This document shows positions 1-42,492 of a DNA stretch of 42,492 nt, piece by piece. Numbering within the stretch: the stretch's first letter is position 1; every line of letters begins with the position of its first letter. The DNA lies in the NCBI GenBank assembly GCA_964412125.1, contig CAYPNR010000007.1:1-42492 (forward strand). Direction: 5' to 3'. A model generated the notes under the pieces. That model saw only the letters and a program-made list of their open reading frames with translations, had not been told where the DNA came from and did not search any database. The position numbers were made by a program, and so were the translations under genes. Source of the stretch: an uncultured Planctomycetota bacterium (GTDB taxonomy: Bacteria; Planctomycetota; SKW154).

Positions 1-50
1 CAGCCGGCGCACAGAACCGTCAGCAGAAGAAACAGCACCCTTCTCCTCAT
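1..50 (-). CDS. 5' end of an exported (signal-peptide-like) protein; the gene continues left of the window
   Basis: ATG at 50..48 (minus) overlaps the TGA (52..50) of the upstream gene by 1 nt (TGATG). A GGGAGGG Shine-Dalgarno lies 6 nt upstream. Translation MRRRVLFLLLTVLCAG shows a basic n-region followed by a hydrophobic core. Only 16 codons are visible. Confidence 0.4.
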   Translation of the reverse strand, partial: MRRRVLFLLLTVLCAG

Positions 51-1519
51 CACTTTCCCTCCCACAAATCTCGCCAGTATTCCTCCCAATACTTATCTCC
101 TGTGACCTTCCTGAGGACATCTGCAGCCTCTTCCCTCCAGCCAATCCGTAAGTCCCTATCCGTCGCATAATCCTCCAGAGTGCGGAGAAGTGATCGACAT
201 TCCATCAGAGACTTTTTAGCCTCTTTTGCCAGCCTCCGGGTGTCAGCCCAAGAAGGTCCGCCTGTACTCATCCATAGTGGTGTCGTATCGCCCACAAGAC
301 AACTCATTTGGCCCACGAGTGTGTCAGAACCTTCATCCTTCTTCTCGATGGTTTTCACTATGACATCTTCGGAATCAGGGAGTAATCTGGCAAGAGCCCA
401 TGCCGCTCCGTCCGCCACCAGAGGATTCTCGTTCCTTGGTAGCAACGCCGTCTTAAAAACCTTCTCCAGTGCTCCTATTATTTCCCTGTCGCCTTTAAGG
501 CAGGATGCGGCCATACAGGCTGCCCTCAGTGTTGAGTTAAGTCTGTCCTCCTCATCCTGACTCATCTCGCCATGCACATATTCCTTAGGCACAGGCACTC
601 TTAACCACTCAAGTATCACCTTGCGCTCGGGTTTTCCTCCACATCGCAGAAAACTCTTCATCAGTTTAAGACGGAGTGCCTCCCAACCCTTCTTCTGCAT
701 CAACTTCCATATATCAGGTGCGGCATCCGGGTCACCCTCTATACAGTCTCCTATCCTTTCGAAAGCATATTCTATCTCCATACCTGATTCATACGCTTCC
801 ACAAGTGGTTTCAATGCGGGTTTGCCAAGATACGCCGCAGAGCATATCAAGTGGCTGTCCTTCATCTCAATCAACTCACGAGCAAGCGTCTCATAGAACG
901 TTTTCTTCAACTGACTCCTCTGCATGACAGTAACAGCCCGGCCGACGAGCACGGGACATATATCGTCTTCTTTGTAGCGTTCCTTCACGAGCGACCATAT
1001 CTGCAGCGCCCATTCGTGCTTGACTGACCCGGCAACGCGCTTAAGCCACGACAATGCCATCGCTATATCGCCTTCGTCCCCCTTCTTCATTCTCTCCATC
1101 AGGAACTTGAACCACTCCTCATCCAGACCACGCCGTTTTATGTCCTCCTCTATCAAATCAGGTTCTTCATAATCCTCAAACTCCCCTTCCTCCACGTACT
1201 CGAACAATTCTTCATTGCTCATGGCCTGGATCCTTCTGCGCAGCCATTCCGTCGCCAGTGGACCCGGTGGAACATCATCCTTATCCAGCTTATCCAGGTC
1301 CTCCAGTCTGATTGGTCTGGGCTCATTATCCTCAGAAACTTTGCTTTCTTCTTCCGTCTTTTCTCCTTCCCCGCCTCTTTTGTCATTTGATGTACTACTC
1401 ATTGCCGACTTGTCAAAACTTCTTTTTGTTGTCCCTGAACAACTGGGTAGAGTATAGACCATAACTCCTATGCAGATTATCAGGACGGAACCCATTGCCC
1501 AGACAGCGGATTTCCTCAT
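50..1519 (-). CDS. Hypothetical exported/lipoprotein-like acidic helical-repeat (HEAT/ARM-like) protein on a low-GC island
   Basis: Track ORF 50..1540 (-). Preferred start is ATG 1519 with GGAGG 8 nt upstream, giving MRKSAVWAMGSVLIICIGVMVYTLPSC (signal/anchor, possible lipobox LPSC). An acidic low-complexity linker follows (EGEKTEEESKVSEDNEP, EEGEFEDYEEPDLIEED). The remaining roughly 380 aa look helical-repeat-like (AAWALARLLPDS-type motif). G+C is clearly lower than in the rest of the window. Confidence 0.75.
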   Translation of the reverse strand: MRKSAVWAMGSVLIICIGVMVYTLPSCSGTTKRSFDKSAMSSTSNDKRGGEGEKTEEESKVSEDNEPRPIRLEDLDKLDKDDVPPGPLATEWLRRRIQAMSNEELFEYVEEGEFEDYEEPDLIEEDIKRRGLDEEWFKFLMERMKKGDEGDIAMALSWLKRVAGSVKHEWALQIWSLVKERYKEDDICPVLVGRAVTVMQRSQLKKTFYETLARELIEMKDSHLICSAAYLGKPALKPLVEAYESGMEIEYAFERIGDCIEGDPDAAPDIWKLMQKKGWEALRLKLMKSFLRCGGKPERKVILEWLRVPVPKEYVHGEMSQDEEDRLNSTLRAACMAASCLKGDREIIGALEKVFKTALLPRNENPLVADGAAWALARLLPDSEDVIVKTIEKKDEGSDTLVGQMSCLVGDTTPLWMSTGGPSWADTRRLAKEAKKSLMECRSLLRTLEDYATDRDLRIGWREEAADVLRKVTGDKYWEEYWRDLWEGK

Positions 1520-1549
1520 CTTTCCCGCCTCCGCCAACAAACCCGTTGC

Positions 1550-1577
1550 TTAATATCAATTACCCTTAGAATATCAA
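1550..1577 (-). promoter_or_regulatory. Sigma-70-like promoter for the low-GC gene (TTGATA-N16-TATTAA on the minus strand)
   Basis: The reverse complement of 1550..1577 reads TTGATA ttctaagggtaattga TATTAA. It ends about 30 nt upstream of ATG 1519, inside an AT-rich intergenic stretch. Confidence 0.4.
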
Positions 1578-1777
1578 ATACCACCATAAATCCTTCCCTT
1601 TACAGATGAATTTGCAGATTCCATACCGCCTCTCGGCGCCGGGTGCCGACCCGCGGCCGCTGCTTTCCCTGGCCCCAAGAATCCAGAATTTTCCCTCAAC
1701 GCTTCGTTGAACCACAGACTACTATTGATTGAAAGTCGCCGCAGTCTTCAGTCTGCCCTCCTCCGCATCCGTCAGGT

Positions 1778-1981
1778 GTGAAAGTCGGCGGAAGCGTGAC
1801 GCTCGTCTGCGTGGTGTCGGAAGAGCCCTGCACCGCGAGCGGCCTTGCGGCGCTGCGCGCGGCGGGGGTGGAGACGCTTCTCACAAGCGCCGGCGCCGCA
1901 GGTGAGGGAACACTGTTCGTGGTCGCCGACCCGGACGCCGAACAGGCGGTCCGCGCCCTCCACGCCGCGCTGTGCGAATGA
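1778..1981 (+). CDS. Small ACT-domain-like ORF (67 aa), possibly a C-terminal remnant of a regulatory-domain gene
   Basis: The GTG-start ORF reads KVGGSVTLVCVVSEEP..GLAALRAAGVETLLTSAGAAGEGTLFVVADPDAEQAVRALHAAL. This resembles a single ACT / ACT_7-type beta-alpha-beta-beta-alpha-beta unit such as the C-terminus of aspartokinase-like proteins. The frame is open only from 1733, and I saw no convincing RBS. Confidence 0.3.
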   Translation: MKVGGSVTLVCVVSEEPCTASGLAALRAAGVETLLTSAGAAGEGTLFVVADPDAEQAVRALHAALCE

Positions 1982-2049
1982 CTCAGACGGCGTGGACTCG
2001 AAACGAACCGCGTGGTAGAATCACCCGCGACACGACCGGAGAGGGAGAA

Positions 2050-2898
2050 ATGCAACCGCACGACGACCGGAGACGGAAATTGCTGCGGACGGCTCTCAGG
2101 ATACTGGCGGGCGCCGCCGGCGCCTACCTGCTCGTGCTCCTCTTGATGTTCCTGTTTCAGAAACATTTCATCTACTTCCCCGAAAAAATCCCGCGGAAGA
2201 AGAAAATCGCCCTGCCCAACGGCGACGAGGAGGTCTGGATAACCGTCCGGGAAGCGGGCAGGATCCACGGCATCCGCCACCCCGCGCCGCAGGGGCGACT
2301 CACCGTGCTGTTCCTCCACGGGAACGCGCGGAACATTCTCCACTACCGCTCCATCTACGACGGTTTCTCCAAGAATGGCTTCGGCGTTCTGATGATAGAC
2401 TATCCCGGCTTCGGCAAGAGCGAAGGCGCGCCGTCGGAGCGGGCGCTGTACGAGACGGCGCACGCGGCGGTCGCCTTCCTCAACAAAACGGGCGTCGAAA
2501 ACGACCGGATCGTCGTCTTCGGCAAGTCGCTCGGAACCGGAGTCGCCACCGAACTCGCCGCGTCCGACCGCTACGCCGGCCTGATACTGGAGTCGCCTTT
2601 CACCGACATCGCGGCGGTCGGGCAGGACAAATACTGGTTCCTGCCGGTGCGCCTGCTGCTGCGCGAGAGTTACGACAACCTCTCGCGGATCGCGGAGGTG
2701 AAATGCCCCCTGCTGGTGATAGTCGCCGAAGAGGACGAGTTGGTGCCGCCGGAGCAGTCGCGTGAGGTGTTCGAGAAGGCCGACGGACCGAAAGAGATGC
2801 TGACGGTGCCGGGCGCCCACCACAACGACATACAGGACGTGGGCGGCCGACGCTACTGGGACAGCGTAAAGAGTTGGATGGAAAAACTCGTCCGATAA
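2050..2898 (+). CDS. Alpha/beta-fold hydrolase (BEM46/ABHD13-like, membrane-anchored)
   Basis: Track ORF 1972..2898. Start moved to ATG 2050 (GGAGAGGGAG upstream). Features: N-terminal TM helix (ILAGAAGAYLLVLLLMFLF), the LFLHGNA block, nucleophile elbow GKSLG, the CPLLVIVAEEDELVP block and a C-terminal GAHHND histidine. Confidence 0.85.
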   Translation: MQPHDDRRRKLLRTALRILAGAAGAYLLVLLLMFLFQKHFIYFPEKIPRKKKIALPNGDEEVWITVREAGRIHGIRHPAPQGRLTVLFLHGNARNILHYRSIYDGFSKNGFGVLMIDYPGFGKSEGAPSERALYETAHAAVAFLNKTGVENDRIVVFGKSLGTGVATELAASDRYAGLILESPFTDIAAVGQDKYWFLPVRLLLRESYDNLSRIAEVKCPLLVIVAEEDELVPPEQSREVFEKADGPKEMLTVPGAHHNDIQDVGGRRYWDSVKSWMEKLVR

Positions 2899-2929
2899 GG
2901 CAGAACGAGTCCGACGGCGACGCGGACGG

Positions 2930-3445
2930 TCAGACGGCGACGGTGGCGGAAAGATGGCGTCTCATGTAACGCCGCGCGTAATGCAGCCGCGACATAACCG
3001 TTCCGACCGAGCAGCCCATCACCTCGGCGATCTGCTTGTAGGAAAGATCGTTCTGCCACCATAGAAGAATCGCCGCCCGATGTATCGGCGAAAGCCGGTC
3101 CAGAGCGTCCTCGACGCACACGCGTATCTCTTTCTCGTGCAGGGCGTCCGCGGGGTCCCGCTCCGGCCGCCGCTCGAGCGCCCCGGCGCGGCGGACCACG
3201 CGCCGCTCCTTCCGCCTGATGCGGTCTATGCAGATGTTGTTCGTCACGCGTCTTATCCACGCCGCCTGCGAGCGGACGCCGCGGAGCCTCGCCAGGTTCT
3301 GATATACCTTGACGAACACCTCCTGGACCACGTCCAGCGCGTCCTCCCGGTTGCCCGTCATCCGGTACGCGCTCGCATATACCCGTCGGCGGTACCGCTC
3401 GAACAGTTCGTTGAATTCTTTTTCGTCCGACGTCGACCGCTTCAT
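2930..3445 (-). CDS. ECF-type RNA polymerase sigma-70 family factor (orphan, no adjacent anti-sigma)
   Basis: Region 2 (FNELFERYRRRVYASAYRMTGNREDALDVVQEVFVKVY) and region 4 HTH (LSYKQIAEVMGCSVGTVMSRLHYAR) are present. Length is 171 aa. GGAG lies 6 nt upstream of the ATG. Confidence 0.9.
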   Translation of the reverse strand: MKRSTSDEKEFNELFERYRRRVYASAYRMTGNREDALDVVQEVFVKVYQNLARLRGVRSQAAWIRRVTNNICIDRIRRKERRVVRRAGALERRPERDPADALHEKEIRVCVEDALDRLSPIHRAAILLWWQNDLSYKQIAEVMGCSVGTVMSRLHYARRYMRRHLSATVAV

Positions 3446-3482
3446 TTTTTTCTCCGCAAGAGACCGCCGCGGGCAAGGGAGC

Positions 3483-3497
3483 GCAACGCGTGTGCCA
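3483..3497 (-). promoter_or_regulatory. Sigma-54 (RpoN) -24/-12 promoter, TGGCAC-N5-TTGC, driving the ECF sigma gene
   Basis: The minus strand reads TGGCACacgcgTTGC, an exact match to the core consensus. It has the correct orientation, and 37 nt separate TTGC from the ATG at 3445. Confidence 0.5.
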
Positions 3498-3527
3498 CAG
3501 CGGGCACAAAACTCACAGCAGGTTGGC

Positions 3528-3590
3528 GCGCAAGGAGTTACGCGAAGCGGCCGGAACGGCTCCTTGCGCCGGCAGCCAAGGTTCCTTGGC
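3528..3590. promoter_or_regulatory. Two inverted repeats upstream of the sigma-54 promoter (candidate enhancer/UAS, or the nudix terminator)
   Basis: IR1 is GCGCAAGGAG (3528..3537) / CTCCTTGCGC (3560..3569), perfect 10-bp arms with a 22-nt spacer. IR2 is GCCAAGG-tt-CCTTGGC (3575..3590). Both lie 30-95 nt upstream of the -24 element and just downstream of the nudix stop (3604). Confidence 0.35.
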
Positions 3591-3603
3591 CGTTGGTGAC
3601 AAG

Positions 3604-4059
3604 TTATCTTGGCGGTGCGGCACGCGGGAAAACAACCCCCTCAAACTCAAGACGCGCGCGCGCCGCGCGTAAAATCCGCCTCGCGCCCTCGTAGGAAACC
3701 GCCTCCAGCGCCGCGTCGAAGGTCAGCCACGCGCAGTCGTCGTGCTCCTCCGACAGACGTGTGCGGCCGGAAAGGACCTCGGCCAGAAAATAGGTGACGG
3801 TCTTGTGAAACCGCACGCCCGCACGGTCGTAGGAGTACTCGTCGGACGTCCTGAAGTCCGGATCCACACGAATGCGGGTCAGTCCGGTCTCCTCTTCGAG
3901 TTCGCGACGCGCCGCCGCGAGGTCGTCTTCGCCCTCCTCGACCAGTCCCTTGGGGAAGCCCCAGTAGGAGTGCTCCGAGGAGTGGACGAGAAGGAACTCC
4001 GCGCCGCGACGGCCGCGCCGCCAGACCACGAATCCCGCCGAATGCTCCCGTTCCGCCAC
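3604..4059 (-). CDS. NUDIX hydrolase (Ap4A/dinucleoside-polyphosphate hydrolase-like)
   Basis: A perfect Nudix box is present: GLVEEGEDDLAAARRELEEETGL (GX5EX7REUXEEXGU). GTG start with GGGGGAG 8 nt upstream. It lies 28 nt downstream of the DHH gene. Confidence 0.9.
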   Translation of the reverse strand: MAEREHSAGFVVWRRGRRGAEFLLVHSSEHSYWGFPKGLVEEGEDDLAAARRELEEETGLTRIRVDPDFRTSDEYSYDRAGVRFHKTVTYFLAEVLSGRTRLSEEHDDCAWLTFDAALEAVSYEGARRILRAARARLEFEGVVFPRAAPPR

Positions 4060-4087
4060 GACAAGGACTCCCCCGCACGACCGCCGC

Positions 4088-4984
4088 TCAGTCCTCTTTC
4101 AACGCGTCGAGAATCTCGGCGACGGCGGATTCGGCCGTCTCCGGGTCGAGTTGGCAACTGCCGACGGTCGCGTGTCCGCCGCCGCCGAACTTCTTGAGAA
4201 GGGCGCCGACGTTCACCCCGCAGGTGCGGTTGAATATGCTGTGGCCGACCGCCACCACGACCGCGCCTTTGTGACCGTCGAACAGGCGCATCTCCACGTT
4301 CGCCTCCGGAAACATCGTGTACACCAGGAAACGGTTGCCCACCGGCTTCTCTTTCACGCCGCGGAAGTCGGTCACTATCACGTTGCCGTCGACGCGCGCG
4401 CGCTCGGCGAGCAACTCCTTGAACTGCTCCTGCTCCTTGAGAACGCGTTCGGTGCGTCTCTTCACCTCGCCGTTGTCGAGCACCACCTCCAGCGGCACCT
4501 CCTTGACGTACTCCACCAGCCAGCGGAAGTACTTGCGGAACTCCGGGCCGAGTCCCGAACGCGGGTCTATCGTCAGTCCGAGCAGTATCCAGCCGGACGG
4601 GCTGGTGACGTCCTCGACGGTGAGTTGCGCGCTGTCGAGTTTGTCGGCCGCCTCGAGCAGGTCTTTGAACCTGTCGAGTTTGTCGCGATGCTCGGGCGCG
4701 TAATGGTTGTAGATGACGCGGGCGGCGGAGGGCGCCGTCTCGAACCGGCCCTTGAATTCCCCTATCTCCGGCAGGCTCTCCTCCTCGGAGACGTGATGGT
4801 CGAACCACAAGCCGCAGCCCGGAATGTAGGGCACGTTGACGACGATGTCGTTCTCGTCCGCCTCCACCAGACCGTCCTGGACGTCTTTGGGATGGACGAA
4901 ACGTATCCTGCGCACGTCCTCGACTTCGCTGAGGAGCACGCTGCTGACCAGTCCGTCGAAATCGCCCCGCGTGACGATGTTCAC
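4088..4984 (-). CDS. DHH/DHHA1-family phosphoesterase (NrnB / exopolyphosphatase-related type)
   Basis: This is the C-terminal 298 codons of track ORF 4088..6184. GTG start at 4984 with GGAGGA upstream. Motifs: DFDG (motif I), WFDHHV (DHH) and FGGGGHATVG (DHHA1 GGGH). The upstream part of the track ORF is antisense to metK. Confidence 0.85.
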   Translation of the reverse strand: MNIVTRGDFDGLVSSVLLSEVEDVRRIRFVHPKDVQDGLVEADENDIVVNVPYIPGCGLWFDHHVSEEESLPEIGEFKGRFETAPSAARVIYNHYAPEHRDKLDRFKDLLEAADKLDSAQLTVEDVTSPSGWILLGLTIDPRSGLGPEFRKYFRWLVEYVKEVPLEVVLDNGEVKRRTERVLKEQEQFKELLAERARVDGNVIVTDFRGVKEKPVGNRFLVYTMFPEANVEMRLFDGHKGAVVVAVGHSIFNRTCGVNVGALLKKFGGGGHATVGSCQLDPETAESAVAEILDALKED

Positions 4985-5049
4985 ATCTCTTCCTCCAACC
5001 GGGCCGCCGCGATACCATACCACCGGCGGCGGCGCTTCGCAAGTCTCCC

Positions 5050-5077
5050 TTGACACGAAGGCGCGCGACCGTATCAT
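5050..5077 (+). promoter_or_regulatory. Sigma-70-like promoter of metK (TTGACA-N16-TATCAT)
   Basis: TTGACA at 5050..5055 and TATCAT at 5072..5077. The GGAGGA RBS is at 5099..5104 and the GTG at 5111. The leader is only about 25-30 nt. Confidence 0.4.
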
Positions 5078-5110
5078 GGTCGGACTCGACGCTTCTTTGG
5101 AGGACAGACG

Positions 5111-6268
5111 GTGACCGAGAAGATACATCGATTCACGAGCGAGTCCGTGGCGGTCGGACATCCCGACAAGGTGGCCGACCAGATCTCCGACGCCATTCTC
5201 GACGCGATAATGGAGCAGGACCCGATGGGCCGCGTCGCCGCCGAGACGCTGGTCACGACCGGTCTGGCCTTCGTCACCGGCGAGATAACCACCGACTGCT
5301 ACGTGGACATACCCAAAGTGGTGCGACGGACGATCAAGGACATCGGCTACGACGATCCGAGTCTCGGATTCGACTGGGAGACATGCGCGGTGCTCACGGC
5401 GATAGACGAGCAGTCGCCGGACATCAGCATGGGCGTGGTACGTGACGGCGGCGACATCGGCGCGGGCGACCAGGGAATAATGGTGGGCTACGCCACCGAC
5501 GAGACGCCGGAGATGATGCCGCTGCCGATAGTGCTTTCGCGGAAGTTGATGCAGCGTCTGGAGGAGGTGCGCACGCACAACGTACTCGATTTTCTCTGCC
5601 CCGACGGCAAGTGTCAGGTGACCATCGCGTATGAGGGTCGCAGGCCCGTGCACGTGGACACGGTGATTCTGTCGGCGCAGCACACCGAGACGCCGATCGA
5701 GCGCGTCCGCGAAGGTCTCGAACGGGAGGTGATACGGAAGACCATCCCCGAAGAGATGCTGGACGAGCGAACGAAGATTCTCATCAACCCGACCGGTCGC
5801 TTCGTCGAAGGCGGGCCCAAGGCGGACACGGGTCTGACCGGGAGAAAGGTGATAGTGGACACCTACGGCGGCCGCGCGGGTCACGGCGGCGGCGCCTTCT
5901 CCGGCAAGGATCCCACCAAGGTGGACAAGTCGGCCTCGTTCATGGCCCGCTACGCCGCGAAGAACGTCATCGCCGCCGGTCTCGCCAGCGAGTGCGAGAT
6001 ACAGGTGGCCTACGCCATCGGCGTCACAGAGCCCATAGCGGTCTTCGTCGACACCATGGGCACCGGCAGGACGCCGGACCACGTGATACGGGAACTGGTG
6101 AAGAAGCATTTCGACTTTCGTCCGAAGGCGATGATAGAGATACTGGACCTGCGCAGGCCCATCTACCGCGACATGGCGCGCCACGGATACTTCGGCCGCG
6201 AGGGCGAACGCTTCACGTGGGAGCGGACGGACAAAGCGGAGGCGCTTCGCGCCGACGCCGGGATTTGA
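5111..6268 (+). CDS. metK: S-adenosylmethionine synthetase
   Basis: [54 protein letters not shown]. 385 aa, full-length MetK signature blocks. Confidence 0.97.
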
Positions 6269-6288
6269 CGACGATTTGGAGGCGGAAC

Positions 6289-7554
6289 ATGAGTGACAGA
6301 TACGACGTAGCCGACATCTCCCTCGCAGAAGAGGGACTGAAGCGGATCACATGGGCCGATCGATTCATGCCGGTGCTCGCGCGCATCCGCGAGCGCTTCA
6401 TCGCGGAGAAGCCTCTCGACGGCGTGCGCATCGGAGCGTGCCTGCACGTGACCACCGAAACCGCCAATCTCGTGCGGACGTTGAAGGCGGGAGGCGCCGA
6501 GGTCGCGCTCTGCGCTTCCAATCCGCTCTCCACGCAGGACTACGTGGCCGCGGCCCTGGCCAAGCACTACGACGTCGGCGTGTTCGCCGTCTGCGGCGAG
6601 GAAAGCGAGCGCTACTACGACCACATCGAAAGCGTCCTCGCCACCAAACCCACCATCACGATAGACGACGGAGCGGATCTCGTCTCCACGCTGCACGAGC
6701 GCTACTCCGGGATGACCGGCGACGTGCTCGCCTCGATGGAGGAGACCACCACCGGTCTGATTCGTCTGCGGGCGATGGAGCGCGACGACGCTCTGCTGGT
6801 GCCCATCATCGCCGTCAACGACGCCGACGCCAAGCATCTGTTCGACAACCGCTACGGCACCGGTCAGTCCACCGTGGACGGCATCATCCGCGCCACCAAT
6901 CTCCTGCTGGCCGGCAGAACGGTGGTGGTCGGCGGATACGGCTGGTGCGGACGCGGTCTGGCCTCCCGCATCCGCGGCATGGGAGCGAGCGTCATCGTGA
7001 CGGAAGTGGACCCCATACGCGCGCTCGAGGCCGCGATGGACGGCTTCCGCGTAATGCCCATGTCCGAGGCGGCCGCAGAAGGCGATCTGTTCTGCACGCT
7101 CACCGGCGACAAACACGTCCTGCGACGCGAGCACTTCGAGAAGATGAAGGACGGCGCCATCGTCTGCAACTCGGGTCACTTCAACGTCGAGATCGACATT
7201 CCCGCGCTGGAGGAGGCGGCCGCCGAAGTGGAGCGCGGCGTTCGTCCCTACATAGACCGCTACATCATGCACGACGGTCGTTCCGTTTATCTGCTGGCGG
7301 AGGGGCGCCTCATCAACCTCGCCGCCGCGGAAGGACATCCGCCGTCGGTGATGGACATGTCCTTTTCCGTTCAGGCGCTCTGCGCGGAGTGGGCCGTCAA
7401 GAACGGAGGAACTCTGGCGCATCGCGTGCACAGCGTTCCGCGCGAGATAGACGAGAGCGTCGCGCGTCTCAAACTCGAGACGATGGGCGTCCGCATCGAC
7501 GATCTCACCGCCGAGCAACGCGACTATCTCTCCTCATGGCGGGAGGGCACTTAA
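6289..7554 (+). CDS. ahcY: Adenosylhomocysteinase
   Basis: ATG 6289 lies within track ORF 5992..7554. Blocks: [27 protein letters not shown] (NAD-binding), [17 protein letters not shown]. It starts 20 nt after metK. Confidence 0.97.
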
Positions 7555-7586
7555 CGTCGATTTCCGACGGTCGAGTCGGAGAGGAG

Positions 7587-8405
7587 ATGAGAGTCCGAGC
7601 GAGTGGACGAGAGTCGTTTTGCGCGCCGCTGTGGACCGCCGCGCGCCTGCTGGCGGAGGTCGGCCTCGTACTGGTCACGCGTCCGACCCGCTCACGCGCC
7701 GACGTCTTCTGCGCGGGCTTCGGCCACGCCGCGCCGCGGCCGTCCGCCGGAACGCTGATCGCGGCGCCGACCGACGAGGCGGCGGCCGCCGCGAAAGCGT
7801 CGGGCCGCGGCGACGTCCTCCGCGTCGACTACGGGCTGGACGACTTCGTCGACGCCGACTGCGACTCATACGAGTTTCTTCTGGAAAGCGACGCGCCTTA
7901 TCTGTTCTGCGCCTGCGAGATGAGCGGCCGCACGCCCATCGCGGCGCTCTGCGGCGCGCTCACCTGGGCGCAGAAGTGCCGCAGCGCGCCGCCCCTTGCG
8001 CTCCTCGCGCTCTGGGGCGTCGAGGAACGCGCCTATCAGGCGTTCCTGCACACAGCCGAAGGCTTCGGCCTCACCGAGCGGCTCCAGGTGGTCGAGGTCG
8101 CCGGCGGCGAAGAACTGGGCGCGCTGGCGGGACGCGCGCGTTGCGCCCTCTCGGTCCTCTCAGAACACGAGTGCGGTTACGTCGCGCTCGGCTCGGCGGC
8201 CGCGGGCGTTCCCACAGTGGTCCTCGGAGGCGGCGCGCATCTGGCCGACCACGTCGTGCTCGTGGAGGAGCCGGCCCAGGTCGCCGAGGCTCTCGAATCC
8301 GCACTCGAGCAGCGCGACGCCCTGGCGAGAGCCGCAGAGCCTCTCAGGTCGCGTCGATGGAAGACGTTTCTGGAAGCGGTGCTGTCGTTTGCGCGCCGCG
8401 GATGA
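7587..8405 (+). CDS. Short glycosyltransferase-like protein (GT1/GT4 C-terminal-domain-like, degenerate)
   Basis: ATG 7587 (GGAGAGGAG upstream) lies within track ORF 6351..8405. The C-terminal block LSVLSEHECGYVALGSAAAGVPTVVLGG resembles the PS..E.FG...lEAmAaGvPVV motif of GT-B enzymes. At 272 aa there is no full N-terminal Rossmann domain. Confidence 0.5.
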   Translation: MRVRASGRESFCAPLWTAARLLAEVGLVLVTRPTRSRADVFCAGFGHAAPRPSAGTLIAAPTDEAAAAAKASGRGDVLRVDYGLDDFVDADCDSYEFLLESDAPYLFCACEMSGRTPIAALCGALTWAQKCRSAPPLALLALWGVEERAYQAFLHTAEGFGLTERLQVVEVAGGEELGALAGRARCALSVLSEHECGYVALGSAAAGVPTVVLGGGAHLADHVVLVEEPAQVAEALESALEQRDALARAAEPLRSRRWKTFLEAVLSFARRG

Positions 8406-8438
8406 GCGACGACCAGCGTTTCCCGGAGCGCGGGCGGA

Positions 8439-9914
8439 TCAGACGCCGCGGCGCCTGGCGACGGCCGCTTCGTAGAGTTTGAGATACTCCGCGGCGGAGC
8501 GGTCCCAGCCGAATCTCCGTCGCATGCCGCAGGCCGCCAGCCGCCGCCAGGCGTCCCGGTCGTCACGATAGAGGGCGACGGCGCGACGCACCGCTTCGAG
8601 CAGCGCCTCAGGCGTGTAGTCCTCGAAGACGAAGCCGGTCGCCTCGCCGGTCTCCAGCGCCTGCGGACTGTAGTCGACGACCGTGTCGGCCAGACCACCC
8701 GTCTTGCGGACCACCGGCACGGTGCCGTAACGCATCGAGTACATCTGGTTGAGGCCGCACGGCTCGTAACGCGAAGGCATCAGGAACATGTCGCAGCCGG
8801 CCTCGATGAGGTGGGCGAGTCTCTCGTCGAACTTTATGAACGCGGAAAGCGAGCCGGCGTGCCTGCGCCGGGCCTCGCGGAACAGCGCTTCGTACTCCGG
8901 CTGACCCGTTCCGAGCAGGACGAATTGGACGCCGAGGTCCATTATTTCGTCCATGCACTTTCCGAGGATGTCGAAGCCCTTCTGTTCGGCGAGCCGACTG
9001 ACGATGCCGATCAGCGGGACGTCGGGCGCCTCGCCGAGACCGGCCTCGCGCTGCAGCGCCGCCTTGCAGACGGCTTTGCCGTCTGTGTCGTCGACGTCGT
9101 AGTTCGCGGGCAGATGCTCGTCGTCGGCCGGATTCCAGACCGAATAGTCGCAGCCGTTGAGTATGCCGATCAGGTCTTCAGCGCGCGCCGCGAGTATGTT
9201 TTCGATGCCGCAGCCGAACTCGGCGGTCTGTATCTCCCCGGCGTAGGTGGGACTGACGGTGTTCAGTTTGTCGGCGAATGCGACGCCGCCCTTCAGCAGA
9301 TTCATCTTGCCCCAGAACTCGAGATAGCGCCACGTGAAGTACTCCCACGGCAGACCGGTGAAGTTGAAGTCCCACTGGTCGAAGACGCCCTGATAGGCGA
9401 TGTTGTGAAGCGACAGGACGACGGCGGTGTCGCGGAACAGATCGTCCTCGGCGTACAAGGCGCGGAGGTACACCGGTATCATGGAGGTGTGCCACTCGTT
9501 CACGTGAACGACGTCGTAACGCGTCTTCCGCTTGCGGACGAATTCGAGGACGGCGCGGCAGAAGAAGATGAAGCGCTCGGCGTTGTCGCGATACTCGCCG
9601 CGTTCGTCCATGTAGAGGCCCGGACGATAGAAGTAACGATCGTGCTCGACGAAGTGGACGCGGACGCCGGAGTCCGGCAACGTGGTGTGCCGAAGAAAAG
9701 CGTGCTGTCTGCGACGAAAGACCGGAAACTCGACATCGACGTCTGCGTGCTCTATATCGAAGCCGCCGCTTTTGACCGCGGCGTACATCGGCGTGAACAC
9801 GTCCACCTCGACGCCGAGGGCGTCGAGAGCGACCGGAAGCGCTCCGCTGACGTCGGCGAGGCCGCCCGTTTTGGAAAACGGAACAATCTCACTCGTGGCG
9901 AAAAGGACCTTCAC
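8439..9914 (-). CDS. glgA: Glycogen/starch synthase
   Basis: GTG start at 9914 within track ORF 8439..10958. Blocks: VKVLFATSEIVPFSKTGGLADV (KTGGL motif), NEWHTSMIP, SRLAEQKG, PSRYEPCGLNQMY, VRKTGGLADTV. Confidence 0.93.
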   Translation of the reverse strand: MKVLFATSEIVPFSKTGGLADVSGALPVALDALGVEVDVFTPMYAAVKSGGFDIEHADVDVEFPVFRRRQHAFLRHTTLPDSGVRVHFVEHDRYFYRPGLYMDERGEYRDNAERFIFFCRAVLEFVRKRKTRYDVVHVNEWHTSMIPVYLRALYAEDDLFRDTAVVLSLHNIAYQGVFDQWDFNFTGLPWEYFTWRYLEFWGKMNLLKGGVAFADKLNTVSPTYAGEIQTAEFGCGIENILAARAEDLIGILNGCDYSVWNPADDEHLPANYDVDDTDGKAVCKAALQREAGLGEAPDVPLIGIVSRLAEQKGFDILGKCMDEIMDLGVQFVLLGTGQPEYEALFREARRRHAGSLSAFIKFDERLAHLIEAGCDMFLMPSRYEPCGLNQMYSMRYGTVPVVRKTGGLADTVVDYSPQALETGEATGFVFEDYTPEALLEAVRRAVALYRDDRDAWRRLAACGMRRRFGWDRSAAEYLKLYEAAVARRRGV

Positions 9915-10939
9915 GAGACACGTGCCTCCAAGACGCTCATGTCCGCCTCCATCAAGAAGCCGCGGGCGCTTTCCGGAGCGACGGGATTTATGTACACGCC
10001 GGTGCCCCACTCGAAGCCGGCCACTTTCGTCAGACGCGGAATCACTTCTATATGCCAGTGATAGTACTCCAGAAACTCGGTGTCGAACGCGCCGGTGTGC
10101 AGGATGTAGTTGTACGAGACGCCGGGCAGCGTCGCCTCGAGGCGGAACAGGGTACGCTGGAGAATGAAACCGAGGTCTTCGAACTGCGCCTTGCCGGCGT
10201 CCTCGAAATGACTGCCGTGGCGCTTCGGCAGAATCCACGTCTCGAACGGAAAACGTGAGGCGAACGGCTCGAACGCTATGAACTCCTCGGTTTCTTCGAC
10301 GACGCGTTCGCCCGTCGCCTTCTCGTCGCCTATCATGTCGCAGAAGACGCAGCGGCCGCGGTAGTCGTAGAACTCTTTGGAGCCGCGCATCTCTTCTCTG
10401 ATGCGCACCGGCACGAACGGCACGGCGATCAACTGCGAGTGGGAGTGGTAGAGAGAAGCGCCGCCCTCCTTGCCCACGTTCTTGAAAATCATTCCGTAAA
10501 GGAATCTTTTGTCCTTCTTCAGCGCCAGCAGCCTGTCGCGATACGCCCACATCACCTCCCGCACCTGCTTGAGCGGCACCTGCGTCTGCGAACGAACGTG
10601 TTCGGGACTCTCGACGATCACCTCGTGGACGCCGACGCCGCTCATCATGTCGTAGATTCCGACGCCTCTCTTGCAGAGGTCGCCGTCCGGCGAGAGCGCG
10701 GGAAACTTGTTCGGAATCACCCGTACCCACCATCCGGGGCCGTTCGGCTCGGTGCCCGCGGCGCGGTATGCGAGTATCTCCGGCGGCGTTTTGGATTCGT
10801 TGCCTTCGCAGAACGGACAGAAGCCGCCGGCCTCGGACCGCTCCTCCGCCGCGTGCGTGAAGTCGCTGGGTCTGCGGGCGCGTTCCTTGGCCACGATCAC
10901 CCAACGTCTGATTATGGGGTCCTTGCGCAACTCCGCCAT
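9911..10939 (-). CDS. GalT-family HIT nucleotidyltransferase (galactose-1-P uridylyltransferase / ADP-glucose phosphorylase-like)
   Basis: Zn knuckle CPFCEGNE and active-site block GGASLYHSHSQLIAV (H-x-H-x-Q). 342 aa. Its TGA overlaps the glgA GTG (GTGA, 9911..9914). Confidence 0.88.
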   Translation of the reverse strand: MAELRKDPIIRRWVIVAKERARRPSDFTHAAEERSEAGGFCPFCEGNESKTPPEILAYRAAGTEPNGPGWWVRVIPNKFPALSPDGDLCKRGVGIYDMMSGVGVHEVIVESPEHVRSQTQVPLKQVREVMWAYRDRLLALKKDKRFLYGMIFKNVGKEGGASLYHSHSQLIAVPFVPVRIREEMRGSKEFYDYRGRCVFCDMIGDEKATGERVVEETEEFIAFEPFASRFPFETWILPKRHGSHFEDAGKAQFEDLGFILQRTLFRLEATLPGVSYNYILHTGAFDTEFLEYYHWHIEVIPRLTKVAGFEWGTGVYINPVAPESARGFLMEADMSVLEARVS

Positions 10940-10973
10940 GCTTTCGGGCTCTCCTCAAGACGCCAGGGATACC

Positions 10974-11003
10974 ATTTTACCCGCCGCGGCCGGTCGCAGG
11001 CAA
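10974..11003 (-). promoter_or_regulatory. Sigma-70-like promoter of the galT-like/glgA operon (TTGCCT-N18-TAAAAT on the minus strand)
   Basis: The reverse complement reads TTGCCT gcgaccggccgcggcggg TAAAAT, about 35 nt upstream of ATG 10939. GAGGAGAG RBS. Confidence 0.35.
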
Positions 11004-11150
11004 CCGTTCGTGTGAAAATACGCGTCGCGGGTGTCGCCAAAACGGCGCTTGTTCTGGAAGTGGGGCGGCCCGGGAGTAGAATTTTCGACGACGGCGGCCA
11101 CGCGGTCCTGGAGTCGCGTGCGTCGCAGGAGCGGGTTTAAGGAGTGCGCC

Positions 11151-12404
11151 ATGGCGGAAGCGAAACCGAAGAAACCCATGAAGCGTCGGCCGATAGCCGC
11201 CGCCGCGACCATGAAGAAGATCATGGCCGACTATTTCTACTCACTCGACGCGGCGGCGAAGGACCCGAACCGCAAGGTCGCGTGGTGCACCTCCGTCGGT
11301 CCCGCGGAACTTCTGCACGTCTTCGGTTTCGCGGTGCACTATCCCGAGAACCACGGCGCGCTGCTCGGCGCCACGCGAACCGCGACGGACTTCATCCCGA
11401 CCGCCAACGCCCTGGGATACTCGCCGGATATCTGTTCGTATCTCACCAGCGACGTCGGCTCGTTCCTCAAGGGCGAAACGCCCCTGTCGAAGGCGTATCC
11501 CGGCATCGAAAGTCTTCCCAGGCCGGACGTATTGGTCTACAACACCAACCAGTGCCGCGACGTACAGGACTGGCTGATGTGGTACGCGCGACACTTCGGC
11601 GTTCCGTGCGTGGGCGTGCACACGCATCGCGGCCTGCCGGAGGTGACCGAGACGCACATAGAAGACGTGGCCGGCCAGATACGCGGACTGATACCGACAC
11701 TCGAAGAGGTCTCCGGCAGGAAATTCGACATGGACAGGTTTCGAGAGGTTGTGGGCCTGAGTCGCAGGTGCAGCGAACTGTGGCGCAGGACGCTGGAGAC
11801 GGCCGCGGCGGTGCCTTCGCCGCTGACGTTCTTCGACGGATGCATTCACATGGGACCCGCGGTGGTGCTGCGCGGCACACAGACGGCCGTGGACTACTAC
11901 GAGGAGTTGCTGCCGGAGTTGGAGAAGCGGATACAGGACGGCACAGGCGCGCTCGAGGAGGAGCGGTTCCGCGTGTACTGGGAGGGAATGCCGATCTGGG
12001 GCAAGTTACGCGAGTTGAGCGGACTGTTCTGGGACCTGAAGACCTGTGTGGTGGCCTCGACCTACTGCAACTCCTGGATTTTCGAGCAGTTCGATCCGGA
12101 GCGGCCGTTCGAGTCCATGGCCCGCGCCTACACGGAACTGTTCATCGTTCGCGACGACGGATGGAAGGAAGGCTACATAGAGCGGATGGTGCGTCAGTTC
12201 AAGGTGAACGGCATCATTTTCCACGACGCCAAGACCTGTCCGAACAACACCAACAGCCGCTACGGCATGCCGCAGCGACTGCAGGAGCGACTCGGGATAC
12301 CGTGCGTGACGGTCCACGGCGACCTGAACGACCTGCGCCTGTACAGCGAAGAGCAGACGCGGACGCAGATCGAAGCGCTGGTCGAGCAGATGTCCGCGGC
12401 GTAG
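11151..12404 (+). CDS. 2-hydroxyacyl-CoA dehydratase / BcrC-BadD-HgdB family protein (possibly double-cubane-cluster-protein-like)
   Basis: ATG 11151 (AAGGAG upstream) lies within track ORF 11031..12404. Blocks: VAWCTSVGPAELLHVFGF..HYPENH, DICSYL, NQCRDV, ASTYCNSW, FHDAKTCPNN. 417 aa with conserved Cys positions typical of HGD-D (PF06050-type) proteins. Confidence 0.85.
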   Translation: MAEAKPKKPMKRRPIAAAATMKKIMADYFYSLDAAAKDPNRKVAWCTSVGPAELLHVFGFAVHYPENHGALLGATRTATDFIPTANALGYSPDICSYLTSDVGSFLKGETPLSKAYPGIESLPRPDVLVYNTNQCRDVQDWLMWYARHFGVPCVGVHTHRGLPEVTETHIEDVAGQIRGLIPTLEEVSGRKFDMDRFREVVGLSRRCSELWRRTLETAAAVPSPLTFFDGCIHMGPAVVLRGTQTAVDYYEELLPELEKRIQDGTGALEEERFRVYWEGMPIWGKLRELSGLFWDLKTCVVASTYCNSWIFEQFDPERPFESMARAYTELFIVRDDGWKEGYIERMVRQFKVNGIIFHDAKTCPNNTNSRYGMPQRLQERLGIPCVTVHGDLNDLRLYSEEQTRTQIEALVEQMSAA

Positions 12405-12428
12405 CGAAGCGGTCGGAGGAACGACGGA

Positions 12429-13001
12429 ATGGACGATGAGAAGATAAAACGCGCGGTGCGCCTCTTCCTCGAAGGCATCGGAGAGGATCCGGACCGCGAG
12501 GGACTGAAGGAGACGCCCGACCGCATAGCGCGCACCTGCGCCGAACTCTACCACGGCGTGAGACGCGACCCCGGTGAGGTGCTGACGGTTCTGAAGGAGG
12601 AACGACACGACGAGATTATACTGGTGAAGGGCATACCGTTCTACTCGGTTTGCGAGCATCATCTCCTGCCGTTCAAGGGGCTCTGTCACGTGGCCTACGT
12701 ACCGGACCGGAGGATAACGGGGCTGAGCAAGATAGTACGTCTGGTGGACGTGTGTGCGGCGCGGCCGCAGTTGCAGGAGCGACTCACGACGCTTGTTGCC
12801 GAGACGCTCATGAACCGTCTCAAGCCGAAGGGAGTGCTTGTGATAATAGAAGCGGAGCATCTCTGCATGACCATGCGCGGCGTCCGCAAGCCCGGCTCGA
12901 AGATGGTGACCAGCGTGGTACGCGGACTGTTCAGGCGGAACGAAAAGACGCGCAGCGAAGCGCTTTCGCTCATATACGGCAGCACGGGCGTGGAGAAATG
13001 A
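12429..13001 (+). CDS. folE: GTP cyclohydrolase I
   Basis: [58 protein letters not shown]. Confidence 0.95.
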
Positions 13002-13022
13002 GCCGCGCGGAGGCGAGCGGCG

Positions 13023-13964
13023 TCAGCGGCGTGCGCGTCCGGCGTCGATTTTGAGATGTCCGCGCTTCCGCAGGAGCGCCATGAACTCCCTTGCGGCGGG
13101 CGCCGTCGCGCCGCGACGACGATAAACCACCCAGAATTTCCGACGCAACTTTATTCCGCCCACGTCGAGCGCCACCAACCGCCCGGCCTCCAGTTCCGTC
13201 TCCACCGCCACGCGCGAGACCGCCCCCACGCCGAAGCCCGCCCTGACCGCGGCGATGAGAGCCGCGGTGGAGCCCATCACCGCCGCGGGCTTTCTTCGGA
13301 TCGGTCCGCCGAGCGCCTCCGACAGCGCCGCGTCGAACGCCGCCTGTGTGCCGCTGCCCTCCTCGCGCACGACGAACGGCAGTTCGCGCAACTCCTCCGG
13401 ACCGCGAACGGAGCCGCCCGCCCATTCCGTTCCCGCCGCCGCGACCACCACGATCTCGTCACCGGCGAACTCGAACGCTTCGAGATCGGCGCCGCGCGGC
13501 TTTCCGCCCATGAATCCGAGATGCACCTCGCCTCGACTGACGCCCTCCTCCACTCCTCGTGAGTCGCTCACCTCCAGCACCAGGTCTATCTGCGGGAACT
13601 TGCGATGAAACTCCATCATGAGCGGCGGCAGCAGATACTCGCCCGGTATGTTGGAGGCGCGCAAGGTGAACCGCCCCCGCATCAGGCCGCGCAACTCCTC
13701 GACCGCGCGCTGCGCGTCCTCGCGCGTGCGCACGATCTTCTGGCAGTAATCGTAATAGACGTGACCGGCTTCGGTCAGAGTGACCTTGCGTCCGGCGCGA
13801 TCGAAAAGCGCGATGCCGAGCGTGCGCTCGAGATGAGCGATGTGTTCGGAAACGGTGGGCTGACTGACGCGCATCGCCTGAGCGGCGCGTGTGAAACTTC
13901 CGAGTCGCGCGGCGTAGTAGAAAGTCTCTATCTGCCGCAGACCGATTTTTTCGTAAGAACCCAT
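13023..13964 (-). CDS. LysR-family transcriptional regulator
   Basis: N-terminal wHTH LRQIETFYYAARLGSFTRAAQAMRVSQPTVSEHIAHLERTLGIALFDR, followed by a LysR substrate-binding domain. 313 aa. Confidence 0.9.
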   Translation of the reverse strand: MGSYEKIGLRQIETFYYAARLGSFTRAAQAMRVSQPTVSEHIAHLERTLGIALFDRAGRKVTLTEAGHVYYDYCQKIVRTREDAQRAVEELRGLMRGRFTLRASNIPGEYLLPPLMMEFHRKFPQIDLVLEVSDSRGVEEGVSRGEVHLGFMGGKPRGADLEAFEFAGDEIVVVAAAGTEWAGGSVRGPEELRELPFVVREEGSGTQAAFDAALSEALGGPIRRKPAAVMGSTAALIAAVRAGFGVGAVSRVAVETELEAGRLVALDVGGIKLRRKFWVVYRRRGATAPAAREFMALLRKRGHLKIDAGRARR

Positions 13965-13983
13965 ACCCGCGCTCCCCCGACAG

Positions 13984-14019
13984 AAAAAATTCCCGCTTCC
14001 GCGACCGGGCGTCGCGGAA
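13984..14019 (-). terminator. Hairpin plus T-tract downstream of the thiolase gene (also a candidate LysR operator)
   Basis: Perfect 9-bp inverted repeat TTCCGCGAC (13997..14005) / GTCGCGGAA (14011..14019) with a 5-nt loop. On the minus strand, T6 (13989..13984) follows 7 nt later. The element sits 20-55 nt upstream of the LysR ATG. Confidence 0.4.
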
Positions 14020-14024
14020 CGATC

Positions 14025-15209
14025 TCAGACAAGTTCCAGCGCCAGCGCGGTCGCGCCGCCGCCGCCGAGGCACAGCGCCGCGAGTCCGCGTTTCTTTCCG
14101 TAGGTCCGCAAAGCGTGGACGAGCGTCACGATCATACGCGCTCCCGTGCATCCGATCGGGTGCCCCAGCGCCACCGCGCCGCCGTGGACGTTCAACTTCT
14201 CCTCCGGCACCTCCAGGTCTCTCGCCAGCGCCATCGTCGCGGTCGCGAACGGCTCGTTCAACTCCACCAGGTCGAACCAGTCGATGCCGACGCCCATCTT
14301 TTCGAGGAGTTTGCGCACCGCCTTGAGCGGCGCCAGCATCACCCACTTCGGCTCGACGCAGCCCGTCGCGTAGGCGAGCACACGCGCCTCCACTTTCATT
14401 CCCACCTCCGCGGCCGTCTCCTCGGTCGCCACCACCATTGCGGCCGCGCCGTCGGAGATCTGAGACGCGTTGCCGGCGGTGACCACACCGTCCTTCTTGA
14501 AAGCGGCCTTCAACTTCGCCATCTTCTCGATACTCGCGTCGCCGCGGACGCCTTCGTCGCGGTCGATCACGACGGGCGGATTCTTCTTCTTCGCCGGCAC
14601 CTCCACCGGCAGGATTTCGGCGGCGAACCTGCCCTCCTCCGCCGCGGCGTGGGCCTTCTGATGGCTCCTCAGGCCGAACTCGTCGGCCTCACTGCGGGTT
14701 ATGCCGTACCGCTCGGCGACCAACTCGCCGGTGATGCCCATGTGAAAGTCGTTGTAGTAGTCCCAGAGTCCGTCGAAGACCATGGTGTCGACGAGTTGCG
14801 CGTCTCCGAGGCGATAGCCGGTACGTGCGCGACGGAGTATGTACGGTCCGTTGGACATGGACTCCATTCCGCCTGCGACGACGAGCCGCTCGTCGCCGAG
14901 TTTGAGCGCCTGCGCCGCCAGCATGACGGCCTTCATACCGCTGCCGCAGACCTTGTTCACCGTGAAGGCGTTGGTCCTCTCCGGATCGAGTCCCGCGAGT
15001 ATCTGCGCCTGACGCGCGGGATTCTGACCGATGCCGGCCGAGATGACGTTGCCCATCACGACCTCGTCGATTTCCTCTTGGGGCACGGCGGCGCGTTTTA
15101 TCGCCTCCGCGACCACTTTGGCGCCCAGGTCCGGCGCCCTGAGCGCGGAGAGTCCTCCGAGAAATCTGCCGATCGCCGTTCTGACGGTTCCGCCTATGAC
15201 GATACTCAT
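14025..15209 (-). CDS. Acetyl-CoA C-acetyltransferase (thiolase II)
   Basis: ATG 15209 (AGGGAG upstream) lies within track ORF 14025..15272. Blocks: VNKVCGSGMKAV (nucleophilic Cys), NVHGGAVALGHPIGCTGARM, AALCLGGGGATA. Confidence 0.93.
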   Translation of the reverse strand: MSIVIGGTVRTAIGRFLGGLSALRAPDLGAKVVAEAIKRAAVPQEEIDEVVMGNVISAGIGQNPARQAQILAGLDPERTNAFTVNKVCGSGMKAVMLAAQALKLGDERLVVAGGMESMSNGPYILRRARTGYRLGDAQLVDTMVFDGLWDYYNDFHMGITGELVAERYGITRSEADEFGLRSHQKAHAAAEEGRFAAEILPVEVPAKKKNPPVVIDRDEGVRGDASIEKMAKLKAAFKKDGVVTAGNASQISDGAAAMVVATEETAAEVGMKVEARVLAYATGCVEPKWVMLAPLKAVRKLLEKMGVGIDWFDLVELNEPFATATMALARDLEVPEEKLNVHGGAVALGHPIGCTGARMIVTLVHALRTYGKKRGLAALCLGGGGATALALELV

Positions 15210-15270
15210 ATCAACTCCCTTAATACGACACCACGGAAAAAGTCTATAGAGCCGAAGGCCGCCTGCAACC

Positions 15271-15290
15271 AAAACCGCCTTTTCCGGCGG
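15271..15290 (-). terminator. Weak intrinsic-terminator-like hairpin after ribD
   Basis: The minus strand reads CCGCC ggaaaa GGCGG TTTTGG, only a 5-6 bp stem, about 55 nt after the ribD stop. Confidence 0.25.
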
Positions 15291-15344
15291 CCGCTCTTCG
15301 GATGACGAGAAGCGCGCCGCAGCGCGGAGCGGAGCGGCTTCCGA

Positions 15345-16457
15345 TCATTCGAGATAAGGCATCTCGAGATCGAAGACGAGCATGAGATTGTCGTCGAGAC
15401 GACGAACCTCCGCGAGCGAAGCGCGTGTCGCTTTTTTCAGCGTTTCCGCGCCTTCGCCCTCGACCGGCGTCACGGCCTCCGCGCCGCCGATAACGACCGG
15501 CGCTAAGAAACAGATGATACGATCGGCCAGTCCGCCTTCGAGGAACGACGCGATGAGAGTGCCGCCGCCCTCGACCAGCACGTTGGTCATTCGTCGTCTG
15601 CCCAGCCGATCGAGAAGCGACTTCAGACTGACCCGTCCGCCGACCTGACGGAAGCGAACGACTTTACAACCGGCGTTTTTCAAGGCGCGCTGCTTTTCGC
15701 GGGGCGCCCCGGCGGTGACCGCGACCAGCGTGGGAGTCTCCCGCGCGGTGGCGACGACGGCGGACTTAAGCGGCACGCTCGCCTTGGAATCGACCACCAC
15801 CCGCGTCTGTGTGCGCTGCGGCGTGAACAGTCGCGCCGTCAACAGAGGATCGTCGGCAACCACCGTATTGACGCCCACGACGACCGCATCGGAGACCGCG
15901 CGCAACTTATGAACGAATATACGGGCGCGCTCGTTCGATATCCACCGCGAGCGACCCGCGCGCGTCGCTATCTTGCCGTCCAGCGACATCGCCCACTTGA
16001 CCGTGACGAAAGGCCGGCCCGTCCGCGTGAGTTTGAAGTACGGTGCGTTTGCGTAACGCGCCTCCTCCTGGAGCACACCGACGCGCACGGCGACCCCGGC
16101 GCGTCTCAACGCACGACGACCGCGACCGGAGACCCGCGGATTCGGATCGAGTGTGGCGGCGACCACCTCGGCGATACCGGCGTGGATGATGGCGTCGGTG
16201 CACGGCGGCGTTTTACCTTTGTGGCAGCAGGGCTCGAGAGTCACATACATAGTGGCGCCGACGGCGGCCGACGGATCCGGCAGGTTGTTCAGCGCGTCCA
16301 CCTCGGCGTGCGCGGCTCCGAAGCGATGATGATATCCGCGTGCGAGCACCTTTCCGTCCCTGGCGATGACGGCGCCCACCAGCGGATTGGGCTCGACCGC
16401 CCCCCGGCCGCGGTTGGCCAGCCGCAACGCCTCTTTCATCAGGGCCGCGTCGTCCAT
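15345..16457 (-). CDS. ribD: Bifunctional riboflavin biosynthesis protein RibD (pyrimidine deaminase/reductase)
   Basis: ATG 16457 lies within track ORF 15345..17162. Blocks: MKEALRLA, HAEVDAL, TLEPCCHKGKTPPC (zinc deaminase motif), and the C-terminal reductase block KWAMSLDGKIA..VLVEGGG. Confidence 0.93.
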   Translation of the reverse strand: MDDAALMKEALRLANRGRGAVEPNPLVGAVIARDGKVLARGYHHRFGAAHAEVDALNNLPDPSAAVGATMYVTLEPCCHKGKTPPCTDAIIHAGIAEVVAATLDPNPRVSGRGRRALRRAGVAVRVGVLQEEARYANAPYFKLTRTGRPFVTVKWAMSLDGKIATRAGRSRWISNERARIFVHKLRAVSDAVVVGVNTVVADDPLLTARLFTPQRTQTRVVVDSKASVPLKSAVVATARETPTLVAVTAGAPREKQRALKNAGCKVVRFRQVGGRVSLKSLLDRLGRRRMTNVLVEGGGTLIASFLEGGLADRIICFLAPVVIGGAEAVTPVEGEGAETLKKATRASLAEVRRLDDNLMLVFDLEMPYLE

Positions 16458-16528
16458 GGTGCGTTCCGCAAACCGCCGTTGTGCATCATAACGCTTCGCC
16501 GCGGCGTTGTCCAGCGACGCGCGTCCGC

Positions 16529-17746
16529 TCAGCGCGGCCTTTTCCGCGCCGCGTCGTAGGCGTTCCGCAGCAGCGGACCGAACACCTTCTCGACCGCCTC
16601 CGACGGCCAGCCCTTCTCCAGGGCCGACAGGCCCAGCACCACCGCGTCCATTCGTCCCTGTTCGGTCCAGCCCCGGAGGACCGTCATCGGCGAGAAGCCG
16701 AGCCGCTCGACGCGGGCCGGCTCCGCCTCCCACAGCCGCAGGAGGGAGAGGAAAGCGTAAGCGGCGAGGAACGGATCGCGCACGACGGCGCGCGCGGCCG
16801 CGTCCGTCAGCGCCCGCACCGTCGCGTCGCTTACGCCCAAGCGTCGCACGGCCCAGACGCAGGCGAAGCGCATCGCCCGCACCGGCAGTTCCACCGGCCC
16901 GGCGCCTTCGGGCGCCTGCGGCACTTCGTCCATCACGCGGGCGAACAACGCCAGCATCTCCGCGCGGCGTTCGTCCAGTGCGCCGCCGACGGCGAGCGCG
17001 ACGGCCGCCTTGGTCCGCATCGCGTCGCGCGGGTCCATCGAGCCGCCCTTCTCCGGCCGATGCGGCCGGCGCAGGTCCGCCTCCGTCAGGAGCGCGCCGA
17101 GGCATTCGACCACCTCGTCCCGATCGAGACCGCAGGCGGCGGCGATGGTCTTCGGACTCCACAGCGGCCGCGCCTCCTCGCGCGGCGCGGAGGTGTAATA
17201 GTTTTCAAGGGCGCCGAGGAGCAACGAATCCCATCGACACAAAGCCGGCGGAGCCTCGCTGGTCACGTCGAGTGTGGGCGGCGAGCCGAAAAGCGGCAGC
17301 GCCTCCAAAAAGACCTGCACGCGCAGCCTTTTCGGCACGCGCCGGAGAGGCGTCGGATCGAACGCGCCGCGTCCGCCGCCGGTCGCGGCCGCCGCGAGCC
17401 ATCGACAGAAGTCGTCCTGGGCGACGAGCGCGTCGAGCAGCGGTTTCGGAGCCGCCTCCAGAAGCGCCGGCACACGTCTTCTGCCGACCCACCGCGCGAC
17501 GATGAACGGCGCCGCGTCGGACGGCGAGAGCACGTCGAGCGCGCGCGCGCGCACGAGCACGTCCAGCATGGTGTGTCGCCGCAGCGTTCCCGCGCGCGTC
17601 CACATCCCGCGGACCGCCTCCGGTCGCTCGCGCACCATACGCAGGAGTTGTTTTTCCATGGCCGCCCAGGGATCGTCGCCCGCTCCGCCTTCTCCGCAGC
17701 CGACCGTCAGCAAAAGCGCCGCCGCGACAGGTATCCATTTCGACAT
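16529..17746 (-). CDS. Hypothetical lipoprotein, alpha-helical/HEAT-like
   Basis: ATG 17746 lies within track ORF 16529..18049, giving MSKWIPVAAALLLTVGC (lipobox LTVGC). Amino-acid composition is balanced compared with the overlapping Arg-rich shadow ORFs. I recognised no family. Confidence 0.6.
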   Translation of the reverse strand: MSKWIPVAAALLLTVGCGEGGAGDDPWAAMEKQLLRMVRERPEAVRGMWTRAGTLRRHTMLDVLVRARALDVLSPSDAAPFIVARWVGRRRVPALLEAAPKPLLDALVAQDDFCRWLAAAATGGGRGAFDPTPLRRVPKRLRVQVFLEALPLFGSPPTLDVTSEAPPALCRWDSLLLGALENYYTSAPREEARPLWSPKTIAAACGLDRDEVVECLGALLTEADLRRPHRPEKGGSMDPRDAMRTKAAVALAVGGALDERRAEMLALFARVMDEVPQAPEGAGPVELPVRAMRFACVWAVRRLGVSDATVRALTDAAARAVVRDPFLAAYAFLSLLRLWEAEPARVERLGFSPMTVLRGWTEQGRMDAVVLGLSALEKGWPSEAVEKVFGPLLRNAYDAARKRPR

Positions 17747-17876
17747 CTCGACGTCTCCGCTTGCGTTTCGCACCGACGGTATTATACCCGCAGGAGAGGC
17801 GAGTGTAACGACGACGACCGACACTGTTGCGGTCGACGGAGAGGTGTGGTAACATTCGTTTTCGGGGGCCGGGGAA

Positions 17877-18497
17877 GTGAGACACGGACTTTTCGGCGGC
17901 AGTTTCGATCCGCCGCACGTCGGACACATCGAGACGGCGCGCCGCGCGCGCGCGGCGTTCGACCTGCGGCGCGTGACGTTCGTCGTGGCCGCGTGGCCGC
18001 CGCACAAGGGCGCGGAGCGTCGCGCGTCGTTCGCGCACCGCGCCGCCATGACACGCCTGGCCGTCTCCGACCTGTCCTGGGCGGAGGTCGACGAGAGCGA
18101 GGCGGAAAGAGAAGGTCCCTCCTACACGATCCACACGCTGCAGGACTGGCGTCGGCGGGCGCCCGAGGACGAATTGTTCTTCATAATCGGCAGCGACTCG
18201 CTGGCGGAGTTGCCGTACTGGCACAGGATTTCGGAAGCGCTGGAGGCGGCGCGTTTCGTGACGGTGGCGCGGGACGGCTTCGACGAGACGATCTTCGAGC
18301 GTCTCGCGGCGGCGCTGGGAGAGAAGGCGGTCGAACGCATGAGACGGGACACGATTCGACTGGAGCCCGTCCGCGTCTCCAGCACCGAGGTGCGTCGGCG
18401 GATAGCCGCCGGCGAGCCCTGGAGCGAACTGGTGCCGCCGTGCGTCGCGCGTTACGTGCGCGATCACAACCTTTATGCTACGCGAAGGCCGTCCTGA
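17877..18497 (+). CDS. nadD: Nicotinate-nucleotide adenylyltransferase
   Basis: GLFGGSFDPPHVGH ((H/T)xGH motif), PPHK, SSTEVRRRI. GTG start. Confidence 0.9.
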   Translation: MRHGLFGGSFDPPHVGHIETARRARAAFDLRRVTFVVAAWPPHKGAERRASFAHRAAMTRLAVSDLSWAEVDESEAEREGPSYTIHTLQDWRRRAPEDELFFIIGSDSLAELPYWHRISEALEAARFVTVARDGFDETIFERLAAALGEKAVERMRRDTIRLEPVRVSSTEVRRRIAAGEPWSELVPPCVARYVRDHNLYATRRPS

Positions 18498-18545
18498 GAC
18501 GTCAATATTAACGGGGGAGAGCGTCCGTCGCCTGGGAGCGTGCTC

Positions 18546-19040
18546 ATGCGGGAGCGAGAAGGCTTCACGTTGCTGGAGTTGATGCTGGCGCTGGTACTTC
18601 TCGGCGTCGCGGCGCTGGGCATAGTCGATCTGCTTTCGGTGACCGAGTCGCAGGGGCACGCTCTGCTCAACCGCGAAGCGGCGCTGCTCATCTGCCGCGA
18701 GCGGATAGAGCAACTCCAGAACGTGAGGGGGCTCGGCGAGGGAACCGGCTCCAATCCGGACGGCCCGTTTCTGCCGGCGTTCGACAAAGTCTGCGTGGAG
18801 CGGTTCGGCTCGCTGTGGCTGACCGAGAGCGACTACTACGCGGCCTCCGACGGCACGGCTCCCTCCCGCAGCGCGCTCGAGCCGGCCCGTCGCGTGGACG
18901 TGGTTACGCAGTTGAGATGGGTGGACGACCCGGCGGGGGGAGGCGTTCAGGACTATTTACTGGCCACGGTGACGGTGGTCTGGCGCGAGCGCGGCCGCAG
19001 GAACACGGTTTCCATATCGCGTTACGTGGCGTACAGGTAG
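18546..19040 (+). CDS. Prepilin-type N-terminal cleavage/methylation protein (small minor pseudopilin, GspI/H-like)
   Basis: MREREG|FTLLELMLALVLLGVAALG is a canonical class III signal: Gly-1, Phe+1 and Glu+5. ATG 18546 has GGGAG 8 nt upstream; the track start is GTG 18540. About 164 aa. Confidence 0.8.
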   Translation: MREREGFTLLELMLALVLLGVAALGIVDLLSVTESQGHALLNREAALLICRERIEQLQNVRGLGEGTGSNPDGPFLPAFDKVCVERFGSLWLTESDYYAASDGTAPSRSALEPARRVDVVTQLRWVDDPAGGGVQDYLLATVTVVWRERGRRNTVSISRYVAYR

Positions 19041-19049
19041 GGGGACGGG

Positions 19050-21350
19050 ATGCGCGGAACGACGCTTTTGGAGATACTTTTGGCGCTGGCGATAGCGGGA
19101 GCGGTCGGCGCGGGCATAGTGGCGGTGTGGTCGGTGTCGCTGTCGGTGAGCGAGCGGACCGACGCGGAGACCGCGCTGAGAAGCGACATGGCGGCGGCGC
19201 TCGAGCGAATGGCCGCCGATCTGCGCTGCTGCAGTCGACTGGTCGAGGCGTCCGCCGACGCGATCACCGTGACGCGACGCGAAGGCGTGGTGATCGGCAC
19301 CGAAGACGGCGTCCATCTTCTCAGCGACGGCGCTTCTTCATGGCGACGCATAAACGGTACGCCGCCGAACGACATTCCGGCCGGCGCGGCGATTCCGGCG
19401 CTGCTGTCGGAGGACGAAGGCTCAATTTTCGCGGGCGGCGCCGACGGCAACGTCTATCTCAGCACGGACCTCGGCAACACATGGCGCGCGACGGCGGTCG
19501 CCGGCGGTCCCATCGTCGCCGTCGCGCGCGCGCCCGACCGCACGCTCTACGCCCTCTGTCGTCAGCCTCCCGCGCTGTTCCGCTCCGACGACGACGGCGC
19601 GACATGGACGCCCTGCGCCGCTTTTCCGGATCCGCCCCCCGTCGCGAACGCGCTCTCGGTGCGTCCCGACGGCCGCGTCCTGGTCGGCACCGGCTGGACC
19701 GGCGCCGTCAACATGTTCGTCAGCGACGACCGCGGCGCTTCCTGGCGGACCGCCGGCGTCTTCTATCTGCCGCCGGACCGGTTCGCCTACCGCAGACGGA
19801 TACGCATCCGTAACAGAACCAACACCAATCTCACCGACTATCAGGTGCGTATCGAGGTGAAACACGAACCCGGCAAGATGCGCGCCGACTACGGCGACGT
19901 GCGCTTCAAGGCCGGACCGAATCCGTCCTCGGCGGACCTCTCCTACTGGATGGAGGACGCGGGCGTCGACAGGGCCGTTTTCTGGGTGAAAGTGCCGAGC
20001 ATCCCCCGCCGCCGAACGATAAGTATATGGATGTTTTACGGCAATCCGAGTCTGACCACCACCTCCGACATCAACGCGACCATGGAGCCGCAGTACATAA
20101 GGTACGACGGGCTGGGCTCCTGGGTGAACGAGGCCTGGAGCGAGCCGACTCTCACCGGCGGCGGTCAGTGGGTGGACCTGCAGTTCACTTTTCCGTACTG
20201 GCGGGAGCCCAAGAGTCGCGCGTATCTCTGCTTCTACGGCTATCTGCTGTTCGACCCCACCGCCGGAGTGGTGGACTCCAGCAACAGCGCCGACGAGTTC
20301 TACTCGCGCTGCATGGCGGCCGTGTTCTGGGACGACGCTCAGATAGGCGCCAGCGGCGACGGCGCCTATTTCGCCTCCTATCAGGACCGCGCTTTGTTCG
20401 AGTGGCGGCTCAGCAGAGTGATCTTCGGCCGTCGGGCCTGCACGGCGCAGGTCCAGGCCGAGATATGGCGCAACGGCGACCTTCGAATATCCACAAGACG
20501 CATCCGCGAGCGCTGGATACGATGGTCGCCGACTCTGGGCGTCTCACGCGGCGACGGCTCCGATTTCGATCTTCTGTACAACAACAGCACGCCGCCGCAG
20601 AACAGATCCTGGCTCTACGCCGTCCGCAAGATCGTCGACCCGGCGCCCACCGTCACCATAGACAACGAACAGGGCATGGGACCGGCTGTGACGGTACTGT
20701 CGCTGTACTGCACCGAAGGCGGACTGTCGATCGCCGGCACCGACCAGACCGGATACGTTTTCACCTCCGGCGACGGTCTGTTGTGGACGAGGACGACCGG
20801 CACCTTCGCCGCGACGGAAGCGACCGCGGTCTTCGCCGACGATCACGGACTGCTGCTGGCGGGAGCCGTGCCCAACACCGTTCTCTGGCGCTCGACCGAC
20901 GGCGGCGCCAACTGGAACGCCCTGCAGCAGATTCCGTCTTCGCAACGCATCAACGCCCTCGCGCCGGATCCGCTCGCCGGACTCTACGCCGCCTGTCAGA
21001 CGGCCGGCGCGACGCTCTTCACGCCGCTGGCGGGCTCGGTAATGAGTCCGCTGCCCGGCTCCGGTCTGAATCGGCATTTCGCGGTCGGCGTCGCTTACTC
21101 CCGCGTCCGTTTTCATCTCGACGCCGTCGACGGCTTCATGCGTACCGATCCCTATCGTTCGCTTCCGCTCGGCGGAAAACTGCTCTCGTCTTTGGCGATC
21201 ACCTACTTCGACGGCACCTTCAATCCGCTCTCGCCGGCCGACCAGAACGAACGCGACGCGGTCCGCTCGGTCACCGTCGAGGCGACGCTCGTCAAGGACG
21301 GCCACAGCGCCGTTCTCAGGACGTCCAACGCGCTGAGGGGACCGCGATGA
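19050..21350 (+). CDS. Giant pseudopilin-like protein: GspJ-like N- and C-terminal parts enclosing BNR/Asp-box repeats, a DUF2341 domain and a NIDO-like domain
   Basis: The N-terminus is MRG|TTLLEILLALAIAGAVG, followed by ALERMAADLR (GspJ-like). Asp-boxes: STDLGNTW, SDDDGATW, SDDRGASW, STDGGANW, plus degenerate SDGASSW and SGDGLLW. The DUF2341-like block is YRRRIRIRN..LTDYQVRI..YGDVRF..LSYWME..AVFWVKVPSIP..IWMFYGNPS. The C-terminus DAVRSVTVEATLVKDGHSAVLRTS is pseudopilin-like. Confidence 0.8.
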   Translation: MRGTTLLEILLALAIAGAVGAGIVAVWSVSLSVSERTDAETALRSDMAAALERMAADLRCCSRLVEASADAITVTRREGVVIGTEDGVHLLSDGASSWRRINGTPPNDIPAGAAIPALLSEDEGSIFAGGADGNVYLSTDLGNTWRATAVAGGPIVAVARAPDRTLYALCRQPPALFRSDDDGATWTPCAAFPDPPPVANALSVRPDGRVLVGTGWTGAVNMFVSDDRGASWRTAGVFYLPPDRFAYRRRIRIRNRTNTNLTDYQVRIEVKHEPGKMRADYGDVRFKAGPNPSSADLSYWMEDAGVDRAVFWVKVPSIPRRRTISIWMFYGNPSLTTTSDINATMEPQYIRYDGLGSWVNEAWSEPTLTGGGQWVDLQFTFPYWREPKSRAYLCFYGYLLFDPTAGVVDSSNSADEFYSRCMAAVFWDDAQIGASGDGAYFASYQDRALFEWRLSRVIFGRRACTAQVQAEIWRNGDLRISTRRIRERWIRWSPTLGVSRGDGSDFDLLYNNSTPPQNRSWLYAVRKIVDPAPTVTIDNEQGMGPAVTVLSLYCTEGGLSIAGTDQTGYVFTSGDGLLWTRTTGTFAATEATAVFADDHGLLLAGAVPNTVLWRSTDGGANWNALQQIPSSQRINALAPDPLAGLYAACQTAGATLFTPLAGSVMSPLPGSGLNRHFAVGVAYSRVRFHLDAVDGFMRTDPYRSLPLGGKLLSSLAITYFDGTFNPLSPADQNERDAVRSVTVEATLVKDGHSAVLRTSNALRGPR

Positions 21351-22657
21351 AGACGGGTTCGGCTCTGCTGCTGACGTTGCTGTTCATAACCGCCGTCGCG
21401 CTCATGGTCGGAGGACTGGCGAGCCGCGTGGTGGTCGGCGGTCGCGCCATCGTCGCTCAAACCGATCGCGCCGCCGCGCTCGCGACAGCCTACGCCGCCG
21501 CGACCCGCACGCGCTTCCGCCTCTCGCTCTCCGCCGACTGGGCCGCTTCGCCGCCGGACGCCCTCTTCACCGACGAGCCGTTTCCGGCCGACGGCCTCTA
21601 TACCGTCACGCTGGCCGAGCGCACCCGCGACGCGGTGACCGCCGTGATAGACGCGCGCTGGCGCGCCTCACGCGTGCTCGCGCGCGCCCGTATCCGGCGG
21701 AACACCGACTGGTGGGACTTCAACTGGACGCGGAGAAGACCCATCATCATAACCAACTCGTCCTCACAGGACCTGGTGGACTATCAGGTGCGGATCGTGG
21801 TGCCGCGTCATCAGGGGATGCGCGCCGACTACGGCGATATGCGTTTCGTGGCCGGCGGCTCGACGCTCCCCTACTGGGTGGAGTACTCCGACGCGAACTC
21901 GGCCGTCGTCTGGGTGCGCGTTCCGGGAATTCCCGCCAACTCGACCGCCACCGTCTATCTCTACTACGGCAATCCGTCCGCGACCGGACAGTCGTCCTTC
22001 GCCGCGACAATGGAGCCGGTCTACAACTGCTATCCGGTCAGCATTCCGTGGACGAACCGGCCGGACAACAATCCGTACATGCGAGCGCTGCGGGAGGGAC
22101 GCACCTACACCCTGCCCTGGCGGTTTCCGTACTGGGGGCAGTTCAAGGACGAGGTCTACATCACGACTCTCGGATACCTGCTGTTTCAGCCGACGCCGTA
22201 CCAACTGCTGCGGAACAACTCGACCGACGGCATGAGCAGCCGTCAGATGGTGGCGGCGTTCTGGGACGACACGCGCGCCGACGTGGTCTTCGGCGTCTGT
22301 GAGAATCCCGGCGTCTACGTCTACCAGCAGAACGACCGTCTGTTCATAGACTGGGAGGTGGTTCACTATCTGTACTGGTGGCGACGGGTCCGCGCCTCCA
22401 TGAAGTTTCAGGTGTTTCTCTACCGCTGCGGCGACATACGACTGGTGCGCGGCGTCTACGGCGGACGTCCGTCGCCGACGCTCGGCGTCTCGCGCGGCGA
22501 CGGAACATACATAGACATCACCGGCCAGTGGAGGACGCGCACGTCGTGGCTGTTCGCGCAACGGAAATACGTGGAGCCAGAGCCGACCGCGGCGACAGGC
22601 GCCGAAGAGTACGCGGCGACCTCCGTCATAACCGACTGGACCGAGTCACATCCCTGA
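21347..22657 (+). CDS. PilX/GspK-like N-terminal anchor protein carrying a DUF2341 plus NIDO-like module
   Basis: ATG 21347 overlaps the upstream TGA (ATGA), within track ORF 20027..22657. The N-terminus MKTGSALLLTLLFITAVALMVGG is PilX_N-like. Residues from about 125 onward are paralogous to residues 246-535 of the preceding protein. Confidence 0.75.
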   Translation: MKTGSALLLTLLFITAVALMVGGLASRVVVGGRAIVAQTDRAAALATAYAAATRTRFRLSLSADWAASPPDALFTDEPFPADGLYTVTLAERTRDAVTAVIDARWRASRVLARARIRRNTDWWDFNWTRRRPIIITNSSSQDLVDYQVRIVVPRHQGMRADYGDMRFVAGGSTLPYWVEYSDANSAVVWVRVPGIPANSTATVYLYYGNPSATGQSSFAATMEPVYNCYPVSIPWTNRPDNNPYMRALREGRTYTLPWRFPYWGQFKDEVYITTLGYLLFQPTPYQLLRNNSTDGMSSRQMVAAFWDDTRADVVFGVCENPGVYVYQQNDRLFIDWEVVHYLYWWRRVRASMKFQVFLYRCGDIRLVRGVYGGRPSPTLGVSRGDGTYIDITGQWRTRTSWLFAQRKYVEPEPTAATGAEEYAATSVITDWTESHP

Positions 22658-22670
22658 GGCGCATCACCGC

Positions 22671-23300
22671 ATGAGGCCGAAAACGAGACGAAAAGAGAGT
22701 TCGCCTTCACGAAGAGCCGACGAGTCGGCGCCGCGGAGCGGACGCGCGAGTCGCGCGGCGGCGCTTCTCGTCCTGGCGGTCGCGTCTCTTGCGACGGGCG
22801 CGTGCGCGCCGCCGCCCGAGAGAGGCTTTTCAATTCCCGAGTCCGGGGCGCCCATCCGGCGTTTCGCCCGCGTCGACGACGGTCTCTATCGCGGCGCCTA
22901 TCCCGTCGGCCGTCTCGACTTCCTCAAAAGACGCGGCATACGCACGGTCGTCAACCTCCGCTCGGCCCACGACTATCGCGCCGAGGCGGAGGCCGCAGGA
23001 CTCAACTACGTCCATATTCCCCTCTCCGCGAGCAAGCCGCCGCCCGCCGAAGCCGTCCGCAGGTTTCTGGCCGTCGTGACCGATCCGGCGAACCGTCCCG
23101 TGTACGTGCACTGCCGCCGCGGCGCCGACAGGACCGGCGCGATGGTGGCCGTCTATCGAATCGCCGTCTGCGGGTGGAGCGCCGAACGGGCCGTCCGCGA
23201 AATGGAGAGTTTCGGCTTCGCGAGCCTGCTCTACGGCCGACTGCGGAAGTACGTGCTCCACTGGCGTCCGCAAGGGGCGCCGGCGCCCGCGTCGCGCTGA
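22671..23300 (+). CDS. Exported (lipoprotein-signal) CX5R protein tyrosine/dual-specificity or PTP-like phosphatase
   Basis: The signal carries lipobox LATGAC. The P-loop is VHCRRGADRTG (HCX5R(S/T)). The fold resembles SIW14/PFA-DSP-type small phosphatases. It starts 13 nt after the preceding gene. Confidence 0.85.
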   Translation: MRPKTRRKESSPSRRADESAPRSGRASRAAALLVLAVASLATGACAPPPERGFSIPESGAPIRRFARVDDGLYRGAYPVGRLDFLKRRGIRTVVNLRSAHDYRAEAEAAGLNYVHIPLSASKPPPAEAVRRFLAVVTDPANRPVYVHCRRGADRTGAMVAVYRIAVCGWSAERAVREMESFGFASLLYGRLRKYVLHWRPQGAPAPASR

Positions 23301-23338
23301 CGCGTCCGCGGACGGGACGCGTAAAGCGCCGGCGCGCT
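23301..23338 (+). terminator. Two GC-rich hairpins after the phosphatase gene (no U-tract)
   Basis: CGCGTCC-N7-GGACGCG (23301..23321) and AAGCGC-cggc-GCGCTT (23323..23338). There is no T-run, so intrinsic termination is uncertain. The second hairpin abuts the -35 element of the next promoter. Confidence 0.25.
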
Positions 23339-23365
23339 TGACAGACGAAACGGGCGGCGTAAAAT
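23338..23365 (+). promoter_or_regulatory. Sigma-70-like promoter of the PNP/ileS unit (TTGACA-N16-TAAAAT)
   Basis: TTGACA at 23338..23343 and TAAAAT at 23360..23365. The GGGAGGAG RBS and ATG 23396 follow. Confidence 0.45.
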
Positions 23366-23395
23366 CCTCAACGCCGGTGGGAGGAGACCCGCAAA

Positions 23396-24235
23396 ATGGG
23401 ACTGTACGAACGCGTGCGCGAGGCGACCGACTTCGTCCGAAAAAGGCGGGCGCACGAGCCTGAGTGGGCGATAATCCTGGGGACCGGGCTCGGCGACCTC
23501 GAAAAACACGTCTCCGACGCCACGGTCGTGCCGTACGAGGAAATTCCCCATTTCGTCCGCTCCACACTCGAGACGCACGCGGGACGACTGGTGCTGGGGA
23601 ACCTCGCCGGAGAGCCGATCGTGATGATGAGCGGAAGATTTCATCTCTACGAAGGCTACGACACCGAACAGGTGACGTTTCCGGTTCGCGTGATGCGTGC
23701 GCTGGGCGCGCGACGCCTGCTCATATCGAACGTCTCCGGCGGACTGAATCCGGACTACGACAAGGGAGACATCGTGATAATCGATGACCACATAAACCTG
23801 CTGGGCGTCAACCCGCTGGCGGGGCCGAACGACGAGCGTCTGGGACCGAGATACCCGGACATGTGCGAGCCGTACAGCCGCAGACTGACGGAGGCGGCGG
23901 GCCGGATATGCGCCGAGGAGAAAATACCGCATCGCTTCGGCGTGTACGCGGCACTCCTCGGGCCGAGCCTGGAGACGCGCGCGGAGTACCGTTTCCTGCG
24001 CACCATCGGCGCGGACTGCGTCGGCATGAGTACGGTGCCGGAGGTGATCGTGGGCGTCCACGCGGGCTTCGAGATCGCGGCGTTCTCCATCATCACCGAC
24101 ATGTGCATTCCGGAGACGCTCGAGCCGGTCTGCATAGAGTCGATAATCAAGGTCGCCGCGGAAGCGCAGCCCCGTCTCGTACGACTGGTGGAGCGGCTGG
24201 TCGGCGAGGGCGACGGCGAGGACGCCGCATCATGA
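23396..24235 (+). CDS. punA: Purine nucleoside phosphorylase (trimeric PNP/MTAP family, inosine-guanosine type)
   Basis: ILGTGLG, GRFHLYEGY, FPVRVM, ISNVSGGLNP, GMSTVPEV. 279 aa. Confidence 0.92.
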   Translation: MGLYERVREATDFVRKRRAHEPEWAIILGTGLGDLEKHVSDATVVPYEEIPHFVRSTLETHAGRLVLGNLAGEPIVMMSGRFHLYEGYDTEQVTFPVRVMRALGARRLLISNVSGGLNPDYDKGDIVIIDDHINLLGVNPLAGPNDERLGPRYPDMCEPYSRRLTEAAGRICAEEKIPHRFGVYAALLGPSLETRAEYRFLRTIGADCVGMSTVPEVIVGVHAGFEIAAFSIITDMCIPETLEPVCIESIIKVAAEAQPRLVRLVERLVGEGDGEDAAS

Positions 24236-24254
24236 GCGTTAAGGAGCGGAAGCG

Positions 24255-27056
24255 ATGTCCTACAGGGACACATTGAATCTGCCGAAGACCGACTTTCCGA
24301 TGAAGGCCGACCTGAGCAGGCGCGAGCCGGAGTGGCAGGCGCGATGGGAGGAAATGGACCTCTACGCGAAGATCAGGCGGGCGCGGAAGGGCGCGAAACG
24401 TTTCGTGCTGCACGACGGTCCGCCTTACGCCACAGGCGACCTGCACATAGGCACCGTGATGAACAAGGTGCTGAAGGACATGGTGGTGAGATACCACACG
24501 ATGGTGGGAGAGGACTCTCCGTACGTGCCGGGATGGGACTGTCACGGTCTGCCGATAGAGCACATGGTGATGCAGCAACTCGGCGCCGAGTACAAGAAGA
24601 AGACGCCCGGCGAGATCCGCAGACTCTGTCGGGAGTGCGCGACGCGCTACGTGGACTACCAGCGCGGACAGTTCAAGAGGTTCGGCGTCTCGGGCGACTG
24701 GCGCAATCCGTATCTGACGATGACGCCGCACTTCGAGGCCGGCGTGATGGAGGTGCTCGAGAAGATACTGGCCGAGGGATACATCTATCGCGAACTTCGT
24801 CCGATACACTGGTGTCCCAACTGCGAGACGGCTCTGGCGGAAGCGGAACTCGAGTACCACGACATCGAAGGCCCGTCGATATACGTGAAGTTCAAGACCG
24901 AGGACGACATGCACGAGGCGTTCGGCATAAAGAAAGACGCGCCGATATACCTGCTGGTCTGGACCACGACTCCGTGGACGCTGCCGGCGAACGTGGCGGT
25001 GGCGCTGGGCCCGGGTTTCGACTACGCGGCGGTGGAAGCGGCGGGCGAGGTGCTGGTGATGGCGGAGGCGACCGTGGAGCGCGTGATGTCGGAGGCGGGA
25101 GTGGAAGGCTGGAAGACGCTGGCGCGCCGCCGCGGCGACGAACTGGAGGGAATGATCTACCGCCATCCACTGGTGAACCGCGACGGCAGACTCATTCTCG
25201 CGGACTTCGTGACTCTCGAACAGGGAACCGGCACGGTGCACATCGCGCCGGGCCACGGCAAGGAGGACTACGACATAGGACGCAAATACGGTCTTAAGGT
25301 ACTGAGTCCTGTCAACGAGCAGGGCCGCTTCACCGAGGAGTTCGAGGCGCACGCCGGCGAGAGGGTCTTCGACGCCGACAAACGCATAACGGACGACCTG
25401 CGCGAACTCGGTATGCTTTTCCATCACGGACGGTTCCTGCACGCCTATCCGCATTGCTGGCGCTGCAAGAAGCCCGTCATCTTCCGCGCGACCAAGCAGT
25501 GGTTCGTCTCCGTGGACCACAAAGGTCTGCGGCGGAGGATACAGGAGGAGATCAAGAAGGTACGCTGGATACCGGCCTGGGGCAAGATTCGTATAACGAA
25601 CATGATGGGCGAGCGACCGGACTGGTGCATCAGCCGCCAGCGATACTGGGGCGTGCCGATACCCGCGCTGTACTGCCGCTCCTGCGAATCCGCCATTCTC
25701 TCGCCGGAGGTGGTCCGACGCGCGCGCGAGGTGTTCGCGGAGCACGGCGCAGACTCCTGGTTCACACACCCGCTCGAACGGTTCCTGCCGGAAGGCTTCC
25801 GCTGTCCGTACTGCAAGGCGGAAGAGTTCGACCGCGAAAACGACATCCTCGACGTCTGGTTCGAGTCAGGCTCCTCTTACAATCCCATTCTGAGGCACAC
25901 CGATCCGCCGCTGTTTCCGGCCGACATCTATCTGGAAGGAACCGACCAGCATCGCGGCTGGTTTCAGACTTCGCTCATAACTTCGGTTTCCGCTTTCGGA
26001 ACCGCGCCTTATCGTCAGGTGCTCACCCACGGCTTCGTCGTGGACGAGTCCGGAAAGAAGATGTCGAAGTCGCTCGGCAACTTCCTCGCCGTCGACGACG
26101 TCATCAAGAAATACGGCGCGGACATCGTCCGGCTCTGGATATTCTCGGTCGACTACAAAGACGAGATTCCGGCCTCGCTCGCCACGATAGCCGCGGCCGC
26201 CGATCCCTATCGCAAGATCCGCAACACGTTTCGTTTCCTGCTCGGCAACCTGTACGACTTCGATCCGGCCGCCGACGCGGTGGAGAGCGACCGACTCGAA
26301 GAGTTGGACATGTGGGCGCTGTCCCGACTCCAGCAGGTGATAGACGGCGTCCACTCCTCCTTCGCGGACTACGACTTCCATCGCGCGTTCCGGCGGATAT
26401 ACGAGTTCTGCGCCGTCGACATGAGCACGTTCTACTTCGACGTCCTCAAGGACACGCTGTACTGCGAGCGCGCCGAAAGTCCGCTGCGCCGCTCCGCGCA
26501 GACCGCTCTGTGGCACGTTCTGCACGCGCTCGTCCGCCTGCTGGCGCCGGTGCTCGTGCACACATGCGAGGAAGTCTGGGCGCATCACAAACCGCCGGGC
26601 GAAAAAGAGGAAAGCGTGCATCTGGCGCTGCTGCCCCGGGCGGATCCCGCGCTCAAGAACGAACGCCTCCTCGAGCGTTACGGCCGCCTCCAGGAGGTGC
26701 GACGCGAGGTCGCGCGATCCATAGAGGCGTTGCGCAACGAGAAAAAAATCGGCTCGTCCATGCAGGCCGGCGTCGTCCTGCACGCCGAGGACAGACATCT
26801 TCACGCGCTGCTGGAGTCCTTCGGAGCGGAGAATTTGTCGAGGCTGTTCATATCCGGCGCGGTGAGCATCGAGGACGCGCCGCCGGAGGGCGCGGTGACC
26901 GGCCAGGACGTTCACATGCTGCACGTACTCGTCTCGCCGACGAGCGACCCGAAATGCGCGCGCTGCTGGCGTCACCGCGCGGACGTGGGCGCCGACTCCG
27001 CCCGGCCCGACGTCTGCGCGCGCTGCGCGGAAGTGCTCGCCGGCACGGAGGCGTGA
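24255..27056 (+). CDS. ileS: Isoleucine--tRNA ligase (type 1, C-terminal zinc finger)
   Basis: TLNLPKTDFPMKA, the HIGH-type motif PYATGDLHIGT, KMSKSLGN, and the C-terminal CARCWRH..VCARC. 933 aa. AAGGAG RBS. Confidence 0.98.
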   Translation: MSYRDTLNLPKTDFPMKADLSRREPEWQARWEEMDLYAKIRRARKGAKRFVLHDGPPYATGDLHIGTVMNKVLKDMVVRYHTMVGEDSPYVPGWDCHGLPIEHMVMQQLGAEYKKKTPGEIRRLCRECATRYVDYQRGQFKRFGVSGDWRNPYLTMTPHFEAGVMEVLEKILAEGYIYRELRPIHWCPNCETALAEAELEYHDIEGPSIYVKFKTEDDMHEAFGIKKDAPIYLLVWTTTPWTLPANVAVALGPGFDYAAVEAAGEVLVMAEATVERVMSEAGVEGWKTLARRRGDELEGMIYRHPLVNRDGRLILADFVTLEQGTGTVHIAPGHGKEDYDIGRKYGLKVLSPVNEQGRFTEEFEAHAGERVFDADKRITDDLRELGMLFHHGRFLHAYPHCWRCKKPVIFRATKQWFVSVDHKGLRRRIQEEIKKVRWIPAWGKIRITNMMGERPDWCISRQRYWGVPIPALYCRSCESAILSPEVVRRAREVFAEHGADSWFTHPLERFLPEGFRCPYCKAEEFDRENDILDVWFESGSSYNPILRHTDPPLFPADIYLEGTDQHRGWFQTSLITSVSAFGTAPYRQVLTHGFVVDESGKKMSKSLGNFLAVDDVIKKYGADIVRLWIFSVDYKDEIPASLATIAAAADPYRKIRNTFRFLLGNLYDFDPAADAVESDRLEELDMWALSRLQQVIDGVHSSFADYDFHRAFRRIYEFCAVDMSTFYFDVLKDTLYCERAESPLRRSAQTALWHVLHALVRLLAPVLVHTCEEVWAHHKPPGEKEESVHLALLPRADPALKNERLLERYGRLQEVRREVARSIEALRNEKKIGSSMQAGVVLHAEDRHLHALLESFGAENLSRLFISGAVSIEDAPPEGAVTGQDVHMLHVLVSPTSDPKCARCWRHRADVGADSARPDVCARCAEVLAGTEA

Positions 27057-27069
27057 GCGGCGGAAAGGT

Positions 27070-27534
27070 TCATTCGAGCGGCGCGCGATGCAGATGACAC
27101 AGGGCGCAGGCGGCGGCGTCCGCGGCGTCCTGAGGCAGGGTTTCGCCGAACACGGCGCGGACGAGGCGGATCACCTGTTCTTTTGATGCGGCGCCGCTGG
27201 AGGTGACCGCTTTCTTGACGGTCGACGGCTCGTAGGCGAAAACCGGAAATCCGGCGTAGACGCATCGCGAGTAGACGGCTCCGTAGAGCGCGCTCAACTG
27301 GATGGCGACACGCGGATTTCTGACGTAGACCGGCTTCTCTATCGCGACCGCCTCCGGCGACAGCCTCTCCAGCAGCGCGTCGACGCCGCGGGCCACCTCG
27401 AGCATCCGCTTCTCGAAATCGGCGCCCTTCGGCCGCATCACGCCGGAGTCGACGAGAACGGGTCCGTCCGGCCGCGCCTCCAGAAGAGCGTATCCTGTCG
27501 CGCGACTGCCGAGATCGAGACCGAGCACCTTCAT
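27070..27534 (-). CDS. ruvC: Crossover junction endodeoxyribonuclease RuvC
   Basis: MKVLGLDLGSRATGYALLE. 154 aa, with acidic catalytic residues in the expected blocks. Its ATG overlaps the der TGA (ATGA). Confidence 0.92.
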   Translation of the reverse strand: MKVLGLDLGSRATGYALLEARPDGPVLVDSGVMRPKGADFEKRMLEVARGVDALLERLSPEAVAIEKPVYVRNPRVAIQLSALYGAVYSRCVYAGFPVFAYEPSTVKKAVTSSGAASKEQVIRLVRAVFGETLPQDAADAAACALCHLHRAPLE

Positions 27535-28874
27535 CTCCGCTCTCCGCTCTTGCGCAGTTGCAATCGTAACGGTATCTCCGCGAACGGAAGCCTGTCGCGC
27601 AGGAAATTCTCGATGTAGCGGAGATATAGTTTATCGAACCACGACGGCTCGTTGACGAACAGGAGTATCGTGGGCGGCGCGACGCCGGGCTGGGTGGCGT
27701 AGTATATCTTCGGCTGTTTTCTGACGGAGACGCGCGGCGGCTGTCTCCGTCTGACGGCCTCGCTTATCAGGCGGTTGAGCCTGCCGGTGCCGCAACGGTA
27801 GTGAGACTGCCGCCACAGGTCGTCGGCCACCCTCATCATTCCGTCCAGGTTCCAGCGACGCAGAGCGCTCACGAACACAAGCGGCGCGAACGACAACCCC
27901 GGCAGCATCGCACGCAGATAGCGTCCGTAGTCCCTCACCGACGCGCGTCCCTCCGCAAGGTCCCACTTGTTCACCACCAGAACGACGGGCTTCACGGACG
28001 CCACCACGAGTCGCGCCAGTCTCTTGTCCACGCGGCTCACCGGAAGAGCGGCGTCCACCAGCAGCAGAACGACTCCGGCCCTGCCTATCGCGCTCTCGGT
28101 GCGCATCGCGCTGAACAGTTCGACGGAGTCCTCCATCCTGCCCTTACGCCTCACGCCCGCGGTGTCCACCAGGACGAGACGTCTCCGGCCGCGTCCCACC
28201 ACCACCTCGACGGCGTCGCGCGTCGTGCCGGGACGCTCGTCCACCAGTACCCGCTCGGCTCCCGCGAGCGCGTTGAGAAGCGTGGACTTGCCGGCGTTCC
28301 GCTTGCCGACCATCGCGATCCGCAGCGGCGGCTCCTCGAAGCCGCCCCCCTCCGGCAGCATCTCCGCGACCTTCTCACGCAGTTCGCCGCAGCCCGCTCC
28401 GTGAACCGCCGAGACCGGCAGAGGTTCGCCGAGCCCCAGACGATGAAACTCGCCGACCTCCCGCTCGAGAGCGGGGTTGTCCGCCTTGTTCGCGACGAGC
28501 ACGACGGGGGCCTTCGAGGCCCGCAGTTTCGCGCACAGCGTCTCGTCGAGCGGATGAAGCCCCTCGACCGCGTCCACCACGAACAGTACGACGTCCGCCT
28601 CCTCCATCGCCAGATGAACCATCTCCACGGACCTGCGCAGCAGCGCGTCGGCCGGAACTCCGTCGAGCAGACCGCCTGTGTCGGCCAACTCGACGGCGCG
28701 TCCCTCCCAGTCGACCACGGCGGTCACGACGTCGCGCGTGACGCCGGGCGTGCGTTCGACGACCGCCATACGTCTGCCCACGAGTCGATTGAACAGCGTG
28801 GACTTGCCGACGTTCGGCCTGCCCACTATCGTGACCAGCGGCAGTTCCGCGTCCTTTATCCGGCCGTCCATCAT
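27531..28874 (-). CDS. der: Ribosome-biogenesis GTPase Der (EngA)
   Basis: ATG 28874 lies within track ORF 27531..29045. There are two G-domains with P-loops GRPNVGKST and GKRNAGKST, plus DTGG/DTAG, NKAD/NKWD and a C-terminal KH-like domain. Confidence 0.95.
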   Translation of the reverse strand: MMDGRIKDAELPLVTIVGRPNVGKSTLFNRLVGRRMAVVERTPGVTRDVVTAVVDWEGRAVELADTGGLLDGVPADALLRRSVEMVHLAMEEADVVLFVVDAVEGLHPLDETLCAKLRASKAPVVLVANKADNPALEREVGEFHRLGLGEPLPVSAVHGAGCGELREKVAEMLPEGGGFEEPPLRIAMVGKRNAGKSTLLNALAGAERVLVDERPGTTRDAVEVVVGRGRRRLVLVDTAGVRRKGRMEDSVELFSAMRTESAIGRAGVVLLLVDAALPVSRVDKRLARLVVASVKPVVLVVNKWDLAEGRASVRDYGRYLRAMLPGLSFAPLVFVSALRRWNLDGMMRVADDLWRQSHYRCGTGRLNRLISEAVRRRQPPRVSVRKQPKIYYATQPGVAPPTILLFVNEPSWFDKLYLRYIENFLRDRLPFAEIPLRLQLRKSGERR

Positions 28875-28957
28875 CCGCACCTCGTTCGACCGGCTGTATT
28901 CTACCGTGACGCGCGAGGCCGACAAGTCGATTCCGGGCGGCGCAAGCGCGGCAGGCC

Positions 28958-28987
28958 TTGCACGCGCCCGTGACGGAGGCGTATAAT
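28958..28987 (+). promoter_or_regulatory. Sigma-70-like promoter (TTGCAC-N18-TATAAT) of the isochorismatase-family gene
   Basis: TTGCAC at 28958..28963 and a perfect TATAAT at 28982..28987. The AGGAG RBS and ATG 29030 follow. Confidence 0.45.
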
Positions 28988-29029
28988 CCTCACCGCACGG
29001 CTCCATAACGGCCCGCTCAGGAGCGGCGA

Positions 29030-29761
29030 ATGAGTGAAACGGCACGCGGAAAAGACGCGACAGGCGCCTACGTCACGCGACGCACGCTCGCGCGCAAGAC
29101 CGCGCGCTGGCTGTCGGACTGCGCGCAAGTCGCGCCGCGCTACAGAAAAATCGCCTTCGATATCGAAACGGCCGCCCTGCTGGTGGTGGACATGCAGCGT
29201 TTCTTCACCGACAGCCGCTCCCACGCATACCTGCAGGCGACCGGGGCGATACTCGACAACGTGAACGCCCTGGCGGAGGCGTTCGCGAAAGCGGCTCGTC
29301 CGGTGGCGGCGTCGTTCTACGCCGGCACCGCGGAGGAAGCGCCGGCCATGAAGGCGTTCTGGAAGCATCTCCTGGCGCCCGGCGACCCGCTGGCGGAGCC
29401 GGACGAGCGTCTCCGGCTGCCGGCCGGGACCCTCGTCTTCAGAAAACCCACCTACAGCGCGTTTCAGGGAAGTCCGCTGGGCCGCTTTCTACGTGAGCGC
29501 GGCACGACGCAGTTGGCGATATGCGGGGTGATGACGCATCTCTGCGTCTCGACCGCGGCGCGGGAGGCGTTCTGCGCGGGACTCGTACCGTTTCTGGCGG
29601 CGGACGCGACCGCGGCGCCGACGGAGCGGCTCCACGCCGGCGCGCTGCTTGAGGCCGCTCACGGCTTCGCAGTCGTCACCGACACGTCGACGCTGACAAA
29701 AAACCGCGGCGGCGGCCGGTCGCGCGGAACGGCCGGACGAACGACGGGTATGAATAGATAA
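29030..29761 (+). CDS. Isochorismatase-family cysteine hydrolase
   Basis: ALLVVDMQRFF (Asp), KPTYSAF (Lys region) and ICGVMTHLCVSTAARE (catalytic Cys). Confidence 0.85.
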   Translation: MSETARGKDATGAYVTRRTLARKTARWLSDCAQVAPRYRKIAFDIETAALLVVDMQRFFTDSRSHAYLQATGAILDNVNALAEAFAKAARPVAASFYAGTAEEAPAMKAFWKHLLAPGDPLAEPDERLRLPAGTLVFRKPTYSAFQGSPLGRFLRERGTTQLAICGVMTHLCVSTAAREAFCAGLVPFLAADATAAPTERLHAGALLEAAHGFAVVTDTSTLTKNRGGGRSRGTAGRTTGMNR

Positions 29762-29782
29762 GAAGGACCGGGGAGGAAGTTC

Positions 29783-30928
29783 GTGAGGCGCCTTGCGGCT
29801 TCGATCGCGCTGCTGACGCTCGTCTCCGTCTCCGGCGGGGAGAGCGGGGAACTGATCGTTCCGGAACTCGGCCCCGAGGTGGAGTTGGCGAGTTGGGACG
29901 CCGACGACCCGGAAACGGAAGGGATCATGGCCGAAGGCCTGTCGCCGGACGGCGAGATACTGGCGTATCTGGTGACCTACAAAGGCGACACCTATCTGAT
30001 GATGAAGCGACTCTGGAAGCGCGGCAGAGCCGTGCGCGTCGGCCGCCTGCGGGGCCGCTACGTCACCTCGCGCAGACTTCAGCAGGGCTTCTCGTGCGAC
30101 GGTCGTTACGCTTTCTTCTACGAGGTGCGCGTCGGTCCGAACAACAACGACGTCTGGACGCTCGGTCTGGTGGACCTGCGGAAGATGGAGCGCGTGCGGG
30201 TGCTTGTGAAAAGCGCGCTCCGGGTGACGGCGCTCTTCCATCGGAGCCGACCCGAGGCGTATCTGCTGTGGAAGCCGAACGAGAACGAAAAAGCGAGACT
30301 GCAGCGTTACGACCTGAAGACGGGCGGAACCGAAACGCTGGTGGAGAAGACGGACGCGGACGTACTGCTGCTGTCGCCCAACGGAAATCGACTCGCGCTG
30401 GTGGGGGAAGGCGGGACGAAAGCGTGTCTGTACCGCCTGCATCCGTTCAAGAAGGAATGCGAACTCGACCTGCCGGAGCCGCCGGACGGAGACGGCGACA
30501 ACGTGACGTTCATGCCCGAAGGAGCGCGGCTTCTCGCCGGCAAGGAAGGCTCGATGGTCGTGGTGGACGCCTCCGGCGCGACGGAGCCTGCGGAGATAAA
30601 GCGGCTCGTCGAGACGCAGAACCTGCGAGGGAACCTGGTGCGGATGCAGCAGGCGCCTTGCGGCATGATTCTTCTCACGTTCCGTCGCTGGTGCGTCTCC
30701 GACAGAACGTTTCTCTGGCATCCCAGGCGTCGGATGTTCGTGCCGATCGGAAAGATGTTCGACGAGCATCGGGTCATGCAGGTCTCGCGGGGATGGGCCG
30801 TGGCGTTCGACGAGCCCGGAGCGCGACTGCTGCTGCGACGCGTCAAACGCTGGCGCACCGCCACAGAAGACGAGGTAAGACGGTTCCAGGACCTGCTGAA
30901 AGAGAAAAAGCCCGAGAAGAAGCCCTGA
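29783..30928 (+). CDS. Hypothetical secreted protein, TolB/PD40-like beta-propeller repeats
   Basis: GTG start with GGAGGA upstream. The signal peptide is MRRLAASIALLTLVSVSG. Repeated blocks include LSPDGEILAY, FSCDGRYAFF and LSPNGNRLAL. The tail is Lys-rich. Confidence 0.6.
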   Translation: MRRLAASIALLTLVSVSGGESGELIVPELGPEVELASWDADDPETEGIMAEGLSPDGEILAYLVTYKGDTYLMMKRLWKRGRAVRVGRLRGRYVTSRRLQQGFSCDGRYAFFYEVRVGPNNNDVWTLGLVDLRKMERVRVLVKSALRVTALFHRSRPEAYLLWKPNENEKARLQRYDLKTGGTETLVEKTDADVLLLSPNGNRLALVGEGGTKACLYRLHPFKKECELDLPEPPDGDGDNVTFMPEGARLLAGKEGSMVVVDASGATEPAEIKRLVETQNLRGNLVRMQQAPCGMILLTFRRWCVSDRTFLWHPRRRMFVPIGKMFDEHRVMQVSRGWAVAFDEPGARLLLRRVKRWRTATEDEVRRFQDLLKEKKPEKKP

Positions 30929-30933
30929 GGCGC

Positions 30934-33072
30934 TCAGGGGGTCTTCGGCGCGGGAGGTCGAGGCTTCGGAACCTTGTAGTCCAGTCCGTGTCTGGCCGCC
31001 ATGGCCGCCAGGCGCTTCTTCGCGTCCTCGGTGGGCGGCGGCTCCTTACGCGCCTGCTCGACGGCGCTCTCGACGAACTGCCGCGCCGCCTTCGGGTCCT
31101 TCTTCTCCTTCTCCACGCGCTCTATCACGTCGAGTCGCCGCTCCCATATCTCCGCGCGGCGCTCCGGCAGCAACACGTGCGCCTCGCGATACCGTTCGAG
31201 ACTCTCCGCGAAACGTCCCATGTCCGCGAGCACCTCCGCCATCTCCATGAGTACGCGTCCCTTGAGTTCCCCTTTCAACTCGGACAACGCCCGCCGGTAA
31301 ACGTCCTGCGCCTCCTTCTGCTCGCCGCGACGCCGATGCGAGCGGGCGAGGTAGAGCAGCATCCCGGCGAAACGTACCCTGTCCTCGTTCTTGAGCGCGT
31401 CGGCCTTCTCCTTGGGGACGAGCAGCAGCGCCTGCAGGGCGGCGTGGTTCTTCGCGCCGGCGGCCCACTCCACCGCCTTCGACAGACGCGTAAGGTCGAG
31501 CGGCGTCTCGCCCACGACGCCGCAAAGCCGTCTCACCGCGTCGAGTGCCGCGGCCGACACCTCCTTTTCCTTGCCGCCGACCGTCTCCAGAAGCGTCTTC
31601 CAGACCGCCGCCGAAGGCGGACCCGCGGCGGCCAGCGCCCTTATCGCGGCGGCCCTGACGCCGCTCACCGCGTCGGTCTTGACCACCTTCAACAGCGCGC
31701 TCTCGGCCTCGCCCGCCTTCAGACGCCCCAGAGCGTCGCACGCACTGAATCTCACACCCGCCTGGCCGTCGGAAAGCATGACCAGAAGCACCTTGATCGC
31801 CTTCTTTCGATCGACCGCCGCGGCGACGGCGCGAACGGCCTCGGCCACCTTGTTCCGCAGAGACTCGTCCTTCACCGCCAGGCGCAACGCTCCCTTGTCG
31901 GTGCGCTCGAACGTCCGCGCCACCAGCGCGTCGAACGCGCCGGATATCTTAAGCGCGGCGACCGCGTCCACCAGAGCGGCGAGCACCTGCGGGCTCTGCT
32001 CCTTCTCCAGACGAGACGAGATGACCTCGGCGGGAGCGAACTTGAGTTTGATCATGGCGTTCACCGCCGCCAGCCGCTCCCGGGCGCTGGAGGAGTCGAG
32101 AAGTCCGGCGACGTTGCCGGCCTCGCCCTCGGCGCCCATCTCCGCGAGTGCCTCCGCCGCCGCGACGCGCAGAACCTCCTCTTCCGCCTTGAGGTAGCGC
32201 ACCACCAGTTTGGACCGGGCGAGCACCTTCATGCCGCCCAACTGCCGCAGACAGAACTCCTTCACCTCCACCGGCTCGTCGTCGTCCCGCAGATAGCCGA
32301 CGATGAAGTTTATCGCCTCCTCTTTAGCGTGCCTGGCGAGAACGCGCAGAATCTCGATTTTGTCGTGTATCTGACTCTGCAACTGACGCCTGCGGACCAT
32401 CTCCCGTCTGCGCAACTCTTTTCTGCGACTGGCCACGGCCTGAGCGTAGGACAGGGACCTGTTCTCGTCGAGCCAGCGTCGGGCCTCCTGAACGCTGCGG
32501 AACTCCTGCAGGAGCGCGTCGTTGACGGCCGAGAGCACCTGTTCCGCGTGCTCTTTGGTTTTCATACCGCCGGCCGCCTCCACGGCGCTGCGTATCTCGT
32601 CCATGTCCGCCAACTCCATTCCGCCGAACGCCTCGGCGATCATGCCCTCGGCCGTCGCGTCGGCGTCCCGCTTGAGACGCTCCAGCAGAAACGCGCACGT
32701 GCGAGGCGTCTCCACGGCGACCAGCGTCCGCACCAGTTCCCTGTGAAGGTTCGCGTCGCCGGTCGGAATGAGAGGCGACAGCATCGACAGATACTCGTCG
32801 ATGTCCGCTTCGACGTCACGTCGATTGGCGCCGATCGCCTTGACGACCTTCAGACGCGTGAGCGCGGACCCCTCCTTCAAGGCTTTCGAAAGGACGGTCG
32901 CGGCCCGCACGTGTCTCATCTCGACGAGCGCCACCGCGGCGGCGTACACGCGATCCGGATCGTCGCTCCTCAGCGACGCTTCGCGCTCCTTCAAGCGACG
33001 CGCCTCGTCGGGCAGAAGAGGCGTCGTGCGCAACTGCATGAGCACTCCGAGCACCATCAGGAGCCACAACAT
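30934..33072 (-). CDS. Large HEAT-repeat protein with an N-terminal anchor and TPR-like C-terminus
   Basis: Track ORF 30934..33075. ATG 33072 lies 6 nt after GGAGGAGG; GTG 33075 is an alternative start. HEAT/PBS-lyase-type repeats are present (VRFSACDALGRLKAGEAESALLKVVKTDAVSGVRAAAIRALAAAG). The opposite-strand 1250-aa ORF is Arg-rich shadow. Confidence 0.75.
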   Translation of the reverse strand: MLWLLMVLGVLMQLRTTPLLPDEARRLKEREASLRSDDPDRVYAAAVALVEMRHVRAATVLSKALKEGSALTRLKVVKAIGANRRDVEADIDEYLSMLSPLIPTGDANLHRELVRTLVAVETPRTCAFLLERLKRDADATAEGMIAEAFGGMELADMDEIRSAVEAAGGMKTKEHAEQVLSAVNDALLQEFRSVQEARRWLDENRSLSYAQAVASRRKELRRREMVRRRQLQSQIHDKIEILRVLARHAKEEAINFIVGYLRDDDEPVEVKEFCLRQLGGMKVLARSKLVVRYLKAEEEVLRVAAAEALAEMGAEGEAGNVAGLLDSSSARERLAAVNAMIKLKFAPAEVISSRLEKEQSPQVLAALVDAVAALKISGAFDALVARTFERTDKGALRLAVKDESLRNKVAEAVRAVAAAVDRKKAIKVLLVMLSDGQAGVRFSACDALGRLKAGEAESALLKVVKTDAVSGVRAAAIRALAAAGPPSAAVWKTLLETVGGKEKEVSAAALDAVRRLCGVVGETPLDLTRLSKAVEWAAGAKNHAALQALLLVPKEKADALKNEDRVRFAGMLLYLARSHRRRGEQKEAQDVYRRALSELKGELKGRVLMEMAEVLADMGRFAESLERYREAHVLLPERRAEIWERRLDVIERVEKEKKDPKAARQFVESAVEQARKEPPPTEDAKKRLAAMAARHGLDYKVPKPRPPAPKTP

Positions 33073-33246
33073 CACGCGCCTCCTCCATTCCCGCTCACAG
33101 GGTTATACGCAAAATACCTCTTTCTCCTTCGGACGCGAAACAGTTTATCCGCCGCGGGCGACGCCCGCGCGCGCCGGAAGCGTCGCGAAGCCCGGATCCG
33201 CGGCGAACCGCTCCGACGTCCTTCTCCATATATTATTCGACCCGCC

Positions 33247-33843
33247 TCACCGGTCGTCACCCGCTATGTCGGCTCCGAACCAGCCCAGGAGGAAGTCCAC
33301 GAACTGACCGATGCTGAAGCCCACGCGAAACTCCAGCAGCACGACCGTCGCGCCGATCTCGATGTCGTATGCGGCCATCGCGTCGCGCGGATATCCCCTG
33401 CGGCACGGCATGTCGTAGAAGGTGGCGACGTTCAGGAACAGCACGCTTTTGGCGACGTAGCCCGGCGGCGCTCTCGTGCCGCCGCCCTCGACGTCCGCCG
33501 GCAGACCGGTCTGCACCGAGTCGGTGGCCCACCAATCCGAACGCGCCCCCTCCACGAAGATCAGAATGAACGGCCAGACCGGCAGTCCGACGTGGTAGTT
33601 GTCGCCGACGTAGGCGACGCCGTGCCTGACGCCGGAGACCCGTGAAAAACTTCCTCCCGCGCCCACCGAGATCAGTTCCGTAAGAAGGACATGAGCGTCC
33701 AGGCCGACTCCGTAGCCGACCTCCGCGATGAAGCACTCGCCCAGGTCGCGCGCGCGATTGGTGAAGTACGGACCGACGGCGGCGCAGCCGCAGAAGAGCG
33801 CCAGCGCGGCGCACGCGAACGCGGGAATCGTAAGACGCTTCAT
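33247..33843 (-). CDS. Hypothetical small lipoprotein
   Basis: ATG 33843 lies within track ORF 33247..33942, giving MKRLTIPAFACAALALFCGC (lipobox LFCGC). The body is Gly/aromatic-rich and beta-strand-like. Confidence 0.6.
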   Translation of the reverse strand: MKRLTIPAFACAALALFCGCAAVGPYFTNRARDLGECFIAEVGYGVGLDAHVLLTELISVGAGGSFSRVSGVRHGVAYVGDNYHVGLPVWPFILIFVEGARSDWWATDSVQTGLPADVEGGGTRAPPGYVAKSVLFLNVATFYDMPCRRGYPRDAMAAYDIEIGATVVLLEFRVGFSIGQFVDFLLGWFGADIAGDDR

Positions 33844-34000
33844 CAGCCATCGCTCCTCAAGCGCGGAAAACGTCCATGCCCGGAACCACCGCCGGGCCGG
33901 CACGGCGGACAGAGTACCGGACGGCTGTAACCATCCTGTCACGACTCGCGAGCCGGGCGGCGCGACGACGATCGCGGCTCACGGAAGCCGCGCTTTTCTC

Positions 34001-34028
34001 TTGAGACCGGGCTCCGCGGAGTTAAAAT
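34001..34028 (+). promoter_or_regulatory. Sigma-70-like promoter of porA (TTGAGA-N16-TAAAAT)
   Basis: TTGAGA ccgggctccgcggagt TAAAAT, about 35 nt upstream of ATG 34064. AGGAG RBS. Coordinates may be off by 1 nt. Confidence 0.45.
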
Positions 34029-34063
34029 CCGTTCTTGTGAGACCGGCGTAGGAGCGTAGAAGA

Positions 34064-35248
34064 ATGGTGGAACAGGAACTGACGGCGCTGACCGGCAACG
34101 AGGCCGCCGCTTTCGCGTTCAAGCAGATAGAGCCGGACGTGGTCGCGGCGTATCCCATAACCCCGCAGACGGAACTGATGCACGACGTGGCGCGTTTCAT
34201 CCACGACGGAGAGGTCCGCACCGAGTTCATAACCGTCGAGAGCGAGCACTCGGCGATGAGCGCCTGCATAGGCTCGGCGGCGGCGGGCGCGCGTACGATG
34301 ACCGCCACCAGCGGTCAGGGCCTCGCTCTCATGTGGGAGATGCTCTACATCGCCGCTTCGTATCGTCTGCCGATCGTCATGGCGGTGGTCAATCGCGCTC
34401 TCAGCGGCCCGATAAACATCCACTGCGACCACTCCGACGCGATGGGGGCGCGCGACACCGGCTGGGTCCAGATATTCTGCGAAAACTCCCAGGAGATATA
34501 CGACAGTCTCATTCAGGCGGTCCGCATAGCCGAGCATCCCGACGTGCAACTGCCGGTGATGGTCTGCTACGACGGCTTCATCATAAGCCACACGATGCAG
34601 GACCTGGACGTTCTGCCCACCGAGGTCGTGCGTCGCTTCACCGGCGAGCGCAAAGCCGTCTACAGCGTTCTGGACGTGGACGCGCCGATGACCCTGGGCG
34701 CACTCGATCTGCCGCCCTACTACTACGAGCACAAACGCCCGCAGGTGGAGGCGATGCGGCGCGCGGAGGAGGTCGTCCTCCGCGTCGGCGAAGAGTACGA
34801 AAAACTCACGGGACGCAACTACTCCTACTTTCACGCCTATCGCGTCGACGACGCGGAACTGGTGATCGTCGGCATGGGCTCACTGACGGGCACGGCCATG
34901 GAGGCGGTGGACCTCGCCCGCGACGAAGGCGTTCCCGTGGGACTTCTGAAGTTGCGCCTCTTCCGGCCTCTTCCGAAGGCGGCGCTGTACGACGTTCTCG
35001 AAGGCGCCCGCGCGCTCTGCGTCTTCGACCGGGCGATCTCGTTCGGCCTCGGCGGACCTCTCGCGCACGAAATCCGCGCCATGCTGCAGGAGCGCGGCTC
35101 CACCGTCCCGGTCGCCAGCACCGTATACGGCCTCGGCGGACGCGACACGACCGAGCACGACATCGCCGGGCACATACGGTCTCTCTGGGCCGCCCTGAAG
35201 GACGACGCCCTCTCCACGGAAACCACCTATCTCACGCTGAGGGAATAG
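34064..35248 (+). CDS. porA: 2-oxoacid (pyruvate):ferredoxin oxidoreductase, alpha subunit
   Basis: GNEAAAFAFKQIEPDVVAAYPITPQTE, ESEHSAMSACIGSAAAGARTMTATSGQGLALM, CYDGFIISH. 394 aa, the typical PorA/VorA length. Confidence 0.88.
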   Translation: MVEQELTALTGNEAAAFAFKQIEPDVVAAYPITPQTELMHDVARFIHDGEVRTEFITVESEHSAMSACIGSAAAGARTMTATSGQGLALMWEMLYIAASYRLPIVMAVVNRALSGPINIHCDHSDAMGARDTGWVQIFCENSQEIYDSLIQAVRIAEHPDVQLPVMVCYDGFIISHTMQDLDVLPTEVVRRFTGERKAVYSVLDVDAPMTLGALDLPPYYYEHKRPQVEAMRRAEEVVLRVGEEYEKLTGRNYSYFHAYRVDDAELVIVGMGSLTGTAMEAVDLARDEGVPVGLLKLRLFRPLPKAALYDVLEGARALCVFDRAISFGLGGPLAHEIRAMLQERGSTVPVASTVYGLGGRDTTEHDIAGHIRSLWAALKDDALSTETTYLTLRE

Positions 35249-35367
35249 TTTCCGATCGGCGGAGCGCGACCCGCGTCGCGGAACTCGAAAAAAATTCGCG
35301 GAACGACGTCGATTTCCGCAGCGGCCGGAGTCCTTCCGGACACATACCACGGGACGGAGAGGCGAAA

Positions 35368-35919
35368 ATGGACGACGCGAACGTGATCAGGCGCATCGCA
35401 TCCGGCGAAACGGGAGCCTACGGAATACTGGTGAGACGCTACCAGAACGCGCTGGCCGGCTACTTCCGTCTGCGGATGGGGCGGGACTCCGCCGGCGTGG
35501 AGGAGGCCGTTCAGGAGACGCTGATCGCGGCGTACGACGGACTGGGACGCCTGCGCGAGCCGGCGCGCTTCAGCGGCTATCTGTTCGGAATAGCCTCCCG
35601 TCTCGCCGGCCGGATGGGAAGGGCCGCCGCGCGGGCCGCGACGGCGACGCGGGACGACCCGCACAACGGCGGCGCGGGCGACCCCGCGCGCGCGGCGCTC
35701 GAGGTCGAGCGCAGATCGATGCTGTTCGACGCCGTCGACGCCCTGCCCGCCCCGCAACGCGTCACGGTGCTTTTGCACCACACGGAAGGGCTGCCGTGCA
35801 GGGAGATAGCGGAGGTGACGGGCGTGGCGGTGGGCACCGTTCGCGCGCGTCTCTCACGTGCATACTCGGCTTTGAGGAAACGAGTGGCGCCGCTTCTGGG
35901 GGTCGACGCAGATGAGTGA
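35368..35919 (+). CDS. ECF-type RNA polymerase sigma factor
   Basis: ATG 35368 lies within track ORF 34333..35919. Region 2 (YGILVRRYQNALAGYF..VEEAVQETLIAAY) and region 4 (LPCREIAEVTGVAVGTVRARLSRA) are present. Its stop overlaps the start of the next gene (ATGAGTGA). Confidence 0.88.
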   Translation: MDDANVIRRIASGETGAYGILVRRYQNALAGYFRLRMGRDSAGVEEAVQETLIAAYDGLGRLREPARFSGYLFGIASRLAGRMGRAAARAATATRDDPHNGGAGDPARAALEVERRSMLFDAVDALPAPQRVTVLLHHTEGLPCREIAEVTGVAVGTVRARLSRAYSALRKRVAPLLGVDADE

Positions 35920-38716
35920 ATGCGACAACGTCCGCCGCCTGCTCGCGTTGCTGGTGCGCGGCGAATTGAGCGACGCCGCGAGCCGGCGCGTACGCGCCCA
36001 CATCGAAACCTGCTCCGCATGTCGCGCGGAAGCGGAGGCGCTGGACCGCCTCGCGCGCGCGCTCGACGAAAACCTGCGCGGACCGGCCGTCGACACGGAA
36101 AAAGAGGTACTTTCCCGCCTGGGGGTGGTTGTGGAGGAACCAGTCATGGAGACGGGACTCAAGAAACCGATGTTCGAGGCGCTGCGCTGGGCGGCGGTCG
36201 CGGCGGCGTTCGTCGTGGCGGCGCTGCTTTTGTGGCCGGGCGGCAAAGGACCGGTCGTCCTGCCGACGCCGACCTGCGAGGCCGCCGAGGCCCTGCGGAC
36301 GCGCTTCGCGAAACACTACGAGCCGGTCGAGTTGAAGGTCAAACCCGCAATACCGCAATACGAACTGCCGCTCAACCTCTCCGACGTCGACAACTGGCCG
36401 AAGGTGGCGCGGTTCGTCACCTCCGACGCCGCCAGGGCCCTCATCAAGAAAAACGGCTTCGTCGTGGTACCCTACACCAGTTGGAAGGGCAGAGAAGACG
36501 TGGTCGAGTTCTACAAGGCCCTCAAGGCGGCGGACGTGCCGGTGCTGGTGACGGCCGACGCGCTGCTGCATCTCTATCACATCCAGTTCGACACCACCCT
36601 GAAAGAGATCGAAGAGCGGGAGTTCTACCGCGACATACGCCTGCTGACCGACGCTCTGTTCGAGCACTTCCGCGAGAGGGCGGGAGCGGCGGCCGGCGTC
36701 CTGAAGGAGGTGAACGAAAGGAACGCGGCGTTTCTGGGTGTGGCGCGGATACTGCTCGAAGGCGCTCCTCTTCTGGAGGAGACGGACACGGCGTCCATCA
36801 GGAAGGCCGTGGCGCAGAATCGAGCGTGGAAGCACGCGGAGAAACTCGGCAGGATGAAAGACGCCCTTCTCGGACTGCCGCCCGGAGTCGTCGACGAGCG
36901 GGAGCGCGCCAAACTGGCGAAGTTGCGGGCGTGGCAGGTGCACCGCGCGGCCGGACAGATTCTGACGACGTACGAGAACACCTACAGGCGCCTGAAGAAG
37001 GAAGCGGACGAGGTGCGCAAGGAAACGCTCGAAGCGCTGCCTGCGAAACTCAGAGAAGCGGTCGAGGAGGAACTGCGGCTCATCGAGGAGCACTCCGGCT
37101 TCGCGAAGAGTCCGCTTTTCGTCTACAAAGAGGACTACAGCCAGTATGTGCCGCGGGGCCACTACACGCGTTCGGAACTTCTGAAGTGCTACTTCAAGGC
37201 GCTCATGTGGTACGGCCGCATCACCATGCTGCTGAAGGGCGGCACGCCTTACGGACCCGCCGCGCCGTACCTGGTGCCGGCCGACGTCGCCAGAAAACAG
37301 ACGCTGCAGGCGTGTCTGATCTCCGGCGCACTGGACCTGAAGGCGTCCGACGGCCGGACGGTCTCGGAGATCTGGGAGCGCATCTACTCGGTGACCGCCT
37401 ATTATGTGGGACTGGCGGACGACCTGACGCCTTACGAGTACCGCGAAAACATGGAAAAGGTCTTCGGCGAGCGGATGTCCGAAAAGGACCTGCTGGACGA
37501 GAAGAAATTTTTCGAGTTCAAGAAGTTGCTGGCGCTGCTGCGCCGGCCGGAGATATACAGCGGCACCGGCGCCTGCATGGGGCCGCCGGCGGGGATAGCA
37601 TCCGCGGCCGATCTCGACAGGGCTCTCGCCAAGACGCAAGGTCTGCGGCTGATGGGCCAGCGTTACATTCCGGACTCCTTCATGATGGGGCAGTTGGTCT
37701 ATCCGACGGTCGGACCGTACACGGGCGGCCGCGATCCCAAGCCGTTCACCTTCGTCGCCTCCGGAGGCGGTCCGATCCGAGGGTTTCCGCGCGGCCTCGA
37801 CGTGATGGCGGTCCTGGGCAGCGAACGCGCCTTGGAGATCCTCAAGAAGGAAGGTGACGCCGATTATGTGGGCTACTTCGAGCGGGTGGACAAGAAGACC
37901 GGCAGGCGGACCGGTCTGAAGCCGCTGCGCGAGCAGTTCGGCAAACTCACCGAGAAGGACTTCAACCGCAATCTTTACTGGTCGTGGCTGTGGGTGCTGA
38001 AGGGTCTGCTCAAGGAGCCGAAGGACTACAGGGGCTGTCAGAGTTTTCAGCAGACCGCGGCGTGGACGGACAAGCAGTTGAACGCGGCGCTGGGCTCCTG
38101 GAGTCAACTGCGGCACGACACCATTCTCTACGCCAAGCAGAGTTACACCATGGAAGCGGGATGCGCTCCGCTGCGTCCGAAGCCGGTCTCCGGCTACGTC
38201 GAGCCGGAGCCGGAGTTCTTCACACGCCTGCTGGCGCTGACCAGGATGACGTTGAAGGGCCTGGACGAGATGAAGGTGCTGAGCGAGAACGGCCGCAAAC
38301 GACTGCAGGGACTGGAACAGTTGCTCAAGCGCCTCTGCGACATACTTCTCAAGGAGATGAAGAACGAAGAGTTGAGCGACCAGGACGACAAGTTTCTGCG
38401 GGAGTTCGCCGCGCATCTCAAGACCACGACGGTCGGCGCCGACGACGACGCCCAGAAGACCACCATCATCGCCGACGTGCACACCGACCAGAACAGCAGG
38501 ATGTGTCTGGAGGAGGGCACCGGACACATAAGGGCGGCGGTGGTGGTATGCAAGTTGCCGGGCGGCGGCCTGCAGGCGTTCGTGGGTCCGGCGTTCTCCT
38601 ACTATGAGTTCAAGCATCCGATGAGCGACCGACTCACCGACGAAGCGTGGCGTAAGATGCTGAAAAAAGACGCTCCGCCGCTTCCGGAATGGACATCCTC
38701 GTTCGCGGCGAAGTGA
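35912..38716 (+). CDS. Zinc-finger (ZAS, HxxxCxxC) anti-sigma factor fused via one TM helix to a roughly 800-aa DUF3160-like extracytoplasmic domain
   Basis: N-terminal CDNVRRLLALLVRGEL..HIETCSAC, then TM ALRWAAVAAAFVVAALLLW. The remainder is a long domain of balanced composition (NGFVVVPY, PVLVTADALLHLYHIQFDTTLKEIEE, YSQYVPRGHYT, LGSWSQLRHDTILYAKQSY) that matches my memory of DUF3160. Confidence 0.8.
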   Translation: MSECDNVRRLLALLVRGELSDAASRRVRAHIETCSACRAEAEALDRLARALDENLRGPAVDTEKEVLSRLGVVVEEPVMETGLKKPMFEALRWAAVAAAFVVAALLLWPGGKGPVVLPTPTCEAAEALRTRFAKHYEPVELKVKPAIPQYELPLNLSDVDNWPKVARFVTSDAARALIKKNGFVVVPYTSWKGREDVVEFYKALKAADVPVLVTADALLHLYHIQFDTTLKEIEEREFYRDIRLLTDALFEHFRERAGAAAGVLKEVNERNAAFLGVARILLEGAPLLEETDTASIRKAVAQNRAWKHAEKLGRMKDALLGLPPGVVDERERAKLAKLRAWQVHRAAGQILTTYENTYRRLKKEADEVRKETLEALPAKLREAVEEELRLIEEHSGFAKSPLFVYKEDYSQYVPRGHYTRSELLKCYFKALMWYGRITMLLKGGTPYGPAAPYLVPADVARKQTLQACLISGALDLKASDGRTVSEIWERIYSVTAYYVGLADDLTPYEYRENMEKVFGERMSEKDLLDEKKFFEFKKLLALLRRPEIYSGTGACMGPPAGIASAADLDRALAKTQGLRLMGQRYIPDSFMMGQLVYPTVGPYTGGRDPKPFTFVASGGGPIRGFPRGLDVMAVLGSERALEILKKEGDADYVGYFERVDKKTGRRTGLKPLREQFGKLTEKDFNRNLYWSWLWVLKGLLKEPKDYRGCQSFQQTAAWTDKQLNAALGSWSQLRHDTILYAKQSYTMEAGCAPLRPKPVSGYVEPEPEFFTRLLALTRMTLKGLDEMKVLSENGRKRLQGLEQLLKRLCDILLKEMKNEELSDQDDKFLREFAAHLKTTTVGADDDAQKTTIIADVHTDQNSRMCLEEGTGHIRAAVVVCKLPGGGLQAFVGPAFSYYEFKHPMSDRLTDEAWRKMLKKDAPPLPEWTSSFAAK

Positions 38717-38743
38717 GGACGCGGTAAGGCGAAACGCAACGAA

Positions 38744-38778
38744 GGGCGGCGGCGGCCGGGTCCGTCGCCGTCCTTTTT
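38744..38778 (+). terminator. Rho-independent terminator after the anti-sigma gene
   Basis: A 12-bp stem pairs GGGCGGCGGCGG with CCGTCGCCGTCC (two G-U pairs) around the 6-nt loop ccgggt. TTTTT follows, starting 28 nt after the stop. Confidence 0.7.
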
Positions 38779-38846
38779 CGTCCGCGCGCCGGCGGAGCGC
38801 AAAACCGCAAAAATCCGCGTTTTTCGATTGAACCGCCCCCGACATA

Positions 38847-38860
38847 TATCCAAATGGATA
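38847..38860. promoter_or_regulatory. Inverted repeat TATCCA-aa-TGGATA upstream of the ModE-like gene (candidate operator)
   Basis: Perfect 6-bp arms inside an AT-rich patch (gacATATATCCAAATGGATAcagg), 24 nt upstream of ATG 38884. Confidence 0.3.
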
Positions 38861-38883
38861 CAGGTTGAGGGAGGCGGCGCAAA

Positions 38884-39237
38884 ATGCGGCTCCGGATGAG
38901 GGTGTGGCTGGAGTCCGACGGCGGATATCTGATGGGCGACGGTCGCGCGAAGTTGCTGCGCATGGTGGAGCGTGAAGGCTCGCTTTCGGCGGCCGCGCGG
39001 CGTCTGGGCATGTCGTATGCGAGGGCGCACGCCGCTCTCAAGCGACTCCAGAGGAGACTCGGCCTGAGGCTGCTCCGCTCCCGTCCCGGCGGCAGATCGA
39101 CCCTGACGGAGGACGCGCGCGCGTTGCTCGCGGCGTGGGACCGGTTCCGCGAGTCTCTGGAGCGCTCCGCGCGGCGCCTCCGGCGGCGTCACCTCGCCGA
39201 CGGAATTCTCCGGCTCTCCGAGGAGGACGCGTTGTGA
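38884..39237 (+). CDS. ModE N-terminal-domain-only winged-helix regulator (no Mop/TOBE domains)
   Basis: GDGRAKLLRMVEREGSLSAAARRLGMSYARAHAALKRLQRRLG..GGRSTLTEDARALL matches the ModE/LysR-type wHTH N-domain. It is only 117 aa. Its stop overlaps the next start (GTGA). Confidence 0.75.
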   Translation: MRLRMRVWLESDGGYLMGDGRAKLLRMVEREGSLSAAARRLGMSYARAHAALKRLQRRLGLRLLRSRPGGRSTLTEDARALLAAWDRFRESLERSARRLRRRHLADGILRLSEEDAL

Positions 39238-40160
39238 GGCCGCTTTCGTTCCTTCTGGCGGCGGTGCTCGCGACGGCGGGCTGCGGAAAAGCGGCGTCGG
39301 AGAAACTCGTCGTCTTCCACGCGGGCAGTCTTTCCGAGCCGCTGGCGCGCATGGAGGCCGAGTTCGAGCGTCTCGACGGAACGGAAGTGCTGCGCGAGGC
39401 GAGCGGCAGTCGTCTCGCCGCGAAAAAGGTTTCCGATCTCGGCCGCAGAGCCGATCTGGTGATATCGGCCGACTACAGCGTGATCGAGACGATACTGATG
39501 CCGAAACACGCCCGCTGGCTCGTCAAGTTCGCGGCCAACCGGATGGTTCTCGCCTACACGGCCGGGAGCCGCGCCGCCGACAGGGTGAGCGCCGACAACT
39601 GGTTCGAGATTCTGCTGGAGCCGGAGACGCGATGGGGCTACTCCGACCCGAACGTCGACCCGTGCGGCTATCGCGCCGTGCTGGTGATGAAACTGGCGGA
39701 ACGTTTCTACAAAAAGCGCGGGCTCGGCGAGCGACTCCTTCAGGCCTGTCCGAAGGAGCGCATCCGCCCCAAGTCGGTGGAGTTGACCTCCCTGCTCGAA
39801 AGCGGCGATCTCGACTACGCGTGGGAGTATCGCTCGGTCGCGGTCCAGCACGGCTTGAGATTCGTGGAGTTGCCGCCGGAGTTGAGCCTCGGCGACCCTT
39901 CCATGTCCGACTTCTACAGGAGCGCGGAGGTGAGGCTTAAAGACGGCGCCGGAAAGACCGGGGAGCCGATAATCTACGGCGCGACCATACCGGAGAACGC
40001 TCCGAACAGGGCGGCGGCGCTGCGGTTTCTGGCCTTTCTGCTCTCCGACAGGGGCGGAAAGATATTGGAGGCTCTCGGCCAGCCGCGTCTCACGCCGGAG
40101 TTGGTCGGCGACGCGCCGGAGGACGTTCGTCGCGTGGTGGCGGCGGCCGCGAAACGTTGA
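39234..40160 (+). CDS. wtpA: Tungstate/molybdate ABC transporter substrate-binding lipoprotein, WtpA-type
   Basis: GTG 39234 lies within track ORF 39135..40160. Lipobox LATAGC. Blocks: VFHAGSLSEP, ADLVISADY, YSDPNVDPCGYR, SGDLDYAWEYRSVAVQHGLRFVELP, GEPIIYGATIP. These closely follow the WtpA pattern as I recall it. Confidence 0.8.
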   Translation: MRPLSFLLAAVLATAGCGKAASEKLVVFHAGSLSEPLARMEAEFERLDGTEVLREASGSRLAAKKVSDLGRRADLVISADYSVIETILMPKHARWLVKFAANRMVLAYTAGSRAADRVSADNWFEILLEPETRWGYSDPNVDPCGYRAVLVMKLAERFYKKRGLGERLLQACPKERIRPKSVELTSLLESGDLDYAWEYRSVAVQHGLRFVELPPELSLGDPSMSDFYRSAEVRLKDGAGKTGEPIIYGATIPENAPNRAAALRFLAFLLSDRGGKILEALGQPRLTPELVGDAPEDVRRVVAAAAKR

Positions 40161-40187
40161 AGACGATTCGAGTTGGACGGAGACACG

Positions 40188-40970
40188 ATGCGAAGACTCT
40201 GGTTCAGATTCGTTTTCGGCGCGCTCGGCGGAACACTTCTTCTGTTTGTGATTCTGCCGGTGGGAGCGGTCGTGGTCGGCGGCTCCGGCCACGTTCGCAG
40301 CGCGCTTGCGGCGGCGGACGGCGAATACGCGACGGCGATCCTCCGCTCATTCTGGCTCGGCGGATTGACGGCGCTGGTCGCGCTCGCGCTCGGCGTGCCG
40401 CTGGGGTATCTGCTTGCGCGCGCGCGCTTCCGCGGGCGCGGCGCGATCGAGGCGCTCATGGACCTGCCGCTGGCCGTGCCGCACGCGGTCGCCGGCATCG
40501 CCCTGCTCGGCGTCTTCGGACGAGGAGGCGTGCTCGGCGGCGCTTATGAGTCGGTCACCGGCGGCGCCTTCATCGGCAGTCACGTCGCCATCGTGCTGGC
40601 GATGCTGTTCGTGAGCGTGCCGTACGCGGTCAGCAGCGCGCGCGTGGCGTTCGGCGCCGTGGACGAGCGGCTCGAACGCGTCGCACGCGTTTTGGGAGCG
40701 CCGGAGTCGGCCGTGTTCTCGCGTATCAGTCTGCCGCTGGCCTGGCGCGGAGTCGTGGCCGGCGCGGTGCTCGTCTGGGCGCGCGCCATGAGCGAGTTCG
40801 GCGCGGTGGTCATGGTCGCTTACCATCCCATGACCGGCTCGGTGGCGGTCTGGGACGCTTTCACCTCCCGCGGTCCCGCCCTCTCCAGCGGTCTGGCGGC
40901 GTTGCTTTTGATCGCTTCGCTGACGACGTTCGCGACGCTGCGTCTGTCGCTCGCGCCGCGCCGCCCGTAG
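40188..40970 (+). CDS. ABC transporter permease (WtpB/ModB-type)
   Basis: ATG 40188 lies within track ORF 40173..40970. It is a multi-TM protein with the EAA-like loop [20 protein letters not shown]. Confidence 0.8.
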
Positions 40971-41036
40971 CGCCGGCGCCGCCGCGACGCAGGTCAACCG
41001 CGTCGACGAGCGAGGTCGGCCGGCTTCCGAAAATGC

Positions 41037-41065
41037 TTGACAAAAGAGCGGCGACCTTTTTGAAT
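41037..41065 (+). promoter_or_regulatory. Possible sigma-70-like promoter of acpP-fabF (TTGACA-N17-TTGAAT)
   Basis: There is a perfect -35 TTGACA at 41037..41042, but the -10 (TTGAAT) is weak. It lies about 45 nt upstream of GTG 41111. Confidence 0.3.
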
Positions 41066-41110
41066 ACTGCCCACGCGGAGCGAGAGACGGACCTTTGGGG
41101 AGGAGCGGTC

Positions 41111-41344
41111 GTGTCAGAGATCGAAGAGAAGGTGATCGACATCGTGTGCAAGAAGTTGAGCGTCGACAAAGCGAAAGTGACGCTGGAGACGTCTTTCATC
41201 AACGACCTGCAGGCGGACTCACTGGACCTGGTCGAGTTGGTGATGGAGTTGGAAGACGCCTTCGGAATGCAGATACCCGACGAAGAAGCGGAGAAGATAC
41301 AGACGGTGGGTGACGCCGTAAAATACGTACAAGAAAAGAAATGA
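41111..41344 (+). CDS. acpP: Acyl carrier protein
   Basis: GTG 41111 (GGAGGAG upstream) lies within track ORF 41033..41344. Blocks: [13 protein letters not shown] and [20 protein letters not shown] (DSL phosphopantetheine serine). 77 aa. Confidence 0.93.
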
Positions 41345-41377
41345 CCCGGACGTAGCGGACGATTACGAGGCGGGTTC

Positions 41378-42492
41378 ATGAGGCGTGTGGTGGTAACGGG
41401 TGTGGGCGTGGTGTCGCCTGTGGGCTGCACCGTGGACGACTTCTGGAGCGGCCTCCTGTCCGGACGGAGCGGAATAGGTCGCATACAGGCGTTCGACCCG
41501 ACGGAGTTCACCAGCCAGATAGCGGGAGAGATAAGCGATTTCGATCCCGGCGAACTCATAGACATGCGGGAATTGAGGAGACTCGACAGGTTCTGCCAGT
41601 TCGCGATGGTGGCCGCGGCCCAGGCGATCGAGGACTCCGGCCTGATGGACGGAGGAAGCGACATCGATCCGCGACGGGTGGGCGTGGTGATCGGCAGCGG
41701 CATAGGAGGCTTCTGCGAGATAGAGGCGACGACACGACTTCTGATAGAGCGCGGGCCGCGTCGCATATCGCCGTTCTTCATTCCCAAACTGATGATGAAC
41801 TCCGCCAGCGGACACGTGGCGATACGCTACGGCTTCCGCGGTCCGAACTTCGCGACGGCCAGCGCGTGCGCGTCGGCCAATCACGCCATGGGCATGGCTT
41901 TCGATCTGCTTCGCTGCGGCCGCGCGGACGTTCTGGTGACGGGCGGCTCGGAGGCGGCCATAACGCGACTGGGACTCGGCGGATTCTGCGCCCTCAAGGC
42001 GCTCTCCACGCGAAACGACGAGCCGGAAAGGGCGAGCAGACCGTTCGACGCGGAACGGGACGGTTTCGTGCTGGGCGAGGGCAGCGCCGTGCTGGTCTTC
42101 GAGGAACTGGAACGCGCCAGGCGACGCGGGGCGAAGATTTACGCAGAGATCGCCGGCTTCGGAGCGACCGACGACGGCTATCACATCACCGCGCCGATGG
42201 AGAGCGGAATCGCCGCGGCCGACGCCATGCGACTCGCCGTCGAGGACGCCGGCTTCTCCCTCGACGAGGTGGACTACATCAACGCGCACGGTACCTCCAC
42301 CAAGTTGAACGACGCCGCGGAGACGAAGGCCATAAAGACGCTCTTCGGCGAACACGCCGCGAAACTGGCGGTCTCCTCGACCAAGAGCATGACGGGGCAC
42401 CTGCTGGGCGGCGCCGCCGCCGTGGAACTGGCGGCGACGGTGCTCGCGGTCAAAAACGACGTGATTCCGCCGACCACGAACTACGAGAATCC
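41378..42492 (+). CDS. fabF: 3-oxoacyl-ACP synthase II (partial, runs off the right edge)
   Basis: This is my own translation, because the frame is open at the window end and so absent from the track. It reads MRRVVVTGVGVVSPVGCTVDDFWSGLLSGRSGIGRI..ATASACASANHAMG..NAHGTSTKLND..KSMTGHLLGGA, containing the Cys-His-His catalytic blocks. Confidence 0.93.
   Translation, partial: MRRVVVTGVGVVSPVGCTVDDFWSGLLSGRSGIGRIQAFDPTEFTSQIAGEISDFDPGELIDMRELRRLDRFCQFAMVAAAQAIEDSGLMDGGSDIDPRRVGVVIGSGIGGFCEIEATTRLLIERGPRRISPFFIPKLMMNSASGHVAIRYGFRGPNFATASACASANHAMGMAFDLLRCGRADVLVTGGSEAAITRLGLGGFCALKALSTRNDEPERASRPFDAERDGFVLGEGSAVLVFEELERARRRGAKIYAEIAGFGATDDGYHITAPMESGIAAADAMRLAVEDAGFSLDEVDYINAHGTSTKLNDAAETKAIKTLFGEHAAKLAVSSTKSMTGHLLGGAAAVELAATVLAVKNDVIPPTTNYEN

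Follow-up and report, generated by a model that had tools for sequence, protein, structure and literature searches.

Three adjacent genes of an uncultured Planctomycetota bacterium probably encode PilV/PilW/PilX-like minor pilins with adhesin-like domains fused in cis

The window, by which we mean the whole 42,492-nt stretch of DNA that was analysed, contains three contiguous genes, here called A, B and C, which follow nadD:

17877..18497, + strand: nadD, nicotinate-nucleotide adenylyltransferase, conserved neighbour upstream of A
18546..19040, + strand: gene A, 164 aa, probable PilV/GspI (PilI)-type small minor pilin
19050..21350, + strand: gene B, 766 aa, ORF call, probable minor pilin in the PilW/GspJ position with a nested insertion of about 600 aa
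21347..22657, + strand: gene C, 436 aa, ORF call with ATGA overlap, probable PilX/GspK (PilK)-type minor pilin

The tight packing claimed in the original prediction is borne out by the ORF coordinates, with a gap of 9 nt between A and B and a 4-nt overlap (ATGA) of the start of C with the stop of B. Gene A starts with ATG, 5' of which lies GGGAG, and all three frames have a GC3 of 0.82–0.84 and the codon-position GC pattern of the genuine genes of the window. No promoter-like or convincing terminator-like site was found between nadD and the gene 3' of C, and nadD and the trio are probably co-transcribed, although a functional link between them is not obvious. Apart from the trio, the sizeable gene-like ORFs of the window are housekeeping genes or have no Pfam match; as had been predicted, none of the sizeable ORFs with gene-like codon usage in the 42.5 kb encodes a component of a type II secretion system (T2SS) or type IV pilus (T4P). 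A major pilin, a prepilin peptidase and pilus machinery are absent from the window and from most related loci, and the cluster holds no fourth minor pilin of the GspH/FimU type.

The N-termini described as pilin-like in the original prediction are identical to those found here. Gene A encodes the leader MREREG with cleavage before FTLLE and a Glu at +5, and its product scores 27.7 bits with Pfam N_methyl and 25.2 bits with TIGR02532, above the respective cut-offs of 21.2 and 16.3; its best partial equivalog match is gspI (E=1.9e-5, under that model's cut-off). Orthologs of A are 50–53% identical with Glu5 invariant in that alignment, while the A protein of locus L013 has Asp at +5, and an acidic residue at this position is retained in both A and B across all lineages examined. 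In a six-frame regular-expression search of the whole 42.5 kb, the class III motif was matched at just two places, the start of A and that of B.

Gene B divides as follows (a slash marks the predicted cleavage site):

19050..19283, + strand: residues 1–78, class III signal peptide MRG/TTLLE, helix alpha1 (6–59) and first strand
19284..19769, + strand: residues 79–240, blades one to four of a BNR/Asp-box beta-propeller
19788..20690, + strand: residues 247–547, two-domain module of a DUF2341 beta-sandwich and an unnamed beta-rich domain of about 200 aa, set between propeller blades
20694..21029, + strand: residues 549–660, remaining propeller blades
21075..21347, + strand: residues 676–766, putative C-terminal beta-sheet half of a pilin fold (..LAITYFDG.., ..VRSVTVEATL.., ..AVLRTSNALRG)

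The propeller, which the original prediction placed in cis with a minor pilin, is supported by profile, AF2 and Foldseek evidence alike. The B family profile matches GH74 xyloglucanase (E=4e-12), Ycf48 and sortilin; residues 79–240 are modelled at pLDDT 80–95, and their Foldseek matches include GH74 propellers (E=1e-10). The second part of the propeller gives Ycf48 matches at 617–665 and modelled strands at 549–658 (pLDDT 72–89). PilY1 is not among the Pfam matches of B, nor any PilY1 structure among its top 50 Foldseek matches. The intervening module matches Pfam DUF2341 at E=2e-14. The architecture is a nested one, with a module within a propeller and the propeller, in turn, putatively within a pilin. 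Full-length homologs of B (39–41% identity) are confined to a small family.

The proposal that the ends of B are the two halves of a GspJ-type pilin fared less evenly. The insertion of about 600 aa stands. In the window copy of B the +1 residue is Thr and the N_methyl match (E=0.14–0.9) does not reach the cut-off, whereas the orthologs of B read [GA]/FTLLE and score above it (23.8–26.2 bits). Of four constructs tested, two had the gspJ model TIGR01711 as their top equivalog match (E=2.5e-6 and 9.5e-5), under the threshold of that model and limited to the N-terminal part. When the insertion was deleted in silico and the remainder compared with 5.8 billion proteins, ordinary pilins of 190–276 aa were retrieved, five of the ten matches carrying Pfam T2SSJ, and hhalign against those five spanned both halves at a probability of 96%. 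However, the alignment falls to E=0.01 and 4% probability without helix alpha1, and the alignment of the C-terminal region to the T2SSJ-type motif LQAITFTYFDDDG has p=0.01 without alpha1; because the sequence evidence goes once this helix is removed, the apparent homology of B to GspJ hinges on it. The AF2 model is likewise of low confidence at the two ends (pLDDT 45–64), with values of 44–58 for the helix at 6–59 and about 60 for the C-terminal strands (714–720, 740–749 and 752–761). A GspJ-type fold formed by the termini is thus weakly supported, and consistent with the data.

Gene C has three parts:

21347..21706, + strand: residues 1–120, pilin module with MKTG/SALLL (no Glu5), helix alpha1 (4–60) and four antiparallel strands (72–117)
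21731..22606, + strand: residues 129–420, DUF2341 plus second domain, paralog of the B module
22625..22648, + strand: residues 427–434, extreme C-terminal beta-strand T.V[IV].W, conserved in orthologs

The AF2 model of C (mean pLDDT 87.5, pTM 0.74) runs from a 57-residue alpha1 through a four-stranded sheet and the module to the terminal strand, and its pilin part is confidently modelled as a canonical pilin fold. The sole high-probability Foldseek match of this part is a local one (probability 0.91) to chain 6qvi_B; PDB 6qvi is ComZ of Thermus thermophilus, a large minor pilin whose fold is interrupted by a beta-solenoid. The product of C in the window is under the PilX_N threshold and matches GspK at E=0.045; one ortholog (P0021) exceeds the PilX_N cut-off of 25.5 with 26.6 bits and three more score 18–25 bits, the matches covering the whole profile, and T2SSK is not matched. 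The C module matches Pfam DUF2341 (E=2.3e-17), and the B module is 39% identical to C residues 130–427 (BLASTP, E=3e-53); Foldseek found no solved structure for residues 129–420 at E<1e-3. The terminal strand, predicted with pLDDT of about 82–85, may return to the pilin sheet in the manner of GspK and CpaL (PMC12918778). The added domains of B and C are thus a BNR propeller, DUF2341 and an unnamed domain, for which the suggested lectin-like role is conjectural.

The three genes occur together in the same order, with flanks that vary, in at least eight distinct loci (L001–L004, L006/L007, L010, L013 and L014); the orthologs, 39–53% identical, retain the N-terminal motifs. In the window and in L001–L004, L006, L007 and L014 a CTP_transf_like gene lies directly 5' of A, and L010 has the same ORF layout there, unannotated. 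In most loci the trio sits among housekeeping genes, distant from any machinery. In two, L009 and L013, it lies directly upstream of a pilM-pilN fusion and then pilO, followed in L009 by a PilP-like gene. The same two-domain module occurs on archaeal proteins with class III signal peptides, one of which adjoins archaeal PilB/PilC genes. Weak matches to Verru_Chthon cassette proteins C and D were also obtained.

Bacteria of the PVC group encode many proteins with prepilin motifs, for which a role in export or anchoring has been suggested. It is conceivable, if unlikely, that the N-termini of the trio are export or anchor signals only, and that B and C are anchored or released surface proteins, glycan-binding or enzymatic, which are never polymerized. 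The position of the trio among housekeeping genes beside nadD, the resemblance of the propeller to GH74/sialidase-type carbohydrate-active folds and the matches to the Verru_Chthon cassettes, pilin-motif cassettes of the PVC group whose role is not assigned, would all suit such proteins, but the I-J-K-like order is strictly conserved with Glu5 lost in the third member only, C combines a complete modelled pilin fold with a conserved terminal strand, and two lineages place the trio beside pilMNO.

Similarly unlikely is that the trio forms the GspI/J/K tip complex of a T2SS pseudopilus, the extra domains touching substrates or the secretin instead of serving adhesion. The top partial equivalog match of A is gspI, that of B orthologs gspJ and that of C GspK, all of them T2SS models, T2SSJ is found on half of the matches to insertion-deleted B, and GspK-type proteins, which give a terminal strand in cis, need no PilY1 (PMC12918778). 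These equivalog matches are, however, all below cut-off and restricted to the N-terminal helix; C orthologs match PilX_N, not T2SSK; domains of 300–600 aa would have to traverse or occupy a periplasmic pseudopilus; and DUF2341 elsewhere occurs in pilus loci. Since the genes adjoining the trio in L009 and L013 encode PilM_2, PilN and PilO, alignment proteins of type IVa pili and not GspL or GspM, a type IVa-like pilus is favoured over a T2SS pseudopilus. A last reading, in which Sec signal peptides or transmembrane anchors of the ordinary kind resemble pilins by coincidence, is highly improbable and effectively refuted: B and C of the window do fail the N_methyl and PilX_N thresholds, but A passes curated cut-offs, as do B orthologs with their canonical G/FTLLE, A and B retain an acidic +5 residue in all lineages examined, helix alpha1 is modelled with a length of 54–57 residues and the window has no further class III motif.

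The checks suggested with the original prediction, here profile searches, a model of C and a synteny survey, all turned out in its favour, and none of the outcomes named there as refuting it was observed. Co-conservation of the trio, its adjacency to pilMN-pilO in relatives and its pilin motifs and domains therefore make a PilV/W/X-type complex with an adhesin in cis the best reading, and we consider it fairly likely that A, B and C are the PilV/PilW/PilX equivalents (GspI/J/K; 'PilI-J-K') of a type IVa-like pilus in a Planctomycetota-like diderm, forming its initiation/tip complex. Our working hypothesis is that a prepilin peptidase encoded elsewhere would cut all three proteins after Gly-1, helix alpha1 keeping them anchored in the inner membrane, and that they would assemble into a heterotrimer priming pilus polymerization, which would end at the pilus tip with C, lacking Glu5, uppermost. 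As there is no separate PilY1-type adhesin, the adhesive parts would be built into the pilins. B would display the BNR propeller set in its pilin fold, with the DUF2341-containing module nested in the propeller, and C the paralogous module between pilin domain and terminal strand, in a layout like that of CpaL/TadG or GspK; the displayed domains may bind a ligand, which might be a glycan or a surface.

The initiation/tip complexes of type IV filaments, PilV-PilW-PilX(-PilY1) or GspI-GspJ-GspK ('PilI-J-K'), are described by Treuner-Lange (2020; PMC7541494) and Ellison (2026; PMC12918778), and reportedly by Korotkov and Hol (2008); pilI-J-K gene synteny is near-universal (PMC12918778). The present genes share with them the number, contiguity and order of the members, a small first member, a third member without Glu5, class III signal peptides and, in relatives, the tie to PilM/N/O; the order, the 9-nt gap and the 4-nt overlap fit pilI-J-K synteny. 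The originally predicted GspI/J/K or PilV/W/X layout thus stands as to order, spacing and loss of Glu5, but not as to formal family membership, as none of the three window proteins reaches the curated GspI/J/K, PilV or PilX cut-offs. The trio further differs in the 766-aa J-position protein with its large insert, the 300-aa module of the K-position protein, the lack of a PilY1 gene or FimU/GspH-type fourth pilin beside it and the housekeeping surroundings in most loci.

CpaL/TadG of Tad pili and GspK are K-type minor pilins that give a terminal beta-strand in cis (PMC12918778). As in CpaL, the pilin-like domain at the N-terminus of C is followed by a large middle region and, at the extreme C-terminus, by a beta-strand, yet the middle of C is DUF2341 plus an unnamed domain rather than the GspK alpha-domain, and the system appears T4aP-like, not Tad. 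Like ComZ, to which the pilin part of C is matched, the trio has large domains inserted in minor pilins, but these are a BNR propeller and DUF2341 instead of a beta-solenoid, and nothing suggests the DNA uptake associated with ComZ.

The original prediction overrated the novelty of the trio. Modular pilins such as PilB and PilC of S. sanguinis, in which a pilin module bears grafted domains for tip display, have been published (Raynaud, 2021; PMC8179133), and the same catalogue holds seven N_methyl-DUF2341 proteins, three more that also have PF13385, and DUF2341-PilY1 architectures. In B, unlike these linker-appended modules, the graft is predicted to interrupt the pilin fold and has a nested structure of its own, module within propeller, and two members of one trio bear paralogous modules. 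For the DUF2341 proteins of archaeal Epd pilus loci a function as tip adhesins has been suggested (Makarova, 2016; PMC4858521), an example of such proteins being MMJJ_08210 of M. maripaludis (PMC10133366). There, proteins with class III signal peptides bear the same two-domain module and are encoded next to the genes of the pilus ATPase and platform, but they are single large proteins with archaeal signal peptides and machinery, not an I-J-K trio. A further parallel is with the PilY1/PilC tip adhesins, where a minor-pilin complex presents a beta-propeller together with variable adhesive modules, DUF2341 at times among them; the propeller of B is of the BNR/GH74/Ycf48-like kind and a covalent part of the pilin. 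The design, together with the cis layouts of CpaL and GspK (PMC12918778), is one already described, and the trio is an unusual version of it in which the putative adhesin is fused in cis rather than supplied as a separate PilY1.

The three adjacent genes A, B and C occupy, in that order, the I, J and K positions of the GspI/J/K (PilV/W/X) minor pilins, and together encode 1366 aa:

18546-19040, + strand, gene A, ORF of 164 aa
19050-21350, + strand, gene B, ORF of 766 aa
21347-22657, + strand, gene C, ORF of 436 aa
20112-20690 (B, residues ~355-547) and 22025-22606 (C, residues ~227-420), second domain of the module shared by B and C, with conserved motifs

The layout and N-termini set out in the original prediction are exactly as found in the ORF coordinates and the sequence: 9 nt separate A from B, B and C overlap at ATGA, and third-position GC is high in all three, as in genuine genes of this window (window GC 65%). 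A regular-expression search of the complete window in all six frames found the class III motif only at the starts of A and B. The remaining genes are housekeeping genes (metK, ahcY, folE, ribD, nadD, ileS, ruvC and der, and genes for a starch synthase, a thiolase, a secreted phosphatase, a purine nucleoside phosphorylase, an ABC transporter and a subunit of pyruvate:ferredoxin oxidoreductase); annotation of the window ORFs gave no pilus or secretion component, a prepilin peptidase gene included, in agreement with the earlier statement that the machinery is absent from the window. Scans of the window returned no tRNA or Rfam matches, and promoter and terminator scans nothing relevant. A DSP/PTP-type phosphatase gene (22671-23300) starts 13 nt past C, has a probable export signal (N-terminal sequence judged by eye) and is kept only in the near-identical related locus L005; it is probably co-transcribed with C, because no promoter- or terminator-like site lies between them. 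An ORF of 405-506 aa between ribD and nadD (16529-18049, - strand) resembles genes in its codon usage, matches no Pfam family and was likewise predicted as a gene in L005. Over positions 1-2000, at the left end of the window, GC falls to 0.53 and GC skew is strongly negative, and a 496-aa ORF with no Pfam match is found at 50-1540 on the - strand.

A protein was regarded as type IV pilin-like when a short basic leader ending at Gly-1 was followed by a hydrophobic stretch of ~20 residues with Glu at mature position +5 (Glu5), and an HMM score exceeded the curated cut-off. A scores 27.7 bits against Pfam N_methyl (PF07963; cut-off 21.2) and 25.2 bits against TIGR02532 (cut-off 16.3), and its orthologs read G/[LF]TLLE (the slash marks the prepilin cleavage point), all of them having an acidic residue at +5. 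In the B protein of the window the motif G/TTLLE is present but the N_methyl score is sub-threshold; the B orthologs ([GA]/FTLLE) score 23.8-26.2 bits, above the cut-off, and the pilin-type N-termini originally read from the sequence are thus upheld. C begins G/SALLL and its orthologs GG/SALIL, lacking Glu5 as expected of a K-type protein; the acidic +5 residue is missing from every C ortholog with an intact predicted N-terminus. PilX_N (PF14341) is matched over the whole profile by C orthologs, one above the cut-off (P0021, 26.6 bits vs 25.5) and three below it. At L013, a related locus, the gene call for the A ortholog (788-1285) is too short; from the true start, six codons upstream, the protein reads MHRSPG/IMLID, Asp replacing Glu at +5. 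The profile searches proposed at the outset thus recovered the prepilin motif (in A and in the B orthologs) and, in P0021, PilX_N, but the window proteins do not reach the cut-offs of the GspI/J/K families: A, B and C give only sub-threshold, N-terminal matches to TIGR01707 gspI, TIGR01711 gspJ, PF11612 T2SSJ, NF037980 GspK, TIGR02523 PilV and PF14341 PilX_N, and the best partial equivalog matches of A (gspI, E=1.9e-5; gspH; ComGE) all lie below cut-off and cover the N-terminal helix only. Single-sequence and profile searches of the three proteins against PDB sequences matched pilins over the N-terminal helix only, and gave propeller matches for B. The Verru_Chthon cassette proteins, considered as a home for the trio, gave only weak N-terminal matches, and the trio was left out of this group.

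A pilin fold was taken to be an N-terminal helix (alpha1) of ~50 residues packed on an antiparallel beta-sheet. The AF2 model of C (mean pLDDT 87.5, pTM 0.74) shows this fold, with a helix predicted over residues 4-60 and four antiparallel strands between 72 and 117, followed by two beta-rich domains (129-207 and 227-417) and a conserved last strand at the extreme C-terminus (427-434), which may be the one that completes the sheet of a K-type pilin. Foldseek with this model retrieved no solved structure at E<1e-3, and the only high-probability local match (0.91) was to the pilin portion of ComZ, a minor pilin of Thermus; weak Foldseek matches to beta-sandwiches (a PL26 lyase and beta-galactosidase domains) give no evidence for a lectin. 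Pfam DUF2341 (PF10102) is found in C (E=2.3e-17, 63.6 bits) and in residues 280-354 of B (E=2e-14, 54.2 bits), against a gathering cut-off of 23.4. Residues 248-547 of B and 130-427 of C are paralogous (39% identity, E=3e-53), and the same two-domain module, DUF2341 with an unnamed second domain, is therefore present in both proteins. The module of C matched no PDB sequence in single-sequence or profile searches, and the second domain belongs to no Pfam family and matches no solved structure. Its motifs are FPF[YW]..., GY[LI]xF, [AP]FWDDxR, RNGDI, G[VI]S[KR]GDG and RKYVxPEP, and it is also found on the archaeal pilin-like proteins P0025, P0067 and P0070 and, in two copies, in P0096, a secreted protein that is not a pilin. 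A NIDO-like identity, considered because of its motifs, was rejected for want of any Pfam match at E<=1. A 562-aa protein on a 3-kb contig (P0024; NCBI MAG Planctomycetota DRP82_06420) combines, by comparison with 19050-22657 of the window, the pilin N-terminus and first propeller blades of B with a module and a C-terminus of the C type; it reflects either misassembly or a deletion by recombination of the B module with its paralog in C.

B is a BNR/Asp-box beta-propeller protein by its repeats, profile and model. It scores 28.5 bits against Pfam BNR (cut-off 27) and contains six Asp-box motifs (S-x-D-x-G-x-T-W, counted by eye), and the profile of its family matches GH74 xyloglucanase (E=4e-12), Ycf48 and sortilin in the PDB. 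These matches fall into two blocks, roughly 85-247 and 556-667, and the propeller is therefore interrupted. The AF2 model of B (mean pLDDT 66.8) accordingly places confident blades at 79-240 (pLDDT 80-95) and 549-658, with a beta-sandwich at 247-330, a low-confidence N-terminal helix of 54 residues (6-59) and three C-terminal strands within 714-761 (pLDDT about 60). The shared module thus lies within the propeller, and the propeller between N- and C-terminal pilin-like segments, in line with the fusion in cis of a propeller to a minor pilin that was first proposed. Foldseek returned only propellers for B (GH74 matches at E=1e-10; GH74, WD40 and LRP propellers in the top 50), and is uninformative on its pilin part because of this and of a low overall TM-score. 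The propeller is not of the PilY1 type: B had no Pfam match to PF05567 / IPR008707 at E<=1, and PilY1 did not appear in the Foldseek top 50.

In the original prediction the two ends of B also looked like the halves of one GspJ-type pseudopilin. When residues 1-79 were joined in silico to 676-766 in five orthologs, the significant Pfam/NCBIfam matches of these constructs were to the N-terminal motif only; the gspJ model was the best equivalog match in two of the four constructs tested, and T2SSJ was matched at E=0.41 by one ortholog only. A profile of the constructs, searched against 5.8 billion proteins, retrieved ten ordinary pilins of 190-276 aa, half of which (5/10) carry Pfam T2SSJ. Aligned by hhalign with these five, the constructs gave a match spanning both halves (probability 96%, E=2.6e-9), with LAITYFDG of B opposite ITFTYFDDDG; without helix alpha1, however, the match collapsed (E=0.01, probability 4%), and homology of the globular part of B to GspJ is therefore not claimed. 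It is nevertheless plausible that B is a split J-type (GspJ/PilW) pilin, on account of its gene position, N-terminal character, a weak C-terminal motif match and the low-confidence model.

The B family is small, consisting of one 98% copy (P0001), four full-length proteins at 39-41% identity and fragments; where named, the sources are 'Planctomycetota bacterium' MAGs, and the contigs include one from a hydrothermal-vent metagenome and one from a sediment sample labelled 'GBSed'. An exhaustive HMMER search with the C profile returned >31,000 DUF2341-bearing cluster representatives, mostly giant repeat proteins, among which only three or four are full-length and C-like and about five B-like. The contiguous A-B-C order is kept in related loci on other contigs (L001-L004, L006/L007, L010, L013, L014) with differing flanks, as co-conservation of the trio demanded. 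The one flank that recurs in almost all of these loci is nadD (17877-18497 in the window), located immediately upstream of A with a gap of 15-50 nt, or an overlap, in the window and in L001, L002, L003, L004, L006, L007, L014 and, by ORF layout, L010; it is missing from L013, where the trio abuts pilMN, and there is no evident functional connection of pilins with NAD synthesis. A 163-165-aa gene upstream of nadD (L001, L004, L006; same position in L003) was considered as a fourth pilin and proved to encode a lipoprotein. No PilY1-like gene was found beside the trio in any locus examined. The two-domain module is also carried by archaeal proteins whose class III signal peptides are of the archaeal kind, and one of these proteins adjoins archaeal T2SSE/T2SSF-type genes and further pilin-like genes. 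On an archaeal contig of 41% GC, a type IV pilus-like locus (L008, 794-11790) encodes T2SSE, T2SSF and several proteins that begin with an archaeal class III signal peptide, and adjoins a pilin-like protein with the shared module.

The best-supported reading is that the trio is equivalent to PilV/W/X (GspI/J/K), an initiation and tip complex, with adhesive hardware that would be fused in cis to its minor pilins; we infer that A, B and C are processed, form a trimer, are located at the tip and bind a ligand. In L009 and L013, both contigs of a less closely related lineage, a pilM-pilN fusion and then pilO lie directly downstream of C, followed in L009 by a PilP-like gene, and these pilMN-pilO neighbours are the only direct tie of the trio to assembly machinery. 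That A, B and C are surface proteins which bear a pilin motif and are never polymerised seems to us unlikely. We give slightly less credence still to the trio being the tip complex of a T2SS pseudopilus, since the pilMN-pilO neighbours favour a type IVa-like pilus over a T2SS. That the N-termini are ordinary Sec signals or transmembrane anchors is very improbable: as far as sequence can tell, those of the orthologs settle the pilin question for all three proteins.

A bolder reading of the initiation and tip complex, which we regard as possible rather than probable, is that B and C jointly replace PilY1. A PilW-type pilin would have taken up a propeller adhesin within its own fold, and a PilX-type pilin an adhesin module in front of its licensing beta-strand, making the whole tip adhesin a covalent part of the initiation complex; the two-domain DUF2341 module would be an ancient, mobile tip module of type IV filaments, common to archaeal and bacterial pili. 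Were this so, the trio would be a natural minimal system for the coupling of tip adhesin to pilus initiation, and would give a defined handle on DUF2341 function. Pilus tips decide what a bacterium adheres to, and the attachment of tip adhesins to the fibre has been clarified recently, by strand complementation for PilY1 and by a strand in cis for CpaL and GspK. The trio may represent a further solution, in which the pilins at the J and K positions both contain large extra domains, in one case nested at two levels inside the pilin, and it strengthens the link between type IV filament tips, bacterial and archaeal alike, and DUF2341, a very large family whose function is unknown. Its practical value is as a compact model and an annotation rule; it adds no new kind of machine. 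What is new here is that the J-position pilin has a doubly nested insertion, that two members of a single trio bear paralogous modules, that PilY1 is apparently absent, and that the lineage is an uncultured Planctomycetota-like one.

Large insertions within minor pilins are known from ComZ and GspK. B and C also fit the modular pilins, defined by an N-terminal pilin module and one or more domains that are not restricted to pilus biology (Raynaud 2021), C with its pilin part, DUF2341 and second domain and B with its pilin motif, propeller and DUF2341; N_methyl-DUF2341 architectures are already listed among them (Dataset S1), and DUF2341, confirmed as IPR018765 (PMC11003980), occurs in PilY1 architectures as well (Raynaud 2021, PMC8179133). 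The proposal that DUF2341 proteins of archaeal pilus loci are tip adhesins dates from 2016 (PMC4858521), and a DUF2341 gene among the epd pilus genes of M. maripaludis was hit repeatedly in a transposon screen, the mutants being transformation-defective (PMC10133366). PilI-J-K synteny is near-universal (PMC12918778). PilY1, whose propeller B's does not resemble by Pfam or Foldseek, provides the K-type pilin with a C-terminal beta-strand; in GspK and CpaL the strand is part of the protein itself (PMC12918778). CpaL consists of a pilin-like domain, a middle region of ~470 aa and a terminal strand (PMC12918778), which is the same linear layout as that of C.

Follow-up and report, generated by a model that had tools for sequence, protein, structure and literature searches.

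Two adjacent predicted modular minor (pseudo)pilins of a Planctomycetota bacterium carry a duplicated DUF2341–NIDO-like cassette

In the window, the whole stretch of 42,492 nucleotides analysed here, three consecutive genes encode a set of minor (pseudo)pilins, and the evidence supports a reading of the two large ones as modular pilins. The genes and their features are listed below, with the basis of each assignment in brackets.

18546..19040, + strand: small minor (pseudo)pilin, PilV/GspI-like, 164 aa (leader MREREG↓FTLLE; the arrow marks the cleavage site)
19050..21350, + strand: long modular minor pilin, PilW/GspJ-like, 766 aa (ORF; Pfam and NCBIfam matches; orthologues)
19050..19139, + strand: class III (prepilin) signal and hydrophobic alpha-1 helix of the long protein (read from the sequence)
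19257..19769, + strand: BNR/Asp-box beta-propeller blades, segment 1, aa ~70-240 (sub-cut-off matches; motif scan)
19785..20084, + strand: DUF2341 of the long protein, aa 246-345 (PF10102; aligns with the short copy)
20085..20669, + strand: diverged NIDO-like domain of the long protein, aa 346-540 (pairwise alignment; family profile; hhalign)
20691..21029, + strand: BNR/Asp-box blades, segment 2, aa ~548-660 (Pfam BNR at aa 613-623; motif scan)
21030..21347, + strand: C-terminal region of the long protein, aa ~661-766 (conserved among long orthologues)
21347..22657, + strand: short modular minor pilin, PilX/GspK-like, 436 aa (ORF; orthologues; C-terminal cassette)
21347..21712, + strand: PilX/GspK-like pilin module of the short protein, aa 1-122 (read from the sequence; PilX_N in orthologues)
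21713..22006, + strand: DUF2341 of the short protein, aa 123-220 (PF10102; AF2; Foldseek)
22007..22594, + strand: diverged NIDO-like domain of the short protein, aa 221-416 (sub-threshold PF06119; family evidence; AF2)

The ATG of the 436-aa ORF shares 4 nt with the stop codon of the 766-aa ORF. The mechanical ORF of the small gene opens at GTG 18540, and the gene call in a sister strain places the start at ATG 18546. The 164-aa product is matched by PF07963 N_methyl (27.7 bits, cut-off 21.2) and by TIGR02532 (25.2, cut-off 16.3); the gspI and gspH models match it below their cut-offs only. Genes for an assembly ATPase, platform protein, secretin, major pilin or prepilin peptidase were not found within the 42-kb window.

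The sequence-only reading had described both large proteins as pseudopilin-like, and this holds up. The long protein begins MRG↓TTLLEILLALAIAGAVG (G↓TTLLE), with Glu at +5. Pfam N_methyl remains sub-threshold on the protein itself (9.6 bits), and the cleavage motifs of the long orthologues are canonical (G↓FTLIE, A↓FTLLE, G↓FSLLE). These orthologues (P0002, P0004, P0012 and, from L001 and L005, the long genes) are 770-787 aa in length and end in ...LRN, and a profile of the family's split pilin module matches alpha-1 of the solved pilins geopilin, TcpA and GspG (E 6.5e-4 to 3e-3). By analogy with the GspJ/PilW architecture, aa ~661-766 of the long protein probably supply the beta-sheet part of its pilin fold. 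The short protein begins MKTG↓SALLLTLLFITAVALMV (G↓SALLL) and lacks Glu at +5. Two of its orthologues of 435-443 aa (P0003, P0006, P0009, P0151, P0152), namely P0009 and P0151, have a recorded PF14341 PilX_N match that is marked weak. NF037980 GspK reaches the short protein with just E 0.045, and a family profile search returned no solved structure for its pilin module. The curated GspI, GspJ and GspK models all score far under their cut-offs on the three proteins.

L001, L003, L005 and L084 all keep nadD, small pilin, long and short in this order with varying flanking genes, and small-pilin orthologues occupy the same position in L001, L003, L005, L006 and L084. The closest named relatives of the four further lineages with this gene order are Planctomycetota MAGs. 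In the sister strain L084, from a JGI metagenome, both large genes are intact and in the same order at 98-99% nucleotide identity. The dN/dS ratios against this strain (0.26 and 0.33, from few substitutions) suggest that the two large genes are under purifying selection. A search for RNA sequencing runs covering the locus found none.

Between its pilin parts the long protein contains two stretches with BNR-type repeats. A motif scan located Asp-boxes at aa 138, 179 and 225 of segment 1, with a degenerate one near aa 92, and at aa 572 and 615 of segment 2. Segment 1 also gave sub-cut-off matches to Sortilin-Vps10, BNR_2 and BNR, and NF045728 (F510_1955 BNR family) matched it with E 2.9e-15 at 56.2 bits, far under its cut-off of 175. 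We infer that both segments form one beta-propeller into which the cassette described below is inserted. Along the long protein, the pilin helix would thus be followed by propeller part 1, the cassette, propeller part 2 and the C-terminal pilin sheet.

A duplicated module had been proposed for the two large proteins, and BLASTP with composition-based statistics confirmed it: aa 248-547 of the long protein align to aa 130-427 of the short one with 39% identity (120/310), 22 gap positions and E 3e-53, a likeness that is more than compositional. No other pair of segments from the two proteins scored better than E 2 in this comparison. All blocks listed in the sequence-only reading occur in identical order in both proteins (DYQVRI, MRADYGD(V/M)RF, YW.E, WV(K/R)VP.IP, YGNPS, ATMEP, FPYW, GYLLF, FWDD, SPTLGVSRGDG, SWL..RK.V.P.PT), and the ranges it gave, 19785-20655 and 21719-22582, lie within ~15 codons of the module limits as set here (19785-20669 and 21713-22594). 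Since the copies are only 53% identical at the DNA level, the duplication is old and does not represent a recent repeat. Across genomes, long cassettes cluster with long and short with short. These sequence relationships suggest that the two cassettes are old paralogues, each kept by purifying selection.

The first half of the module had been assigned to DUF2341. PF10102 matches the first third in both proteins above the gathering score of 23.4 (long, E 2e-14, 54.2 bits; short, E 2.3e-17, 63.6 bits). In the AF2 model, DUF2341 of the short protein consists of seven beta-strands with pLDDT > 90, and Foldseek matched it to DUF2341 proteins of archaeal viruses, in one case with rmsd 2.2 A over 97 columns.

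The second half had been likened to the nidogen-type NIDO domain, with an hmmscan against PF06119 as the proposed check. On the window copies this check gave little: the short copy reached E 0.067 at 13.6 bits (cut-off 25) over model positions 2-43, and the long copy was not matched. The likeness is supported instead by family profile evidence. When 1.84 billion representative proteins were searched exhaustively with a profile of the two copies, 723 relatives of this half were collected. Pfam NIDO is the sole family matched by 37 of 48 aligned family segments (best E 4.9e-10), and hhalign aligned the family profile with animal nidogen NIDO sequences over 110 columns at a probability of 97.7% (E 2.2e-12). 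The order of motifs given in the sequence-only reading, an FPFYG block followed by SNG, APFWDD and FQ.vL, is visible in this alignment. Among the 150 best NIDO-like matches (of 723), 126 are without DUF2341, and only 11 of the 99 ORFs with DUF2341 in the fetched loci also have a NIDO-like domain. Each domain is thus found apart from the other, so the two are separable. Judged by sequence, the second half of ~190 aa is supported as a separable domain that belongs, as a diverged prokaryotic form, to the NIDO superfamily. The polar motifs that are most conserved in the family (GDD, the Asn of SNG, and DDLRTD) are lost in both window copies, and the L001/L005 lineage shows this loss in its two paralogues as well. 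If these residues form a ligand or metal site, the window copies may bind a different partner or be purely structural.

An AF2 model of the cassette, based on 24 sequences, is a single rigid unit (pLDDT 93.9, pTM 0.91), and the NIDO-like domain of the short protein, which includes the cassette-specific tail SWLFAQRKYVEPEPT, has a pLDDT of about 95. The last ~10 positions of the family profile are reached almost entirely by cassette proteins alone. The cassette is therefore modelled as a rigid unit of ~300 aa, in which two separable beta-sandwich domains are closed by a cassette-specific C-terminal tail (RKyV.PEP). Foldseek against the PDB returned no solved structure like it (best match TM 0.23), so the cassette cannot be tied to any known activity by this route. 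We know of no experimentally defined biochemical function for either DUF2341 or NIDO.

A search for the same two-domain module on other proteins with prepilin signals, as had been suggested, was successful in both bacteria and archaea. DUF2341 stands directly upstream of the NIDO-like domain in 24 of the 150 best NIDO-like matches (of 723), and approximately 21 of these 24 proteins have a class III signal of bacterial or archaeal type, judged by reading of the N-termini. P0005, P0010, P0147 and others combine the cassette with an archaeal-type signal; P0029 has an ordinary Sec-type signal. The gene for P0010 follows directly after T2SSE, T2SSF, T2SSF and a 139-aa gene, and a TackOD1 gene adjoins. 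By these neighbours, P0010 appears to be a cassette protein in an archaeal-looking type IV pilus locus. Because the cassette occurs on pilin-like proteins of other bacteria and archaea, it is probably a binding head displayed at the tip of a surface filament.

For the window we favour, with a probability of roughly 60%, the reading that the three minor pilins, two carrying DUF2341–NIDO cassettes and the long one also a propeller, make up the binding head of a filament tip. Each large protein would be anchored by its small pilin module in a type IV filament by way of the N-terminal hydrophobic helix. Following cleavage by prepilin peptidase, the three proteins would form a heterotrimeric complex that primes the filament and then remains at its tip. 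The two cassettes and the propeller, held at the distal end, would serve in adhesion by binding a ligand outside the cell, for which a carbohydrate or surface polymer is the likeliest candidate.

The same trio could instead cap a type II secretion pseudopilus, as an analogue of GspI-J-K, with cassettes and propeller acting in the periplasm or at the secretin to recognise or push secreted cargo and with no external adhesion. The composition is indeed I/J/K-like (a small E+5 pilin, a large J-like protein with ...LRN in its orthologues, and a K-like protein without E+5), the best NCBIfam matches, weak as they are, are gspI, gspJ and GspK, and Planctomycetota have many pseudopilin-like genes. We nevertheless consider this assignment unlikely, as every Gsp model falls far short of its cut-off, the short orthologues bear PilX_N, a type IV pilus family, and no gsp machinery is encoded nearby in the window. 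It also sits poorly with the archaeal-looking genome that has the TackOD1 neighbour, where the same cassette is encoded in a pilus operon, since archaea to our knowledge lack type II secretion, and with related NIDO-like domains on surface adhesins such as RemA.

Somewhat more doubtful is the idea that no filament is involved, the hydrophobic helix being merely a membrane anchor or export signal of an envelope or surface protein, possibly a glycan enzyme akin to BNR sialidases or polysaccharide lyases. The propeller segments do match BNR, sortilin and, below cut-off, the family noted above that NCBI names a glycosylhydrolase, the best Foldseek PDB matches are a PL26 lyase and a GH38 mannosidase (E 4e-5), and P0029 shows that the cassette can follow a Sec-type signal. 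However, these Foldseek matches, at TM 0.2-0.27 and rmsd > 12 A, reflect generic beta-sandwich likeness only, and no catalytic motif was identified. The G-1/E+5 prepilin signature is moreover kept across orthologues, and a bona fide prepilin gene always precedes the two genes. We assign the lowest probability to a convergent, motif-level NIDO likeness, in which a prokaryote-specific beta-sandwich would have just FPFYG..NG..F..PFW.D in common with NIDO. In its favour, Pfam NIDO matches in family members are always confined to positions 2 to about 58 of the 186-position model, profile-profile comparison of just the two window copies with animal NIDO finds no match, and no solved NIDO structure was found for fold comparison. 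Against convergence, the hhalign match runs well beyond the Pfam stretch, taking in both the W-containing strand and FQ.vL, and the 37 matching segments hit no Pfam family other than NIDO.

The filament-tip reading places these proteins close to modular pilins, which graft binding modules onto pilin modules, as exemplified by PilB and PilC of Streptococcus sanguinis (Raynaud et al. 2021, PMC8179133). The window proteins likewise combine an N-terminal pilin module with a grafted passenger that is presumed to be displayed at the tip. Neither module domain was thought to have been described on pilins. For DUF2341 this does not stand: it has been reported in archaeal pilus loci and PilY adhesins (PMC4858521), and the InterPro census of modular pilins lists pilin motif plus DUF2341 as IPR012902-IPR018765, with 7 proteins and 3 more that have a LamG-type domain (PMC8179133 Dataset S1). 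For NIDO the claim stands, as its occurrence on pilins is absent from that census and from the searchable literature. What appears new here is NIDO on pilins, as part of a DUF2341–NIDO cassette. This two-domain passenger is absent from the census, and the locus has two copies of it, carried by neighbouring minor pilins that differ in type. The copy of the long protein appears to sit inside a BNR propeller and differs in this respect from a simple C-terminal graft; any binding by the cassette is putative.

The order of a small E+5 protein, a large J/W-like protein and a K/X-like protein without E+5 resembles GspI-GspJ-GspK and FimU-PilV-PilW-PilX with PilY1. As in minor-pilin tip complexes with the adhesin PilY1, some architectures of which contain DUF2341 (PMC8179133 Dataset S2; PMC4858521), a bulky beta-propeller is tied to the tip set. 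In contrast to T4aP sets, there is no separate PilY1 and no PF05567 propeller, the BNR/Asp-box propeller being part of a pilin; the difference from GspI-GspJ-GspK of type II secretion lies in the curated Gsp models, which score below their cut-offs here. Unlike either kind of tip set, the locus has just three pilin genes, linked to nadD, and no machinery genes nearby.

NIDO (PF06119 / SMART NIDO) of nidogen, alpha-tectorin, mucin-4 and SNED1 shows the same order of motifs, DD..FPFYG..(S/T)NG..F..APFW.D.(R/D)T..W..FQ.vL, and is an extracellular domain of adhesive or matrix proteins. The window copies differ from it in scoring under the Pfam cut-off and in the loss of the DD, N and LRTD residues, and the prokaryotic cassette form has an extra C-terminal tail and the fusion to DUF2341. 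The same prokaryotic NIDO-like family includes the N-terminal domain of RemA, the mobile cell-surface adhesin of gliding motility in Flavobacterium johnsoniae (chain 8gl6_D, residues 46-211; E 2.5e-16 with the family profile). This chain was not returned by Foldseek, so the domain is probably unmodelled in that entry. Unlike the window proteins, RemA depends on type IX secretion for its export and has neither a pilin module nor DUF2341.

Large DUF2341 proteins of archaeal type IV pilus loci (arCOG03508) have been proposed to occupy the tip (PMC4858521), and a screen for transformation defects yielded transposon insertions in MMJJ_08210, a DUF2341 gene in the epd pilus locus of M. maripaludis (PMC10133366). 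The NIDO-like half is unmentioned for archaeal DUF2341 proteins in both reports. The cassette protein P0010 resembles these proteins in its gene context, which has T2SSE and two T2SSF genes directly upstream. The window proteins differ from them in being bacterial, with bacterial G↓F..LE signals.

The module under study lies in the second and third of three co-directional genes that are separated by very short spacers:

18546-19040, forward strand: small prepilin gene, first of the three
19050-21350, forward strand: gene for a protein of 766 aa (the long protein), second of the three
21347-22657, forward strand: gene for a protein of 436 aa (the short protein), third, with an ATG that overlaps the stop codon of the 766-aa gene

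Read mechanically, the small pilin frame opens at GTG 18540 (166 aa). The call made in a sister strain begins at ATG 18546 (164 aa) and gives a typical short leader, MREREG↓FTLLE.

The sequence-only reading had proposed that the two large proteins share a duplicated module and had listed the sequence blocks common to both. BLASTP aligns residues 248–547 of the long protein with residues 130–427 of the short protein at 39% identity over 310 columns, and this match survives composition correction (E 3e-53). All of the listed blocks are found, in the same order in both proteins, and nothing aligned outside of the shared module in this comparison. At the nucleotide level the two module copies are only 53% identical. 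In the sister strain (locus L084, from a JGI metagenome) the same genes are intact with 98–99% nucleotide identity, and dN/dS between the two strains is 0.26 and 0.33 for the two large pilin genes and 0.06 for ileS, as estimated from small counts. The duplicated module is thus genuine, protein-coding, and old. Compared across genomes, long copies resemble long copies, and short copies short copies, more closely than the two copies of one genome resemble each other; therefore, the duplication is older than these lineages, with one exception (L003). This grouping and the 53% nucleotide identity rule out a recent duplication or gene conversion in the window genome. An exact look-up of the 436-aa protein found no record.

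The first half of the module had been read as DUF2341, and this assignment is borne out by hmmscan: PF10102 matches aa 280–354 of the 766-aa protein with 54.2 bits and aa 161–223 of the 436-aa protein with 63.6 bits (gathering score: 23.4). The second half, about 190 residues, had been likened to NIDO, a domain of animal matrix and mucin proteins (nidogen, tectorin, mucin-4) whose biochemical role is, to our knowledge, still undefined. In the short protein, this half aligned to PF06119 (NIDO) at E 0.067 (13.6 bits, model positions 2–43 of 186), which does not reach the gathering score of 25, and the direct Pfam scan gave no match for the second half of the long protein. A word-indexed search for homologues of the short protein's second half returned nothing at E 0.001 or better, and a search of this type with an alignment of the cassette (DUF2341 followed by the NIDO-like domain) found nine proteins only and missed sequences of the query itself. 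The two aligned copies were then used as a profile in an exhaustive search, which yielded 723 proteins at E ≤1e-3, 117 of them at E ≤1e-10, among 1.84 billion representatives.

To 46 domain segments from these matches we added the two window copies (n = 48). Scanned singly, 37 of the 48 segments match Pfam NIDO and no other family (best E 4.9e-10), several of them above the gathering score. Animal NIDO sequences were collected by probing the database with the N-terminal region of nidogen-1; a Myotis brandtii protein annotated as Nidogen-1 was among the matches, and PF06119 is present in nearly all those that cover the full domain. Eight animal NIDO sequences were aligned for profile–profile comparison. 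With hhalign, the family profile matches animal nidogen NIDO at a probability of 97.7% (E 2.2e-12) over 110 columns that span the DD / FPFYG block, (S/T)NG, APFWDD.(R/D)T, a Trp strand, and FQ.vL. The motif order that the sequence-only reading had given for NIDO is thereby reproduced through FQ.vL. The two window copies alone gave no hhalign match to animal NIDO, so that the NIDO assignment depends on the family. By way of intermediate sequences and profile–profile comparison, the second half appears to be homologous to bona fide NIDO. Hence, the suggested NIDO likeness held through the family and failed in the direct PF06119 scan of the window copies; overall, the observation is confirmed and the domain reading supported.

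The possibility that the second half is the mere C-terminal part of a larger DUF2341 domain can be eliminated, since each domain is common without the other. DUF2341 is absent from 126 of the best 150 NIDO-like matches, many of which are giant proteins with 2–6 NIDO-like copies, and, among the loci fetched, 88 of 99 ORFs with DUF2341 lack the NIDO-like domain. The two domains are therefore separable. One unclassified bacterial MAG contains a single frame of ~2350 aa (L082:3710-10770) with five DUF2341 repeats and no NIDO-like domain. A Guaymas/hydrothermal relative (L003:4530-8158, also L004) presents a different case: the NIDO-like halves of its adjacent genes are 88% identical and the DUF2341 halves 61%, which looks like a local and seemingly recent gene conversion confined to the NIDO-like half. 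In every other genome, identity between the long and the short protein is 31–36% in the NIDO-like half.

As a reference for the state of the window copies, we used the 26 columns with a conservation of 70% or more in the prokaryotic NIDO-like family from the profile search. The short copy keeps 20 of these columns and the long copy 18. Both copies lack the DD pair (84–86% conserved), the Asn of SNG (89%), and the Leu after DD in DDLRTD (87%), and the family motifs GDD, SNG, and (F/Y)WDDLRTD occur in neither. This loss of the polar triad explains why Pfam misses the window copies. The same motifs are lost in both paralogues of a related lineage (loci L001/L005) and kept in both paralogues of L003, in L006/P0012, in the homologous protein P0006, and in archaeal-type proteins. 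Motif loss thus affects the two genes of a genome in concert. This suggests that the triad forms a site which, in the window lineage, may no longer be needed or may have changed in both heads simultaneously.

An AlphaFold2 model of the 300-residue cassette of the short protein, computed from a 24-sequence cassette alignment, reached pLDDT 93.9 and pTM 0.91; a single-sequence prediction of the 436-aa protein was unusable (pLDDT 39). In the cassette model the DUF2341 part comprises seven strands and the NIDO-like part about 14 strands and two short helices. The high pTM predicts that the two domains are fixed relative to each other. The last ~10 profile positions correspond to the RKyV.PEP tail, and nearly all matches that extend this far come from proteins with DUF2341 as well; from this restriction we infer that the tail may be part of the inter-domain packing.

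This model was also used for the Foldseek comparison that had been proposed in the sequence-only reading. Against the PDB, the cassette returned only generic beta-sandwich matches with TM ≤0.27, the best being a PL26 lyase (E 4e-5, TM 0.23, rmsd 12 Å). Since the PL26 and GH38 matches are of this generic kind, no function was derived from them. Viral models did match: the NIDO-like half resembles A0A6J5P7T5 (E 6.8e-10, TM 0.49, 199 columns), and the DUF2341 part matches DUF2341 proteins of archaeal viruses, one of them with an rmsd of 2.2 Å over 97 columns. A0A6J5P7T5 is an uncharacterised protein of an uncultured tailed phage (BFVD), and DUF2341 proteins occur in several archaeal viruses and in Cafeteria roenbergensis virus (BFVD A0A3Q8Q3Y8, E3T5D0, A0A1S5Y349). 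The only sequence match of the family profile among solved entries is RemA (8gl6_D residues 46–211, E 2.5e-16). RemA is a gliding adhesin of Flavobacterium johnsoniae, and its N-terminal domain belongs to the prokaryotic NIDO-like family. This domain is probably not modelled in 8gl6_D, because Foldseek did not return this chain.

The proteins that carry the cassette appear pilin-like from their sequences. Their 164-aa neighbour passed the N-methylation motif models (PF07963 with 27.7 bits vs 21.2, and TIGR02532). The long protein begins with MRG↓TTLLE, with Glu at +5, and scores only 9.6 bits on the N-methylation model; its orthologue P0002 scores 18.6 bits, and its orthologues start with G↓FTLIE, A↓FTLLE, or G↓FSLLE. 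A profile of the N- and C-terminal pilin parts of the long family matches the alpha-1 helices of solved pilins with E ~1e-3 (best 6.5e-4). The short protein begins with MKTG↓SALLLTLL and lacks Glu at +5, as do PilX and GspK. PilX_N is on record, marked weak, in two short orthologues only, and a profile of the pilin module of the short protein found nothing among PDB sequences. The long protein additionally bears BNR repeats. Asp-boxes flank its cassette, clear ones at aa 138, 179, and 225 and again at aa 572 and 615, and we read these segments as a putative single propeller interrupted by the cassette. A PilY1-type beta-propeller (PF05567 / IPR008707) gave no match with E ≤1, the matches of these segments being to BNR and sortilin families.

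The sequence-only reading had also suggested a search for the same two-domain module on other prepilin-signal proteins. Looking beyond the clade of the window, 24 among the best 150 of the 723 matches have DUF2341 directly upstream of the NIDO-like domain, and about 21 of these 24 start with a class III signal when their N-termini are read by eye. A regular expression for class III signals did not separate them from Sec signals (18/24 vs 19/126), so this count rests on reading N-termini and on gene context. Some of the signals are of the bacterial type and many of the archaeal type (for example RG↓VSNVIVV..., RG↓IGTLIAI..., KG↓VSVLVGF...). In one case (P0010; L086:4226-9836, also L087) a 611-aa class III signal protein with the cassette is encoded directly after genes for a T2SSE ATPase, two T2SSF platform proteins, and a 139-aa protein, and a TackOD1 gene adjoins. 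From its gene content, this locus appears to be a compact type IV pilus operon of an archaeal-looking genome. Another cassette protein, P0147, is encoded in an NCBI assembly beside TackOD1 and LysW-type genes.

Parts of this picture are already published. Large DUF2341 proteins are encoded in archaeal type IV pilus loci, where a position at the tip has been proposed, and the domain also occurs in PilY adhesins (Makarova, Koonin, Albers, PMC4858521). In M. maripaludis, a screen for transformation defects yielded transposon insertions in a DUF2341 gene of the epd pilus locus (PMC10133366). Raynaud et al. defined modular pilins by an N-terminal pilin motif and at least one domain that is not specific to type IV filament biology (PMC8179133). 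Their Dataset S1 lists the architecture IPR012902-IPR018765 in seven proteins and the same with a LamG-type domain in three, and their Dataset S2 contains PilY1 architectures with DUF2341; the NIDO entry IPR003886 is absent from both datasets. By architecture (prepilin-like N-terminus, DUF2341, NIDO-like domain), both large proteins qualify as modular pilins in this sense. Full-text literature searches on NIDO with bacteria, NIDO with pilins, or PF06119 turned up animal work only. The remark that neither domain had been described on pilins must therefore be dropped for DUF2341 and stands, within these datasets and searches, for the NIDO-like half. We came across no account of the ~190 residues beside DUF2341 as NIDO-like, of the cassette as a unit, of its duplication on two neighbouring minor pilins, or of its insertion in a BNR propeller.

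The versatility of type IV filaments is owed largely to their tip components. By analogy with GspIJK, PilVWX–PilY1, and modular pilins, we propose that a prepilin peptidase cleaves the three proteins, which would then assemble via their N-terminal modules into a priming complex and stay at the filament tip, where the two cassettes and the propeller would be exposed as a binding head. Our best guess for the ligand is a carbohydrate or polymer, given that the folds are beta-sandwiches and a propeller and that related domains, such as that of RemA, belong to adhesins. The widest reading of the data is that the DUF2341–NIDO cassette is a dedicated tip head of ancient origin, common to the type IV filaments of Bacteria and Archaea, and that animal NIDO descended from its prokaryotic adhesin-domain family. 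We give this reading a probability of roughly one in four.

The main rivals of the tip-complex model, each considered less likely, concern the filament, the location, and the domain itself. The trio could form the tip of a type II secretion pseudopilus. The missing Glu at +5 of the short protein, a trait shared with GspK, is compatible with this idea. The dedicated models remain far under their cut-offs, with gspI (TIGR01707) at 25.0 of 44.35 on the 164-aa protein, gspJ (TIGR01711) at 12.5 of 64.85 on the 766-aa protein, and GspK (NF037980) at 13.3 of 130 on the 436-aa protein, so that the trio is I/J/K-like or V/W/X-like by architecture only. Genes for assembly machinery are absent from the 42-kb window. 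The large proteins could also be non-filament envelope proteins or enzymes. Against such a role speaks the prepilin-type N-terminus that the long protein shares with its orthologues. Finally, the similarity to NIDO may be at the motif level only. Pfam NIDO matches of the family segments are always limited to model positions 2 to ~58 of 186, and no solved NIDO structure came up in the PDB, by sequence or with Foldseek; the 110-column hhalign match extends through several motif blocks and argues for homology.

Should the cassette indeed be a tip head of this ancestry, NIDO would gain a tractable prokaryotic model, and the joint loss of the polar triad in both paralogues of the window lineage would represent a ligand switch at both heads at once. 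For pilus biology, one conserved operon would place two copies of the cassette, with a propeller, on two different minor pilins, and the presence of the cassette on archaeal-type class III proteins points to a widely used, undescribed tip head. The NIDO superfamily now takes in a large family of prokaryotic proteins (about 700 representative clusters) with a confident structural model, and ~190 residues per protein that are blank in current Pfam scans can now be labelled. We consider the interest moderate, mainly for NIDO in prokaryotes, the recurrent pilin-borne cassette, and the coordinated motif loss in both paralogues.

The locus itself occurs in metagenomes from hydrothermal vents and sediments. 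When related loci were searched with a 7-sequence alignment as query, uncultured Planctomycetota MAGs (L005, L006) were the closest genomes that bear a name. LptF/G and LpxK genes nearby point to a diderm envelope. The sister strain (L084), L001/L002, L003/L004, and L005 all have the gene order nadD, small pilin, long, short, with different genes farther out. In every lineage examined, nadD (nicotinate-nucleotide adenylyltransferase) lies immediately before the pilin trio at a distance of ~15–50 nt, and a promoter/terminator scan detected no signal between nadD and the pilin genes. There is no apparent reason for this association with a housekeeping gene (window 17877-22657; L001, L003, L005, L084). 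An Rfam scan of the window returned no RNA families. Five further frames are worth recording:

50-1540, reverse strand: 496-aa ORF with only a weak HEAT-like match
6351-8402, forward strand: ORF without Pfam match, coding-like codon bias
16529-17746, reverse strand: ORF without Pfam match, coding-like codon bias (405 aa, between ribD and nadD; called in the sister strain too)
29783-30925, forward strand: ORF without Pfam match, coding-like codon bias
33247-33939, reverse strand: ORF without Pfam match, coding-like codon bias

Positions 1-2000 of the window have a G+C content of 0.53, compared to ~0.65 elsewhere in the window, and a GC skew of -0.24.
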